Shown in pieces: positions 1-58,698 of a stretch of 58,698 nt of DNA. The stretch is from Flavobacteriales bacterium (GTDB lineage: Bacteria > Bacteroidota > Bacteroidia > Flavobacteriales > TMED113). The stretch covers positions 1-58,698 of the forward strand of contig PKDT01000033.1 of NCBI GenBank assembly GCA_002863085.1. The letters are read 5' to 3'. Every line of letters starts with the position of its first letter. The stretch's first letter is position 1. The translations under genes and the position numbers were made by a program. A model generated the notes under the pieces. The model saw only the letters and a list, made by a program, of their open reading frames with translations, had not been told where the DNA came from and made no database searches.

Positions 1-1
1 G

Positions 2-919
2 GTTGGTGGAATAAATCACAAACAATTTAAATATGATCACGTCAAAGAGGGTAAAAGACAGGTTGGTTCAACTTTTAAACCCTTTATTTATGCAACAGCA
101 ATCGACCAATTCAAATATTCTCCTTGCTTCAAAGTTCCAAATGTTCAAGTAATATTCGAAAAAGAAAAGTGGCGATTAGACGAAGACTACATTCCTGAAA
201 ATGCAAATAAAAAATACGGAGGAGAACTAACATTAGTTGATGGACTAGCACAATCAAAAAATACTATTTCAGCTTACTTAATGAAACGAGTTGGGCCACG
301 AAAAGTTATTAAGTTGGCGAGAAAAATGGGAATAACAAGCTACTTACCCGCAGTACCCTCTTTGTGTCTGGGAACTGCTGAGATTTCACTTTTTGAAATG
401 ACTGGAGCATATAGTACATTCGCAAATAGCGGAATTTACATGGAGCCATATTTTGTGTCAAGAATCGAAGATAAAAATGGAGTTGTAATTGAAACCTTCA
501 CTAATTCTCCAAAAGAAATTTTGAGCGAAGATAAAAATATTGTGATGGTAAAGCTTCTCCAAGGTGTTATAAATAGAGGTTCCGGAAGCAGGCTAAGATG
601 GAAATACAAAATGAATAATGAAATTGCTGGTAAAACTGGGACCACTCAAAACCATTCTGACGGCTGGTTTATTGGTTTTGTACCTGACCTTGTTACTGGC
701 GTTTGGACAGGCGCTGATAATAGGGCTGTGAGATTTCGAGACCTAAAACTTGGACAAGGTGCTCAGATGGCATTACCAATTTGGGGGGAATACATGAATA
801 GTTTGTATTCTGACTCGTTAATTGAATTAAATAAAGCTCGCTTTGAAATTCCTAAAAATAGTAATAATATTACATTAGATTGCTCTGACAAAACACAAAT
901 TGAAAACGAAGAATTTTAA
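2..919 (+). CDS. mrcA: Penicillin-binding protein 1A, C-terminal transpeptidase part (5' end outside window)
   Basis: The frame of ORF 281..919 stays open back to nt 2. Translation from nt 2 gives [13 protein letters not shown] (SxxK), AQSKNT (SxN) and AGKTGTT (KTG) transpeptidase motifs. Confidence 0.85.
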
Positions 920-921
920 TA

Positions 922-1611
922 ATGAATAAATTATACAAAAATGCCAACGACGCAATATTTGACATAAAAGACAACTCTGTAATTATGCTCGGTGGTTTTG
1001 GGCTTTGCGGAATTCCTGAAAATCTAATATCGGCTCTTGTCAAAAAAGGAACACGAAACCTAACTTGTATTTCGAATAATGCAGGAGTTGATGATTTTGG
1101 AATTGGGCTACTATTAAAAACTAAACAAGTAAAAAAAATGATATCCTCATATGTTGGTGAAAATTCTGAATTTGAAAAACAATTACTTAGCGGAGAATTG
1201 GATGTGGAGCTAATTCCGCAGGGAACATTAGCCGAAAGGTGTAGGGCGGCTGGAGCGGGTATTCCTGCTTTTTATACACCAAGTGGAGTTGGAACAGAGA
1301 TTTCTAATGGGAAAGAGTCGCGTATTTTCAACGGGAAAACATATTTACTTGAAAAAGCATTTTCTTCAGACTTTGCACTGGTTAAGGCTTGGAAGGGAGA
1401 TCGGATGGGAAACCTCATTTATCGTGGAACTGCAAGAAACTTTAATCCTATGATGGCTGCTGCTGGAAAAATTACAATCGCAGAGGTAGAAGTTCTCGTT
1501 GAAAATGGAAGTCTTGACCCTAACGAGGTTCACACTCCAAACATATACGTAGACAGAATTTTCGAGGGAAAAAATTACGAAAAAAGAATTGAAAAATTAA
1601 CTACAAAATAA
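922..1611 (+). CDS. scoA: 3-oxoacid (succinyl-CoA:3-ketoacid) CoA-transferase subunit A
   Basis: 229 aa with family-typical [36 protein letters not shown] and [10 protein letters not shown]. It is followed 1 nt later by the B subunit. Confidence 0.9.
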
Positions 1612-1612
1612 T

Positions 1613-2272
1613 ATGTCTTTATCAAAATTTGAAATTGCTAAAAGAATTGCACAAGAACTAAAAGATGGCTTTTATGTTAATTTAGGTATTGGAATACCGA
1701 CACTTATAGCTAATTACATCCCCGATGATATTTCCGTTGTTTTACAATCAGAAAATGGATTATTGGGCATGGGACCATTTCCGCCCAAAGCCAAGGTAGA
1801 CCCCGATTTAATTAATGCTGGCAAAGAAACCATAACAACTCTTGACGGTTCTGCTATATTTAGTTCTGCTGAAAGCTTTGGAATGATTAGAAGTGGAAGA
1901 GTTGACCTAACCGTGCTAGGAGCAATGGAGGTCGCTCAAAGTGGTGATATAGCAAATTGGAAAATACCTGGCAAAATGGTTAAGGGTATGGGGGGAGCAA
2001 TGGATTTAGTGGCATCGGCACAGAACATAATTGTTGCTATGATGCATACAAACAAAAATGGTAAATCAAAACTACTTAAAAATTGCACACTTCCACTAAC
2101 AGGAAAAAATTGTGTTAAAAAAATTGTTACGAACCTAGCAGTGATGGAAATAGAAAATTCGAAATTTATTTTAAAAGAGTATGCTCCAGGAGTATCAATT
2201 GAAGAAATAATTGATAAAACAGACGGTGAAACGACTGTTGCACCTGACATCTGTGAAATGAAAATCAACTAA
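1613..2272 (+). CDS. scoB: 3-oxoacid CoA-transferase subunit B
   Basis: 219 aa with the SENG catalytic-Glu motif ([13 protein letters not shown]) and GMGGAMDLV. It is adjacent to subunit A. Confidence 0.9.
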
Positions 2273-2273
2273 T

Positions 2274-3035
2274 ATGAAAATTATTTCATATAATATAAAT
2301 GGTATACGTGCTGCAATTAAAAAAAAATTTATTAATTGGCTTGAAGACATTAATCCTGATATAATTTGTCTTCAGGAAATTAAAGCAACTCCTCAACAGT
2401 TTGATTCAAAACAATTTGAAAGTATAGGATATAAATGTTTCTGGTATCCTGCAGAAAAAAGGGGCTACAGCGGTGTTGCTATATTAAGTAAAAAAAGGCC
2501 AGAAAAAATTATTTATGGTTGTGGAGAAAAAATATTTGATGACGAAGGGCGTGTTTTAATTGCTAAATATAAAAATATAAATGTTTTGTCATGCTACTTT
2601 CCATCAGGAACAAGCGGTAGCTCAAGGCAATTATATAAAATGAATTTTTTAAAAGTATTCTATAAGTTTATTGATGAGAATTTCAAAGGACAGAACTGTG
2701 TGATTTCAGGTGACTTTAACATCTGTCATAAGGCAATTGACATACATAATCCTGTTTCTAATAAGAATTCATCCGGATTTTTGCCAGAAGAAAGAGATTG
2801 GATGAGTGGTTTTTTAAGGCTTGGATTTGTAGATACTTTTAGAGAAAAAAACTTAAGTCCTCATCAATATAGCTGGTGGAGTTACAGAGCAAATTCAAGA
2901 TTAAAAAACAAAGGATGGCGAATTGATTACCATATGCTATCAAAAGTTTTAACAAACAAAATTAATGAAGCTAAAATATTACAGGACGTTCATCATTCTG
3001 ACCACTGTCCAATACTCTTAGACTTAAATATTTAG
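2274..3035 (+). CDS. xth: Exodeoxyribonuclease III
   Basis: 253 aa with MKIISYNINGIRA, ICLQEIK, GDFNICH and a C-terminal SDHCP, typical of the Xth/APE1 EEP nuclease family. Confidence 0.9.
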   Translation: MKIISYNINGIRAAIKKKFINWLEDINPDIICLQEIKATPQQFDSKQFESIGYKCFWYPAEKRGYSGVAILSKKRPEKIIYGCGEKIFDDEGRVLIAKYKNINVLSCYFPSGTSGSSRQLYKMNFLKVFYKFIDENFKGQNCVISGDFNICHKAIDIHNPVSNKNSSGFLPEERDWMSGFLRLGFVDTFREKNLSPHQYSWWSYRANSRLKNKGWRIDYHMLSKVLTNKINEAKILQDVHHSDHCPILLDLNI

Positions 3036-3986
3036 TTATTCGCAATCTACGATATCACCAAGCATGAGAACCATAGATTCACCAAATCCCAATATTATTT
3101 CGTAGCAAACCCCGTTGACATTAATAGAAACATTGTCTAAGTTTATTTCGGTTAATGGCGGGCCCTGTGGTCCCTGTGGTCCCTGTGATCCCTGTGGTCC
3201 CTGTAGTCCCTGTGGTCCCTGTGGTCCCTGTTGTAAGAAATTAAAAAAATCTTCTAAAGATGCACCCTGATTTCCATTATTTTGCCAAAATTCAAATATA
3301 TTTTGACCTAATAAGTACTCCTCAATTGTTCCGCCTTGATTTGGAGTGTTGCCATCTTCATCGGTGTAAGATAACCAATCTTGATACATACTATTTCCTG
3401 GTTCGCCCTGAGGGCCAGGTTCACCCTGAGGGCCAGGGATGTTAGATGCTTGGCCTTGGGGGCCAACTGGACCTTGCGGACCAATGGGACCAACCGGACC
3501 TGGCATTCCCATTTCGCCCTGAGGACCCTGAGGACCAGTTTGTCCTTGCGGCCCAGGATTACCCGGGTTTCCACTTGTTTGTGAAAACAGGGCGTAAGGC
3601 ACACTTCTAAGTTGTGTTGATCCAATTATTAAATAATCGGAGTCGTTTAACTCGTCCGAAATCTCGGATATTCCGACAGTTAAAAAATGAGAGTGATTAG
3701 CCCAATCAATTTCCTCAAACATACTAGCTGTTGGAGTACCCGCCCCAATCGCCAAATTAATTAGGCCAATTGAGTTTGTCAATACTGAGTCGTGTATCTC
3801 ACGATAAATAGGAAAATTTTCAGGACTGTCTTCCGAAATACTAATTGAGACGTTAAGATACTCGTTTGATCTAGGATTCCAATTTGAATCACGGACAACT
3901 GTCTGATAGGAAAATGTTTGTGGAGCTTGCGAAAAAGAAAGTCCAGATAATAACATAGCAATAGTAAAGTAATTGATGTATTTCAT
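3036..3986 (-). CDS. Secreted collagen-like (GXY triple-helix repeat) protein
   Basis: It has an N-terminal signal peptide ([21 protein letters not shown]). There are two GXY blocks: [41 protein letters not shown]...[13 protein letters not shown] and [23 protein letters not shown]. The SVPYALF motif precedes the first block. Confidence 0.75.
3160..3231. repeat. Eight tandem 9-bp units (consensus GGTCCCTGT) inside the collagen-like gene
   Basis: Read directly: gggccctgt ggtccctgt ggtccctgt gatccctgt ggtccctgt agtccctgt ggtccctgt ggtccctgt. It encodes the (GPQ)n block on the minus strand. Confidence 0.9.
3400..3435. repeat. Two tandem 18-bp units (ggttcRccctgagggcca) inside the collagen-like gene
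   Basis: Read directly; there is one mismatch between the units. It encodes [13 protein letters not shown] on the minus strand. Confidence 0.85.
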
Positions 3987-3987
3987 A

Positions 3988-4476
3988 TTAATTGATTTTA
4001 TTTATTTTAAATACCGAATTATATTTATCGTTGAAATTTAAAGAAAGTAAATATAAGCCCGGGGGTAAAAAACTTAAATCTATGTAGCGTTCATGATTTA
4101 TAAAATAATTTTGTTTTTTTAAAACCACCTTCCCCGCGTAGTCTGTTAGCTTTATGTTAGCACTTTCGTAATTGTCAAATGATATATATAATTGATCATT
4201 TGTTGGGTTTGGGTAAACTTTAACATTGTTTGTAAACATATTTTCACTAATAGTTGAAATATTAATGTAATCCTGGTGAAAGCCTTGTGTTAATATGACA
4301 TTAGAAGCTTGCAGAGTTTCCGTAGATATTTCACCGATTGTAAATGACAAATTATAATTGAGGTTAGAAAAGCTGCCGCCTGATGAGCCAATAACCTCAG
4401 GACTTGTAATATAATTAACTTGACTAAAGCATAAGTTTATGCTTAAACATAAAAGAATAAACATCTTTTTATTCAT
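3988..4476 (-). CDS. Small secreted protein with T9SS (Por) C-terminal sorting domain
   Basis: It has a signal peptide ([19 protein letters not shown]). The C-terminal region ([16 protein letters not shown] ... GLYLLSL ... FKINK) matches the type-A T9SS CTD pattern. It lies 1 nt upstream of the collagen-like gene. Confidence 0.7.
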
Positions 4477-4574
4477 GAGACACGTAGTATTTAAAATTTG
4501 TGCTTTAACTAATTTAACACTATTTTTTTCAGATTTTATATTTAAATTAAAAAATTATTCGAATGATTTTGGGT

Positions 4575-5198
4575 CTAATAATTAATTAAACATCCGACAG
4601 CATCTGTTTCAAAATAATCTATTTCTGAACCTATTGCTAAATTGTTTAAAATAAAATTCAAGTAATTTTCTGTTGGGGGGGTCCATTGGCCGATAGCAAG
4701 ATAGCTATTATCTATCATTCCCCTGTAAATCAAATTATCCGATACCTCTATAAAAACTTCCGGTGTTACATTTGGTTGATATATTGAAGTATATATTCCA
4801 ATATCATTAGATTCATAGTTAAAATCCGGGTAAATGTTAAATGGAATTTCATAGTCTAACATAAAGCTTTCAAGACTAGAGGGTGTAGAAATAAGATTCG
4901 GAGAAAACCCCCTAAAAATAAAGTTTGAGTTAAGTGAGTCATTAAATAGATAATATGCCTCTCTTATGGGACCGCACATATACTGAGATATTGGACAATT
5001 TTCATAGAGAAAAAAAGTTACAACAACATTCGAGTTTTGTGAATTATCTAGACAGCTTTCAATGCAATCACTAACCGTATCATAGCTACCATCAACATCT
5101 TCTACACATACTGAATCAATGCATTTATATCCATTAAAGTCATTAACACAAGATATTAAAAAAGTGAAACAAAGGAGACTAATAAAAAGAAATTTCAT
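4575..5198 (-). CDS. Hypothetical lipoprotein with a Cys-rich N-terminal module, possibly with a thioredoxin-like fold
   Basis: Lipobox FLISC; six Cys in residues 17-50. The pattern VVTFFLYENCPISQYMCGPI ... LIYRGMIDNSY resembles redoxin-fold proteins with a degenerate CxxC (from memory, not searched). Confidence 0.4.
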   Translation of the reverse strand: MKFLFISLLCFTFLISCVNDFNGYKCIDSVCVEDVDGSYDTVSDCIESCLDNSQNSNVVVTFFLYENCPISQYMCGPIREAYYLFNDSLNSNFIFRGFSPNLISTPSSLESFMLDYEIPFNIYPDFNYESNDIGIYTSIYQPNVTPEVFIEVSDNLIYRGMIDNSYLAIGQWTPPTENYLNFILNNLAIGSEIDYFETDAVGCLINY

Positions 5199-5219
5199 CT
5201 AAATTATAAGTTATAAATG

Positions 5220-5291
<72 letters not shown>

Positions 5292-5385
5292 TAATATTAA
5301 ATAATTCATAAATTTAATAAATTGAACTATATTGTTTGTAATTAGTTATTACTAAAATGGTAATAGTCATAAATCAGAAAGTTCC

Positions 5386-7464
5386 ATGAGTATTCATATA
5401 AAAGAAGAGATTAAAAAGGTTTTAATCAACAATAGTTCTGGTTTGAACATAAAGCAAATTTGTTGGGAACTAAAAAAAAGATTTAATACTTCTAATGAAA
5501 ACGTATCCTTAATGATAGAAGAGCTAAGCCGAGAGGGTTTAGTAAAAAATCAAAGTTATAAATACAAATTTAATTGGCCCAATAGAAATTTTACGGGAAC
5601 TATATACATTAACCGCTCAGGAAACGGTTATATCAAGTGCGATGAATTTAATCAGGAAATTTTTGTAAGCGAAAAAAATCGTTTGAACACCCTAAATAAA
5701 GATACCGTAAGTTTTAAATTATTAAAACCCCCAAAAAATAAGCTTGAGGGGCAGGTTTGTGGTGTTTTATTAAGAAATAAAACAAAATTTTGGGGAAAAA
5801 TTACAAAAGAAGGACGCAACTTTTTTTTTATTTCTTATAACAAAAGAGATGGTTCTGATTTTTTTATACCTGAAGCGGAATTAAATGGGGCCCAAAATAA
5901 ATCTTCTGTGATTGTAGAACTATCTGATTGGCCAATATCTGCTGGATGCCCGTTTGGGCGGGTAGTTAAGTTATTAAATAATGAAATTGACCTAAACACA
6001 GAAATATCAGCAAATTTAGAACTTTTCAACATTAAAACCCTTTTCTCACAATCAATTAATAAAGAGCTCGCTGAGTTTGATGACGAGGCTATTTATAAAA
6101 CGAATGAAGGTCGAGAAGATTTTAGGCAAATCACAACCTTTACTATTGATCCCACTGATGCAAAAGATTTTGATGATGCAATTTCAATAGTAACACAAAA
6201 AAATGGTAATTATCTTATCGGAGTACATATTGCAGATGTGTCACATTATGTTAAACCTGAATCTGAAATTGATAAAGAAGCATACCTAAGGGCATTCTCA
6301 ATATATTTCCCTGGTCATGTTATTCCAATGTTGCCCGAAAAACTTTCTAATAACTTATGTTCATTAAAAGAGGGAGTTGATAGATTTACTTTTTCGGTAG
6401 TTCTTGAAACTGATAAGGAATTCAATATTTTATCAAATAAAATCACTAAGGGAATAATAAATTCTAACAAAAGATTTTCATATGAGGGTGTCGAAAAAAT
6501 TCTCAGAGACGGAAAGGGCGATTATTTTAATGAATTACATGTCCTAAATCAAGTTGCAAAAAAACAAAGAAAAGCAAGAGTTATTAATGGGTCAATTGAA
6601 TTTGAAAGGTCAAGTGTATCCTTCCATGTTGACAAGTCAGGAAATCCTATTTCAATATCAAAAAAAGTCCCGTTAGATTCACACAAGTTAGTTGAAGAAT
6701 TTATGTTATTAGCAAATAAAACTGTTGCTACTAAGCTAAGGAAAACGCAATCATCAATATTCAGAGTTCATGATCTTCCTGATTTGAAAAAATTAAGAGA
6801 AATATCAAAATACATTTCAAATATTTCCACCGAAAGTGATTTCCCCTGTTTTGAAAAGCTTAAACTTCCAAAGTTTATAAACAAAATTTTAAAAATTGAT
6901 ATAAATAACACAAATCAAGATGCCATAAATAATCTCATTCTTAGATGTATGGCAAAAGCAAAATATAGCTCTAAAAACATTGGTCATTTTGGCTTGGGCT
7001 TTAGTAATTACACACATTTCACGTCCCCCATTAGACGCTACTCAGACCTTTTAGTTCATCGGTTACTAGAAAAATTATTGAAAGGGGAAAGGCTCGTTAT
7101 CTCAAATATCGAAAAAAAGTGTATTCACTTTTCAAATACAGAAAAAACATATACTGATGTTGAAAGAAGTACCGTTAAACTTTTTCAACTCAGCTTACTT
7201 AAGCGATTAATTGGTAATAATTTTACGGGTGTGATTTCGTCAGTGAAAAAATGGGGAATTTATGTTGAACTAGATGGGGGCAGGGGCGAAGGTTTAGTTT
7301 CTAAAGACCACTTAATTGATGATCATTATATTTTTAATGAAAACTTGCATGAGTATGTAGGAATCCGAAACCGTAAGAAATATTTTTTAGGTAAGTCCGT
7401 TACTGTTAAAATTGAAAAAATAGATTTAATGCAAAAAGAAATGGATTTATCTTTTAATGATTGA
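5386..7464 (+). CDS. rnr: Ribonuclease R
   Basis: 692 aa with an N-terminal winged-helix region, RNB catalytic motifs (TIDPTDAKDFDDAIS, HFGLGFSNYTHFTSPIRRYSDLLVHR) and a C-terminal S1 domain (FTGVISSVKKWGIYVEL). Confidence 0.9.
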   Translation: MSIHIKEEIKKVLINNSSGLNIKQICWELKKRFNTSNENVSLMIEELSREGLVKNQSYKYKFNWPNRNFTGTIYINRSGNGYIKCDEFNQEIFVSEKNRLNTLNKDTVSFKLLKPPKNKLEGQVCGVLLRNKTKFWGKITKEGRNFFFISYNKRDGSDFFIPEAELNGAQNKSSVIVELSDWPISAGCPFGRVVKLLNNEIDLNTEISANLELFNIKTLFSQSINKELAEFDDEAIYKTNEGREDFRQITTFTIDPTDAKDFDDAISIVTQKNGNYLIGVHIADVSHYVKPESEIDKEAYLRAFSIYFPGHVIPMLPEKLSNNLCSLKEGVDRFTFSVVLETDKEFNILSNKITKGIINSNKRFSYEGVEKILRDGKGDYFNELHVLNQVAKKQRKARVINGSIEFERSSVSFHVDKSGNPISISKKVPLDSHKLVEEFMLLANKTVATKLRKTQSSIFRVHDLPDLKKLREISKYISNISTESDFPCFEKLKLPKFINKILKIDINNTNQDAINNLILRCMAKAKYSSKNIGHFGLGFSNYTHFTSPIRRYSDLLVHRLLEKLLKGERLVISNIEKKCIHFSNTEKTYTDVERSTVKLFQLSLLKRLIGNNFTGVISSVKKWGIYVELDGGRGEGLVSKDHLIDDHYIFNENLHEYVGIRNRKKYFLGKSVTVKIEKIDLMQKEMDLSFND

Positions 7465-7469
7465 CACAT

Positions 7470-8948
7470 ATGAAAAACTATATATATTTTTTTGTTGCTT
7501 TGATTGGGTGCGCGAATATTCTCCCCCCTTCGGGTGGAGAAAGAGACATTACAGCCCCTGTTTTTATAAAATCGTCGCCTGAAAATTTCTCAATCAATTT
7601 TAATTCAAACAACATAGTTTTATACTTTGATGAGTACATAAATCTCAAAAATATAGACAATATTAGAATAACACCAAGTTGTCTTCCTAAGCCTGTGATT
7701 ACAAGAAAAAATAAATCTGTAATTGTTAATTTGAATTGTGATCTTAAAAAAAATACAACTTATACAATAACTTTTAATAATTCAATTATTGATTTAAATG
7801 AAGGAAACGAGGTTAAAAACCTTAAGTATGTTTTTTCAACTGGAAACATAATAGATTCATGTTATCTCACAGGAAATGTGTCAGACTTTTTATTTGCTGA
7901 AAAGCAATCCAATTGTGTTGTATCATTATTCAATGAATATGACTCAACAACAAGTTTGCAATATTACGGACTAACTGATGAAAATGGAGAATACATTATT
8001 GAAAATATAAAAGATACCATTTATACAATCTTTGCATTTTGTGATAATAATAATAATTTTGATTATGATTTAGGAGAGCTTGTCTCTAAAAAAACTCCAG
8101 TTATCGCTCTGAATAAAGAGATTGACCTTAAGGTTTTCCAAGAAAACTTAAACCCAATTAAAATTTATGAAAGCCGACATAAAAATTTAATTCACTTTGA
8201 ACACGACTTGCTCACTAAACCTATTGAAATTTTAAACTGTGATGGATTTTGGTTAAGAAAAAAATATGAATCTATATTCTGGTTTAATGACTCAATAAAA
8301 CTTATACATTTTAGACACCGAAACTTTTATGACTCTATCAGAGTAAATAATCGCATTAAACATAATAAATTTGACTTTGAAATAATTTCTAAAAATGAAG
8401 AAATAATAAATGATAATAGGATCATCATTTCTTCAAACCTGCCATTAAATAAATTTGACTCTGATAAAATATTTATTAATAATGAAAAAGTCAAAATAAA
8501 AATCTTAGATCCTTTTCATTTAGAATTATCACCTGATTTTATAGTAAAAGAAAAAGTATCCGTAACGATGCTAGATAGTGCTGTAACTAATAAATTTTAC
8601 CAATCGAACGATTCCACAAAACTGTTCTTTGATTTTTCTGACGCGAATTTTGGAAGCCTGACTGTAACATCAGAAAACTATTACGAAAATTCCATATTAG
8701 AACTTTTTCAAAACAGTAAAACTATCATCGTTCTAGATTTTAATAAAAAACAAAGTTTAGTTAATTTAAAACCCGGTAAATATCAGTTAAGGGTCTACCA
8801 AGATAATAATCAAAACCGAATTTGGGACCACGGTGGGTTTAATTTCTTGAATAATACCGAAAAAATACAGGTATTTCCAGAAATAATTGATATCAAAGCT
8901 AATTGGACTTTTGAAGCTAAATTGAACAACAATCCAAAAAAACATTAA
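7470..8948 (+). CDS. Ig-like (SbsA-type) domain lipoprotein, function unknown
   Basis: Lipobox VALIGC followed by PPSGGERDITAPVF, typical of Bacteroidota Ig-like-domain lipoproteins. The tracked ORF starts at TTG 7461; ATG 7470 is the likelier start. Confidence 0.5.
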   Translation: MKNYIYFFVALIGCANILPPSGGERDITAPVFIKSSPENFSINFNSNNIVLYFDEYINLKNIDNIRITPSCLPKPVITRKNKSVIVNLNCDLKKNTTYTITFNNSIIDLNEGNEVKNLKYVFSTGNIIDSCYLTGNVSDFLFAEKQSNCVVSLFNEYDSTTSLQYYGLTDENGEYIIENIKDTIYTIFAFCDNNNNFDYDLGELVSKKTPVIALNKEIDLKVFQENLNPIKIYESRHKNLIHFEHDLLTKPIEILNCDGFWLRKKYESIFWFNDSIKLIHFRHRNFYDSIRVNNRIKHNKFDFEIISKNEEIINDNRIIISSNLPLNKFDSDKIFINNEKVKIKILDPFHLELSPDFIVKEKVSVTMLDSAVTNKFYQSNDSTKLFFDFSDANFGSLTVTSENYYENSILELFQNSKTIIVLDFNKKQSLVNLKPGKYQLRVYQDNNQNRIWDHGGFNFLNNTEKIQVFPEIIDIKANWTFEAKLNNNPKKH

Positions 8949-8978
8949 TTAAGTTTACTTAATTGCACACTTGTTTAG

Positions 8979-8986
8979 TATTTTTG
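8979..8986 (+). promoter_or_regulatory. Candidate Bacteroidota -7 promoter box (TATTTTTG) for sdhC
   Basis: Matches TAnnTTTG and lies about 25 nt upstream of ATG 9011. This argues that 9011, not 8963, is the sdhC start. Confidence 0.3.
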
Positions 8987-9010
8987 TATACGCAACAATA
9001 CAACAATCTG

Positions 9011-9658
9011 ATGTACACGTCGATATTAAAAAAGGTACTAATGGCGTTGTCTGGAATATTCCTTATGGTTTTTCTAGTCCAACATTTAGCAATTAACCTG
9101 ACTTCTCTCATTCCAGACAATGGCTACACCTTCAATAAAATTTCACACTTTATGGGTTACAACCCAGTTGTGCAGTTTATTCTTCAACCAATATTGATGT
9201 TAGGTGTCTGCTTTCACTTCACAATGGGAATCTTTCTGGAATATCAGAACAGAAGGGCGCGAAAATCAAAATATGTTTTTCACAAGACTCGTAGTTCTTG
9301 GATTTCTAAAAACATGATATTGTCCGGGTTGGTGGTTCTCGCTTTTTTAGCTCTTCACTTTTATGATTTTTGGGTACCTGAAATGGATTATAAATATGTT
9401 AGTAAGTTAATTCCCGCCGAAGATAGATACTATCATGAGCTACAAGAAAAGTTTCACAATTCTACGCGGACTGTTATTTATTGCATATCATTTGTTCTTT
9501 TAGGTCTTCATTTGAATCATGGATTAGCTTCTTCATTTCAGTCTGTAGGCGTTACAACGTCTAGTCAAAAGAAGCTTAAACTTATTGCTAATATATATTC
9601 AATATCTATTGCAATTGGCTTCACTGTTGTTGCAGTTTTCCATTATTTCTCACATTAA
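9011..9658 (+). CDS. sdhC: Succinate dehydrogenase/fumarate reductase cytochrome b subunit (Bacteroidota type)
   Basis: Polytopic membrane protein with conserved His in the helices (VQHLAINL, FHFTMG, ALHFYDF, GLHLNHG). It sits upstream of sdhA/sdhB. The tracked ORF 8963..9658 probably over-extends the N-terminus. Confidence 0.8.
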   Translation: MYTSILKKVLMALSGIFLMVFLVQHLAINLTSLIPDNGYTFNKISHFMGYNPVVQFILQPILMLGVCFHFTMGIFLEYQNRRARKSKYVFHKTRSSWISKNMILSGLVVLAFLALHFYDFWVPEMDYKYVSKLIPAEDRYYHELQEKFHNSTRTVIYCISFVLLGLHLNHGLASSFQSVGVTTSSQKKLKLIANIYSISIAIGFTVVAVFHYFSH

Positions 9659-9682
9659 TGTAAAGAAAACCTCTAATAATTC

Positions 9683-9701
9683 TGTATTTTAACAAAATAC
9701 A
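9683..9701 (+). terminator. Short hairpin (TGTATTTT-AAC-AAAATACA) just after the sdhC stop
   Basis: Perfect 8-bp inverted repeat with a 3-nt loop, followed by AAGCTTATTTT. It is AT-rich and therefore weak. Confidence 0.3.
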
Positions 9702-9800
9702 AAGCTTATTTTGAATTGGACAAAACAAGACAGGTATGTACATTTTTTCTTTATTTTTTTAATTATAAAAAATAAAGTAACTATATTTACATAAAATCTA

Positions 9801-9828
9801 GACAAAGATGGACAAAGATGGACAAATG
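9801..9828. repeat. Tandem decamer GACAAAGATG x2 plus GACAAATG over the start codon
   Basis: Read directly. It creates ATGs at 9808, 9818 and 9826. Confidence 0.9.
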
Positions 9829-12021
9829 TTAAGCATTAAAGAATTGGCTGACGTGTTAAATGTATCACAAAAAACAATACGTCGACACATTAATTCTGGT
9901 AAAATAAAATCTGTCAAAGTGGGAGGGGTGCACAGGATATCTAGAGAGCAGGTCTCCAGCCTGCTTGAAGTTGAGGAGATAATAGTTGATGATTTAATTA
10001 ACATTGGTTTAGAAAGGGGATTTCCCTATGATAGTAAGGTGCCAAGTGGAGATCTGAAGAATAAGTGGAGTAAACACAAAGGGACCATAAACCTTGTTAG
10101 TCCTGCAAACAAAAGAAATATAGACATAATCGTTGTTGGAACTGGATTGGCTGGCGCTTCTGCTTCAGCAACACTGGCCGAACTGGGATATAATGTAAAA
10201 GCTTTTTGCTTTCAAGACTCCCCAAGAAGAGCTCACTCTATAGCAGCACAGGGCGGAATCAATGCATCCAAAAACTATCAAGGTGACGGTGATTCTGATT
10301 ATCGACTTTTTTATGACACAATTAAAGGGGGTGACTACAGATCTCGAGAAGCAAATGTTTACAGGCTCGCCGAAGTATCTGCTAACATAATTGACCAGTG
10401 TGTGGCCCAGGGGGTTCCTTTTGCAAGAGATTATGGGGGGCTTTTAGATAACAGATCTTTTGGTGGAGTATTGGTTTCTAGGACCTTTTATGCTAAGGGG
10501 CAGACGGGGCAACAGCTACTTCTTGGCGCGTACTCCGCTTTAAATAGACAGGTAAACAGAGGAAAGGTTGAAATGTTTTCTAGACACGAAATGATGGATG
10601 TAGTAGTTGTTGATGGTAAGGCTAGGGGCATTATTTCCCGAAATCTTGTAAATGGAAAAATTGAACGACATGGTGCACATGCTGTTGTTATTGCAAGTGG
10701 AGGCTATGGAAATGTTTTTTATTTGTCAACAAACGCGATGGGTAGCAATGTAACAGCAAGTTGGAAAATTCACAAAAAGGGGGCTTTTTTTGCAAACCCC
10801 TGCTTTACTCAAATTCACCCAACATGCATTCCTGTATCAGGAGACCATCAGTCAAAACTGACATTAATGTCTGAGTCGCTAAGAAATGATGGCCGTATTT
10901 GGGTTCCAAAGAATATAGAAGATGCTAAAAAAATAAGAAACAAAGAGTTGAAGCCCACCGAGATTCCTGAAAATGACAGAGATTATTATCTTGAGAGAAG
11001 ATATCCCGCTTTTGGAAACCTGGTTCCGAGAGATGTAGCTTCAAGGGCCGCAAAGGAGCGTTGTGACGCTGGCTATGGGGTAAATAAAACAGGACAGGCA
11101 GTATATCTGGATTTTGCTGCAGCCATAATTAGGTATGGTAAAGAAAAGGCAATCTCTACTGGTCAGGATAAAGATAATATAGATTTAGTAAAATCGCTTG
11201 GAAAAGAAATTATTAAAGCCAAGTATGGAAACCTGTTCCAGATGTACGAAAAAATAGTTGACGAAAATCCTTATGAAACTCCAATGCAAATTTTTCCTGC
11301 CGTACACTACACTATGGGAGGGGTTTGGGTTGACTATAACTTGATGACAACGATACCCGGATGCTTTGCAATTGGTGAAGCCAACTTCTCGGACCACGGG
11401 GCAAATAGACTCGGTGCGTCTGCACTCATGCAAGGTTTGGCAGATGGATATTTTGTGTTGCCATATACAATTGGTGATTATTTAGCAGATGAAATAAAGA
11501 CGGGGCCCATAAAAACAGATACTAAAGAGTTTGATGAGGCTGAATCTGGTGTTAATAAATTCATAGAAAAAATTATGTCTAATAAAAGTGGTAAATCTGT
11601 TGACTACTACCACAGAAAGCTTGGGAAAATCATGTGGGATAAATGCGGCATGTCAAGAAACGCGGAGGACCTTCGGTCTGCAATTACAGAGATCAAAGCT
11701 TTGCGCGAAGAGTTTTATTCTAACGTTTTTGTGCCAGGAGGAGCTGATGGTTACAACGAAGAATTGGCAAAAGCCGGTAGGGTTGCTGACTTTCTTGAGT
11801 TGGGTGAACTTTTTGCACTAGATGCCCTTGAGAGAAATGAGTCTTGTGGAGGACATTTTCGTGAAGAATATCAAACCGAAGAGGGAGAGGCTCTTCGAAA
11901 TGACGAAGAATTCACATTTGTTTCGTGCTGGGAGCATATGGGTAAAGACAAAAAACCCAAACTGAACAAAGAAGAGCTAAATTTTAAATCGGTTGAACTA
12001 AAGTCAAGAAGCTATAAATAG
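9808..12021 (+). CDS. sdhA: Succinate dehydrogenase/fumarate reductase flavoprotein subunit carrying an in-frame N-terminal extension of about 70 aa
   Basis: From about residue 75 onward this is a typical Bacteroidota SdhA: [29 protein letters not shown] (FAD GxGxxG), [16 protein letters not shown] and HYTMGG. There is no in-frame ATG at the expected start, and the frame is open back to ATG 9808. Confidence 0.85.
9829..9966 (+). other. Excisionase/MerR-like helix-turn-helix (HTH_17-type) module encoded at the 5' end of the sdhA ORF
   Basis: [46 protein letters not shown] matches the excisionase-family DNA-binding pattern (L-t-v-x-E-a-A-x-x-L-x-V-S-x-x-T-i-x-R-x-i-x-x-G-x-i-x-x-x-K-i-G-x-x-x-R-I). 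Confidence 0.7.
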
Positions 12022-12022
12022 T

Positions 12023-12769
12023 ATGGAACTTAAATTAAAAATTTGGCGCCAAAAAAATAGTGGCGAAAAGGGCGCAATCATTGATTATAATGTCAAAAAA
12101 ATAGATCCTGATATGTCTTTTCTGGAAATGTTAGACGTTTTAAACCAAGACCTAATTAAAAGCGGTGAAGAGCCTGTTGCTTTTGACCACGATTGTCGAG
12201 AGGGGATTTGTGGAATGTGTTCCCTAGTGATAAATGGGTCGCCTCATGGCCCCGACAAAGGAACAACTACATGTCAACTGCACATGAGAAGATTCAAGTC
12301 TGGCGACACGATATACATTGAACCCTTCCGAGGCACTGCATTCCCTGTAATCAAAGACCTCGTTGTTGATAGATCAGCGTTTGATCGAATACAACAGTCC
12401 GGGGGCTATGTTTCTGTAAACACCTCTGGAAACACTGTCGATGCAAATGCCACGCCAATACCAAAACCAGATGCCGATGAGGCCTTTAAAGCTGCTGCTT
12501 GTATTGGTTGCGGAGCATGCGTTGCTTCATGTAAAAATTCGTCCGCAATGTTGTTTGTTGGGGCGAAGGTTTCGCAATATTCAAGATTACCGCAAGGTAA
12601 AGTTGAGGCCAGAGAGCGTGTTTTAAATATGGTAAAACAAATGGACAAAGAGGGGTTTGGGAATTGCACAAATACAGGGGCCTGCGAAGCACATTGCCCC
12701 AAGGGCATTTCTCTAGATAATATTTTGAATCTAAACCGGGAATACATTAAAGCAAAAATTAGAAAATGA
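12023..12769 (+). CDS. sdhB: Succinate dehydrogenase/fumarate reductase iron-sulfur subunit
   Basis: Three Cys clusters: [20 protein letters not shown] and [12 protein letters not shown]. It starts 1 nt after sdhA. Confidence 0.9.
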
Positions 12770-14046
12770 GATATAAAAAAATCCCCGCAGAACTCTTTAT
12801 AAAAAACAGATCACAATTTGCTGAAAAAATGGATAACAACTCTGTAGCTATATTTAACTCAAATGATTTAATGCCTAAAAATGCAGATCAAAACCTTCCT
12901 TTTTTTCAAAACAGTGATTTATTTTATTTAAGCGGAATTGACCAAGAGGAATCTCTATTGATGATTGTTAAAAAAGAGTCCAGTATAGGCTCTTATCTAT
13001 TTTTAAGAGAGACCAACGATTTAATTAAAGTTTGGGAGGGTGAAAAACTAGATAAAAATAATGCCACTAGTATTTCTGGAATTAAAAACGTTTACTGGGA
13101 CAAGAGTTTTGAAAAGGTCTTAAACAAATTCGTCTCGGATTGCAGTGTAATTTATCTCAATAGCAACGAACACCCACGAGCTGAAATAATTGTAGAAACT
13201 AGAGATGCGAGGTTTGAAAAGTGGATTAAAAAAAAATTTCCAAATAAAAAATATAAAAAGTCCACAGACATTTTATACCCGCTTAGAGCCATAAAAGATG
13301 ACTTGGAAATTGAACTAATAAAGACCGCATGTGACATTACTGCCGATGGAGTTAAAAGGGTGTTGTCATTTTTGAGGCCTGGAGTTATGGAATATGAGAT
13401 CGAAGCAGAAATTGCTCATGAATTTATAAAAAGCGGTTCTCGTGGATTTGCCTATGATCCAATTATTGCATCAGGTCAAAATTCTTGCGTTCTGCACTAC
13501 AACAACAACAACAAGGTTTGTGCGTCTGGAGATATTGTACTCATGGACTTTGGGGCTGAATATAGCAATTACTGTTCCGATCTAACCAGGTGCTTTCCCG
13601 TTAGTGGAAGGTTTTCAAATCGACAAAGACAGGTTTATAACAGTGTTTTAAGAGTAATGAAATCCGCAAAAAAAATGCTTTGTCCAGGACTGGGGCTAAA
13701 AGAATATGAGATTAATGTTGGTAAACTTATGGAAAAAGAACTCGTCGATTTACAATTAATTTCATTGAAAGATATTAAAAATCAAGAAGATTTACCTGCT
13801 TACAAAAAGTACTACATGCATGGCACCTCTCATCATCTTGGCTTAGACGTACATGACGTTTCTGGATCAAATCAACCTTTGCAACCCGGCATGGTTTTAA
13901 CCTGCGAGCCCGGCATCTACATTCCTGAGGAAGGTTTTGGTATCAGACTTGAAAATGATATTGTAATAGGACATAATGAAAACATCGATCTTATGTCAAA
14001 GATCCCTATTGAAACTGAAGAGATCGAGGAGATTTTAAATAACTAG
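12766..14046 (+). CDS. pepP: Xaa-Pro aminopeptidase (M24B)
   Basis: Creatinase/prolidase N-domain plus M24 metal ligands ([40 protein letters not shown]). Its start overlaps the sdhB stop (ATGA). Confidence 0.85.
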
Positions 14047-14059
14047 AAGCCCACATATT

Positions 14060-15100
14060 TTATTTTTGAAATGCCGTCCATGAGTTTTGATTAATCTCAA
14101 CTGACTTTCCGCTTGAATCATAGAGTTTCACCCCATTAACGTCTTTTGAGATGTGCCCAATCGGAGAATATATTGGGTTATTTTTAATTTTTTCAAAATC
14201 AGCCAGCGAAACTGTAAAAAGTAACTCATAATCCTCGCCACCAAATAGTGCGCTAACCAATAAGTCAATATTGAGCTCTTCAGCGGTTTTTCTTGTTTCT
14301 TTTGCAAAAGGAATTTTATCAATAAATATTTTGATTCCCAAATTTGATGATTTTGAAATGTGATTTAGTTCTGATGAAAGTCCATCTGAAATATCAATCA
14401 TGGATGTTGGTATAACTTTAAGGTTTTTAAGATTTTTAATTACATCAATCCGGGCCTCGGGCTTTAGTTGTCTCTCTAATATGTATTTGTAATTCTTTAA
14501 ATCTGGTTGAACCTCAGCACTGTCTTTGAAGATTAGCTTTTCTCTTTCAAGAATTTGCAGCCCGAGATATGCAGCTCCAAGACTTCCCGTAACAATAACT
14601 ATGTCATTGTTTTGGGCACCGCTTCTTAATGATAGTTTGGAACCTAATGATTCACCTAAAATATTAACACTAATTACCAAGGGTCCTGCTGTGGCGGTAG
14701 TATCTCCACCCACTAAATCAACTGAATAGTTTTTACAAGCTAATTTGATTCCGTCATATATTTCTTGAATCATTTCAACACTAAATTTATTGGGAATTGC
14801 AATTGACACGGTGGCCTGAGTAGGCGCGGCGTTCATGGCACAAATATCTGAAACATTAACTACAACAGATTTGTAGCCCAGATGTTTTAGCGGAGTGTAA
14901 GTGCAGTCAAAATGTATGCCCTCAACCAACATGTCTGTTGAAACTAATAAGTTTTTGTTTTTAGAAAATGACACAATTGCTGCGTCATCACCAACTCCTA
15001 ACTTTGTTGTCTTTTGATAACTAATAACGTTATTTGTGATTTTTTTTATTAATTCAAATTCTCCAATTTGGGAAATTGGTGTGAAATAATTTTTTTTCAT
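14060..15100 (-). CDS. thiL: Thiamine-monophosphate kinase
   Basis: 346 aa, AIR-synthase-related fold with GVGDDAAIV, STDMLVEGIHF and VGGDT. Confidence 0.85.
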   Translation of the reverse strand: MKKNYFTPISQIGEFELIKKITNNVISYQKTTKLGVGDDAAIVSFSKNKNLLVSTDMLVEGIHFDCTYTPLKHLGYKSVVVNVSDICAMNAAPTQATVSIAIPNKFSVEMIQEIYDGIKLACKNYSVDLVGGDTTATAGPLVISVNILGESLGSKLSLRSGAQNNDIVIVTGSLGAAYLGLQILEREKLIFKDSAEVQPDLKNYKYILERQLKPEARIDVIKNLKNLKVIPTSMIDISDGLSSELNHISKSSNLGIKIFIDKIPFAKETRKTAEELNIDLLVSALFGGEDYELLFTVSLADFEKIKNNPIYSPIGHISKDVNGVKLYDSSGKSVEINQNSWTAFQK

Positions 15101-15130
15101 CTATTTGAAATTTATATAAAGATAATTTTA

Positions 15131-15165
15131 TTTGCTCTTTTTTAATACTAAATTAATTAACTTTG
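15131..15165 (+). promoter_or_regulatory. Candidate suf operon promoter (-33 TTTG at 15131-15134, -7 TAACTTTG at 15158-15165)
   Basis: Matches the Bacteroidota TTTG / TAnnTTTG consensus. The -7 box lies 18 nt upstream of ATG 15183. Confidence 0.35.
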
Positions 15166-15182
15166 TATGTAAATGTGTAATT

Positions 15183-15506
15183 ATGGTTTCTGTATCTAAT
15201 AGTGCTAAACAAAAACTACTCTCTTTGATGAGTGAAAACGAGAACAATAAAACCTACGTGAGAGTGGGGGTCAAGTCTGGTGGCTGTTCTGGTTTGTCTT
15301 ACGACCTCGACTTTGACTCTGTTATGCTTGAAACAGACAAACTTTTTGAGGACAACGGAATAAAACTTTTAGTTGATAATAAAAGCTATTTATACCTTAT
15401 TGGCACCACTCTAAATTACAGCGGAGGCCTAAACGGAAAGGGCTTTGTATTTGAAAATCCTAACGCATCCAGAACCTGTGGTTGTGGTGAAAGTTTTGCA
15501 GTATAA
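15183..15506 (+). CDS. sufA: A-type iron-sulfur cluster carrier (HesB/IscA/SufA family)
   Basis: [15 protein letters not shown] and C-terminal CGCGESF. The tracked ORF starts at TTG 15132; ATG 15183 fits the family length and the promoter box. Confidence 0.85.
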
Positions 15507-15510
15507 ATTT

Positions 15511-16959
15511 ATGGAAAGAAATAACGAAAATAAAATAATTTCAGAGGTTACCACCAGTGAGTATAAGTATGGCTTTGTTTCTGATTTTGATTCTGATACA
15601 ATTGATGAGGGGCTAAGCGAAAATGTAATCAGAACAATTTCAAGTAAAAAAAATGAACCATCATGGATGCTTGAAAAAAGACTCCAGGCCTATGAGCTGC
15701 TCAAGACCATGCCGCAACCAAGGTGGGCTAATGTAAAATATGATGAAATTAATCTTCAAAATATTAAATACTACTCTGCTCCGACTAAAAAAGAAAAGCT
15801 GAATAGTTTAGACGAAGTAGATCCCGAAATTTTAAAAACCCTAAAAAGACTAGGGATTTCCGTGGAAGAGCAAAAACGCTTAACAGGTGTTGCTGTTGAT
15901 GTTGTTATAGACAGTGTTTCTGTTTCAACATCATTTAAAGACAGACTAGCTAAAGATGGTATCATTTTTTGCTCAATGTCTGAAGCAATTCAAAACCATG
16001 GCGAATTGGTGAAAAAGTACCTTGGCTCGGTTGTCCCAGCAAAAGACAACTATTTCTCGGCGCTTAATGCAGCGGTATTCAGCGACGGATCTTTTTGTTA
16101 CATCCCCAAAGGAATAAGGTGTCCTATGGAATTATCCACTTACTTTAGAATTAATGAGGCTCAAACTGGGCAATTTGAAAGAACCTTAATTATAGCTGAG
16201 GAGGGTAGTTATGTAAGCTACCTTGAGGGGTGCACCGCGCCACAACGCGATGAAAACCAACTACACGCTGCCGTTGTTGAACTCATTGCTAAAGAATCTT
16301 CCGAAATTAAATATTCTACCGTGCAAAATTGGTACCCAGGTGATGAGAATGGCAAGGGGGGCATTTATAATTTTGTTACTAAGAGGGGAATTGCTCATGA
16401 TTATGCTAAAATATCTTGGACACAGGTTGAAACCGGATCTTCAATAACATGGAAATATCCTTCTTGTATTTTAAAGGGAAAGTTTTCTGTCGGGGAGTTC
16501 TTTTCAATTGCTGTAACCAAAAATATGCAACAAGCAGACACTGGAACTAAGATGGTTCATATGGGCAAAGGAACCAAAAGCACAATCATCAGTAAGGGTA
16601 TTTCTGCTGGCAAAAGCAACAGTAGCTACAGGGGGTTAGTTAAAATTAATCGAAATGCCAAAGAATCTAGAAATTTCACGCAATGTGATTCTCTTTTAAT
16701 TGGTGACAAATGTGGTGCCCACACATTTCCCTTCATTGATGTCAAGAACAGCAACTCCACTGTTGAGCACGAGGCCACAACATCGAAAATCGGTGAAGAC
16801 CAAATGTTCTACTGTAATCAAAGAGGAATTGCAGAAAAAGAAGCTGTTGCATTAATTGTAAATGGATACTGCAAGGATGTCTTACAAAAACTTCCCATGG
16901 AATTTGCAGTTGAGGCAAAAAAATTGTTAGAAATAACTTTAGAAGACAGTGTTGGCTAA
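15511..16959 (+). CDS. sufB: Fe-S cluster assembly protein SufB
   Basis: YKYGFVSD at the N-terminus and conserved SufB core ([41 protein letters not shown]). Start ATG 15511 follows the sufA stop; the tracked 15445 start is an overlap artefact. Confidence 0.95.
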
Positions 16960-16971
16960 AACAAATTACTT

Positions 16972-17712
16972 ATGCTTGAAATAAAAAATTTACAAAGTTC
17001 AATAAATGAAAAAAATGTTTTGAAGGGATTAAATCTTAACGTTAATCCTGGTGAAATTCATGCCATTATGGGCCCAAATGGATCAGGGAAAAGCACATTA
17101 GCGTCTGTAATTTCTGGAAACGAAGACCACGAGGTAATCAATGGCGATATCAGATTTATGGGAGAATCTATATTAGATTATTCTCCGGAAGACAGAGCTA
17201 GGGCTGGAATTTTTTTATCATTTCAGTATCCAGTTGAAATACCCGGAGTTTCGGTAAGTAACTTTATAAAAACCTCAGTAAATGAAATAAGAAAGTCTCG
17301 GGGTCTGCCACAAATTAAGGCCAATGAACTTTTAAAAGCCATGAGAGAAAAACTAGACTTACTTTCAATGAAATCAGAGTTTTTGTCAAGGTCACTTAAT
17401 GACGGCTTTTCTGGCGGTGAAAAAAAAAGAAATGAGATCTTCCAAATGTCAATGCTAAATCCAACGCTTGCTATTTTGGACGAAACAGACTCCGGTCTAG
17501 ATATTGATGCGTTAAAAATTGTTGCAAATGGTGTCAACAAGCTAAAATCAAGCAGCAACTCTTTTATTATAATTACTCACTATCAAAGGCTTTTAAACTA
17601 TATTAAGCCTGACTTTGTTCATGTTTTAAGTGATGGGGAAATTGTTAAGACTGGAGGGGCTGAATTGGCGCTTTTATTAGAGGAAAATGGATATGACAAT
17701 ATTGTTGATTAA
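16972..17712 (+). CDS. sufC: Fe-S cluster assembly ATPase SufC
   Basis: Walker [10 protein letters not shown], signature FSGGEKKR, Walker [13 protein letters not shown]. Confidence 0.95.
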
Positions 17713-17717
17713 TCTAA

Positions 17718-19019
17718 ATGAGTCGAGAGAAACAAAAAAATATTAAACCAATTAATTTTTCCGAGCTCTTAACGATGGCTCAAAACTATAAGTCTCTTAT
17801 TTTAGATAAAAAAACTGATCTTTATCAAACTAGATCCTACTTCATTGAAAAATTTAAAAATCAAATTAGTTCTGGGTCAAAAAAATTATATTGGAAAAAT
17901 TTTAATTACAATATATTCAGTGAAAAAAATAAAATCAATGAGCGTAATTTTGAAAAAAATAATATTGTAAGTTTTGAAAAATCTAGTGACGTTTCAATAG
18001 TCATAAATGATGGTGTTATTACATCGGATAAAAACCTTCCGAATAATATTAGAATAACCGACTTCAAAGAAATTTCTGATGACGATGTTTGTTCATACAT
18101 TAAAAAAACTGACAAATTAAATGACCCCTTTGTTTCGGTTAATAATGGGTCTTGCGATTGTGGTTTTGTTCTAGATGTTAAAGAAAGCAAAAGCCCCCAA
18201 ATAATTCACATAAAAAATATATCATCTAAAGCCGGGCTTTATCAAAATCGACAAATATATAACATTTCAAAAAATGTTAAGATAACCTTTATAGAAAGCT
18301 TTGAGGGCTGTAGTGAACAATTTAACAACACCATTTCACAGTGGGAGGTTAAAGAAAATGCCAATGTTTATAAATATTCATTTGGCTCACGAGCTGGAAG
18401 CCACAAAAACTCGCAATCTGTATTTTCTGAATTTGTAGAACAGCACAAAAACAGTACTTGTAATTTTTATTCTTTTTATTTTAATGAAGGTGGGCTTGGT
18501 TTTTCCGGAAAAATAAGAAATAATATTCTATTTAATTTAATTGGCGAAAACATTACTTCAAATCAGTGGTCTGTTTCATTGCTAAGGGATGAGTGTTTTG
18601 TTGATAATGATGTGCGAACACAACACATGTCACCAAACTGCTCAAGTTCTCAAGTATATAAGGGTATTTATAATGATAGGTCTAAGGGACGGTTTGACAG
18701 CTGTGTTTATGTTGCAAAAGACGCTCAAAAATCTGATACGGTTCAATCAAATAATAATATTTTGTTAAATGACAATGCCAGTGTTAATTCTAACCCGCAA
18801 CTTGAGATTTTTGCTGATGATGTTAAGTGTGCACACGGTTCTACAATAGGTCAGATTGACAGAAATGCTTTATTTTATTTAAGAGCGCGAGGCATAAGTG
18901 AGGTATTAGCAAAAAAACTTTTATTGACCGCCTTTGTTGGTGATATTGTTGAGAGTATAAATAATTCAGACATCCTTAATTTAGTCTCTGAAGAGGTTGA
19001 AAAACAGTTCCATAATTAA
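17718..19019 (+). CDS. sufD: Fe-S cluster assembly protein SufD
   Basis: Position in the operon plus a SufB/D C-terminal beta-helix region (PQLEIFADDVKCAHGSTIGQID, ALFYLRARGI). Confidence 0.85.
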   Translation: MSREKQKNIKPINFSELLTMAQNYKSLILDKKTDLYQTRSYFIEKFKNQISSGSKKLYWKNFNYNIFSEKNKINERNFEKNNIVSFEKSSDVSIVINDGVITSDKNLPNNIRITDFKEISDDDVCSYIKKTDKLNDPFVSVNNGSCDCGFVLDVKESKSPQIIHIKNISSKAGLYQNRQIYNISKNVKITFIESFEGCSEQFNNTISQWEVKENANVYKYSFGSRAGSHKNSQSVFSEFVEQHKNSTCNFYSFYFNEGGLGFSGKIRNNILFNLIGENITSNQWSVSLLRDECFVDNDVRTQHMSPNCSSSQVYKGIYNDRSKGRFDSCVYVAKDAQKSDTVQSNNNILLNDNASVNSNPQLEIFADDVKCAHGSTIGQIDRNALFYLRARGISEVLAKKLLLTAFVGDIVESINNSDILNLVSEEVEKQFHN

Positions 19020-19035
19020 TTTAAAACCAGTTCAC

Positions 19036-20244
19036 ATGACGGGAGAAGAGATTCGAAACTGCTTTCCTTATTTTAAATCTAACAAAAAGTCAATCTATTT
19101 TGATAGTGCAGCAACAACACATAAGCCTCAAAGTGTAATAGATACAATAATAAGCTTTTATCAAAAATATAATAGCAATATACATAGGAGTATGAATAAG
19201 GCCGCCACTATTGCTACCCAAAAATTTGAAAACAGCCGATCATTGGTAAAAGAGTTATTAAATGCCGAGCACTCTTCGGAGATAGTTTTCACTAACGGGG
19301 CTACTGACAGCATAAATCTAGTCGCACAATCTTTCCTTAAAAAACAGATTAAAAAAAATGATATTATTTTAATTTCTGAAACTGAACATCACTCTAACCT
19401 TGTTCCCTGGCAGCAGTTAGCTCTTGAAACTGGGGCGAAAATAGATTTTTTGCCTATTAGAGCTGATTTATTAGTTGACACCGACAAAATCAAAGCAAAA
19501 ATCAACGATAAGGTTAAATTAATATCTACTCATCATATTTCAAGTATTTCGGGTGGGAAACAAAATATTGAGAAAATCATTAAGATTGCAAGATCTCTTA
19601 ATATACCAATATTAATTGATGGGGCTCAAGCTATTGCCCACACGCCCATTGATGTTAAAGAGTTAGATTGCGACTTTTATTGTTTTTCAGGCCATAAGCT
19701 CTTTGGCCCCACTGGGACGGGGATATTGTATTCAAAAAGCCGGCACTTAGATGGTTTTATACCCTACAAGTTTGGTGGTGGCATGGTCGATAATGTAGGT
19801 TTGCATGAAAATAGCTTTTCAGAACTGCCACACCGACTTGAAGCTGGAACACCTAATATTTCTGGCGTAATTGGTCTCGGAGAAGCTGTCAACTTTGTAA
19901 AATCTGTTGGTTTTAGTGTTATACAAGAAATTGAAACAAGCCTTGCTGAAAAATTTAATCACGAACTTTCCAAAGTTGATGATTGTGTTTTGGTGGGTTC
20001 GGGACCAAGGTCTGCACCAATTTTTACGTTTAATATTGAGGGAATTCACCACTATGACTTAGCCTCGCTTCTTTCAGAATATAATATCTGCACTCGCTCG
20101 GGGCATCTTTGTTCCCAGCCAATGATTGAGATGTGCGGTTTAAGTGGAGCTGTAAGAGCATCTCTTTCTATTTATAACAATGAAGAAGAAATAGAAAATT
20201 TTATGGTAATTTTGAAAAAAGCCATTTCATTTTTAAAAAGATAA
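19036..20244 (+). CDS. sufS: Cysteine desulfurase SufS (class V aminotransferase, group II)
   Basis: YFDSAATT, the PLP-Lys motif FSGHKLFGPTG and the active-site loop RSGHLCSQP. ATG 19036 is preferred over the tracked 18997, which overlaps sufD. Confidence 0.9.
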   Translation: MTGEEIRNCFPYFKSNKKSIYFDSAATTHKPQSVIDTIISFYQKYNSNIHRSMNKAATIATQKFENSRSLVKELLNAEHSSEIVFTNGATDSINLVAQSFLKKQIKKNDIILISETEHHSNLVPWQQLALETGAKIDFLPIRADLLVDTDKIKAKINDKVKLISTHHISSISGGKQNIEKIIKIARSLNIPILIDGAQAIAHTPIDVKELDCDFYCFSGHKLFGPTGTGILYSKSRHLDGFIPYKFGGGMVDNVGLHENSFSELPHRLEAGTPNISGVIGLGEAVNFVKSVGFSVIQEIETSLAEKFNHELSKVDDCVLVGSGPRSAPIFTFNIEGIHHYDLASLLSEYNICTRSGHLCSQPMIEMCGLSGAVRASLSIYNNEEEIENFMVILKKAISFLKR

Positions 20245-20245
20245 T

Positions 20246-20662
20246 ATGCTTTTAAATGAAGAAAAACTAATTTTAAATTTTTCCCTTTTTAATAATTGGG
20301 AAGAAAAGTATGAATACTTAATTGAACTGGGTGAAGATATCTGTTTTATTGATCCTGAAAAAAAAACATCTAAACACCTAATTCAAGGCTGTCAATCAAA
20401 AGTGTGGCTTGACTTCGAGTTTAAAAATGATAAATTATATTTTTATGGCGACAGTGACGCGCTAATTTCAAAGGGTCTCGTTGCTCTCATAATTGAGCTT
20501 TATTCTGGCAATAGCCCAAAGGATATTCTTACACATCAAGACAACTTTTTTGAAAAAATAAACCTAAAAGAACATTTATCAATGACAAGATCGAATGGAT
20601 TAAGTATGATGATAAAAAAAATAAAAAAATACGCCTACGAACAACTAAATAAAAATGGATAA
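20246..20662 (+). CDS. sufE: Sulfur acceptor SufE
   Basis: 138 aa with IQGCQSKVWL (conserved Cys), directly after sufS. Confidence 0.85.
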   Translation: MLLNEEKLILNFSLFNNWEEKYEYLIELGEDICFIDPEKKTSKHLIQGCQSKVWLDFEFKNDKLYFYGDSDALISKGLVALIIELYSGNSPKDILTHQDNFFEKINLKEHLSMTRSNGLSMMIKKIKKYAYEQLNKNG

Positions 20663-20972
20663 AGAAACAAAACTACTCGGTGAAAACGTAATACAAACCT
20701 TGTGCGAAATCTATGACCCAGAAATTCCTGTAAACATCTATGAGCTGGGACTAATCTATGATATTCAAATAAGCAAAAATTGGGATGTTAAAATTTTAAT
20801 GACATTTACGGCGCCAAATTGCCCTGTTGCTGAGTCAATGCCTATCGAGATAAAGGACAAGGTTTTAAAAATAAAAAAAATTAACAGTGTCAATGTTGAA
20901 ATTACATGGGACCCCCCATGGAATAAGGATATGATGTCGGATGAAGCTAAACTTGAACTTGGATTTTTATGA
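20655..20972 (+). CDS. sufT: DUF59/SufT-type Fe-S assembly protein
   Basis: 105 aa with VYDPEIPVNIYELGLIY and TAPNCPVAE, characteristic of the MIP18/DUF59 family. Confidence 0.75.
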   Translation: MDKETKLLGENVIQTLCEIYDPEIPVNIYELGLIYDIQISKNWDVKILMTFTAPNCPVAESMPIEIKDKVLKIKKINSVNVEITWDPPWNKDMMSDEAKLELGFL

Positions 20973-21481
20973 GCTCTGAAATTATAAACAAGATAGAAAA
21001 GGCCGGGCTTGTAATTGTTGATGTCTCAGACTTTGAGCCCAAATCACAACTAAATAATATTGATTTGGCTAATTGGCTTGATGACAATATGATTATAAAA
21101 GAGGCTTCGTTTCGTAAAAAGTTGGAAAGTTTTAACTGGAAGCCTTATTTAAATAATTATGTGTCGGTAACATGTTCAAAAGATGTTATCATTCCGCCTT
21201 GGACATATTCCCTAATTCAAGTGAAATTGCTTAATATTGCAAAACAAGTCTTTTTCACGAATATTGAAACCATGAGACTTTTAGTTGTTCAAAAAAATAT
21301 ACATGAACATGACTTTAATAAATACAAAAATAAGAAAGTCTTTTTGAAGATTTGTAATAATAAAAAACTGTCTATGGGTACACTTTCATTATGTATAAAT
21401 GCCTTTTCACAAAATGTAAAAAGCTTGTCATTCGGTGAGCCCTGCTCTAATATTCCACTTATTAAAAACCAAAAAAAATGA
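20969..21481 (+). CDS. Hypothetical protein (DUF2480-like), coupled to the suf operon
   Basis: 170 aa; its start overlaps the sufT stop (ATGA). The family assignment is from memory of Bacteroidota suf neighbourhoods. Confidence 0.45.
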   Translation: MSSEIINKIEKAGLVIVDVSDFEPKSQLNNIDLANWLDDNMIIKEASFRKKLESFNWKPYLNNYVSVTCSKDVIIPPWTYSLIQVKLLNIAKQVFFTNIETMRLLVVQKNIHEHDFNKYKNKKVFLKICNNKKLSMGTLSLCINAFSQNVKSLSFGEPCSNIPLIKNQKK

Positions 21482-23862
21482 AAAAAATAATATTGACACC
21501 CCTACTTATTTCCTTAGTAATAATTCTAAGCCTTAATCCACTTAAGGCTGATGAGGGCATGTGGTTACCCATGTTAATTAACGGAGCTACAATGGATGAT
21601 ATGAAAAAGAAGGGCCTTAAACTTAGTTCCGAAGATATATACAGTGTCAACAACGCATCACTGAAGGACGCAATTGTAAGCTTTGGCGGTTATTGCACAG
21701 GAGAAATTATATCAAAAAACGGTCTCCTTTTAACTAACCATCACTGCGGATACGGTGCAATTCAAAAGATTAGCTCTGTCGAAAACGACTACTTGGGTAA
21801 TGGCTTTTGGGCCCAAAATTATGATGAGGAAATTCCAAGCGAAGGGCTTTTTGTTGATTTTTTAATTGAAATGAAAGATGTAACAGCTGAGGTTTTGGAT
21901 AGCATAGATTATAAAACAAGCATAGACGATAGGACCAAAAAAATTAATAAAAGAATTAGTGAAATAAAAAAACGAGAACTTGATGGTACAAACTTCTGGG
22001 CAGAAATAAAACCATTTTATGGCGGCAGTGAATTTTATTTGTTCAAGTACGAACGATATAATGATGTTAGACTCGTTGGAACCCCACCTGAGTCTATTGG
22101 CAAATATGGCGGTGACACAGATAACTGGATGTGGCCAAGGCACACTGGTGACTTTGCTCTATTTAGAGTATACACTGATAGTGAGGGAAAGCCCGCTAAT
22201 TATTCCAAAGACAATATTCCCTTGGTACCTAAGCACCACCTTCCCATCTCTCTTGATGGTGTGAAAGACAATGACTTTACAATGGTTTTAGGATATCCCG
22301 GAAGCACAGATCGTTATCTTTCATCATATGGTGTTAAGCTGGCAATAAACCTTTATAACCCAACAGTAGTTAAAGTAAGAGAGGCCAAGCTTAACATTTT
22401 AAATGAATATATGAAATCAGATCGTAACATTAATATTATGTACTCTAGCAAAAAGGCCCGAATATCAAATTACTGGAAATATTATATTGGCCAGACAAGG
22501 GGGTTAAAAAAACTTAATGTGTATGACAAAAAGGTTGGTATAGAATCTGAATTTAATGTCTTTGCCAACTCATCAGAACTGAACAAGGCTATTTATGGAG
22601 ATGTTTTGTCTGATATGGAAAAATCTTACTCCGAAATAGAGAAGTTAACCCTTTCGAGAATATATTTAAATGAGGCCGCTTGGAGCGGGCCAAGCTTTGT
22701 TAGGTTGGCACGCCGATCTGAAAAGTTTACTGAGGCACTTGAATCTGGAAATGACTCTATATATCAAGAAGCAAAAACCTCCTTCATGAACGAGGTTATA
22801 GAGACTTTCAAAGATTATAAAAAAGAAATTGATATGGACATTTTTGTAAAAATGATGGAAATGTATTACAAAAATGTTCCAAAAGACCAAATGCCTGAAA
22901 TAATCATAAAAATGGCGAAAAAATACAAAGACAACTTTAAAAAGTGGGGTGAAGTCGTTTACAGCAAGTCTATTTTTGTTGATGAGTCTAAAATGATGGC
23001 CTTTTTAAAAAACCCAAGTTCTAAACAAATTAAGAAAGACCCCGCCTTTCTTATACAAAAATCTATTTTAGACAACTACTTTAATAAAATTCTTCCCTCA
23101 ATACGGGCCCCAAGACAAAGCTTAGAGGTTTCAAACAGGCTATTCATTGATGGTTTGAGAAAAATGTACCCACAGAAAACCTTTTACCCTGATGCCAATT
23201 TTACAATGAGGTTGACCTATGGTACAATAGGTGACTACTCTCCAGGTAATGCAATAATGTATGACTACACAACAACTTTCGATGGGATAATTGAAAAAAT
23301 GGATAATGATAATCCCGAATTTATTGTTTCTGAAAAACTTGTTAAACTTTATAAGGATCAAAACTTTGGACCATACGCAAACGAAGATGGGGAGTTAAAT
23401 ATATGCTTTATTTCAAATAATGACATTACTGGCGGAAACTCTGGTTCTCCTGTTATCAACTCTAGGGGCGAACTGATTGGTTGTGCCTTTGACGGAAACT
23501 GGGAGGCTATGAGTGGTGACATTGCCTTTGAGGACCAACTGCAAAGAACGATTTCTGTTGATATACGCTACATTTTATTTATAATTGATTATTACGCAGA
23601 AGCAAAACACATAATTGACGAACTAACTCTTGTAAAGACCAGTGACAAAGAAATGGATAGGATCAAAAAAGAGGAAACACAAAGTTTAATAAATACTATT
23701 AACGAACTAATAAAAGAGTTTCCCGAAATTATTAAGTCCGAAAATACAAGCAGTGATGAGTTAAGCTTTTCAAAGGCCTTCATGAATGCACGAAATCTTA
23801 AAAAAGATTTTTTTTCCTGGAAAAATAAGACTTATAGTACCGAATTAGAGGTGGTTGAATAA
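21478..23862 (+). CDS. S46-family dipeptidyl-peptidase (DPP7/DPP11-like)
   Basis: Signal peptide, then DEGMWLP. The catalytic triad context is present (TNHHCGY, DFALFRV, TGGNSGSPVIN). There is an extra hydrophilic C-terminal tail of about 75 aa. Confidence 0.85.
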   Translation: MKKIILTPLLISLVIILSLNPLKADEGMWLPMLINGATMDDMKKKGLKLSSEDIYSVNNASLKDAIVSFGGYCTGEIISKNGLLLTNHHCGYGAIQKISSVENDYLGNGFWAQNYDEEIPSEGLFVDFLIEMKDVTAEVLDSIDYKTSIDDRTKKINKRISEIKKRELDGTNFWAEIKPFYGGSEFYLFKYERYNDVRLVGTPPESIGKYGGDTDNWMWPRHTGDFALFRVYTDSEGKPANYSKDNIPLVPKHHLPISLDGVKDNDFTMVLGYPGSTDRYLSSYGVKLAINLYNPTVVKVREAKLNILNEYMKSDRNINIMYSSKKARISNYWKYYIGQTRGLKKLNVYDKKVGIESEFNVFANSSELNKAIYGDVLSDMEKSYSEIEKLTLSRIYLNEAAWSGPSFVRLARRSEKFTEALESGNDSIYQEAKTSFMNEVIETFKDYKKEIDMDIFVKMMEMYYKNVPKDQMPEIIIKMAKKYKDNFKKWGEVVYSKSIFVDESKMMAFLKNPSSKQIKKDPAFLIQKSILDNYFNKILPSIRAPRQSLEVSNRLFIDGLRKMYPQKTFYPDANFTMRLTYGTIGDYSPGNAIMYDYTTTFDGIIEKMDNDNPEFIVSEKLVKLYKDQNFGPYANEDGELNICFISNNDITGGNSGSPVINSRGELIGCAFDGNWEAMSGDIAFEDQLQRTISVDIRYILFIIDYYAEAKHIIDELTLVKTSDKEMDRIKKEETQSLINTINELIKEFPEIIKSENTSSDELSFSKAFMNARNLKKDFFSWKNKTYSTELEVVE

Positions 23863-23869
23863 TTTATTA

Positions 23870-24772
23870 ATGCAAAAGGTTGCCCTTCTTTCAGAAAAAA
23901 GATACCTGAAAGCCGATGAGTCTAATTGGTATCTAGAAAATATCATTCTTGAGGATAAGCTATTAACAAGGTCTCTTTACAAAAATGACATAATTGCTAA
24001 AAGAGTTGCTTGGGACGACAATCCCGACCTTAGCAATTTTGACTCAGCTATATTTAGAACAACCTGGAACTATTTTAACTATTTGGATGAATTTATTAAA
24101 TTTTTGACTACTTGGAAAAACAAGCTAATATTTATAAATCCGATTGATATTGTGCTTTGGAATCTAGATAAAAAATACCTATTTGATCTAAACTCTAACG
24201 GAATAAATATTCCCGAATCAGTCCTGGTAAAGAGGGGTCAAGTTAAAAAACTAAAAAATATTAGTCAAAAAGAAAATTGGTCAAAATTTATAATCAAGCC
24301 CTGTATTTCTGCTGCTGCCTGGGAAACTTATTGTGTTGAACGCAAAAATATTGATAAATATGAGTCTCTATTTTATAGGCTTGTCATGAAACACGACATG
24401 CTGGTTCAGAATTTTCAAAATAGCATTTTATCGTTTGGCGAAATATCGTTCATGTTGTTCGATGGAAAATATTCTCATGCCGTTATAAAAAAACCAAAAA
24501 AAAACGACTACAGGGTTCAAGACGATTTTGGTGGTACTGTTTCCAATTATTATGCAAATAATAAAGAAATTAATTTTGCTGAAAGGGTTGTGAAAACTTT
24601 GAAAATTACCCCGGCTTATGCTAGAGTTGATGTAATTGTCGATAAAAACGAACAACTTGCCCTATCAGAACTTGAGCTGATTGAGCCCGAGTTGTGGTTC
24701 CGAAAAAAGAAAGGCTCTTCAGATCTTTTAGCGGGCGCAATTAAAAAAAAATTAAAATTTAATAGGCTCTAG
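23870..24772 (+). CDS. ATP-grasp fold protein (glutathione-synthetase/RimK-like), function unknown
   Basis: FIIKPCISAAAWET, VQNFQNSILSFGEISFMLFDGKYSHAVIKKP, DYRVQDDFGG and ARVDVIV...ELELIEPELWF resemble ATP-grasp motifs. ATG 23870 is preferred over the tracked TTG 23855. Confidence 0.55.
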   Translation: MQKVALLSEKRYLKADESNWYLENIILEDKLLTRSLYKNDIIAKRVAWDDNPDLSNFDSAIFRTTWNYFNYLDEFIKFLTTWKNKLIFINPIDIVLWNLDKKYLFDLNSNGINIPESVLVKRGQVKKLKNISQKENWSKFIIKPCISAAAWETYCVERKNIDKYESLFYRLVMKHDMLVQNFQNSILSFGEISFMLFDGKYSHAVIKKPKKNDYRVQDDFGGTVSNYYANNKEINFAERVVKTLKITPAYARVDVIVDKNEQLALSELELIEPELWFRKKKGSSDLLAGAIKKKLKFNRL

Positions 24773-26648
24773 AGACGTTTCCCTCCATAAAGTAAACAAA
24801 TGATTTGTTGGCAATCATGTTGCCTCCAGCTGTTGGATAGTCTCCGGTAAAGTACCAGTCCCCTTTGTGGTCGGGACAAGCCCCGTGCAAGTCCATAACC
24901 GACTGATAAATAATATTGAAATCTGCGTTAATATTATCTGCTTTTAAAAGTCTTGCTATCTCGTCTGAAATCTCTTTATCAGAAAAATTGTTATACAATT
25001 CTTTTAAGTGATTTTTTTGTTCCTCTTTTTTTTGCAACAATGCCAGTTTGCATTTATTGTATATATCTTTTATAGCTAGCTTGCCTTCGTCTGTTTGTTC
25101 AAGCAGGGACATAGTTGCTTTAAACGCAATAAAGTCTCCCAGCTTTGCCATATCAATTCCATAGCAGTCAGGATATCTTATTTGTGGCGCCGAAGAAACA
25201 ACGATGATTTTTTTAAACTTTAAACGGTCTAATATTCTCAAAATACTTTTTTTAAGAGTTGTTCCCCTAACAATACTATCATCCAAAATAACTAATGTGT
25301 CCGTTGTTTTGGCTACACCATAAGTAACGTCGTAAACATGGCCAACGAGGCCATCTCTATCGTTGTCCGCCGTTATAAAGGTTCTAAGTTTCGCGTCCTT
25401 TACTGCCATTTTTTCGACCCGGAGTTTTTGTTTCATTTTAATCTTAAGCTCACTAAATCTTTTTTCATCTAATAATCTTTCTTTCTGTTCATTTAGCTCA
25501 TCCTCTAGAGAAGATAACAGTCCATAAAAGGCTGTTTCAGCAGTGTTTGGAATATAAGAAAAAACTGTATTTTGTAAGTCACCATCAATTGATCTAAGAA
25601 TTGGCCCCTTCAGCATTGAGCCTAGTTTTTTCCTTTCCTTGTTTATTTCACTATCGTTACCTCTAGAAAAATATATTCTCTCAAAAGAGCAAGCCTTTCT
25701 TATTTTTGGGGTGATAATTTCCTCAAATTTCACAACTCCACTTTTCTTTATTATTATTGCATTGCCTCTTGGTAATTCTTTTATTTTATTAAACTGAGAA
25801 TTAAAGGCCGTTTGTATTACGGGTCTTTCTGAACATACTACAACTATTTCCTCATCTTGATAGTAATACGCTGGTCTGATTCCGTGTGGGTCCCTGAACA
25901 CAAAAGCATCACCATGCCCCAAGAGTCCTGATAAAACATAGCCTCCGTCCCACTTTTTTGATGAATTAATTAGAATTTTTGCTATGTCAATATTTTCCTC
26001 AATCAACCTTGAAATTTCTTGATTTGAATTGTTTTCTGGCTTGAACTTGGTGTACAGCCTAGTATTTTCCTCGTCTGTAAAATGACCAATTTTTTCAAGA
26101 ATTGTAACAGTGTCTGATTTTTCCTTTGGGTGTTGGCCAAGGTCTATTAGTTGCTTTAATAGTTCATCAACATTTGTCATATTAAAGTTTCCGGCTAAAA
26201 CCACATTTCTGGATTTCCAATTGTTTTGTCTAAGAAGGGGGTGGCAGTGTGTTATATTGTTTCCCCCATAAGTTCCGTATCTTAGGTGGCCTAAGAAAAC
26301 TTCTCCAGTAAAAGAACAGTTTTCTTTCAACCATTCTGGGCTTTTGAATTTTTCAGGATAATTACTTTGTATTCTTTTGAAATTGTCACTTATTTTTGAA
26401 AAAACATCTTGAATAGAGTTTGGGTCAACCGACCTCCTTCTGCTTATATATGGAAACCCCGGCTTAACACCTAACTTTATATTTACAATTCCAGCACCAT
26501 CTTGTCCCCTATTTACCTGTTTTTGCATTAATAAATACATTTTATTTAGTCCATACAGGGCAGTGCCATATTTTTCTTGATAATATGATAGTGGTTTTAA
26601 TAGTCTTAAAAGTGCTATTCCACATTCATGTTTAATGTGATCACTCAT
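24759..26648 (-). CDS. purF: Amidophosphoribosyltransferase (long Bacteroidota type)
   Basis: Ntn glutamine-amidotransferase start (HECGIALL after the leader), GQDGAGI, and a PRTase motif LVILDDSIVRGTT. Confidence 0.85.
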   Translation of the reverse strand: MSDHIKHECGIALLRLLKPLSYYQEKYGTALYGLNKMYLLMQKQVNRGQDGAGIVNIKLGVKPGFPYISRRRSVDPNSIQDVFSKISDNFKRIQSNYPEKFKSPEWLKENCSFTGEVFLGHLRYGTYGGNNITHCHPLLRQNNWKSRNVVLAGNFNMTNVDELLKQLIDLGQHPKEKSDTVTILEKIGHFTDEENTRLYTKFKPENNSNQEISRLIEENIDIAKILINSSKKWDGGYVLSGLLGHGDAFVFRDPHGIRPAYYYQDEEIVVVCSERPVIQTAFNSQFNKIKELPRGNAIIIKKSGVVKFEEIITPKIRKACSFERIYFSRGNDSEINKERKKLGSMLKGPILRSIDGDLQNTVFSYIPNTAETAFYGLLSSLEDELNEQKERLLDEKRFSELKIKMKQKLRVEKMAVKDAKLRTFITADNDRDGLVGHVYDVTYGVAKTTDTLVILDDSIVRGTTLKKSILRILDRLKFKKIIVVSSAPQIRYPDCYGIDMAKLGDFIAFKATMSLLEQTDEGKLAIKDIYNKCKLALLQKKEEQKNHLKELYNNFSDKEISDEIARLLKADNINADFNIIYQSVMDLHGACPDHKGDWYFTGDYPTAGGNMIANKSFVYFMEGNVSRAY

Positions 26649-26679
26649 ACCTAAATAATGTATTTTTCATGTTTTTTTG

Positions 26680-27210
26680 CTATAAATATCTATCGTCAAC
26701 TTCCATGACTTCTCCAGAAACAGGACAAGTCCGAAGCTTTTTATCACTATAAAACCTCTTGAAAACCGGCAAAAAATCTTTCTCTATATTCGTTAGATAA
26801 AAATACTCTTCATACAATAGTTGATTTTCTTTGTCTGAAAACCACATCAAGCCATCTTTGTGGTGTTTTTCTCTTTTTCTTTCAATTACTAAGCCTATTG
26901 AGTTTTTGTGTCGAACTGGCGAATGTGGAATTCGAGCCGGCAGCAAAAACATTTCGCCCTCGTTGATTGGCACCTCAACCATTTTTCCGTTTTGTTGTGT
27001 TTTAACAGTAATACTTCCTTCAATCTGATAAAATAATTCTTCTGTTTCATTATAATGGTAGTCCTTTCTCGCGTTTGGTCCCGCAACAATCATAACAATA
27101 AAATCTCCTGCATCGACATACAGATTTTTATTTCCAACAGGTGGCTTAAGCAGGTCTCTATTTTCTTTTATCCATTGATTAAGGTTGAATGGTGGGAGTA
27201 TTTTTTTCAT
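26680..27210 (-). CDS. 3-hydroxyanthranilate 3,4-dioxygenase
   Basis: 176-aa cupin with NLNQWIKENRDLLKPPVGNK, DYHYNETEELFYQIEG and LLPARIPHSPVR. Confidence 0.85.
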   Translation of the reverse strand: MKKILPPFNLNQWIKENRDLLKPPVGNKNLYVDAGDFIVMIVAGPNARKDYHYNETEELFYQIEGSITVKTQQNGKMVEVPINEGEMFLLPARIPHSPVRHKNSIGLVIERKREKHHKDGLMWFSDKENQLLYEEYFYLTNIEKDFLPVFKRFYSDKKLRTCPVSGEVMEVDDRYL

Positions 27211-27277
27211 GTGATAATCTTTCTTGTGCTTTTAAGTAAACTATATATAACCTTAAATTAATTATATTTGAGAAAAT

Positions 27278-28063
27278 ATGGAAATAAATCTGAAAAATAA
27301 AACAGCGTGGGTGTTTGGTGGGTCATCTGGTATCGGTCGATCGATTGCCTTGGAGTTAGCAAGTTGTGGGGCAAATATTGTTTTAGTTTCACGAAACCTT
27401 AGTTCACTAAAAAAAACAAAGGACGAGCTTTGTGTTAAAATGAACCAACGACATGATATATTATCTGTAGATATGTCTAAAACAAATGAACTTGAAAATT
27501 TGCTATTAGACTATCTTAAAAGAAACGATGTTGATATAATTATTAATAACTCGGGGGGGCCCAGTCCTGGCTTAGCACACTCCGCTGACAACGAAGATTA
27601 CAGCCTGGCCTTTCGACAACACTTAATTTCAGCACAAACTATTTGTCGAATTGTTGCTCCTTTATTTAAAAAAAAGCAATTTGGTAGAATAATTAATATA
27701 ATTTCAACATCTGTAAAGCAACCAATTCCAGGCTTGGGTGTATCAAATACAATTCGTGGTGCTGTGGCAAATTGGAGTAAAACCTTGTCGTCTGAACTTG
27801 GTCCTTTTGGTGTTACGGTTAACAATATATTGCCAGGAGCAACACAAACCGAAAGACTTAATGAAATCGTTGAAAAAAAAGCACACAAGAATAACATTCC
27901 TAAAGAGCAAGCGGCCCAAATAATGAAAGAGGAAATTCCATTAAAGAGGTTTGCACAGCCTAGAGAGGTTGGTTTTCTTGTAGCCTTTCTATCATCTGAC
28001 ATGGCGAGCTACATAAATGGGGTAAATATTCCAATTGACGGCGGAAGAACAAAATCATTATAA
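27278..28063 (+). CDS. SDR-family oxidoreductase
   Basis: Rossmann motif GGSSGIGRSIA, NNSGG and a classical SDR layout. Substrate unknown. Confidence 0.8.
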   Translation: MEINLKNKTAWVFGGSSGIGRSIALELASCGANIVLVSRNLSSLKKTKDELCVKMNQRHDILSVDMSKTNELENLLLDYLKRNDVDIIINNSGGPSPGLAHSADNEDYSLAFRQHLISAQTICRIVAPLFKKKQFGRIINIISTSVKQPIPGLGVSNTIRGAVANWSKTLSSELGPFGVTVNNILPGATQTERLNEIVEKKAHKNNIPKEQAAQIMKEEIPLKRFAQPREVGFLVAFLSSDMASYINGVNIPIDGGRTKSL

Positions 28064-28068
28064 TTTAT

Positions 28069-29517
28069 ATGGAAAAAATTTGTAATTATATCAATGGCTG
28101 TTTGGTTGCACCTAAATCAGGAGAATATATAAAAAACATAAGCCCCGTTGATGGTGTACACTATTCACTTATACCCAACAGCACTGAGGACGATGTTGAC
28201 TCTGCGGTTGAGGCGGCTAAGAAAGCTTTTGTTAATTGGGGGAGTAGCTCTAAAAAAGTTCGTTTCAATTGGTTGATGAAGCTTGCTGACGCAATTGATG
28301 ACTGTTCTGAGGAGTTAATAATCGCCGAAAGTTATGACAATGGCAAGCCTGAGTGGTTGGCAAGAAAAGTTGATATTCCTAGATGTTCTGAAAACTTTAG
28401 GTTTTTTGCAACGGCCATGTTGCATCACAAAACAAGTGCATTCGATATGGATGGCGAAGCACTTAATTACACCCTAAACCCACCTATCGGTGTAGCTGGC
28501 TGTATATCACCCTGGAACCTGCCGCTTTATCTATTAACATGGAAAATTGCCCCTGCAATTGCTGTTGGAAATACCGTTGTGGCTAAACCTTCTGAAATCA
28601 CTCCGTATACCGCTTATTTATTTAGTAAAATTTGTCAAAAAATTAACTTTCCTAAAGGTGTTATAAATATTATTCATGGATATGGTGATACTGCTGGTGA
28701 TGCCGTTGTAAGAAAATGTGATATAATTTCTTTCACTGGTGGAACAAAAACAGGGAGAGTCGTCGCTGCCAGCGCCGCAAAATCTTTCAAAAAATGTTCC
28801 CTAGAATTAGGGGGCAAAAACCCCTCAATTGTATTTAAAGATTGTGATTTTGAAAAAACCATCAAAACTGTTTTGCGTTCTGCGTTCACTAATCAAGGAC
28901 AGGTTTGTTTGTGTGGATCCAGAATCTTTGTTGAAAAAGATATTTATGATAAGTTTATCCGTTCTTTTGTTGAAAAAGCAAAAGAACTTAAGGTGGGTGA
29001 TCCTAAAATTAAACACAACGATCTCGGTGCCATTGTCTCTGAAGCGCACCTAAAAAATATAATAGAACATGTAGATAATGCATTAAAAAAGGGAGCGAAG
29101 ATAGTTTGTGGTGGAAAAAGACTAAAATTAACAGGAAAACTATGTGGTGGGTTTTACATGTCTCCAACAGTTTTATTAAACACCAAAAATTCTGACCCTA
29201 TTAACCAAGAAGAAGTTTTTGGGCCTGTGGTAACTATAATTAGTTTTAACAACGAGCGCGAGCTGGTTGAGTTATCAAACCAAACAAAATACGGCTTATC
29301 CGCATCTATATTTACTAATGATGTTTCTAAAGCTCACAGGCTAGCTGCTAAAATTGACTCTGGTTTAATATGGATTAACTCATGGCTTCTTCGTGATCTT
29401 AGAATCCCTTTTGGCGGAATGAAAAGCTCAGGAATTGGAAGGGAGGGGGGAAATGAATCGCTAAATTTTTTTACTGAAACAAAAAACATTTGTGTAAAAA
29501 TTGAAAACAAAGATTAA
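28069..29517 (+). CDS. NAD-dependent aldehyde dehydrogenase, likely 2-aminomuconate/2-hydroxymuconate semialdehyde dehydrogenase
   Basis: ALDH motifs are present: LELGGKNP, FTNQGQVCLCGSR (catalytic Cys) and EEVFGPV. The subfamily is inferred from neighbours (3-HAA dioxygenase, RidA). Confidence 0.7.
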   Translation: MEKICNYINGCLVAPKSGEYIKNISPVDGVHYSLIPNSTEDDVDSAVEAAKKAFVNWGSSSKKVRFNWLMKLADAIDDCSEELIIAESYDNGKPEWLARKVDIPRCSENFRFFATAMLHHKTSAFDMDGEALNYTLNPPIGVAGCISPWNLPLYLLTWKIAPAIAVGNTVVAKPSEITPYTAYLFSKICQKINFPKGVINIIHGYGDTAGDAVVRKCDIISFTGGTKTGRVVAASAAKSFKKCSLELGGKNPSIVFKDCDFEKTIKTVLRSAFTNQGQVCLCGSRIFVEKDIYDKFIRSFVEKAKELKVGDPKIKHNDLGAIVSEAHLKNIIEHVDNALKKGAKIVCGGKRLKLTGKLCGGFYMSPTVLLNTKNSDPINQEEVFGPVVTIISFNNERELVELSNQTKYGLSASIFTNDVSKAHRLAAKIDSGLIWINSWLLRDLRIPFGGMKSSGIGREGGNESLNFFTETKNICVKIENKD

Positions 29518-29538
29518 TTAATAAATTTAAAATCTATT

Positions 29539-29961
29539 ATGAAAGAAAGTTATAATTCTTTAAAGGCACCTGAGGCTGTGGGTCATTATCCGCACGCTAA
29601 GCAGGTGGGTGAGTTTATTTTTTTGTCTGGAGTTGGTCCAAGAAAAAGAGGAAGTAAAGACATTCCGGGCATTGAGATGGATAAAGACGGAAAAGTTAAA
29701 AGCTATTGTATTAAAACACAATGCTTATCTGTTTTTGAAAATGTTAAAATTATTTTAAATGACTCTGGTTGTGGCTGGGAGGACATTGTTGACGTTACTG
29801 TATTTTTAACTAACATGAAGGCCGATTTTAAGGTATTTAACGAGTTATATAAGGAGTATTTTAAAGTCCCTTTTCCAACTCGAACAACCATTGAGGTTTT
29901 GAGTTTGCCAACCCCCATTTCTATTGAACTTAAAGTAGTTGCACACAAAAAAAGATGCTAA
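29539..29961 (+). CDS. RidA/YjgF-family deaminase (candidate 2-aminomuconate deaminase)
   Basis: 140 aa with FLSGVGP, VTVFLTNM and PTRTTIEV...IELKVVA, the typical YjgF fold pattern. Confidence 0.75.
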   Translation: MKESYNSLKAPEAVGHYPHAKQVGEFIFLSGVGPRKRGSKDIPGIEMDKDGKVKSYCIKTQCLSVFENVKIILNDSGCGWEDIVDVTVFLTNMKADFKVFNELYKEYFKVPFPTRTTIEVLSLPTPISIELKVVAHKKRC

Positions 29962-32900
29962 ATGTTTAAAGAAAGAAAAAGTTTGAATATGTCTGAAATC
30001 TCTAAAGAGATTGGTTTGTTTTGGAAGAAAAACAACACTTTTTATAAAAGTGTAAATAACAGGCCTGATAGCAAGCGCTTTGTGTTTTTTGAGGGTCCAC
30101 CCTCTGCAAATGGAAAACCTGGAATTCACCATATTATGGCCAGGTTAATAAAAGATATATTTTGTCGCTATAAAACCCTGTCGGGCTATAGAGTTGAAAG
30201 GCGTGCTGGTTGGGACACTCATGGCTTACCTGTTGAGTTGAGCGTTGAAGCTAAATTGGGCATCACTAAAGACGATATTGGTAAAAAAGTTAGTGTTTCT
30301 CAATACAACGCTGAGTGTAAAAAAACCGTAATGCAATACACAGAGGATTGGAATAAGTTAACGGACTTAATGGGCTATTGGGTTGACACCAAAAATCCCT
30401 ATATAACATACAAAAGTAAATATATTGAGTCTGTTTGGTATTTGCTAAAAAAACTTAACGATAAAGGCTTGATTTACAAAGGATACACTATTCAGCCATA
30501 CTCTCCAGCCGCTGGGACCGGACTTAGCTCACACGAGCTTAATCAGCCGGGTTGTTATAAAGATGTAAAGGACCTTAGTGCTAACGTGATGTTTCGATTA
30601 ATAAATGGAAAAGAGCTTTCGGGACTTGATTTAGACGTTTTTCTCGTTGCATGGACAACAACCCCCTGGACTCTTTTTGCTAACTCAGCCCTAGCTGTTG
30701 GCAACAATATTGAGTATTTAATATTAAAAACTTTTAACCCTAGCAGTCTTAAGCCATGTGTTATTGTTTGTGCTAAAAACCGTGTCAACGAGTTATTTAA
30801 TGCTACAGTTTGTAAGAAAATCAAAGACCTAACTACTAATATAAAGAAGCCTTATGAATTAATTGGACGTTGCCTTGGCAAAGACCTGGTGGGTAAAAGC
30901 TATGAACAGCTATTTAAATATGTTAAACCTCTTGAGGGTATGAGTCGCGCCTTTAAAATTATTAACGCTGACTTTGTAAACACAGAAGGAGGAACAGGAA
31001 TTGTTCATATTGCGCCCACTTTTGGGGCTGATGACTTTGCTGTTGCAAAAAAAGAGGGTATTCCATCAATTTTAGTTAAAGATAAATATAATAAGCCCTC
31101 ACCTATTGTTGATCATAATGGCTGCTTTGTTGATGGTCTTGGTCCCTTTTCGGGTAGGCCTGTTAAGGCTGATTTTTTAGAAGATAACAAACAAAGCGTT
31201 GATATCGATATTGTTGTAATATTAAAGAATATGGGGCGTTGTTTTTCGTCTGAGAAGTATGAACACAGCTACCCCCATTGCTGGAGAACTGACAAACCCA
31301 TTCTGTATTACCCCCTTGACTCCTGGTTCATTAAATCAACAAAGTATAAAGACCTAATGATTAAAAAGAACCAAGAAATTAACTGGAAGCCCAAAAGTAC
31401 CGGCGAAGGTAGGTTTCAAAACTGGCTTGAAAATCTCAATGATTGGAATTTATCTAGATCTAGATTTTGGGGAATTCCACTACCAATATGGAAAAGTTCT
31501 AAATCTAATGAAACTCTCTGCGTTGGATCTGTTGAAGAGTTGAAAAACCTATGCGAACAATCCGTCAAGGATGGAAACATGTCTGAAAACCCACTAACAG
31601 ACTTTGAAATAAATAACATGGGTAATGAAAATTACGATCAAATTGATTTGCATAAAAATATTGTTGATGATATTGTTTTAAGTGACTCAAACGGACAACC
31701 AATGTATCGAGAAAAAGATGTAATTGACGTTTGGTTCGACTCTGGGGCCATGCCGTTCGCTCAATGGCACTACCCTTTTGAAAACAAGGAATTAATAGAT
31801 TCTGGGTTGGGATACCCTGCTGACTTTATAGCGGAGGGGGTGGACCAAACTCGTGGTTGGTTTTATACTCTTCACGCTATTTCTGTTATGTGTTTTGAAA
31901 GCCTTGCGTACAAAAATGTAATATCAAATGGTTTGGTTTTAGATAAGTATGGCCAAAAGATGTCCAAAAGACTCGGAAACTCTGTCGACCCATTTAAATC
32001 TATCGAAGTACATGGGGCTGACACTCTTAGATGGTATATGGTTTCAAACTCTCAACCTTGGGACAACCTAAAGTTTGATGAGGGTGGGGTTAATGAAGTT
32101 CAAAATAAATTTTTTGGAACACTACATAATACATATTCTTTTTTCGCTCTGTACTCAAACATAGACAAGTTTACCAACTCTGAGAAACCTGTCGCCTTTG
32201 ATAAGCGCCCTCAACTTGATCGATGGATATTGTCCGAACTAACCCTTTTAACTGATTCTGTCAAAAAAAACTATGAAAATTATGAGCCGACTCTTGCGTG
32301 CCGTGAAATTCAAAACTTTACCATCGAAAAACTAAGCAACTGGTATGTTCGACTTTGCAGAAGACGGTTTTGGAGAGGAGAATATGACGCTAATAAAATC
32401 TCTGCATATCAAACTCTTTATGAGTGCTTAAAAACTATTGCCATAATATCTTCGCCAATTGCTCCATTTTTTATGGAGCAACTCTTTCTTGACCTTTGCT
32501 CAGTAAGGCCCGACTTAGAAGAGAAGTCTGTCCACCTTTCTGAGTTTCCTGTGGCAAACAAAAAGTTTGTTGACCGCGACTTGGTTGACTCAATGAAGAT
32601 AACCAAAGAGGTTTGTTCTCTAGCTTTATCATTAAGAAAAAAACAAAAAATTAGAGTTCGGCAGCCCCTTAAGTCCCTTACTGTATGTATAAATAATTTA
32701 AAAAAGTCAAAGCCGCTTGTTGAAATTATTATGAGCGAGTTAAATGTAAAGAGTGTTATACTTGCCCAAAATACTAATGATGTTGTTGAAAAAAAACTAA
32801 GTGTTAATTTTCCTGTTTTAGGCAAAAAGCATGGTAAAAGGGTTAAAAGAATCGTAGAAATTGTAAACAGCTTTAACAAAGACGATATTAATCTATTTGA

Positions 32901-33318
32901 AAAACAAAATAAAATTTCTGTAGATGTTGATGGTTGTAGGGTTTTGCTTGAAAAAGATGACTTAATTGTAAATATAAACGATATTCCTGGACAATTAACA
33001 GCTGCTAAAGATGGTGTTTTAGTTTCTCTTAACACCAAAATATCTAAAGAATTGTTAGAAGAGGGTTTTGCTCGGGAGTTTATAAACAAAGTACAAAATA
33101 TTAGAAAGGATTCTGGCTTTTCAGTAACTGATAAGGTTAATGTTGTGATTTCGGGAAATACTGATGCATTAAACATTATAAAAAAACACGAAAACTACAT
33201 ATCTCCTGAAATACTTTCACAGTCTATTGTTAATGGTGATGTTGAGGCAAAAAACTCTAGTCTTTTTGATTTTAATAATTATAAAATGTATATTGCTTTG
33301 AGTGTAAACAATAGTTAA
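29962..33318 (+). CDS. ileS: Isoleucine--tRNA ligase (long type-2 form)
   Basis: 1118 aa with a HIGH-type motif PGIHHIMARL, KMSKRLGN and WTTTPWT in the editing-domain region. Confidence 0.95.
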   Translation: MFKERKSLNMSEISKEIGLFWKKNNTFYKSVNNRPDSKRFVFFEGPPSANGKPGIHHIMARLIKDIFCRYKTLSGYRVERRAGWDTHGLPVELSVEAKLGITKDDIGKKVSVSQYNAECKKTVMQYTEDWNKLTDLMGYWVDTKNPYITYKSKYIESVWYLLKKLNDKGLIYKGYTIQPYSPAAGTGLSSHELNQPGCYKDVKDLSANVMFRLINGKELSGLDLDVFLVAWTTTPWTLFANSALAVGNNIEYLILKTFNPSSLKPCVIVCAKNRVNELFNATVCKKIKDLTTNIKKPYELIGRCLGKDLVGKSYEQLFKYVKPLEGMSRAFKIINADFVNTEGGTGIVHIAPTFGADDFAVAKKEGIPSILVKDKYNKPSPIVDHNGCFVDGLGPFSGRPVKADFLEDNKQSVDIDIVVILKNMGRCFSSEKYEHSYPHCWRTDKPILYYPLDSWFIKSTKYKDLMIKKNQEINWKPKSTGEGRFQNWLENLNDWNLSRSRFWGIPLPIWKSSKSNETLCVGSVEELKNLCEQSVKDGNMSENPLTDFEINNMGNENYDQIDLHKNIVDDIVLSDSNGQPMYREKDVIDVWFDSGAMPFAQWHYPFENKELIDSGLGYPADFIAEGVDQTRGWFYTLHAISVMCFESLAYKNVISNGLVLDKYGQKMSKRLGNSVDPFKSIEVHGADTLRWYMVSNSQPWDNLKFDEGGVNEVQNKFFGTLHNTYSFFALYSNIDKFTNSEKPVAFDKRPQLDRWILSELTLLTDSVKKNYENYEPTLACREIQNFTIEKLSNWYVRLCRRRFWRGEYDANKISAYQTLYECLKTIAIISSPIAPFFMEQLFLDLCSVRPDLEEKSVHLSEFPVANKKFVDRDLVDSMKITKEVCSLALSLRKKQKIRVRQPLKSLTVCINNLKKSKPLVEIIMSELNVKSVILAQNTNDVVEKKLSVNFPVLGKKHGKRVKRIVEIVNSFNKDDINLFEKQNKISVDVDGCRVLLEKDDLIVNINDIPGQLTAAKDGVLVSLNTKISKELLEEGFAREFINKVQNIRKDSGFSVTDKVNVVISGNTDALNIIKKHENYISPEILSQSIVNGDVEAKNSSLFDFNNYKMYIALSVNNS

Positions 33319-33328
33319 ATCGAAATGT

Positions 33329-33712
33329 ATGAAAAAAGGTGTTTCCAAAAGATACTCTGACAAAGAGTTGTCAAATTTTAAAGAAATTATTGTTAAAAAG
33401 ATTGAAACCGCACAAGCCGATTTAAAACTTTTAAAAGACTCATATAGTAATGCATCTTCTAACGGAACTGACGACACCTATTCGTCATTCAAATCTTTTG
33501 AAGAGGGGTCTGAAACATTATCAAAAGAGTCCAATACATTATTAGCTTCTAGGCAAGAAAAGTTTATCCGAGACTTAAAAAATGCGCTTATTCGTATTGA
33601 AAACAAAACCTATGGTATTTGTCGTGAAACTGGAAAACTTATTTCAAAAAAACGACTATTACTAGTTCCTCACGCAACACTCAGTATTGAGGCAAAAAAC
33701 AAATCTAAATAG
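33329..33712 (+). CDS. DksA/TraR-family zinc-finger protein
   Basis: 127 aa with a coiled-coil N-terminal part and C-terminal YGICRETGKLISKKRLLLVPHATLSIEAK. It is in the conserved ileS-dksA-lspA order. Confidence 0.7.
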   Translation: MKKGVSKRYSDKELSNFKEIIVKKIETAQADLKLLKDSYSNASSNGTDDTYSSFKSFEEGSETLSKESNTLLASRQEKFIRDLKNALIRIENKTYGICRETGKLISKKRLLLVPHATLSIEAKNKSK

Positions 33713-34283
33713 CCCCTTGAAGGAAACGAATAAACTTTTGTTGTGGGTATTTATTTTTGTTCTTGTAGCGGTTGATCAACTTTCAAAATTTTTAACCAAA
33801 TCAAATCTTGAGCTTGGTGAATCAATATCTATTTTGCCCTGGTTCAAAATATTTTTCATTGAAAATAACGGTTTTGCTTTTGGTTTAGAAATTTTTGGAA
33901 AATACGGTAAATTAGCGCTAACGCTTACTCGGATTTTTTTCGTCTCATTTTTGATTTTTTGGTTTAGCAGGTTGTTAAAATACAAAAACATCAATAGTAT
34001 GTTGGTTTTGTCTTTCTGCCTCGTTATTTCTGGAGCTATAGGTAATATTGTTGATAGTGTTTTTTACGGACATATATACGGTTATGCTCCCATTTTTTAT
34101 GGAAAGGTTGTTGATATGCTGTACTTTCCTATATTAGAAACAGCTTTTCCTTCATGGATTCCCTTTTTAGGTGGAAATAAGTTCAGTTTTTTTAAATACG
34201 TATTTAATTTGGCTGATAGTTACATAACGGTTGGAGCCTTTATTTTGTTTTTTTCTTATAAGTATATTCCGTCCAAATTATAG
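33687..34283 (+). CDS. lspA: Lipoprotein signal peptidase (signal peptidase II)
   Basis: Four TM segments, DQLSK, NNGFAFG and FNLADS motifs. The start is uncertain: TTG 33687 overlaps the upstream gene, and TTG 33717 is an alternative. Confidence 0.85.
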   Translation: MRQKTNLNSPLKETNKLLLWVFIFVLVAVDQLSKFLTKSNLELGESISILPWFKIFFIENNGFAFGLEIFGKYGKLALTLTRIFFVSFLIFWFSRLLKYKNINSMLVLSFCLVISGAIGNIVDSVFYGHIYGYAPIFYGKVVDMLYFPILETAFPSWIPFLGGNKFSFFKYVFNLADSYITVGAFILFFSYKYIPSKL

Positions 34284-34301
34284 TTTTTTCTATTTGTTCT
34301 T

Positions 34302-34309
34302 TATATTTG
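34302..34309 (+). promoter_or_regulatory. Candidate -7 promoter box (TATATTTG) for hppA
   Basis: Matches TAnnTTTG and lies 20 nt upstream of ATG 34329. Confidence 0.3.
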
Positions 34310-34328
34310 CGCAAAATATATATAAAAT

Positions 34329-36548
34329 ATGGATTTACTTAATAACAACTTAGTTTTTATTGCCCCAATTTTAGGGGTAATCGGTTTAATTTTTATGTTT
34401 ATAAAGTCTGCGTGGGTGTCCAAGCAGGACCCTGGAGACAAAAAAATGGTTGAGCTTTCTGGACATATTGCCAAAGGGGCAATGGCGTTTCTTGTTGCTG
34501 AATGGAAGGTTTTAGCTATTTTTTCTGTCATAGCAGCGGGTTTATTAGCATGGTCTGGAACTCTTGTTGAAACCTCTACGCCCTATATTGCAGTATCGTT
34601 TTTAATCGGTGCTGTTTTCTCCGCTTTAGCTGGATATTTTGGAATGAATATAGCAACAAAGGCAAACGTCCGAACCACACAAGCAGCTAGAAATAGTTTG
34701 GCTAAGGCATTAAAAGTTTCATTTGTTGGTGGAACAGTAATGGGTCTTGGTGTCGCTGGGTTAGCTGTTTTTGGTCTTGGTAGTTTGTTTATTTTATTTA
34801 ACCACATGTACAGCGCATCGGTTGGAGGGTTTGTTGATTTGCATAATATGGAAATTGCTTTAGAAGTTTTAGCTGGTTTTTCGTTAGGTGCGGAATCTAT
34901 TGCTTTGTTTGCCCGTGTTGGTGGTGGTATATACACTAAAGCTGCGGATGTCGGTGCTGACCTTGTTGGAAAAGTTGAAGCTGGTATTCCTGAAGACGAC
35001 CCTCGTAATCCTGCTACAATTGCTGATAACGTAGGAGACAACGTAGGAGATGTTGCGGGTATGGGTGCTGATTTATTTGGTTCTTATGTAGCAACGATTC
35101 TTGCAACTATGGTGCTAGGAAGAGAGGTTGTTGTTGGTACTGCAAATTCTGAGGGGATGTATGAGTCAATGCCGTTCATTTTGCTACCAATGATTATTGC
35201 TGGTTTAGGTTTAATTTTTTCAATTATTGGCGCTGCTTTTGTAAAAATTAAAAATGAAAATGGGTCCGTTCAAGGTGCATTAAATATTGGTAACTGGCTG
35301 TCAATTGTGCTTACGCTTGTTGCTTCTTACTTTTTAATCGAGTCCTTAATTCCATCATCCGAAATATCAATTCGTGGAGACTCTTTTACCAAATCAGGAA
35401 TTTTTTGGGCTGTGTTCACGGGTTTGGTTGTTGGTGGACTAATGTCTATAATAACCGAATATTACACATCTATGGGTAAAAGACCTGTTAACTCAATTAT
35501 AAAACAATCTTCGACGGGGCATGCAACTAATATTATTGGGGGTTTAGCTGTTGGAATGGAATCAACCGTCCTTCCAATAATCATTCTTGCTGCAGGGATT
35601 TTTGTTTCATTTCTTTGTGCAGGACTTTACGGAGTAGCAATAGCTGCTGCGGGTATGATGGCAACTACAGCAATGCAGTTAGCAATTGATGCCTTTGGGC
35701 CTATTGCTGACAATGCGGGTGGAATTGCAGAGATGAGTGGGCTACCTAATGAGGTAAGAGAAAGAACCGATAACCTTGATGCCGTTGGAAACACTACCGC
35801 AGCTGCAGGTAAAGGTTTTGCTATAGCTTCTGCTGCTCTAACTGCTCTTGCTCTTTTTGCTGCTTTTGTTGGTTTAGCTGGTATAGACTCAATTGATATT
35901 TATAAAGCTGACGTTCTTGCTGGTCTATTTGTTGGTGCTATGATTCCATTTATATTTTCTTCTCTTGCAATTGCTGCAGTAGGACGAGCTGCGATGGATA
36001 TGGTAAAAGAGGTACGTAGACAGTTCAAAGAAATTCCTGGAATAATGGAAGGAAAAGCTACTCCTGAATATGAAAAATGTGTTGAAATTTCTACAAATGC
36101 ATCTATACGTGAAATGTTGCTACCTGGTGCAATACCTTTAGTGGTACCCGTGTTTGTTGGTTTTGTTTTTGGTCCTGAAGTTTTAGGGGGATTATTGGCT
36201 GGTGTTACTGTATCTGGAGTACTAATGGGTATTTTTCAAAACAATGCTGGTGGTGCTTGGGATAATGCAAAAAAAGCAATTGAAGCAAGCGGTGAAAAGG
36301 GGTCTGAATCACACAAGGCGTCTGTTACTGGAGATACAGTAGGAGATCCGTTTAAAGACACATCTGGTCCGTCCATGAATATATTAATTAAATTAATGAG
36401 TATTGTAGCATTAGTTATTGCTCCACACATAAAAGTGGATAAAGAAACTACAAAAAACCACTCTGATTTGTTTGAATCAAATCAAAGCCTGGTGATTGAA
36501 AAAAGTTTTAATGAAAAGGTTGATGACACTACCCTTTATACAAATTAA
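34329..36548 (+). CDS. hppA: Membrane-bound ion-translocating pyrophosphatase, K+-dependent subfamily
   Basis: 739 aa and polytopic, with [29 protein letters not shown] and [13 protein letters not shown]. Ala rather than Lys in the GNTT(A/K) motif marks K+-dependent enzymes. Confidence 0.95.
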
Positions 36549-37512
36549 TTAAATACTCTAATATTTGAACAGCATTTGTTGCTGCCCCCTTTCTGAGGGG
36601 GTCAGCAACTATCCATAAATTAAAGCTGTTTTTTTTTGAATAATCCTTTCTTATTCTAGATACAAAAACCTTATCACTTCCTTTCGCATCTATTGGTGTC
36701 ATGTAATTTTTACCTGTTTGAACAACAACCCCACTTTCTTTGGAAAGCAATTTTATAAGTATGTCTAAATCTATATCGCGCAATAATTCCATATTTACAC
36801 TCTCAGAATGTGCTGCTGTTGTTGGTATTCTTACTGCTGTTGAAGTTATTCTAATCTTAGAATTAAATATTTTATTAGTCTCATTAATTATTTTTTCTTC
36901 CTCTTTTGTATAAAAGTTTTCTAAAAACTCATCACACTGAGGTATAACATTATTGAATATGTTTTTTGGATATACTTTTTTTATTGAAGATTCTTTGTTT
37001 TGTTCATTTTTTAACTGTTCTAATCCCATTTTTCCGGAACCTGAAACTGATTGATAGGTCGACACCACTAACCTTTTGATTCCTATCTGTTTTTGCACTT
37101 CATGTAATGGTAAAACTAGTTGGATTGTTGAACAGTTAGGATTTGAAATAATTTTATCATTTTTTGTTAGTAATGAACCGTTTATTTCTGGCACTATTAA
37201 ATTTATTTCTTTATTCATCCTAAAAGCAGATGAATTATCAATCACAACAGACCCTATTTTTTTAAATTCTTTTGCATATTTTTTTGCAACTTCTGATCCT
37301 GCTGAAAACAATACGTATTTTGGTTTTTTTTTGATTGCTTCATTTACATTAACAACAGGGTGTTCTTTGTTATAAAAACTTATTTTTCTTTTTGTTTTAT
37401 TGTGACTAGCTACAAAAATTATTTCACTTTTCGAAAAGTGATCTCTTTCTTGTAAAACTTTAATAATTTCTCTTCCTACTAGTCCAGTTGCACCAATAAT
37501 TGCTATATCCAT
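36529..37512 (-). CDS. asd: Aspartate-semialdehyde dehydrogenase
   Basis: MDIAIIGATGLVGRE (NAD(P)-binding), NPNCSTIQL (catalytic Cys) and SVSGSG. Confidence 0.9.
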   Translation of the reverse strand: MDIAIIGATGLVGREIIKVLQERDHFSKSEIIFVASHNKTKRKISFYNKEHPVVNVNEAIKKKPKYVLFSAGSEVAKKYAKEFKKIGSVVIDNSSAFRMNKEINLIVPEINGSLLTKNDKIISNPNCSTIQLVLPLHEVQKQIGIKRLVVSTYQSVSGSGKMGLEQLKNEQNKESSIKKVYPKNIFNNVIPQCDEFLENFYTKEEEKIINETNKIFNSKIRITSTAVRIPTTAAHSESVNMELLRDIDLDILIKLLSKESGVVVQTGKNYMTPIDAKGSDKVFVSRIRKDYSKKNSFNLWIVADPLRKGAATNAVQILEYLINLYKG

Positions 37513-37557
37513 AATATGATTTGTATTATTTTTATAGAAATTTAATATTTTATATTA

Positions 37558-39294
37558 ATGTTAGAAAAAAGTTTGCTTTTAAAAGCTAAAAATATTCCTA
37601 ATACTTTTGGTATTTATATGTTTATTGATATTAACAAGTCTCCTATTTATGTTGGAAAATCTAACAACTTAAAAACAAGAGTTTTATCTTATTTTAAAAA
37701 AAAAACTGAAAAAGATGAATTAATAATTAAAAATGCCCACAACATAGACTATGTTTTAGTTAATAATGAAAATGATGCATTTTTACTTGAAAATAATTTA
37801 ATAAAAAAATATCAACCTAAATATAATATATTATTAAAAGATGATAAAAACTACCCTTGGCTTTGTATAACAAATGAAAGATTTCCAAGACTATTAATAG
37901 TTAGAAAAAAACAAGAAAATAAGAATATTTATTTTGGTCCCTACTTATCAAAAAAACATCTACAAAATCTTTATAGTTTTATTGTTTCTTATTACCCTAT
38001 TAGATCTTGTAAGTTTGATCTATCTAAAGAAAATATTAAGAACAAAAAATACAAAGTATGTTTGGATTATCATTTGAAAAAGTGTGATGGTCCCTGTGAA
38101 GGTCTTCAAAAAGAAATGGATTATAATAAGAATATTAACTCTATCAAAAATTTACTAAACGGTAAATACTCAAAGGTTATAAAAGAGTTAGAAAAAAAAC
38201 TTTCTCTTTTTTCAAATAAACTTTTATTTGAAAAAGCAGAGGAAGTAAAAAATCAAATTTTTTCATTAAATAAACTTAAACATAAAAGTATAATTGTATC
38301 TCCAAAAAATGTTAATATTGATAGCTTTTATATTATTGAAGATGACAAATTTTATTATGTTAATTTTATAAGAGTTATTGAGGGCTCTATTATATTTCTA
38401 AAAAATCTACGAATAAAAAATATAAATTTTTGGAGTTTAGATTTTATATTTTATACTGTGCTTTCTAAATTTTACGTAGATTTAGGTTCTCTTTCAAAAG
38501 ATATAATATCAAATATTAATTATACTTTTCGTGGTAAACCTATCTCCAATCCTAAAGTTGGATACAAAAAAGAAATATTAAACCTTGGTTTAAGAAATCT
38601 AAATAATTACATAAATAAAAAATACAATAATAAACACAATAACATTGTTGATTTAAAGAAAGATCTTAAACTAAAAAATATACCATTTGTAATTGAATGT
38701 TTTGATATTTCACATCTAAAAGGAAAATATACTATTGGTTCTTGTGTTGTTTTTAAAAATGGTAAACCTTCTAAAAAAGATTACAGATTTTACAATATAA
38801 AATCTTTTGAAGGGATAAACGATTATTTAGCAATTGAAGAAGTTCTTAATAGAAGATATATTAAATTAAAAAAACTTCCTGACTTAATAGTAATTGACGG
38901 TGGAAAAGGTCAATTATCATCCGCTAAAAAAGTTATAAATAAATTAAAAATAAAAAAATTAGAATTTCTTAGTATTGCTAAGAAAGAAGAAATTATATAT
39001 AAAGAAAATGGTACAGAAATAATATTAGATAAAAAATCTAAGTCTCTAAAATTAATACAACAATTAAGGGACGAAGCTCATCGCTTTTGTTTAAAAAATC
39101 ATAGAAAAAAAAGAGAAAAATCTTTTATTAAAACCGAACTTGACTCTGTTCCTGGAATTGGACATCTTACTGTAAAAAAGCTTCTTAAACAATTTAAGTC
39201 TACTCAAAAAATGAGAATGTTGGATAAAGAAGACCTAATATCATTTATAGGAAAATCAAAAGGATTGAAAGTTTATGAATATTTAAGAAAATAA
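37558..39294 (+). CDS. uvrC: Excinuclease ABC subunit C
   Basis: GIY-YIG N-terminus (GIYMFID...IYVGKSNNLKTRVLSYF...NNLIKKYQPKYN), the Cys-rich CDGPC region, FDISH in the endonuclease V-like domain and a C-terminal HhH (VPGIGHLTVKKLL). It is very AT-rich. Confidence 0.9.
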   Translation: MLEKSLLLKAKNIPNTFGIYMFIDINKSPIYVGKSNNLKTRVLSYFKKKTEKDELIIKNAHNIDYVLVNNENDAFLLENNLIKKYQPKYNILLKDDKNYPWLCITNERFPRLLIVRKKQENKNIYFGPYLSKKHLQNLYSFIVSYYPIRSCKFDLSKENIKNKKYKVCLDYHLKKCDGPCEGLQKEMDYNKNINSIKNLLNGKYSKVIKELEKKLSLFSNKLLFEKAEEVKNQIFSLNKLKHKSIIVSPKNVNIDSFYIIEDDKFYYVNFIRVIEGSIIFLKNLRIKNINFWSLDFIFYTVLSKFYVDLGSLSKDIISNINYTFRGKPISNPKVGYKKEILNLGLRNLNNYINKKYNNKHNNIVDLKKDLKLKNIPFVIECFDISHLKGKYTIGSCVVFKNGKPSKKDYRFYNIKSFEGINDYLAIEEVLNRRYIKLKKLPDLIVIDGGKGQLSSAKKVINKLKIKKLEFLSIAKKEEIIYKENGTEIILDKKSKSLKLIQQLRDEAHRFCLKNHRKKREKSFIKTELDSVPGIGHLTVKKLLKQFKSTQKMRMLDKEDLISFIGKSKGLKVYEYLRK

Positions 39295-39314
39295 TGTTAA
39301 TAAAATGTTAATAA
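39293..39314. repeat. Perfect tandem duplication of AATGTTAATAA
   Basis: Read directly at the uvrC stop. A further ATGTTAATAA copy lies near 39436. Confidence 0.8.
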
Positions 39315-39370
39315 TCTTAAAATTGATTAACAATACAATTTATTTATTTTTTTTTTTAAATTTTATTAAA

Positions 39371-39396
39371 ATAATGTTGGTATTTATCAACATTAT
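39371..39396. terminator. Hairpin ATAATGTTG-(8 nt)-CAACATTAT between the convergent uvrC and beta-helix genes
   Basis: Perfect 9-bp inverted repeat flanked by A/T runs on both sides, so it could act bidirectionally. The AT-rich stem makes it weak. Confidence 0.35.
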
Positions 39397-39556
39397 AAAA
39401 ATATTATTTAATAACAATTCATATTAATTATAGTGATGTTAATAAACTTAATAAAATCATATAGTATTGTAAATAAGTTGTTTAAAATTATTAATAAATA
39501 AAAAAAACAATATATTTTATATAATATTATTATATAAACTAACAATACTATTATTA

Positions 39557-40636
39557 TTAGTTTATATATTTTAAATATTTATAATAATATATCTTTGTTA
39601 AATTTGCTCCTATGTTTTTGTTATTGGTTCCAAATCTTATTGCTGGTGAATTTTTTAAAAGATCAAAATCATAAGTATTTTTGTTTTTAAAAACTTCTTT
39701 AGAATTTAAATTATAAAAACCAGTCAAATTAAAATTATCAGAAAGACAATAACTATTATTAATATTTATGTTTGTTAAATTAAATAATTCTTTGTTTTCA
39801 CTGAAAATATTATTTTTTGAAATAATAACTTCATCACTAATTTTATTCAAATTAATATAAATTAATAATTCATTTTTGTAAAAAGTGTTGTTAAGTATAT
39901 AAGTACTATTGCTAAAATAATTTGATTGCATAAATTTTTTATTTTCAATTATCAAATTGTTATATATATTTATATTTTTAATATTATCTAATAGTTTAAT
40001 ACATATACTATTTTTTTCAAATATGTTATTTAAAAAATTAATATTTTTTGTGTTTTTTATAATAAAGACATCATTATTTTTATAAAAATAGTTGTTATTA
40101 AAAATGACGTTTTCGGATTGAATAATTTTTAATTTTGTATTATTTGTTAAAAAACAATTAGTTGTTTTTATTGAACCTTTTGTTATTTCTAATACAGAAT
40201 TATTAAAGTCATTATTATTTAACTTTAAATTTCCATTATTTGAGATAAACTTTAAATTTTTAAATTTTGAATTGTAAATACTAATAATACTATTATTTAT
40301 AATAAAGGATCCCCTCTTATTCCCAATAAAAACAACTGATTTTATATTTTCTAATGTGTCATTTTTTATAGAATATTGGCTATATTTTTTAGAATTTTCA
40401 CCTACTTTAAATATTCCATTATTTATTATAATTCCATTTTTATTAAATTTAATTTCAGATTTTCCAGAGATTATTAATGTTTTATTTTTTGGAATAACTA
40501 AACTATCATCTATTAATATTTTTTTATTTTGATAATCTAAATATGATTCATTATTAAAACTATTATTATTAATTTTTATATAATTATTACAACTTATTGT
40601 AATTAGTAAAAAAAAATATATATAAGATGGTTTCAT
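39557..40636 (-). CDS. Lipoprotein with right-handed parallel beta-helix-like repeats (N/I/K-rich)
   Basis: Lipobox LLITISC. There are many roughly 22-aa repeats of the form NNxFxxNxxxIxI (NNNYFYKNNDVFII, NFLNNIFEKNSICI, NIYNNLIIENKKF, ILNNTFYKNELLIY, ISKNNIFSEN). Confidence 0.5.
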   Translation of the reverse strand: MKPSYIYFFLLITISCNNYIKINNNSFNNESYLDYQNKKILIDDSLVIPKNKTLIISGKSEIKFNKNGIIINNGIFKVGENSKKYSQYSIKNDTLENIKSVVFIGNKRGSFIINNSIISIYNSKFKNLKFISNNGNLKLNNNDFNNSVLEITKGSIKTTNCFLTNNTKLKIIQSENVIFNNNYFYKNNDVFIIKNTKNINFLNNIFEKNSICIKLLDNIKNINIYNNLIIENKKFMQSNYFSNSTYILNNTFYKNELLIYINLNKISDEVIISKNNIFSENKELFNLTNININNSYCLSDNFNLTGFYNLNSKEVFKNKNTYDFDLLKNSPAIRFGTNNKNIGANLTKIYYYKYLKYIN

Positions 40637-42168
40637 TTTATAAAACTATTGGAATATAAAAGTTTCTTAGTGTAAAGATGTCTATCATTGGATTTTATAT
40701 TATTTGTTTTAAAATTATCAACAATTTTTCCATCCTTTATTATGTAAACTTTATCACACAAGAAATTTATAGAATTTAAATCATGAGATATAAAAATAAT
40801 TGTAATTTTTAAATAAATGTTTAAGTCTCTTATAAGGTTTAATATGGTATATTTTATGTCTAAGTCTAGACCAGAAAGGGACTCATCAAATATAATTAAA
40901 TCAGGAGACGATGCAAGAACTCTTGCAATTGATAATCTTTGTTTTTCTCCACCCGAAAGTTGTGAAGGAAAAAAATTTAAATATTCAGTATCTAGTCCCA
41001 CTAATTGTAATAGTTCTAAAGAAGAAAAAGGAGAATTGTTTACTTTAATAATTTCATTAATAATATTATTAATTTTAATTTTTGGATTAAAAGAAGAATA
41101 AGGATCTTGGTAAACTAATTGAATTTTTTTAAATGAAATATTTTTATAAAATTTACCTGAAAAGTTAGATTCTAGACCACATAATAATCTGCCTAAAGTT
41201 GTTTTTCCTGAACCAGACCCCCCTGCAATTCCAATTTTTTCACCACTATTAATATTAAAATGTATGTCATTAAGAGCTTTAAAAGTTATATTTTTTTTAT
41301 TAAAAGAAACTGATAAGTTTTTTATAGAAATGTTAAAATCATTTTTTGAATAAATATTTCTCAAATTTGTAATTCCAATTTCCTCAAATAATGAATTAAA
41401 TTTTTTATTTCTAATTTTTGATTGAATCAAATTTTTACTTTTAATATGATTTTTATGAGTTGTAGTTTTAAAATCAAAAAGTTTACAATTTTTATATACA
41501 TAAAATTTTTTGCAATATAATTCCAATAAATCTATATTATGACTTATTAGCAAAACAGCTAATTTTCTTTTTTTACTGATCTTAACGATTAGGTCTAAAA
41601 CATTTCTTTGTGTTATTGGATCAAGCGATGTTGTAGGTTCATCAGCTATTAAGATTTTAGGGTTTTTTAAAAGAGACATGGCTATTACAACTCGTTGTTT
41701 TTGACCGCCCGAAATTTCATGAGGATATGAATTAAAAATTTTTTTAGGATTATCAATTCCAACTTCTTTTAGTAAATCAATACACTTATTACGAGCAAAA
41801 TTTTCATTTTTAGTAATATAAAAATACTCCTCCATTTGATGTCCGCATTTTATTGTAGGATTTAAACTAGTGGTTGGATCTTGGAATATGATAGATATAT
41901 ATTTTTTTCGAAAATCACACCATAAGGATTCACTATTAGAAGTAAAATCAAAAGTATAATTCTTATTAATGAATAATGCAGATGTTGCGGAGCACTTAAA
42001 AACAGAATTATTTAAAAAACCCATAATAAAAAAACAAAAGACCGACTTACCTGAACCAGAATCACCAAAAATTCCTATGATTTCGCCAGAATTAATTTTT
42101 AAAAAAGCAGATTTTAATATTTGCTTTTTATTTATTGAAATGTCAAGGTTATTTATTTCTATTTTCAA
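40633..42168 (-). CDS. ABC transporter ATP-binding protein with two fused nucleotide-binding domains (Dpp/Opp D-F type)
   Basis: NBD1 has GDSGSGKS, ISGGQKQR and ILIADEPTTSLD. NBD2 has GGSGSGKT, LSGGEKQR and LIIFDESLSGLD. There are no transmembrane segments. Confidence 0.85.
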   Translation of the reverse strand: MKIEINNLDISINKKQILKSAFLKINSGEIIGIFGDSGSGKSVFCFFIMGFLNNSVFKCSATSALFINKNYTFDFTSNSESLWCDFRKKYISIIFQDPTTSLNPTIKCGHQMEEYFYITKNENFARNKCIDLLKEVGIDNPKKIFNSYPHEISGGQKQRVVIAMSLLKNPKILIADEPTTSLDPITQRNVLDLIVKISKKRKLAVLLISHNIDLLELYCKKFYVYKNCKLFDFKTTTHKNHIKSKNLIQSKIRNKKFNSLFEEIGITNLRNIYSKNDFNISIKNLSVSFNKKNITFKALNDIHFNINSGEKIGIAGGSGSGKTTLGRLLCGLESNFSGKFYKNISFKKIQLVYQDPYSSFNPKIKINNIINEIIKVNNSPFSSLELLQLVGLDTEYLNFFPSQLSGGEKQRLSIARVLASSPDLIIFDESLSGLDLDIKYTILNLIRDLNIYLKITIIFISHDLNSINFLCDKVYIIKDGKIVDNFKTNNIKSNDRHLYTKKLLYSNSFIK

Positions 42169-42170
42169 GT

Positions 42171-43358
42171 TTAATTATATTTAATTATTACTTGTTCGAT
42201 TAACTTTAAAAGTTCATTGGATAAATAATACTTATTGTTAAATATTCCATCATTATTAAAATCTTTTTCTCCTAATCTTACAAAAACAACATCAATGTCA
42301 GGTATGATAACTATATATTGTCCTAAGTAACCTCTCGCATAAATTATTCTTTTATTAAATACTTCTGCAAGGTACCAAGAGTTGGAGTAATGCTCTATAT
42401 TTTTTTTATAGAATAATGAATTTTTATCAATATTTATTAGTTCAGGAATTGATAACAGCCAATTAATATAACTCTTACTTAATATTTGATTATTATTTAT
42501 TTTGCCTTCATTTTTTAACATTATTCCAATTTTTAAAAAATCTCTAGCTGTACTATTAAAACAACAAAACACCTTTTCGGTTCCATTTTCTTTATCTAAA
42601 GTCCAGACAGCATTGTTTGTGGCGCCCATCGGTTCCCACAAAACTTTACTTGCATATTCAGAAACATAAAGGTTGGTTGCCTTTTTTAATAAATAACCTA
42701 ACAATTGCGTATCACCACTTTGATAAGAAAAAGAAACACCAGGATTTTTGATAAATTGTCTAGATAAAATTAGATCATCAATATTATCACCGTAATATGC
42801 TTTAGCTGTTACACTGATTGGTCTTTTGTAGTTTTCAAACCAGTCATATCCTGACGACATACTTAATAAATGTTTTATTTTAACAGGTTTAGAATCACTA
42901 AAGTGGGAAATATATGGAATAAATTCAATAATATCTTGATCAACACTTTTAATAAAACCGTCTTCGATTGCACAACCAACTAGTATTGAAACAATACTTT
43001 TTGCAATTGAAAAAGAATTTGATAAAACATCTACACCACCGCCTCGCCAATAATTTTCAATATGTATACTATCGTTTTTTACTAAAACAAAGGAGTTACT
43101 TTTTGAGCTTGTTAAAAGCTCATCAACTATAGCATTACCAAAATCTTTAGAATATAATTTACTAATAGGAATATTGTAAGGAGAGTCTCCAGTTACATCC
43201 CGAGTATTAAAAAGTTTATGATCATAAATACTGGCAGACGTTTTTCCAATCATGTAAGTAGACGATATTCCTTTAGCTAAATATTTTAAATCGAATATGA
43301 TTATCAATGAAAATAAAATAAATAATAAAAAAAGAAGAAGAAATAATAGTCGTTTCAT
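42171..43358 (-). CDS. Membrane-anchored serine hydrolase (beta-lactamase / class C PBP-like family)
   Basis: N-terminal TM anchor, an SxxK motif (FSIAKS), LLSMSSGY and a YQSGD region consistent with the AmpC/esterase fold. Confidence 0.7.
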   Translation of the reverse strand: MKRLLFLLLFLLFILFSLIIIFDLKYLAKGISSTYMIGKTSASIYDHKLFNTRDVTGDSPYNIPISKLYSKDFGNAIVDELLTSSKSNSFVLVKNDSIHIENYWRGGGVDVLSNSFSIAKSIVSILVGCAIEDGFIKSVDQDIIEFIPYISHFSDSKPVKIKHLLSMSSGYDWFENYKRPISVTAKAYYGDNIDDLILSRQFIKNPGVSFSYQSGDTQLLGYLLKKATNLYVSEYASKVLWEPMGATNNAVWTLDKENGTEKVFCCFNSTARDFLKIGIMLKNEGKINNNQILSKSYINWLLSIPELINIDKNSLFYKKNIEHYSNSWYLAEVFNKRIIYARGYLGQYIVIIPDIDVVFVRLGEKDFNNDGIFNNKYYLSNELLKLIEQVIIKYN

Positions 43359-44044
43359 TAATAATCTATAATTAGAGTTTTAAAAACTTTCGAAAACTCT
43401 GATTTAAAAATTTCTTCAACTTTTTCAAAACTAACATTTTTATCTAATTCATTTTTTAAAGAAGTAACACCTTTGTTTTGTATCCCGCAGGGAATTATAT
43501 TGTTAAAATAACTAAGGTCAGGGTCTACATTGAACGCAATTCCGTGCATTGTTACCCACCGACTTGCACGAACACCCATGGCACAAATTTTTCTATGAGT
43601 TAAGTTTTTTTCTTTATTAGGAACCCAAACGCCAGTAGAACCGCTTATTCTAATACCGGTAATTAAAAATTTTTTTAATACATTTATTACAATGTCTTCT
43701 AAAAATCGGAGATATTTATGAATATCTGTAAAAAAATTATCCAAATCAAAAATAGGATAAATTACAAGCTGTCCAGGACCATGGTAGGTTATGTCTCCAC
43801 CCCTATTTATTTTATAATAATCTACGCCAGAACTCTTAAGTTCAAAATCATTCAAAAGAAGGTTTTTCTTATTACCGCTTTTTCCAAGGGTGTATACATG
43901 AGAATGTTGACAAAAAATTAAATAATTTTTGGTCGGTTTATTCTGTCGTTTATCTTTAATTATTGAGTCTAGTAAAGACTCTTGTCTTTCCCAGGCGGCT
44001 TTAAAATCAATTAGTCCCCAATTTTTGAAATAAACAGTATTCAT
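43358..44044 (-). CDS. lipB: Lipoyl(octanoyl) transferase
   Basis: RGGDITYHGPGQLV, ICAMGV (catalytic Cys region) and HGIAFNV. Confidence 0.9.
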   Translation of the reverse strand: MNTVYFKNWGLIDFKAAWERQESLLDSIIKDKRQNKPTKNYLIFCQHSHVYTLGKSGNKKNLLLNDFELKSSGVDYYKINRGGDITYHGPGQLVIYPIFDLDNFFTDIHKYLRFLEDIVINVLKKFLITGIRISGSTGVWVPNKEKNLTHRKICAMGVRASRWVTMHGIAFNVDPDLSYFNNIIPCGIQNKGVTSLKNELDKNVSFEKVEEIFKSEFSKVFKTLIIDY

Positions 44045-44051
44045 TTGTTAT

Positions 44052-45599
44052 ATGAATATAACTATATTTGACAAAACAATTTTACAAGTGGAAAAATATA
44101 ACGAACAAGAACAAGTTAGAAGAAGTTCACTAAAAGAACTAATTGCTTTAGGAGTAAACCCTTATCCTGCGGAAGAGTATAAAATAAATAACTACAGTAC
44201 AAAAATCAAACAAGAGTTCTCAAATAACGAAAACAAACTCCAAGAGGTTAGTATTGCAGGAAGATTAATGACAAAAAGAATTATGGGGAAAGCGTCATTT
44301 GCGGAACTAAAAGATAGTAAAGGAAGAATCCAATTATACTTTAACAGAGATGAAATATGTCCAAATGAAGATAAACAAGCATATAATCAAATATTTAAAA
44401 AACTATTAGACATTGGAGATATAATTGGGGTTAAGGGAGAAGTTTTTGTAACTAAAGTAGGAGAAATTAGTGTACTTGTTAAAAGTTTTAAGCTTTTGTC
44501 AAAATCAATAAAACCACTTCCGGTTGTTAAAAAAGATACAGATGGAAAGGTTTATGATGAGTTTAAGAACACAGAGTTAAGATATAGGCAGCGTTCGCTG
44601 GATTTGATTGTAAATGACGAAAGCTGGTCTGTTTTTGAAAAAAGAACAAAAGTATTTAACTCAATAAGAAATCAATTAAATAATAAAGGTTACATAGAAG
44701 TCGAAACACCAATTTTACAGCCAATTTTTGGTGGCGCGTCAGCCAGACCCTTTGTAACCCACCATAACACATTAGATGTACCGCTCTATTTAAGAATAGC
44801 TAATGAGTTGTATTTAAAAAGACTAATTGTTGGTGGAAAAGAGGGGGTTTTTGAATTTGCTAAGGACTTTAGAAATGAAGGTATGGACAAAACACATAAC
44901 CCAGAATTTACAATGTTAGAGTTTTATGTTTCGTTCAAGGATTATATTTGGATGATGGGTTTTGTGGAGCAATTATTAGAAAAAACAGCCCAAGATGTTT
45001 TGGGAGATACAAGAGTTAATTATTTAGAAAACACAATTGATTTTAAGGGTCCATACAGTAAAATTTCTTTTTTCGATGCAATAAAGAAAGAAACAGGAGA
45101 TGATATTTCAAAAAAAACAGAGCAGGAGTTGTTAGAGTATTGCTCTTCTAAAGGAATTAAGTTTGAAGCTTCAATGGGAAAAGCTAAGCTGTTGGATGCA
45201 GTATTTTCTGAGTTTTGTGAAAAAAAATTAATACAACCAACGTTTATTACAGACTATCCATCCGAAATGTCTCCACTAACAAAAAAACATCGCAGTAAAG
45301 AAGGGCTAACTGAGAGGTTTGAATTATTCATTAACGGAAAAGAGATAGCAAACGCTTATTCTGAACAAAACAACCCGATAGAACAAAGAAAAAGTTTCGA
45401 AGATCAAATGAAGTTGGCAGAAAGGGGAGATGATGAGGCAATGATAATTGATAATCAGTTTTTAAATGCCTTAGAAATAGGTATGCCACCAACATCGGGA
45501 ATAGGAATAGGCATGGATAGACTAACAATGCTTTTTACAAATAAAAAATCTATACAGGATGTAATATTTTTCCCACAAATGAAACCAGAAAACAAATGA
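44052..45599 (+). CDS. lysS: Lysine--tRNA ligase (class II)
   Basis: OB-fold N-domain, class II motifs (FRNEGMDKTHNPEFTMLEFY, GIGIGMDRLTM) and RYRQRSLDLI. Confidence 0.95.
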   Translation: MNITIFDKTILQVEKYNEQEQVRRSSLKELIALGVNPYPAEEYKINNYSTKIKQEFSNNENKLQEVSIAGRLMTKRIMGKASFAELKDSKGRIQLYFNRDEICPNEDKQAYNQIFKKLLDIGDIIGVKGEVFVTKVGEISVLVKSFKLLSKSIKPLPVVKKDTDGKVYDEFKNTELRYRQRSLDLIVNDESWSVFEKRTKVFNSIRNQLNNKGYIEVETPILQPIFGGASARPFVTHHNTLDVPLYLRIANELYLKRLIVGGKEGVFEFAKDFRNEGMDKTHNPEFTMLEFYVSFKDYIWMMGFVEQLLEKTAQDVLGDTRVNYLENTIDFKGPYSKISFFDAIKKETGDDISKKTEQELLEYCSSKGIKFEASMGKAKLLDAVFSEFCEKKLIQPTFITDYPSEMSPLTKKHRSKEGLTERFELFINGKEIANAYSEQNNPIEQRKSFEDQMKLAERGDDEAMIIDNQFLNALEIGMPPTSGIGIGMDRLTMLFTNKKSIQDVIFFPQMKPENK

Positions 45600-46015
45600 A
45601 GATAGCAATTGGCTCAGACCACGCTGGATACGAGCACAAAATAAAAATAATTACTTATTTAGAAAATAAAAAACACCAAGTATTAGATGTGGGCACAAAT
45701 AGTCTAGAGAGTGTCGATTATCCTGACTTTGCACACTCTGTTTCAGAAGAAGTTCTGTTGGGCGCAGACTTTGGCATATTAATTTGTGGAAGTGGAAATG
45801 GTATTGCAATGGCAGCAAATAAAACAAAAGGCATAAGAGCGGCTGTTTGTTGGAATAAAGAAATAACATTATTATCACGCCAACACAATGATGCCAATAT
45901 AATTTCTCTTCCCGCAAGGTTTTTGAGTTCAGACCAGTGTCAAACACTTATAGATTGCTTTTTAACGGAGCCTTTTGAGGGAGGGAGACACAAAAAAAGA
46001 ATTAATAAAATATAG
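45596..46015 (+). CDS. rpiB: Ribose-5-phosphate isomerase B
   Basis: MKIAIGSDHAGYEHK, ICGSGNGIAMAANK and HNDANIISL. Confidence 0.9.
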   Translation: MKIAIGSDHAGYEHKIKIITYLENKKHQVLDVGTNSLESVDYPDFAHSVSEEVLLGADFGILICGSGNGIAMAANKTKGIRAAVCWNKEITLLSRQHNDANIISLPARFLSSDQCQTLIDCFLTEPFEGGRHKKRINKI

Positions 46016-46021
46016 TTATTT

Positions 46022-47569
46022 ATGAAAAAATTCACATTAATCTTTGTTTTTTTTTTTGTTGGCCAGATATGGTCACAAATTGAGTTAATAGGCCCCACAA
46101 TTACTAAGCAAAAATTAAAAAAACACATAGAAATACTTGCATCAGACTCAATGGGAGGCAGAGAGGTTGGAGAAGCCGGAGAAACAATGGCCGCCAATTA
46201 CATGTCAAATCATTTTAGAAATATTGGTGTCAAGCCATATAATGATGTTACATATATTCAAGAAATTCCTCTTGAAAAGATAAAAATAAATGATGCTTCA
46301 TTAAGAATTGGTAATGAAAATTTTGTTTATGGAAAAGACTTTTATACATATCCAAAGTTCAAAAATCAAAAGATTAATGCAAGGGAATTAGTTTTTCTTG
46401 GATATGGAATACACTCCGATACTTATTCTGACTATATCCAAGACGTTAGTGGTAAAGTTATTGTTATTTCCGTTGGAGAGCCAAAGAAAGAAGATGGGGC
46501 GTACATTATTTCTAATAGTGACAAGAAAAGCCCTCACTCAGGTTGGAGGTATAAATTAAGTGTAGCAAAAAAAAGGGGCGCAAAAGCAGTTGTTTTTGTT
46601 TCAAGTGATTATAATTCAGAATATATTAAATCTAAGCATAAAATAGAAGAGCCGGGCGTAAATTTGATTTCTAAAAGTGAACAAATACCTTTTCTTTTTG
46701 TTAGAAAGAGCGTAATTAAAAAAGTTTTAGGTAAAAATAAATTCAAAAAGTATTTATCACAAATTCAAAATAATGGAAACTTAAAATCAAAAATATTAAA
46801 AACAGATTTTTTGTTTAAATTAAGTACTCAAACCAACAATTTCTACGGAAAAAATATTCTTGCGCTTATAGAGGGATCGGACTCAATTTTAAAAAATGAG
46901 ATAGTTGTTATAACAGCACATTACGATCACCTTGGAATAGTGGATGGAGTTATTCACAATGGTGCTGACGATAATGCAACAGGCACTGCAGCCCTTCTTG
47001 AAATAGCTTCAGCTTTTCAAAAAGCAAAAAAAGAGGGGGCTGAATTTAAAAGAAGTATACTTTTTTTCCCAAACTCCGCAGAAGAAAAGGGGCTGTTGGG
47101 CTCATATTATTATGTTGAAAACCCGGCCTATCCAATTGAAAATACAGTTGCATGTTTGAATATTGATATGATAGGAAGAACCGATAGGTTTCACCCTAAT
47201 GACAGTAATTACATTTACCTTATTGGTTCAGATAAGCTGAGCACAGACCTTCACAATGTGTCTGAGCAATCAAATAATAAGTATGTTAAAATGAACATTG
47301 ACTACACGTTTAATAGCCCTGGTGATCTAAACAGATTTTACTATCGCTCTGATCATTATAATTTTGCAAAAAGAAATATCCCATCAATATTCTATTTTAG
47401 TGGCGTTCATGAGGATTATCACAAAGAATCAGATACTGTTGAAAAGATAATATATGAAAAAGTTGAAAAGACCGCGAGATTAGTTTTTTATACAGCTTGG
47501 GAAATTGCAAATATGAAAACAAGACCCAAAGTCGATAAACTTAATGAATTTCAATTAAACAGGTATTAA
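46022..47569 (+). CDS. M28-family aminopeptidase with PA domain
   Basis: Signal peptide. Zn-ligand contexts are present: TAHYDHLG, GADDNATGTA, AEEKGLLGS and DHYNF. Confidence 0.8.
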   Translation: MKKFTLIFVFFFVGQIWSQIELIGPTITKQKLKKHIEILASDSMGGREVGEAGETMAANYMSNHFRNIGVKPYNDVTYIQEIPLEKIKINDASLRIGNENFVYGKDFYTYPKFKNQKINARELVFLGYGIHSDTYSDYIQDVSGKVIVISVGEPKKEDGAYIISNSDKKSPHSGWRYKLSVAKKRGAKAVVFVSSDYNSEYIKSKHKIEEPGVNLISKSEQIPFLFVRKSVIKKVLGKNKFKKYLSQIQNNGNLKSKILKTDFLFKLSTQTNNFYGKNILALIEGSDSILKNEIVVITAHYDHLGIVDGVIHNGADDNATGTAALLEIASAFQKAKKEGAEFKRSILFFPNSAEEKGLLGSYYYVENPAYPIENTVACLNIDMIGRTDRFHPNDSNYIYLIGSDKLSTDLHNVSEQSNNKYVKMNIDYTFNSPGDLNRFYYRSDHYNFAKRNIPSIFYFSGVHEDYHKESDTVEKIIYEKVEKTARLVFYTAWEIANMKTRPKVDKLNEFQLNRY

Positions 47570-49092
47570 ATGTCAAATTTAATACCTTGAGCTAGAGGAA
47601 GTTCATCTGAAAAGTTTATGGTGTTAGTTTGTCTTCTCATGTATGCTTTCCATGCATCAGACCCCGACTCACGACCTCCTCCGGTTTCTTTTTCACCGCC
47701 AAATGCACCACCGATTTCGGCACCCGAAGTACCAATATTTACATTTGCAATTCCGCAATCGGACCCGCTATGAGCTAGAAAGGCTTCAGCCTCTCTAAGA
47801 TTATTTGTCATTATTGAGGATGATAAACCTTGTGGAACACCATTTTGAATTTCTATAGCTTCTGAAATATTAGAATATTTCATAATGTAAAGAATAGGGG
47901 CAAATGTTTCAGTTTGCACTATGTTTAAGTCGTTAGTAGCCTCAGCAATAACGGGTTTTACATAACAACCAGAATCATAACCAGCACCATTTATAACGCC
48001 TCCAGGCACAACAAGCTTGCCCCCATCATCAACAATTTTTTCAATTGCATTTAAATAACAATTCACAGAATCTTTGTCAATAAGTGGCCCCATGTGGTTG
48101 TTTTCATCTAACGGATTTCCAATTTTTATTTGTTTGTACGCACTAACAAGCTTAGCTTTTACGTCATCATAAATTGATTCATGGATGATTAACCTTCTTG
48201 TGGTTGTGCATCGTTGCCCAGCGGTTCCAATAGCTCCAAAAACAACCCCCACAATAGCAATGTTTATATCAGCCTCAGGTGTAATAATCATAGCGTTGTT
48301 TCCGCCTAATTCTAAAATTGTCTTGCCAAAGCGTTCAGCTACTTTTTTACCAACCTTTCTGCCCATTTCTGTTGAGCCGGTTGCAGATACTAGAGGAACA
48401 TCATCACAAGATGTAATCATTTCACCAACGTCAGCAAATCCATTTACTAAACAGGAAAGCCCTTCAGGCAGGTTGTTTTTTTTAATAACATTTGACATTA
48501 TTTTTTGGCAAGCAATTGCACAAAACGGTGTCTTTTCGGAGGGCTTCCAGATACAAACATTTCCACACACCCAAGCAATTGCGGCATTCCAAGCCCAAAC
48601 GGCAACAGGAAAATTAAATGCAGAAATTATACCAACTATACCAAGGGGATGATATTGTTCATACATTCTGTGTTGGGCTCGTTCGGAATGAAGAGTTATG
48701 CCAGAAAGCTGTCGGGACAAACCAACTGCAAAATCACAGATGTCTATCATTTCTTGTACCTCCCCTAAACCTTCTTGATAGGATTTTCCCATTTCATAAG
48801 ACACCAAACAACCCAGAAGCTTTTTGTTTTTTCTTAGTTCATCACCAAACTGCCTAACGATTTCACCCCTTTTAGGAGCAGGAACAAGTCTCCATTTTTT
48901 GAAAGCCTCTTTTGATGAGCTTATTACAGTTTTAAATTCTTCACCTTTTGTAACCCCAACATGCCCAATTATATTTCCGTCAACAGGCGATTTTGATGAA
49001 ATTTCACAATCTTCTTGACCGATCCAATTTAAACCCGTGGATGTTCCATGGTGATTATTTGAGATGTTTAGCTTATTTAAAATATCCTTCAT
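47566..49092 (-). CDS. Aldehyde dehydrogenase, ALDH7/aminoadipate-semialdehyde dehydrogenase-like
   Basis: ILELGGNNA, AGQRCTTTRR (catalytic Cys) and an N-terminal region like antiquitin-type enzymes (VPAPKRGEIVRQ). Confidence 0.75.
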   Translation of the reverse strand: MKDILNKLNISNNHHGTSTGLNWIGQEDCEISSKSPVDGNIIGHVGVTKGEEFKTVISSSKEAFKKWRLVPAPKRGEIVRQFGDELRKNKKLLGCLVSYEMGKSYQEGLGEVQEMIDICDFAVGLSRQLSGITLHSERAQHRMYEQYHPLGIVGIISAFNFPVAVWAWNAAIAWVCGNVCIWKPSEKTPFCAIACQKIMSNVIKKNNLPEGLSCLVNGFADVGEMITSCDDVPLVSATGSTEMGRKVGKKVAERFGKTILELGGNNAMIITPEADINIAIVGVVFGAIGTAGQRCTTTRRLIIHESIYDDVKAKLVSAYKQIKIGNPLDENNHMGPLIDKDSVNCYLNAIEKIVDDGGKLVVPGGVINGAGYDSGCYVKPVIAEATNDLNIVQTETFAPILYIMKYSNISEAIEIQNGVPQGLSSSIMTNNLREAEAFLAHSGSDCGIANVNIGTSGAEIGGAFGGEKETGGGRESGSDAWKAYMRRQTNTINFSDELPLAQGIKFDI

Positions 49093-49097
49093 AAAAT

Positions 49098-50438
49098 TTA
49101 GTTTAAAAGTCTTAAAATGTCCATGCCGTTTGCATAGATTAATAGTGCAAATAAAATAACCATACCGGTAATTTGAAGTGGCATTAATACAGATAAGGGC
49201 AGTTTTTTGCCAGAAAACATTTCTATCAGTGCAATCACTGCGTGCCCACCATCAAGTGCGGGTATTGGTAGTAGGTTCATTATTGCCAAAATAATAGATA
49301 GGAGAGCTGTCATTGACCAAAAAGCCAACCAGTTCCAATTTCTAGGAAACATTTTTCCAATACTAATAACTCCTCCAACATGTTTATAACCACCAGTTGA
49401 AGGGTTAAAAATGGTTTTTACCTGTCCCCAATACATGTTAATCGTTGAAAGGGTTTTGCTCAGCCCAGCAGGAATAGATTTAAGAAACGAGTAGCTTCGA
49501 TTTTCAAAATAATTACCCATTACACCCACACCAAGAAGACCACTTTCGGGAACTAAAACAGTTGTATATTCAGTATCACTAGAGTTGTTTTTTTTGAAAC
49601 CAATAACAACCTCCTTTCCAGAATTTGACTGGAGAAGGTTTCGTGAATGTGAGTTAATAAAGGGGGTTTCTTCATTATTGATTGATACGATACAATCTCC
49701 GGGTTTTAAAGCTGAGTCTTTTAGTGGACTCTCAGAAAAAATCTCATCTACAATCCACCTATAGTTCGGCGAAATCAAATCTCCCTCGTATTGTTGCATG
49801 TTGCTAATAACTTTATTTACACTACTTGACTCAATATTAACATCTACATTTATATTGTTTCTTTTTACACTCACCACAGACGCTCCTTCAAAGAGAACTG
49901 AGCTAATAACAAACATTGGGTCATAGTCCGTCAGCTGAACTCCGTCGATTTTTGTAATTTTATCTCCATCAACAAAGCCTAATAACTCACCCCCCTCATT
50001 GAAAGAGAAACCGTCAACCAAGTTCTTCATAGGAATGAATCGTTCACCCCACCCAAACAAAACAAATGAATATATAACCCAAGCGAGAACAAGGTTAATA
50101 AAAATACCCCCCAACATAACAATTAGTCTTTGCCAAGCTGGCTTAGCCCTAAGTTCCCAGCTCTCGGGCTCGCTTTCCACACCACTGTCATCAAGTGACT
50201 CGTCAATAAAGCCAGATATTTTTACATATCCGCCCAGGGGAGCCCACCCAACACCAAACTCAGTTTCTCCAATCTTTTTCTTAAATAGAGCTCCATCCCA
50301 ACCACCAATACCCCAGTCCATAAATAGATAAAATTTTTCAACCCTGCAACCGAAATACTTGGCAGCTAAATAGTGACCAAGTTCATGTAATACAACAAGA
50401 ATAGATAGGCTTAATAACAATTGAAATACTTGAATCAT
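49098..50438 (-). CDS. rseP: RIP metalloprotease RseP (site-2 protease, M50)
   Basis: HELGHY near the N-terminus, PDZ-like middle region and NLLPIPALDGGH. Confidence 0.85.
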   Translation of the reverse strand: MIQVFQLLLSLSILVVLHELGHYLAAKYFGCRVEKFYLFMDWGIGGWDGALFKKKIGETEFGVGWAPLGGYVKISGFIDESLDDSGVESEPESWELRAKPAWQRLIVMLGGIFINLVLAWVIYSFVLFGWGERFIPMKNLVDGFSFNEGGELLGFVDGDKITKIDGVQLTDYDPMFVISSVLFEGASVVSVKRNNINVDVNIESSSVNKVISNMQQYEGDLISPNYRWIVDEIFSESPLKDSALKPGDCIVSINNEETPFINSHSRNLLQSNSGKEVVIGFKKNNSSDTEYTTVLVPESGLLGVGVMGNYFENRSYSFLKSIPAGLSKTLSTINMYWGQVKTIFNPSTGGYKHVGGVISIGKMFPRNWNWLAFWSMTALLSIILAIMNLLPIPALDGGHAVIALIEMFSGKKLPLSVLMPLQITGMVILFALLIYANGMDILRLLN

Positions 50439-51598
50439 AGTTTTTTAATTAAATAATTTGCTTGCATCCTCGTGCTTTTGTCTGTTTTATAATAATCCTC
50501 TAAAGCAGGATTTTCCACAAAATTAAAGTTTTCTAGGGACTTTTCTACAATTTTTATCATATCAAGAAAATGAATCCTTTTATTTAGAAACGCCTCGACA
50601 GCAACTTCATTTGCTGCATTAAGTACACAAGGGGCATTTCCCCCAACTTTAATGGATTCTTTAGCTAGATTTAAATGAGGAAACTTAGATGTGTTGGGCT
50701 CAAAAAATGTAAGACTTTTTAAATCAGCCAATGAGAAGGCGTCTTTTTTATAATAAGTTCTTTTGGGGTAAGAAAAAGCATATAAAATTGGTGTAATCAT
50801 TGTTGGCAGCCCCAGTTGTGCCTTTAAAGATCCATCACTAAACTCTACAAGACTATGAATGATAGACTCTGGGTGAACAACCACACCTATATCTTTAATG
50901 GGCTTGTCAAATAACCAGTGTGCTTCAATTAACTCAAGCCCCTTGTTCATTAATGTGGCTGAATCAACAGTTATTTTTGAGCCCATACTCCAATTTGGGT
51001 GTTTTAGCGCCTTTTCAACAGTAATGTTCTTAAATAGTTTTTTGTCTAAATTAAGAAATGGTCCACCAGATGCAGTTAAAATTAACTTGCTAACACTTTC
51101 AATAGACTCCCCAACTAAACACTGAAAAATAGCAGAGTGTTCGGAGTCAACGGGTATAATTTTTACACCCATTTTTTTGGCTAAGCTCATTATTAGTCCT
51201 CCCGCTACAACTAGTGTTTCTTTATTTGCAAGAGCTATATTCTTTTTTGCTCTAATAGCAGAAATAGTTGGTTTGAGACCAGCACTACCAACAATTGAAG
51301 TTAACACTAAGTCAATCTCTGGGTCAGATAATAGGCCACAAAGATCTTTTTCGCCAAGCCACACGTTTACATTTTGGTTTTTTAGTTTTTCTTTTAGAAA
51401 GCAATACCCAGTCTCATCGTTAATTACAACATTCTTAGGCTTAAACAATAATGCTTGTTCGCAAAGTAGTTTAAAGTTTTTGTTTGCACTCAAAAGGTGT
51501 GCTTTATAATTTTTTAGTTTTGATATAATTTCTAGCGCCTGAGTACCTATTGAGCCAGTAGATCCTAAGATGGCTATGCTTTTTAAGTTTTTACACAT
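50435..51598 (-). CDS. dxr: 1-deoxy-D-xylulose-5-phosphate reductoisomerase
   Basis: ILGSTGSIGTQAL, LANKETLV, PVDSEHSAIFQC and HPNWSMG. Confidence 0.95.
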   Translation of the reverse strand: MCKNLKSIAILGSTGSIGTQALEIISKLKNYKAHLLSANKNFKLLCEQALLFKPKNVVINDETGYCFLKEKLKNQNVNVWLGEKDLCGLLSDPEIDLVLTSIVGSAGLKPTISAIRAKKNIALANKETLVVAGGLIMSLAKKMGVKIIPVDSEHSAIFQCLVGESIESVSKLILTASGGPFLNLDKKLFKNITVEKALKHPNWSMGSKITVDSATLMNKGLELIEAHWLFDKPIKDIGVVVHPESIIHSLVEFSDGSLKAQLGLPTMITPILYAFSYPKRTYYKKDAFSLADLKSLTFFEPNTSKFPHLNLAKESIKVGGNAPCVLNAANEVAVEAFLNKRIHFLDMIKIVEKSLENFNFVENPALEDYYKTDKSTRMQANYLIKKL

Positions 51599-53081
51599 AA
51601 TTATTTTTTAGAAAAGAACCAATTTTATTATCGTTCGATAAATGGGGACATTTATTTTGTCCACCAAATTTACCAATAGATTTCATATAACTATTAAATC
51701 CACCCTTTTTTACGCAATGTAAATCAAGAAGACCTATTACACCTGAGTGTATTAAATCTTTGTAATATGGGTTTTGTTTCTCCATTTCTTTATTCAACAT
51801 AGACTCGAACTCTCTAATTTTTTTTGGTTTATCACTAAACTCAATATACCAATTGTGACAGGGTTTTGTTGAATCATCTCCGAAATTGGGGCAAACTGTA
51901 AATTCAGAAACCACCCCCCCCAATTTCAACACACAGTTTTTAAGGGCAGTTTGAACCTCTTTTTCTATTACATGTTCTCCAAAAGCAGAGCAAAATTGAG
52001 AAGCTCTGCCGCTAAAAACAAAACGATATGGTTTTAGTGATGTAAATCGGATAGTGTCTCCGGTGTTATACCCCCAAAGTCCGGAGATTGTTGACACAAC
52101 CAAGACGTAGTCGACACCGGTTTTCGCATCCTCTAAGCACCGTCTCTCAAAATTGCCTTGCTTGAAGTCAGAAAGTTCAATAAACTCGTAAAAAACACCA
52201 TGATTTGTTAATAATAATAAGTCCCGATCATTTAGTTTGTTTTGATATCCAAAAAATCCCTCGGAGGCAGGATACACTTCTAAAGTGTCGATATTGCCAC
52301 ACAGATTTAAAAAATTACTTTTGTAGTTGTCGAAACTAGTTCCTCCATGAATATATAATTTCAGGTTTGGAAATACATCTAACACTCTCTTTTTATTGGT
52401 TGTTTGAAGCAACTTTTCAAAATAAGTTATAACCCAAGGAGGAATTCCACCTAATATTTTCAGGTTTTTACCAACAGTTTCATCTACGATTTTTGACAAC
52501 TTGAGGTCCCAATCCTTTATCAGGTTAGTTTTCATTGACGGAAGGCGGTTTTTTTTCAAATAGAACGGAATGTGTCTTGCGGTGATGCCCGAAAGTTTTG
52601 CATAAGGAACTTTGTTAAATTTACTTAGTTTAGGCGAGCCCTGAATAAACATCATTGCCGAACCCGAAAAGTCATATTGCCCTGTTTGGTACGAATAAAG
52701 CAAAAGAAGTTCTTTTACAGACTTTGTTTGATTTGATAACATACTTTTTGTCAGTGGTATGTATTTTGTGCCTGACGTGGTGCCTGATGTTATAGCAAAA
52801 TACATAGGAGAGTCTTGTGTTAGAATGTTTTTTTCACCATTTGAAATTAATGAAATGTAAGGGGATAGTTTTTCATAATCAAAAAGAGGAATTTTTTCCT
52901 TATATTCTTTGTAGCCTAGCCCGTTTAGATTATGATCTTTAGCAAACTTAGAACCCTTACCCAATTTAATAATTTTCTTAAATACTTTCCATTGATTGGT
53001 TATTGAGTTTTTTTCAGAAAGTTGCGATAATTTGTGTTGTCTTTTTGCTAAAAACTTTAATATGTACTTACTTAAAACCAT
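51591..53081 (-). CDS. GH3 (auxin-responsive promoter) family protein, acyl-adenylate-forming fold
   Basis: 496 aa with FAITSGTTSGTKYIP, YPASEGFFG and GLWGYNTGDT, typical of bacterial GH3 homologues. Confidence 0.8.
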   Translation of the reverse strand: MVLSKYILKFLAKRQHKLSQLSEKNSITNQWKVFKKIIKLGKGSKFAKDHNLNGLGYKEYKEKIPLFDYEKLSPYISLISNGEKNILTQDSPMYFAITSGTTSGTKYIPLTKSMLSNQTKSVKELLLLYSYQTGQYDFSGSAMMFIQGSPKLSKFNKVPYAKLSGITARHIPFYLKKNRLPSMKTNLIKDWDLKLSKIVDETVGKNLKILGGIPPWVITYFEKLLQTTNKKRVLDVFPNLKLYIHGGTSFDNYKSNFLNLCGNIDTLEVYPASEGFFGYQNKLNDRDLLLLTNHGVFYEFIELSDFKQGNFERRCLEDAKTGVDYVLVVSTISGLWGYNTGDTIRFTSLKPYRFVFSGRASQFCSAFGEHVIEKEVQTALKNCVLKLGGVVSEFTVCPNFGDDSTKPCHNWYIEFSDKPKKIREFESMLNKEMEKQNPYYKDLIHSGVIGLLDLHCVKKGGFNSYMKSIGKFGGQNKCPHLSNDNKIGSFLKNNYV

Positions 53082-53947
53082 TAAAAATCAATATAATCTG
53101 AAGGGTTTATTGGAGATCCGTTTTGCCATAGCTCAAAATGTAAATGGGGCCCCGTTGACTGTTCTCCACTATTTCCAACAACTCCAATAACTTCACCCGC
53201 CTTAACAAGATCTCCACTTTCTTTAAATAAAATCGAGTTATGCATGTATGTAGACACGATATTATCAATATGTTGAATAATTACAACATTTCCTTTTGAG
53301 CTTGACCAGTCTGAAAACAAAACAATTCCATCTAAACAAGACTTCACCGAAGAGTTTTGGGCGGCTGCAATGTCTAAACCATAATGCTTGTTATTTATAT
53401 TAAAATCATCTATAATTACTCCCTCAACAGGCTTAAAAAAAACAAAATCTTCGATAGAGTTTGTCATTTGGGCCTTATAAACAGGAATATTGTAAAGATC
53501 GGCATCAATAACCTCTTGCCTTAAAATTGAATCGTGTTTAGAGGGCTTTAAATCATTTCTATTAACAAGCACAGTTGAGTCACTATCAACTACATTGGTG
53601 TTTTCAACAACCTCGCCCCGCACAATCCGGTGAATCATATTTATATATTCGCGCTTTAAAATTAGATCCCTTTCGAGAGAGTCAACTTTTATCATTAGCT
53701 CAATAATTTTATTATTTTTTATAACACCCCTATCTGGCAATAATTCTTTAAAAAACGTGAACCCAAATAAAAAGAAAGAAACTATAAGTGCCGTTAAAAA
53801 CAAGTAGGCGATGATTGATAATATGTGGTAACCATAAAAGTCAGATACTTGCTTTTCTTTAAGTGAGTCTTTATCTATTAAGCTTAGTTTGTAGTTTTGA
53901 AAAAGTAAGCGTTGTAAAATTTTTCGAATACTCTTGATTATTGGCAT
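53081..53947 (-). CDS. M23-family peptidoglycan metalloendopeptidase with N-terminal TM anchor
   Basis: HYGLDIA, STYMHN and GNSGEQSTGPHLHFE (LytM motifs). Confidence 0.8.
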   Translation of the reverse strand: MPIIKSIRKILQRLLFQNYKLSLIDKDSLKEKQVSDFYGYHILSIIAYLFLTALIVSFFLFGFTFFKELLPDRGVIKNNKIIELMIKVDSLERDLILKREYINMIHRIVRGEVVENTNVVDSDSTVLVNRNDLKPSKHDSILRQEVIDADLYNIPVYKAQMTNSIEDFVFFKPVEGVIIDDFNINNKHYGLDIAAAQNSSVKSCLDGIVLFSDWSSSKGNVVIIQHIDNIVSTYMHNSILFKESGDLVKAGEVIGVVGNSGEQSTGPHLHFELWQNGSPINPSDYIDF

Positions 53948-54068
53948 GAATTTATATGATCAAAATTCAAATATCGCAAATTAGATAGTTAAAAATATCA
54001 TATGAGTCAAAAAAATAAAATAATTTTGTATTCGTTTATAAATAAACATTTACAAAATATTCATCCCG

Positions 54069-56615
54069 ATGATTGGTCAAAAAAAAATATTTTTTTATCT
54101 GACTGCAGTTTTTTTAATTAGCTGCTCTACACAAAAAGATGCTCTCGTTAACAGAGTTTATCATCAGCTAAACACAAAATATAATGGATTGTTTTATGCA
54201 AATGATTACCTAAGCAAAGGAATAAAGGAAATAAAACAAACACATGTCGATGATTTTTCACAAACAATTACCTTAAATATGTTTTCAGATAATAAATCAT
54301 CAGCATCCAATCAGTCCTATTTTGACCAGGCTATTCAAAGAAGTACTAAGGCTATTGAAAAACATTCAATGGACATAAGCGGCACAGAAAAAAATAAATT
54401 TATAGACGATGCATACATAATAATTGGCAAATCAAAATTTTTTAAGAGAGATTATAACTCGGCAATTAAAACATTTAATTATTTATTACTTGAGTCTAGC
54501 TCAACAGATTCCAAAATCGAGTCAATGATTTGGATTGCTAAATGTCATCAACAGGCGAACAACCAGTCAAGACTACAGCAAACTATTAACAACCTTGAGT
54601 CAAACTATTCATTAAACAACAGACAGAAATCGGAGCTTGAGGTTGTAAAGGCGGAACACTTTGCATCACAAGAAAAAAACGACGAGTCGATCGAAGCATT
54701 GTTAAACGTTATAAAGTTCACAAAAGAAAAGGAGCTTAAAACAAGAGCATTTTTTAAGCTTGGCCAAATTTATTTTATTAACAACCTCTATAAGCAGTCA
54801 AGGGACTGCTTTAAGAGAGTTATAAAACTAAACCCCAACTATGAGATGGTGTTTAATTCGAAGCTTAATATATCTAAAACATTTCAGTCTCAAGAAAACA
54901 ACTTTGAGGAACTAAGTAAGGGCCTGAATGAAATGATTAAAGACAAAAAGAATAAAGATTATTTGGGACAAGTTTTTTATGCACTTGCAGGTCTTCAACT
55001 AAAAAATAGAGATACTGTTTCTGCAATAAACTCTCTTAAAAAGTCAACAATAAATACAGTTAGTCAAGACCAAAAACTAGAGTCCCATTTCCTTTTGGCT
55101 ACCATTTTTTGGAAGAACAAGAACTATATAAAATCCTACAATCATTCTGATACTGCTAAAAACCTAGCAGACTCAAAGTACCCGAACTACGAGTTGATTA
55201 AGTCCATTTATTCAAACTCAAAAAATATAGCAAGACATTATATTAAAATAAACTATAACGACAGTGTAATAAATCTTTCTTTAAAGCCAATGGATGAAAT
55301 TAATGATATTGTTGATAATTTGATTGATGAATTAAAGGCCATTGAGGCAAAAAACAATAATGATTCAAAGCTTTCCAATAATATTGAGCGGGGCTTTAAC
55401 TCATATGAGTATAATAAACAGGCTCAAAACTCACTAAATATTACCTCAGGGGGCGGGTGGTACTTTTATAATCCATCCGCTATAAGTTTGGGCTATTCTG
55501 AATTTAACACAAGGTGGGGAAATAGAAAGCTTGAAGATAATTGGAGGAGAAAGAATAAAGAAGACGTGACAGATCCGGAAGGTTTACTTGACGGTGAAAT
55601 GGTAAATGCACCATCAGAAAAAGAAAAATATAGCCGCGATTACTACATTTCCAAACTGCCGATGGAGCAATATGAACGAGACTCCCTTTTAGCACAAGTT
55701 GAAATGGCGTATTTTGATTTGTCAAATATATTTAAATCAGAGTTACAAGACTATAAAATGTCAATAGAACTTTATGACAGCTTGTTATATAGGTTTCCCC
55801 AAACAGAGTACAAGCCGTTAATTTACCAAGACCTTTACAATATTTACAAAACTCTTGGAGACACAATTTTGTCAGATAAGTACTTAAAGGCCTTGTCCTT
55901 AGAGTTTCCGGGACGACTAAACAAGCTAAGTTCAAATAGTTTGACTTACTCAAACGAAGAAATAGAGAGAGCCAATAAAAACTATTTAGAGTTTTATGGT
56001 CTGTTTTCTAACGACAGACCCAAAGCATGTAGTCTTTTAAGTGACTATAAAAATAAAGATGATGTCAACACAGATAAGTTTGAGCTTCTTTCAATATTAT
56101 GTGAAGCAAAAAACTCATCAAGGGATGAATTTATAACAAAATTAAAAGAATATAAACAAAACTTCTCGGAATCAATTATTTCAAATTATGCAGACAGCTT
56201 AGCAAGTGTTCTGTCAGGTCAATCAGTCAAGGCATTCAATTTCATATATCAAAATGAGTTTGATAATAAACACTTTTTTGTTCTTGTCCTTTCGGATATA
56301 AATATTAATCTACCCGACCTACAAAGAACAATATCTTTCTTTAATAAGGAAAACTTTCAATTGGACAGCTTAAAGACAGAAAACATGTTACTAAATAGAA
56401 AAAAACAACTTTTAAGAGTCGGAGAGTTTAAAAGCAAAGCCGACGCAATGTTATATTTTGAACTTTTTAAAGCCGACAAATCGGCGGCTAAAATTTTTGA
56501 AAATAATTTTATTACTCCGCTTGTTGTAAGTGAAAATAATTTTTTTATATTATTGAGACAAAAAAACATGGATAACTACATGGAATATTTCAACGAGTTT
56601 TATTTGTTTAATTAA
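54069..56615 (+). CDS. sprE: TPR-repeat lipoprotein, probably the gliding/T9SS component SprE (PorW family)
   Basis: Lipobox FLISCST, 848 aa, TPR-like N-terminal half. Its size and architecture match SprE. The window also encodes a T9SS CTD cargo. The assignment is by recollection, not search. Confidence 0.5.
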   Translation: MIGQKKIFFYLTAVFLISCSTQKDALVNRVYHQLNTKYNGLFYANDYLSKGIKEIKQTHVDDFSQTITLNMFSDNKSSASNQSYFDQAIQRSTKAIEKHSMDISGTEKNKFIDDAYIIIGKSKFFKRDYNSAIKTFNYLLLESSSTDSKIESMIWIAKCHQQANNQSRLQQTINNLESNYSLNNRQKSELEVVKAEHFASQEKNDESIEALLNVIKFTKEKELKTRAFFKLGQIYFINNLYKQSRDCFKRVIKLNPNYEMVFNSKLNISKTFQSQENNFEELSKGLNEMIKDKKNKDYLGQVFYALAGLQLKNRDTVSAINSLKKSTINTVSQDQKLESHFLLATIFWKNKNYIKSYNHSDTAKNLADSKYPNYELIKSIYSNSKNIARHYIKINYNDSVINLSLKPMDEINDIVDNLIDELKAIEAKNNNDSKLSNNIERGFNSYEYNKQAQNSLNITSGGGWYFYNPSAISLGYSEFNTRWGNRKLEDNWRRKNKEDVTDPEGLLDGEMVNAPSEKEKYSRDYYISKLPMEQYERDSLLAQVEMAYFDLSNIFKSELQDYKMSIELYDSLLYRFPQTEYKPLIYQDLYNIYKTLGDTILSDKYLKALSLEFPGRLNKLSSNSLTYSNEEIERANKNYLEFYGLFSNDRPKACSLLSDYKNKDDVNTDKFELLSILCEAKNSSRDEFITKLKEYKQNFSESIISNYADSLASVLSGQSVKAFNFIYQNEFDNKHFFVLVLSDININLPDLQRTISFFNKENFQLDSLKTENMLLNRKKQLLRVGEFKSKADAMLYFELFKADKSAAKIFENNFITPLVVSENNFFILLRQKNMDNYMEYFNEFYLFN

Positions 56616-56626
56616 AACAATATATT

Positions 56627-57028
56627 ATGTTAAATACTACAAAAAAAAATGATGAAGTTAATACAATATCAAAAGGGACCAAGCTTAAGGGCGACCTTAG
56701 TTCATCGGGTGATATAAGAATTGACGGCACACTAAACGGCTCAATTAATACCAAGGGGCGACTCGTTGTTGGTGAAACGGGTTTTGTTGAGGGTCAAATT
56801 AGGTGTCAAAATGCTATAGTTGCCGGTAAACTACAAGCTACAATTAATACCGAAGAGCTACTGATGCTTAAGTCATCTGCAAGGCTTTCGGGAGAGGTTG
56901 TTACTGGTAAACTTGCAATTGAGCCGGGTGCTATTTTTACAGGCAAGTGCAGCATGGGACCGATAATAAAAAATTTAGACAAAAATCATGACAAGAACCT
57001 AAATCAGGAAAGTGAAAAGTCAGCTTAA
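56627..57028 (+). CDS. Bactofilin-family cytoskeletal protein
   Basis: A DUF583-type beta-helical repeat: I..GT.LKGDL...GDIRIDG...G.I...GRLVVGE.G.VEG.I....A.V.G.L. Confidence 0.8.
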   Translation: MLNTTKKNDEVNTISKGTKLKGDLSSSGDIRIDGTLNGSINTKGRLVVGETGFVEGQIRCQNAIVAGKLQATINTEELLMLKSSARLSGEVVTGKLAIEPGAIFTGKCSMGPIIKNLDKNHDKNLNQESEKSA

Positions 57029-57404
57029 AAAACACCCAATAATTTCTAATTTATTACTTTCATGCTTAATTGTTGTTGGTGTTTTACTCAGCTCAAAATT
57101 ATTTAAAATGGAAGCCAGTAATGAAAAGTATTTTTCTGTTGTCTTTTTTTTCTCCTTCTACACTGTCAAGCAGCTGGTCTTATCAAGTTATGACAGAAGG
57201 CCTCAAGTTTTTGTCTCCGTCTTCGGATTATTTTCTTTCGCAAAACTAGCACTCTCCGTGTTCTTAATAATTGCTTATTATTTATCAAACAGGTCAAGCC
57301 TAAATAACTCAGAAATGATTTCGTTTGTTATTTATTTTAGTTCAATTTATTTTATTTTCTTATTGTTTAATTTAGTTACTGGCTTTACAAAAAGTGAAAA
57401 ATAA
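57012..57404 (+). CDS. Hypothetical small membrane protein upstream of the atp operon
   Basis: About four hydrophobic segments. The start is uncertain: GTG 57012 overlaps the bactofilin gene, and ATG 57108 is an alternative. Confidence 0.35.
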   Translation: MKSQLKKHPIISNLLLSCLIVVGVLLSSKLFKMEASNEKYFSVVFFFSFYTVKQLVLSSYDRRPQVFVSVFGLFSFAKLALSVFLIIAYYLSNRSSLNNSEMISFVIYFSSIYFIFLLFNLVTGFTKSEK

Positions 57405-57603
57405 AACACCATTATTTAAGCACTATGTCCAAGGTGCAAGTATTTTTTTTCAATTAATTACAGCTATTATTTTAGGTCAAGCCTTGGATTCAGCTTTTGA
57501 TTTAGAAAAATCACCAATAACAATATTTCTTCTAATTTTTGTTATAATATATTCTCTTTATGGACTAGTTATTAGAAATGTCAAAAAAAATAATAAAAAC
57601 TAG
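57394..57603 (+). CDS. AtpZ/AtpI-like small membrane protein
   Basis: 69 aa with two TM helices, immediately upstream of atpB. Confidence 0.5.
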   Translation: MKNKTPLFKHYVQGASIFFQLITAIILGQALDSAFDLEKSPITIFLLIFVIIYSLYGLVIRNVKKNNKN

Positions 57604-57672
57604 AGACTTTTAGGCGCATATATTTATAATTTAATTAATTTTACATTGGTTTTTAATGGTGATTAATATTAG

Positions 57673-58698
57673 ATGAATCGTTTTCTAATTTATATTTTAT
57701 ATTTTATAATAATTCCACTCTACTCATCTAATATTGTGGCCCCCGGCGGTGACAGCGCAGATAAAAGCTCAAAAAAATTCAAGCCGGGATATATGATTAT
57801 GCACCACATTACAGACACGCATGAATGGCACGTGTTTGATTGGAAGGGTAAGCCAGTTTCAATTCCTTTACCAATAATTTTGTATCATGAGGGCCGTGGC
57901 TTGAGCGTATTTATGTCTAGTAAGTTTAATCATGGCAATGATTCATTCATGGGATATATGTTGGATCATGAAAAAATTATTGTAGTTGATGAAAACAATA
58001 AAATAAATAACGCCGAAACCCAAAAGGTTTGGGACTTGTCAATAACTAAAAATGTTTTTTCGCTATTTTTTAGTATAATAATAATGCTTGTTGTTTTTTT
58101 AAAAACAGCGAGTCTATATAAAAGAGAACCGGGCGTCGTAAAAAGAGGATTATCGGGCTTCTTAGAAACAATGATATTGTTTGTAAGAGACGATATAGCA
58201 AAACCAGCAATTGGAGAAAAATATTATATGAGATATATGCCATTTTTGCTCACAGTGTTCTTTTTTATTTGGTTAAATAATCTACTTGGCTTAATTCCTA
58301 TTTTTCCAGGTGGAGCAAATCTTACGGGAAACATAGCGGTTCCCATGATTCTTGCATCAATAGTTTTTATTATCACAACGCTAAGTGCAAAAAAAACATA
58401 TTGGCAGCATATTTTTGCTATGCCAGGTGTGCCTAAACCAGTATTATTAATATTAACACCAGTTGAAATTATTGGAATGCTCTTGAAGCCATTTGTTTTG
58501 ATGATTAGGCTTTTTGCGAACATAACAGCAGGACATATTATTATTTTGTCCTTTTTTAGTTTGATTTTTATATTTGGAGAAATTAGTCCAGTTGCCGGAT
58601 ACGGGGCATCAATATTGTCTGTTTCATTTGTTATTTTTATGACTTTTTTAGAACTATTAGTAGCATTTTTGCAGGCATACGTTTTTACTCTTCTGGCG
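57673..58698 (+). CDS. atpB: F0F1 ATP synthase subunit a (3' end outside window)
   Basis: Not in the ORF track because there is no stop in the window. My translation from ATG 57673 is open to the window end. It contains MIRLFANITAGHIIILSF (essential Arg motif) and LLVAFLQAYVFTLLA. Confidence 0.9.
   Translation, partial: MNRFLIYILYFIIIPLYSSNIVAPGGDSADKSSKKFKPGYMIMHHITDTHEWHVFDWKGKPVSIPLPIILYHEGRGLSVFMSSKFNHGNDSFMGYMLDHEKIIVVDENNKINNAETQKVWDLSITKNVFSLFFSIIIMLVVFLKTASLYKREPGVVKRGLSGFLETMILFVRDDIAKPAIGEKYYMRYMPFLLTVFFFIWLNNLLGLIPIFPGGANLTGNIAVPMILASIVFIITTLSAKKTYWQHIFAMPGVPKPVLLILTPVEIIGMLLKPFVLMIRLFANITAGHIIILSFFSLIFIFGEISPVAGYGASILSVSFVIFMTFLELLVAFLQAYVFTLLA

Follow-up and report, generated by a model that had tools for sequence, protein, structure and literature searches.

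A DNA-binding domain fused in frame to the flavoprotein subunit of succinate dehydrogenase, with a candidate promoter-operator cassette, in marine Flavobacteriales

Why does the flavoprotein subunit of succinate dehydrogenase begin with an excisionase-type domain in a group of uncultured surface-ocean bacteria? Few enzymes of central metabolism are as conserved as complex II, and we found no earlier report of a DNA-binding domain on its flavoprotein. Our literature search likewise returned no paper on the HTH-SdhA fusion, its cassette or other N-terminal modules of SdhA, and proteins of the fusion group are annotated simply as succinate dehydrogenase flavoprotein. A sequence-only reading of the window (the whole 58,698-nucleotide stretch of DNA analyzed) had proposed that an HTH module lies between sdhC and sdhA and is fused in frame to SdhA. 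This arrangement stands, and it proved to be a conserved feature of a whole clade. The operon and the parts of the fusion protein are as follows.

9011..9658, + strand: sdhC, cytochrome b subunit (from the ORF list; faint Sdh_cyt match in the syntenic genes of loci L173 and L002)
9808..12021, + strand: HTH_17-linker-SdhA fusion ORF, 737 aa, a single frame open from ATG 9808
9826..9969, + strand: HTH_17/excisionase-family winged-helix domain, aa 7-54 (Pfam and TIGRFAM profiles, PDB sequence search, fold model)
9970..10029, + strand: flexible, variable, acidic linker, aa 55-74 (low pLDDT; 13 linker lengths across loci)
10027..12021, + strand: complete SdhA flavoprotein part, aa 74-737 (NF005749 profile)
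12023..12769, + strand: sdhB, iron-sulfur subunit (Fer2_3/Fer4 matches in syntenic genes)

The likely start of sdhC is ATG 9011 (MYTSILKK...), the mechanical ORF opening at TTG 8963, and a -7-like box (TATTTTTG) is found in the sdhC region at about 8980-8987. The sdhA stop and sdhB are 1 nt apart. By synteny the neighbors are housekeeping genes, namely an RNase R-type RNB gene, a Big_5 protein, an M24 peptidase, an AIRS-domain gene and suf genes. The flanks examined around the fusion operon showed no integrase, and no att context is present at the fusion locus. As part of a 737-aa ORF among housekeeping genes, the domain is not a recombination directionality factor (a true excisionase).

The landmarks on which the in-frame fusion was first proposed are all in place: sdhC ends at 9658, the frame opens at ATG 9808, and there is no in-frame ATG near 10030. 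Also present as described are an out-of-frame ATG at 10028-10030, TGATAGTAA at 10029-10037 and an in-frame GTG at 10039-10041. From these an alternative had been drawn in which a base missing near 10028, through sequencing or assembly error, hides a small HTH gene and a separate sdhA. One inserted G would indeed create ...FPYG-stop and MDSKVPSG, and nothing else speaks for such an error. Against it, the identical protein is encoded in an independently deposited ENA assembly (cluster P0121, 38 member sequences), and further contigs encode proteins that are 98% and 91% identical. The frame is also kept in L093-L095, where L094 has an in-frame 6-nt insertion, and in about 45 diverged loci, and the 13 different linker lengths among the fusion loci all preserve it. 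A search with the 58-aa HTH protein yielded no close stand-alone small HTH protein, with 4 fragments alone returned. Because one frame recurs in independent and diverged assemblies, the frameshift reading is refuted, and we give it practically no credence. The suggestion that GTG 10039 serves as an internal start was rejected as well, since this codon is not conserved (GTT in 19 loci, GTG in 13) and 28 of the 47 loci have no start-type codon of any kind within 12 codons upstream of the PxG motif.

Both profiles proposed for checking the module matched it above cutoff, PF12728 (HTH_17) at residues 7-54 with an E value of 2e-13 (50.8 bits, cutoff 27) and TIGR01764 'excise' with an E value of 1.2e-12 (47.9 bits, cutoff 28.8). 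Sequence matches in the PDB were to Pukovnik Xis (4J2N, 8.5e-9) and BldC (6AMA, 1.2e-5). The AF2 model of the HTH has a beta-alpha-alpha-beta-beta-alpha topology with a pLDDT of 82-91 for residues 11-50, and Foldseek placed 4J2N Xis first (TM 0.79, rmsd 1.0 Å), followed by the BldC-DNA complexes 6AMA/6AMK. The predicted structure is thus a winged-helix fold of the Xis/BldC/MerR N-terminal type. An exhaustive representative search with the HTH returned mostly multi-HTH repeat proteins, from which nothing about architecture could be learned. The impression that the HTH stretch is locally GC-rich did not survive comparison, as its 39% GC is a coding-type composition (sdhA 41%, sdhC 34%) lying beside a 20% GC spacer. 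High GC as a mark of foreign origin was rejected because the composition is the same as that of other coding DNA.

Beyond the HTH, the full-length AF2 model was poor (pLDDT 61) and was used for the disordered linker alone, where pLDDT was 38 for residues 51-60 and 31 for residues 61-70. The linker ends in a conserved FP(F/Y) junction motif (10021-10029), with FP[FYR] endings across loci. NF005749 aligns aa 74-737 with model positions 6-641 (1161.7 bits, cutoff 866), TIGR01811 (sdhA_Bsu type) scores 946.8 bits on the SdhA part (cutoff 541), and both PF00890 and PF02910 (FAD_binding_2 and Succ_DH_flav_C) are found there. Identity to unfused 667-aa SdhA proteins is 82-83%. In a 76-sequence alignment, Gly-111, Gly-113, Leu-114, Ala-115 and Gly-116 of the FAD-fold GTGLAG motif are invariant, as is the conserved His-143 of SdhA. 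Judged by sequence, this part is a catalytically complete flavoprotein subunit placed between the cytochrome b and iron-sulfur genes. The fusion would then join a DNA-binding domain covalently to a complete enzyme, as in trigger enzymes (concept in PMC8249747 and PMC5397151), of which BirA, NadR and RbkR are other examples.

In-frame HTH_17+SdhA architecture was found in about 88 protein clusters (90% identity) of 727-765 aa and in 47 independent loci. Six MAG and about 45 metagenome loci carry it as in-frame ORFs with an HTH identity of 44-98%, and the hosts are uncultured surface-ocean Flavobacteriales that are widespread in TARA and other marine assemblies, a clade that takes in TMED191, NAT88, NAT99 and SP256-like members. 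The spacer comparison that had been proposed gave a clear contrast: unfused loci (n = 71) have no HTH, a median spacer of 12 nt, an SdhA start of M(A/S)xLDSK and 0.6 GACA per kb. Because the unfused relatives have this 12-nt spacer, the fusion loci carry an inserted cassette between sdhC and sdhA. A canonical Bacteroidetes/Bacillus-type sdhCAB operon resembles the fusion operon in gene order, in its complete SdhA and in tight sdhA-sdhB coupling, and differs from it by its short spacer (about 12 nt), its lack of an internal promoter and its SdhA start, M(A/S)xLDSK(I/V)P. The inserted segment upstream of the HTH contains the following elements.

9659..9807, + strand: sdhC-sdhA spacer, 149 nt, 20% GC, against a median of 12 nt in unfused relatives
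9683..9701, + strand: weak A/U-rich hairpin with an 8-bp stem
9718..9747, + strand: upstream repeat cluster, three 10-nt-phased direct repeats, GGACAAAACA / AGACAGGTAT / GTACATTTTT
9782..9789, + strand: variant of the Bacteroidetes sigma-A -7 box, TATATTTA (consensus TAnnTTTG, positions -12 to -5)
9800..9829, + strand: start-proximal repeat cluster, AGACAAAGAT / GGACAAAGAT / GGACAAATGT, overlapping ATG 9808

The hairpin noted in the spacer exists, but its stability does not exceed that of shuffled sequence (z 0.14). As a terminator it was rejected on this ground and because a scan found 0 terminator-like sites. With Rfam, the spacer was without matches, the sole match in the window being a tRNA-Thr. 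The near-consensus -7 box claimed at 9782-9789 was recovered, its final letter being A where the consensus has G. With its position relative to the transcription start taken from PMC9723704, the box points to an internal promoter whose TSS would lie near 9794. Promoters were sought with our own TAnnTTTG scan in place of a sigma-70 scan, which represents the wrong promoter type for Bacteroidetes and showed no enrichment of TTGACA/TATAAT (6 found against 6.1 expected). TAnnTTTG lies within 120 nt upstream in 33 of the 47 fusion loci, where 0.08 per locus are expected, mostly 25-35 nt before the ATG; its exact form is missing in the other 14.

The -7 box sits between two clusters of 10-nt-phased (A/G)GACAA direct repeats. 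The upstream cluster, with a conserved left flank TTATTT(A/T)GAAyT at about 9706-9717, spans about -76 to -47 relative to the inferred TSS, and the start-proximal cluster covers about +7 to +36 and encodes MDKDGQM. That the GACAA repeats pointed out earlier are real and far above chance is evident from RGACAANNNNRGACA, which occurs three times in the window, all inside 9718-9824, against an expectation of 0.15. We regard these repeats, on which a test of the HTH had been suggested, as the central feature of the locus. Across loci, GACA starts are fixed at -17, -7, +3 and +13 relative to the ATG, and gaps between them are exactly 10 nt in 115 of 177 cases. The plus strand carries 23.8 GACA per kb in the region -170..+30, compared with a background of 2.9 per kb and 1.7 per kb on the minus strand. 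The paired site RGACA-N5-RGACA is present in all 47 fusion loci. Our search for it covered the one 58.7-kb window and short flanks of related loci (about 594 kb, both strands), and found 102 in 9.4 kb of control regions versus 5 in 594 kb elsewhere (both strands counted), those 5 lying further upstream in the same operon. In two loci (L133 and L135) these outlying sites are four phased repeats that follow a TATATTTG box upstream of sdhC.

Such arrays have precedents in the HTH_17/MerR-like winged-helix family to which the fusion HTH belongs together with BldC of Streptomyces, Pukovnik Xis (gp37), lambda Xis, RdfS and Apl. On direct repeats BldC forms multimers of monomers arranged head-to-tail (PMC5859096), and recombination directionality factors have sites made of direct repeats spaced by about one helical turn (PMC7498355), a layout that agrees with the 10-nt-phased, single-strand GACAA arrays of the fusion loci. 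The BldC/Xis proteins are free-standing, 55-70 aa long and engaged in site-specific recombination or global developmental regulation, whereas the fusion HTH forms one polypeptide with a 660-aa respiratory flavoprotein. The phased arrays make a strong sequence-level case for being the cognate operator of their own HTH, which would bind them.

Two other explanations of the repeats have to be weighed here. The repeats might act at the level of RNA or translation, or bind a different factor, the association with the HTH being mere hitch-hiking. The start-proximal cluster is A-rich and spans 5' UTR sequence and the opening codons. Such a stretch, if unstructured, could for example favor initiation in Bacteroidetes, which lack Shine-Dalgarno sequences and in which initiation depends on the sequence around the start (PMC6847099). 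We regard this as very improbable, because the upstream cluster is not part of the predicted transcript, because the 10-nt phasing, strand specificity and T-R-GACA-A core go beyond what A-richness alone gives, and because one and the same DNA motif is translated as D-K or as G-Q depending on the frame. The other explanation grants DNA binding, for which the conserved HTH appears competent by homology, and places its main role elsewhere than in autoregulation, either in trans on other genes with GACAA arrays or in tethering complex II or the sdh locus to the nucleoid or membrane. A wider regulon is possible in so far as the site search covered a small part of any genome; even so, every paired site in the 58.7-kb window and the roughly 594 kb of flanks, on both strands, falls in control regions of the sdh operon, and we consider a main role of this kind distinctly unlikely.

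The relatives of the module bear on its origin. Its assignment to the excisionase family is correct, and the expectation that its nearest relatives are small stand-alone excisionases of integrative elements is not: they are N-terminal domains of C5 methyltransferases, all 23 complete non-SdhA relatives of the HTH being HTH_17-C5 methyltransferases (HTH_17 + PF00145). These enzymes carry the repeat unit a-T-R-GACA-A-a right after the -7 box and across the ATG. The GACAA repeats co-occur exclusively with this HTH, in two unrelated enzyme contexts. In an NJ tree of 47-aa HTH cores the SdhA-type HTHs group with the 'GGVHRI' subgroup of methyltransferase HTHs, in a topology that settles neither the direction of transfer nor a single origin. 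Beside the HTH-methyltransferase of locus L142 no restriction partner was found, the neighbors being an Exo_endo_phos protein and an MscS channel. In methyltransferases that bear an N-terminal HTH, this domain represses the enzyme's own promoter through an operator that overlaps it (PMC3874152). Enzymes of the M.SsoII/M.Ecl18kI/M.EcoRII type resemble the fusion in joining an N-terminal HTH to an enzyme, which in the fusion is SdhA; unlike those of the M.SsoII type, the fusion operators are direct-repeat arrays. The characterized SsoII-type HTH is of another class, with an inverted repeat as its binding site.

The module clearly does not belong to sdh originally and is common to methyltransferases. 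It might be an evolutionary scar: a promoter-HTH segment, mobile or methyltransferase-derived, landed between sdhC and sdhA, no fusions survived except in-frame ones that restored sdhAB expression, and the HTH is now a passive tag, with nothing but the promoter and the start codon still of importance. One close relative (P0166, locus L173) fits this reading, as it has apparently lost the HTH and keeps the linker end MKPNDKKFPIPSKVP and a 17-nt spacer, so that at least one lineage can do without the domain; the different N-terminal modules of SdhA in other lineages would fit it too. A passive tag, however, would decay. The recognition helix SQKTIRRHI and the wing GGVHRI show little or no variation, pS in the HTH core is 0.75-0.95 against a pN of 0.07-0.14 with synonymous sites saturated, and dN/dS is 0.02-0.06 in most computable pairs (0.16 in one), values that indicate strong purifying selection on the core. 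The phased repeats are, moreover, kept in every fusion locus and extend in L133/L135 to a second promoter of the same operon. We judge the scar unlikely.

We favor, with moderate confidence, a portable promoter-operator-HTH cassette whose insertion between sdhC and sdhA makes SdhA autoregulate sdhAB. The cassette would consist of the sigma-A promoter, the 10-nt-phased (A/G)GACAA arrays and an Xis/BldC-type winged helix that recognizes these repeats. Since it was fused in frame, the sole SdhA from the operon carries the DNA-binding domain on a flexible linker, and since it brought its own promoter and phased repeats, the enzyme probably controls its own gene. HTH-SdhA would bind head-to-tail to both repeat clusters of the internal promoter, at about -76 to -47 and at about +7 to +36, and the level of SdhA would feed back onto sdhAB transcription. 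Given the position of the operator, the start-proximal sites most likely repress, whereas the upstream cluster could serve in activation, looping or repression. The likeliest DNA-binding species would be SdhA before its assembly into the membrane complex. Three bulky SdhA moieties of about 70 kDa each may clash sterically on sites 10 bp apart.

A bifunctional SdhA resembling PutA is a possibility that we hold tentatively. The free or unassembled form (or the oxidized or reduced one) would bind the GACAA arrays and shut off or tune sdhAB, incorporation into complex II would free the DNA, and the arrangement would have arisen independently several times, given that SdhA of other marine lineages bears unrelated N-terminal modules with direct repeats of their own. 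PutA is a proline dehydrogenase and repressor of put (Ostrovsky de Spicer & Maloy 1993, as cited in PMC6168545). Like the fusion, it is a peripheral-membrane flavin dehydrogenase with an N-terminal DNA-binding domain, and it acts on its own operon. PutA has a ribbon-helix-helix domain and a demonstrated redox-dependent switch from DNA to membrane, whereas the fusion has an HTH_17 domain and is one subunit of a multi-subunit complex. If the PutA-like reading is true, the expression of a core TCA/respiratory enzyme would directly follow the enzyme's own state of assembly or redox state, with no need of a separate transcription factor. The repeats at the sdhC promoter in the L133/L135 branch would, on this reading, represent a spread of the operator.

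The fusion is the only SdhA that the operon encodes, in a widespread group of surface-ocean Flavobacteriales, and is a candidate for a new trigger enzyme through which respiration or the TCA cycle would be tied to transcription in streamlined, regulator-poor genomes. The same portable promoter-operator-HTH unit would be common to SdhA and orphan C5 methyltransferases.

Other marine lineages also carry N-terminal modules on SdhA, each different and each accompanied by a separate set of direct repeats in the spacer. Of these, type B alone is certified, as an Arm-DNA-bind_5 domain whose repeats read GGGGYACAA, and two more extensions fit no known class, type C having no match in Pfam or the PDB and type D none in Pfam. 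As hhalign found no similarity between types B and C, and types C and D gave no domain matches, uniting these extensions was rejected. The presence of different modules in different lineages suggests that the sdhC-sdhA junction is prone to captures, and that SdhA may have repeatedly captured DNA-binding modules of mobile elements.

The 737-residue product encoded between sdhC and sdhB is a bona fide SdhA that carries a bona fide member of the HTH_17/excisionase family at its N terminus. Pfam HTH_17 matches residues 7-54 (E = 2e-13; 50.8 bits against a cutoff of 27), TIGR01764 'excise' matches the same residues (E = 1.2e-12), and residues 74-737 are covered by the SdhA model NF005749 (1161.7 bits; cutoff 866). 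These searches bear out the excisionase-type HTH proposed in the sequence-only reading, and ORF analysis agrees with the gene layout it described:

End at 9658: sdhC
149 nt, 20% GC: sdhC-sdhA spacer
9808 (ATG) to 12021: HTH_17-SdhA ORF, 737 aa
Start at 12023: sdhB

The hairpin that had been noted at 9683-9701 is as stable as shuffled sequence (z = 0.14); a scan found no terminator-like site, and the hairpin is not one. The HTH-coding stretch, described as GC-rich, has at 39% an ordinary coding composition (sdhA 41%, sdhC 34%). Assignment as a recombination directionality factor was rejected, as the protein is not stand-alone, has no integrase or att context in the flanks examined and lies among housekeeping genes.

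The in-frame fusion is real and conserved. A full-length query recovered about 88 clusters, defined at 90% identity, of 727-765-residue proteins with HTH_17 and both SdhA domains, and the first 130 residues retrieved a dozen divergent marine metagenome fragments with HTH_17+FAD_binding_2. The identical protein is encoded in an ENA assembly that was deposited independently, and its cluster has 38 member sequences. The fusion is also present in six MAG loci (NAT88, NAT99, SP256, two in SP3073 and one Crocinitomicaceae MAG) and in about 45 metagenome loci (TARA and other ocean assemblies), in all of which it forms an in-frame ORF immediately 3' of sdhC, with HTH identities to the window of 44% to 98%. 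The linker from GGVHRI to the PxG motif of SdhA takes 13 lengths (26-47 residues), with the frame kept in all. No ATG, GTG or TTG occurs within the 12 codons preceding PxG in 28 of 47 fusion loci, so the fusion polypeptide is the sole route to SdhA in most loci. Three features had been taken to allow other readings of the junction, namely an out-of-frame ATG (10028), the TGATAGTAA string and an in-frame GTG (10039), and all are present; the GTG codon is not conserved among the 47 loci, which argues against an internal start there. A sequencing error of one base that merges two genes is ruled out by the conserved frame, the varied linker lengths and the lack of an internal start in most loci.

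An apparently separate 96-residue HTH protein (P0013) is an assembly artifact and not evidence for a stand-alone gene; its long-read contig (L001, ERZ28548058 contig_19680_pilon) has the synteny of the window and frameshifts throughout, with all genes in pieces of 30-150 residues. In the records P0207 and P0181, gene callers included operator repeats in the 5' end of the fusion ORF, and such artificial N termini (e.g. MDKSGQKWT...GQKWT) are translated repeat DNA. MAG SP3073 has two distinct HTH-sdhA loci on separate contigs (L086 and L087; HTH 57% and 55% identical to that of the window), which means that the bin is mixed or that a single genome has two sdh operons.

The HTH and spacer are an insertion between sdhC and sdhA, as had been proposed. 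In 71 unfused loci from Flavobacteriia and Bacteroidota the median spacer is 12 nt, against 149 nt in the window, SdhA begins M(A/S)xLDSK(I/V)P, and GACA has a density of 0.6 per kb with no phased pairs. In place of its first three or four residues, SdhA of the fusion clade has the HTH, the linker and an FP(F/Y) junction that is conserved; the SdhA part is otherwise intact and shares 82-83% identity with unfused 667-residue proteins. In a close, syntenic relative (L173, 2983-3045), SdhA is unfused, has 673 residues and starts MKPNDKKFPIPSKVP after a 17-nt spacer (P0166; see also P0167); the FPxP that ends the fusion linker is retained without the HTH or the repeats, which suggests secondary deletion of the cassette of promoter, repeats and HTH.

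Alignment of the spacers of fusion loci revealed two clusters in the window, each of three direct repeats in 10-nt phase, with a Bacteroidetes sigma-A -7 box (TAnnTTTG) between them:

9718-9747: upstream repeat cluster, GGACAAAACA / AGACAGGTAT / GTACATTTTT
9782-9789: -7 box, TATATTTA
9800-9829: start-proximal repeat cluster, across ATG 9808, AGACAAAGAT / GGACAAAGAT / GGACAAATGT

All three copies of RGACAANNNNRGACA in the 58.7-kb window (0.15 expected) lie inside these clusters. Over 47 loci, GACA on the plus strand reaches 23.8 per kb from -170 to +30 relative to the ATG, compared with a background of 2.9 and a minus-strand density of 1.7 per kb; 115 of 177 successive gaps are exactly 10 nt, and GACA starts fall at fixed positions -17, -7, +3 and +13. 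The paired motif RGACA-N5-RGACA is found in 47/47 fusion loci, with 102 matches in 9.4 kb against five in 594 kb elsewhere, all five being farther upstream in the same operon. In two loci (L133, 2230-2300; L135, about 1380-1450) these outlying matches form four 10-nt-phased GGACA units that directly follow a TATATTTG box upstream of sdhC, so that one branch of the clade has a putative operator also at the operon promoter. A single DNA word of the start-proximal cluster is read as D-K or as G-Q depending on the frame, which favors constraint at the DNA level. The upstream cluster, together with the precise phasing and the bias to one strand, makes it unlikely that the repeats act in RNA.

Of the 47 loci, 33 contain an exact TAnnTTTG, in most cases 25-35 nt 5' of the ATG, where chance would give 0.08 per locus. 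As this box occupies -12 to -5 (PMC9723704), transcription is predicted to start near 9794, and the downstream and upstream clusters should lie at about +7 to +36 and -76 to -47, respectively.

Instead of stand-alone excisionases, N-terminal domains of C5 methyltransferases are the closest non-SdhA relatives of the HTH. All 23 complete non-SdhA ORFs recovered join an N-terminal HTH_17 to a C5 cytosine methyltransferase domain (408-616 residues, all but one 408-462), 22/23 have motifs I, IV and VI, and three proteins tested matched PF00145 with E values of 1e-65 to 1e-69. They apparently constitute an uncharacterized family, at these loci:

L139, L142, L144, L146, L148-L151, L153-L170, L089, L090: HTH_17-C5 methyltransferases

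In their promoters two to five GACAA units in 10-nt phase begin right after a -7 box and extend into the ATG (e.g. L144, TTTGGACAAATAGAGACAAATAGAGACAAATAGAGACAAATATG), and these methyltransferases are probably self-repressing. No restriction enzyme is obvious among the neighbors of the L142 methyltransferase, and that of L160 has an additional C-terminal region of about 190 residues. The repeat-unit consensus a-T-R-GACA-A-a is common to the SdhA-fusion and methyltransferase loci, which indicates that the repeats go with the HTH rather than with the enzyme joined to it. This association is the strongest argument that the GACAA repeats are the binding sites of the HTH, and suggests that promoter, operator and HTH form a portable unit. 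In an unresolved neighbor-joining tree of the short HTH core, SdhA-type HTHs join one methyltransferase subgroup.

The foreign origin of the module and its apparent loss in L173 are what a passive scar of a mobile-element insertion would leave, but such a scar fits poorly with the retained operator and with purifying selection on the HTH core. Synonymous sites there are saturated (pS 0.75-0.95; pN 0.07-0.14), and dN/dS is 0.02-0.06 in most computable pairs and 0.16 in one, with one three-difference pair uninformative.

Against the PDB, the HTH profile matched Pukovnik Xis (4J2N, 8.5e-9) and BldC (6AMA/6AMK, about 1e-5). An AF2 model of residues 1-130 (pLDDT 82-91 for residues 11-50) is a beta-alpha-alpha-beta-beta-alpha winged helix, and a full-length model predicts the linker to be disordered. 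With the winged-helix model, Foldseek ranked 4J2N first (TM 0.79, r.m.s.d. 1.0 Å, 42% identity), followed by BldC-DNA complexes, RacA and RdfS. BldC forms cooperative head-to-tail multimers on direct repeats (PMC5859096), and sites of recombination directionality factors are generally direct repeats one helical turn apart (PMC7498355), the geometry of the phased repeats in the window.

The analysis establishes the architecture of the fusion, its conservation, the selection acting on it and the association with the motif; we infer DNA binding by HTH-SdhA, together with the sign of regulation and any switch. The protein would bind the arrays lying around and across its promoter and start codon, autoregulating sdhAB; the start-proximal array probably serves repression, and the upstream array may provide cooperativity, looping or activation. 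As assembled SdhA is membrane-bound with SdhB and SdhC, the unassembled pool would be the likeliest DNA-binding species, and its binding would feed back on subunit balance. A trans-acting or tethering role of the HTH seems to us improbable. Autoregulation by HTH-SdhA would resemble that of methyltransferases with an N-terminal HTH, which repress their own promoter (PMC3874152), although the protein is not a member of this SsoII family. It is likewise proposed to work like PutA without belonging to the PutA family; PutA is described as a membrane-associated flavin dehydrogenase that acts as a repressor depending on redox state (Ostrovsky de Spicer & Maloy 1993, cited in PMC6168545). HTH-SdhA would apply the known principle of an enzyme-fused autoregulator to respiratory complex II. 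Our literature search found no description of the fusion; public databases hold these proteins under plain SdhA names, and sources that name them use 'succinate dehydrogenase flavoprotein subunit' (e.g. Flavobacteriales bacterium TMED191).

Further types of SdhA N-terminal extension were observed:

L002 8351-8989; L003 4548-end; L180-L186 (match at 2501): second type, Arm-DNA-bind_5
L176 3001-5283; L177-L179 (match at 2501); proteins P0216, P0224: third type
L054 about 5410-5670, ORF from 5671; relative P0022: fourth type

The second type (779 residues; marine single-cell genomes AG-337-B04, AG-893-K11, AG-447-K23 and others, and MAG MED-G122) has Arm-DNA-bind_5 in its N-terminal ~110 residues (PF17293, E = 2.9e-9, 37.8 bits, cutoff 22.6), and its spacer contains two direct repeats, GGGGCACAAAAT / GGGGTACAAC, then TATATTTG a few nt 5' of the ATG. 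The third (760 residues in total, MKKVKIRYRxNSNGTSSIRLNYFHGYE...) gave no Pfam or PDB sequence match and has four direct GTG(T/C)ACCT repeats in the spacer. The fourth (771 residues, MPKKKLTYSLNYRRPK..., single-cell genome AG-461-G08) has two pairs of GTGTTACA(A/T)A direct repeats in a 158-nt spacer; its relative P0022 matches Arm-DNA-bind_5 only below threshold (E = 0.0067).

Elsewhere in the window, G+C is very low at 38001-42000 (19-21% vs about 33% elsewhere), a stretch that includes:

37558-39294: uvrC, 3' part within the stretch
39557-40636, minus strand: 359-residue ORF, no Pfam match
40633-42168, minus strand: ABC-F-type ATPase

A strong negative AT skew (-0.21) at 34001-36000 lies over the H+-pyrophosphatase gene (34329-36548) and presumably stems from the T-rich codons that a very hydrophobic membrane protein requires.
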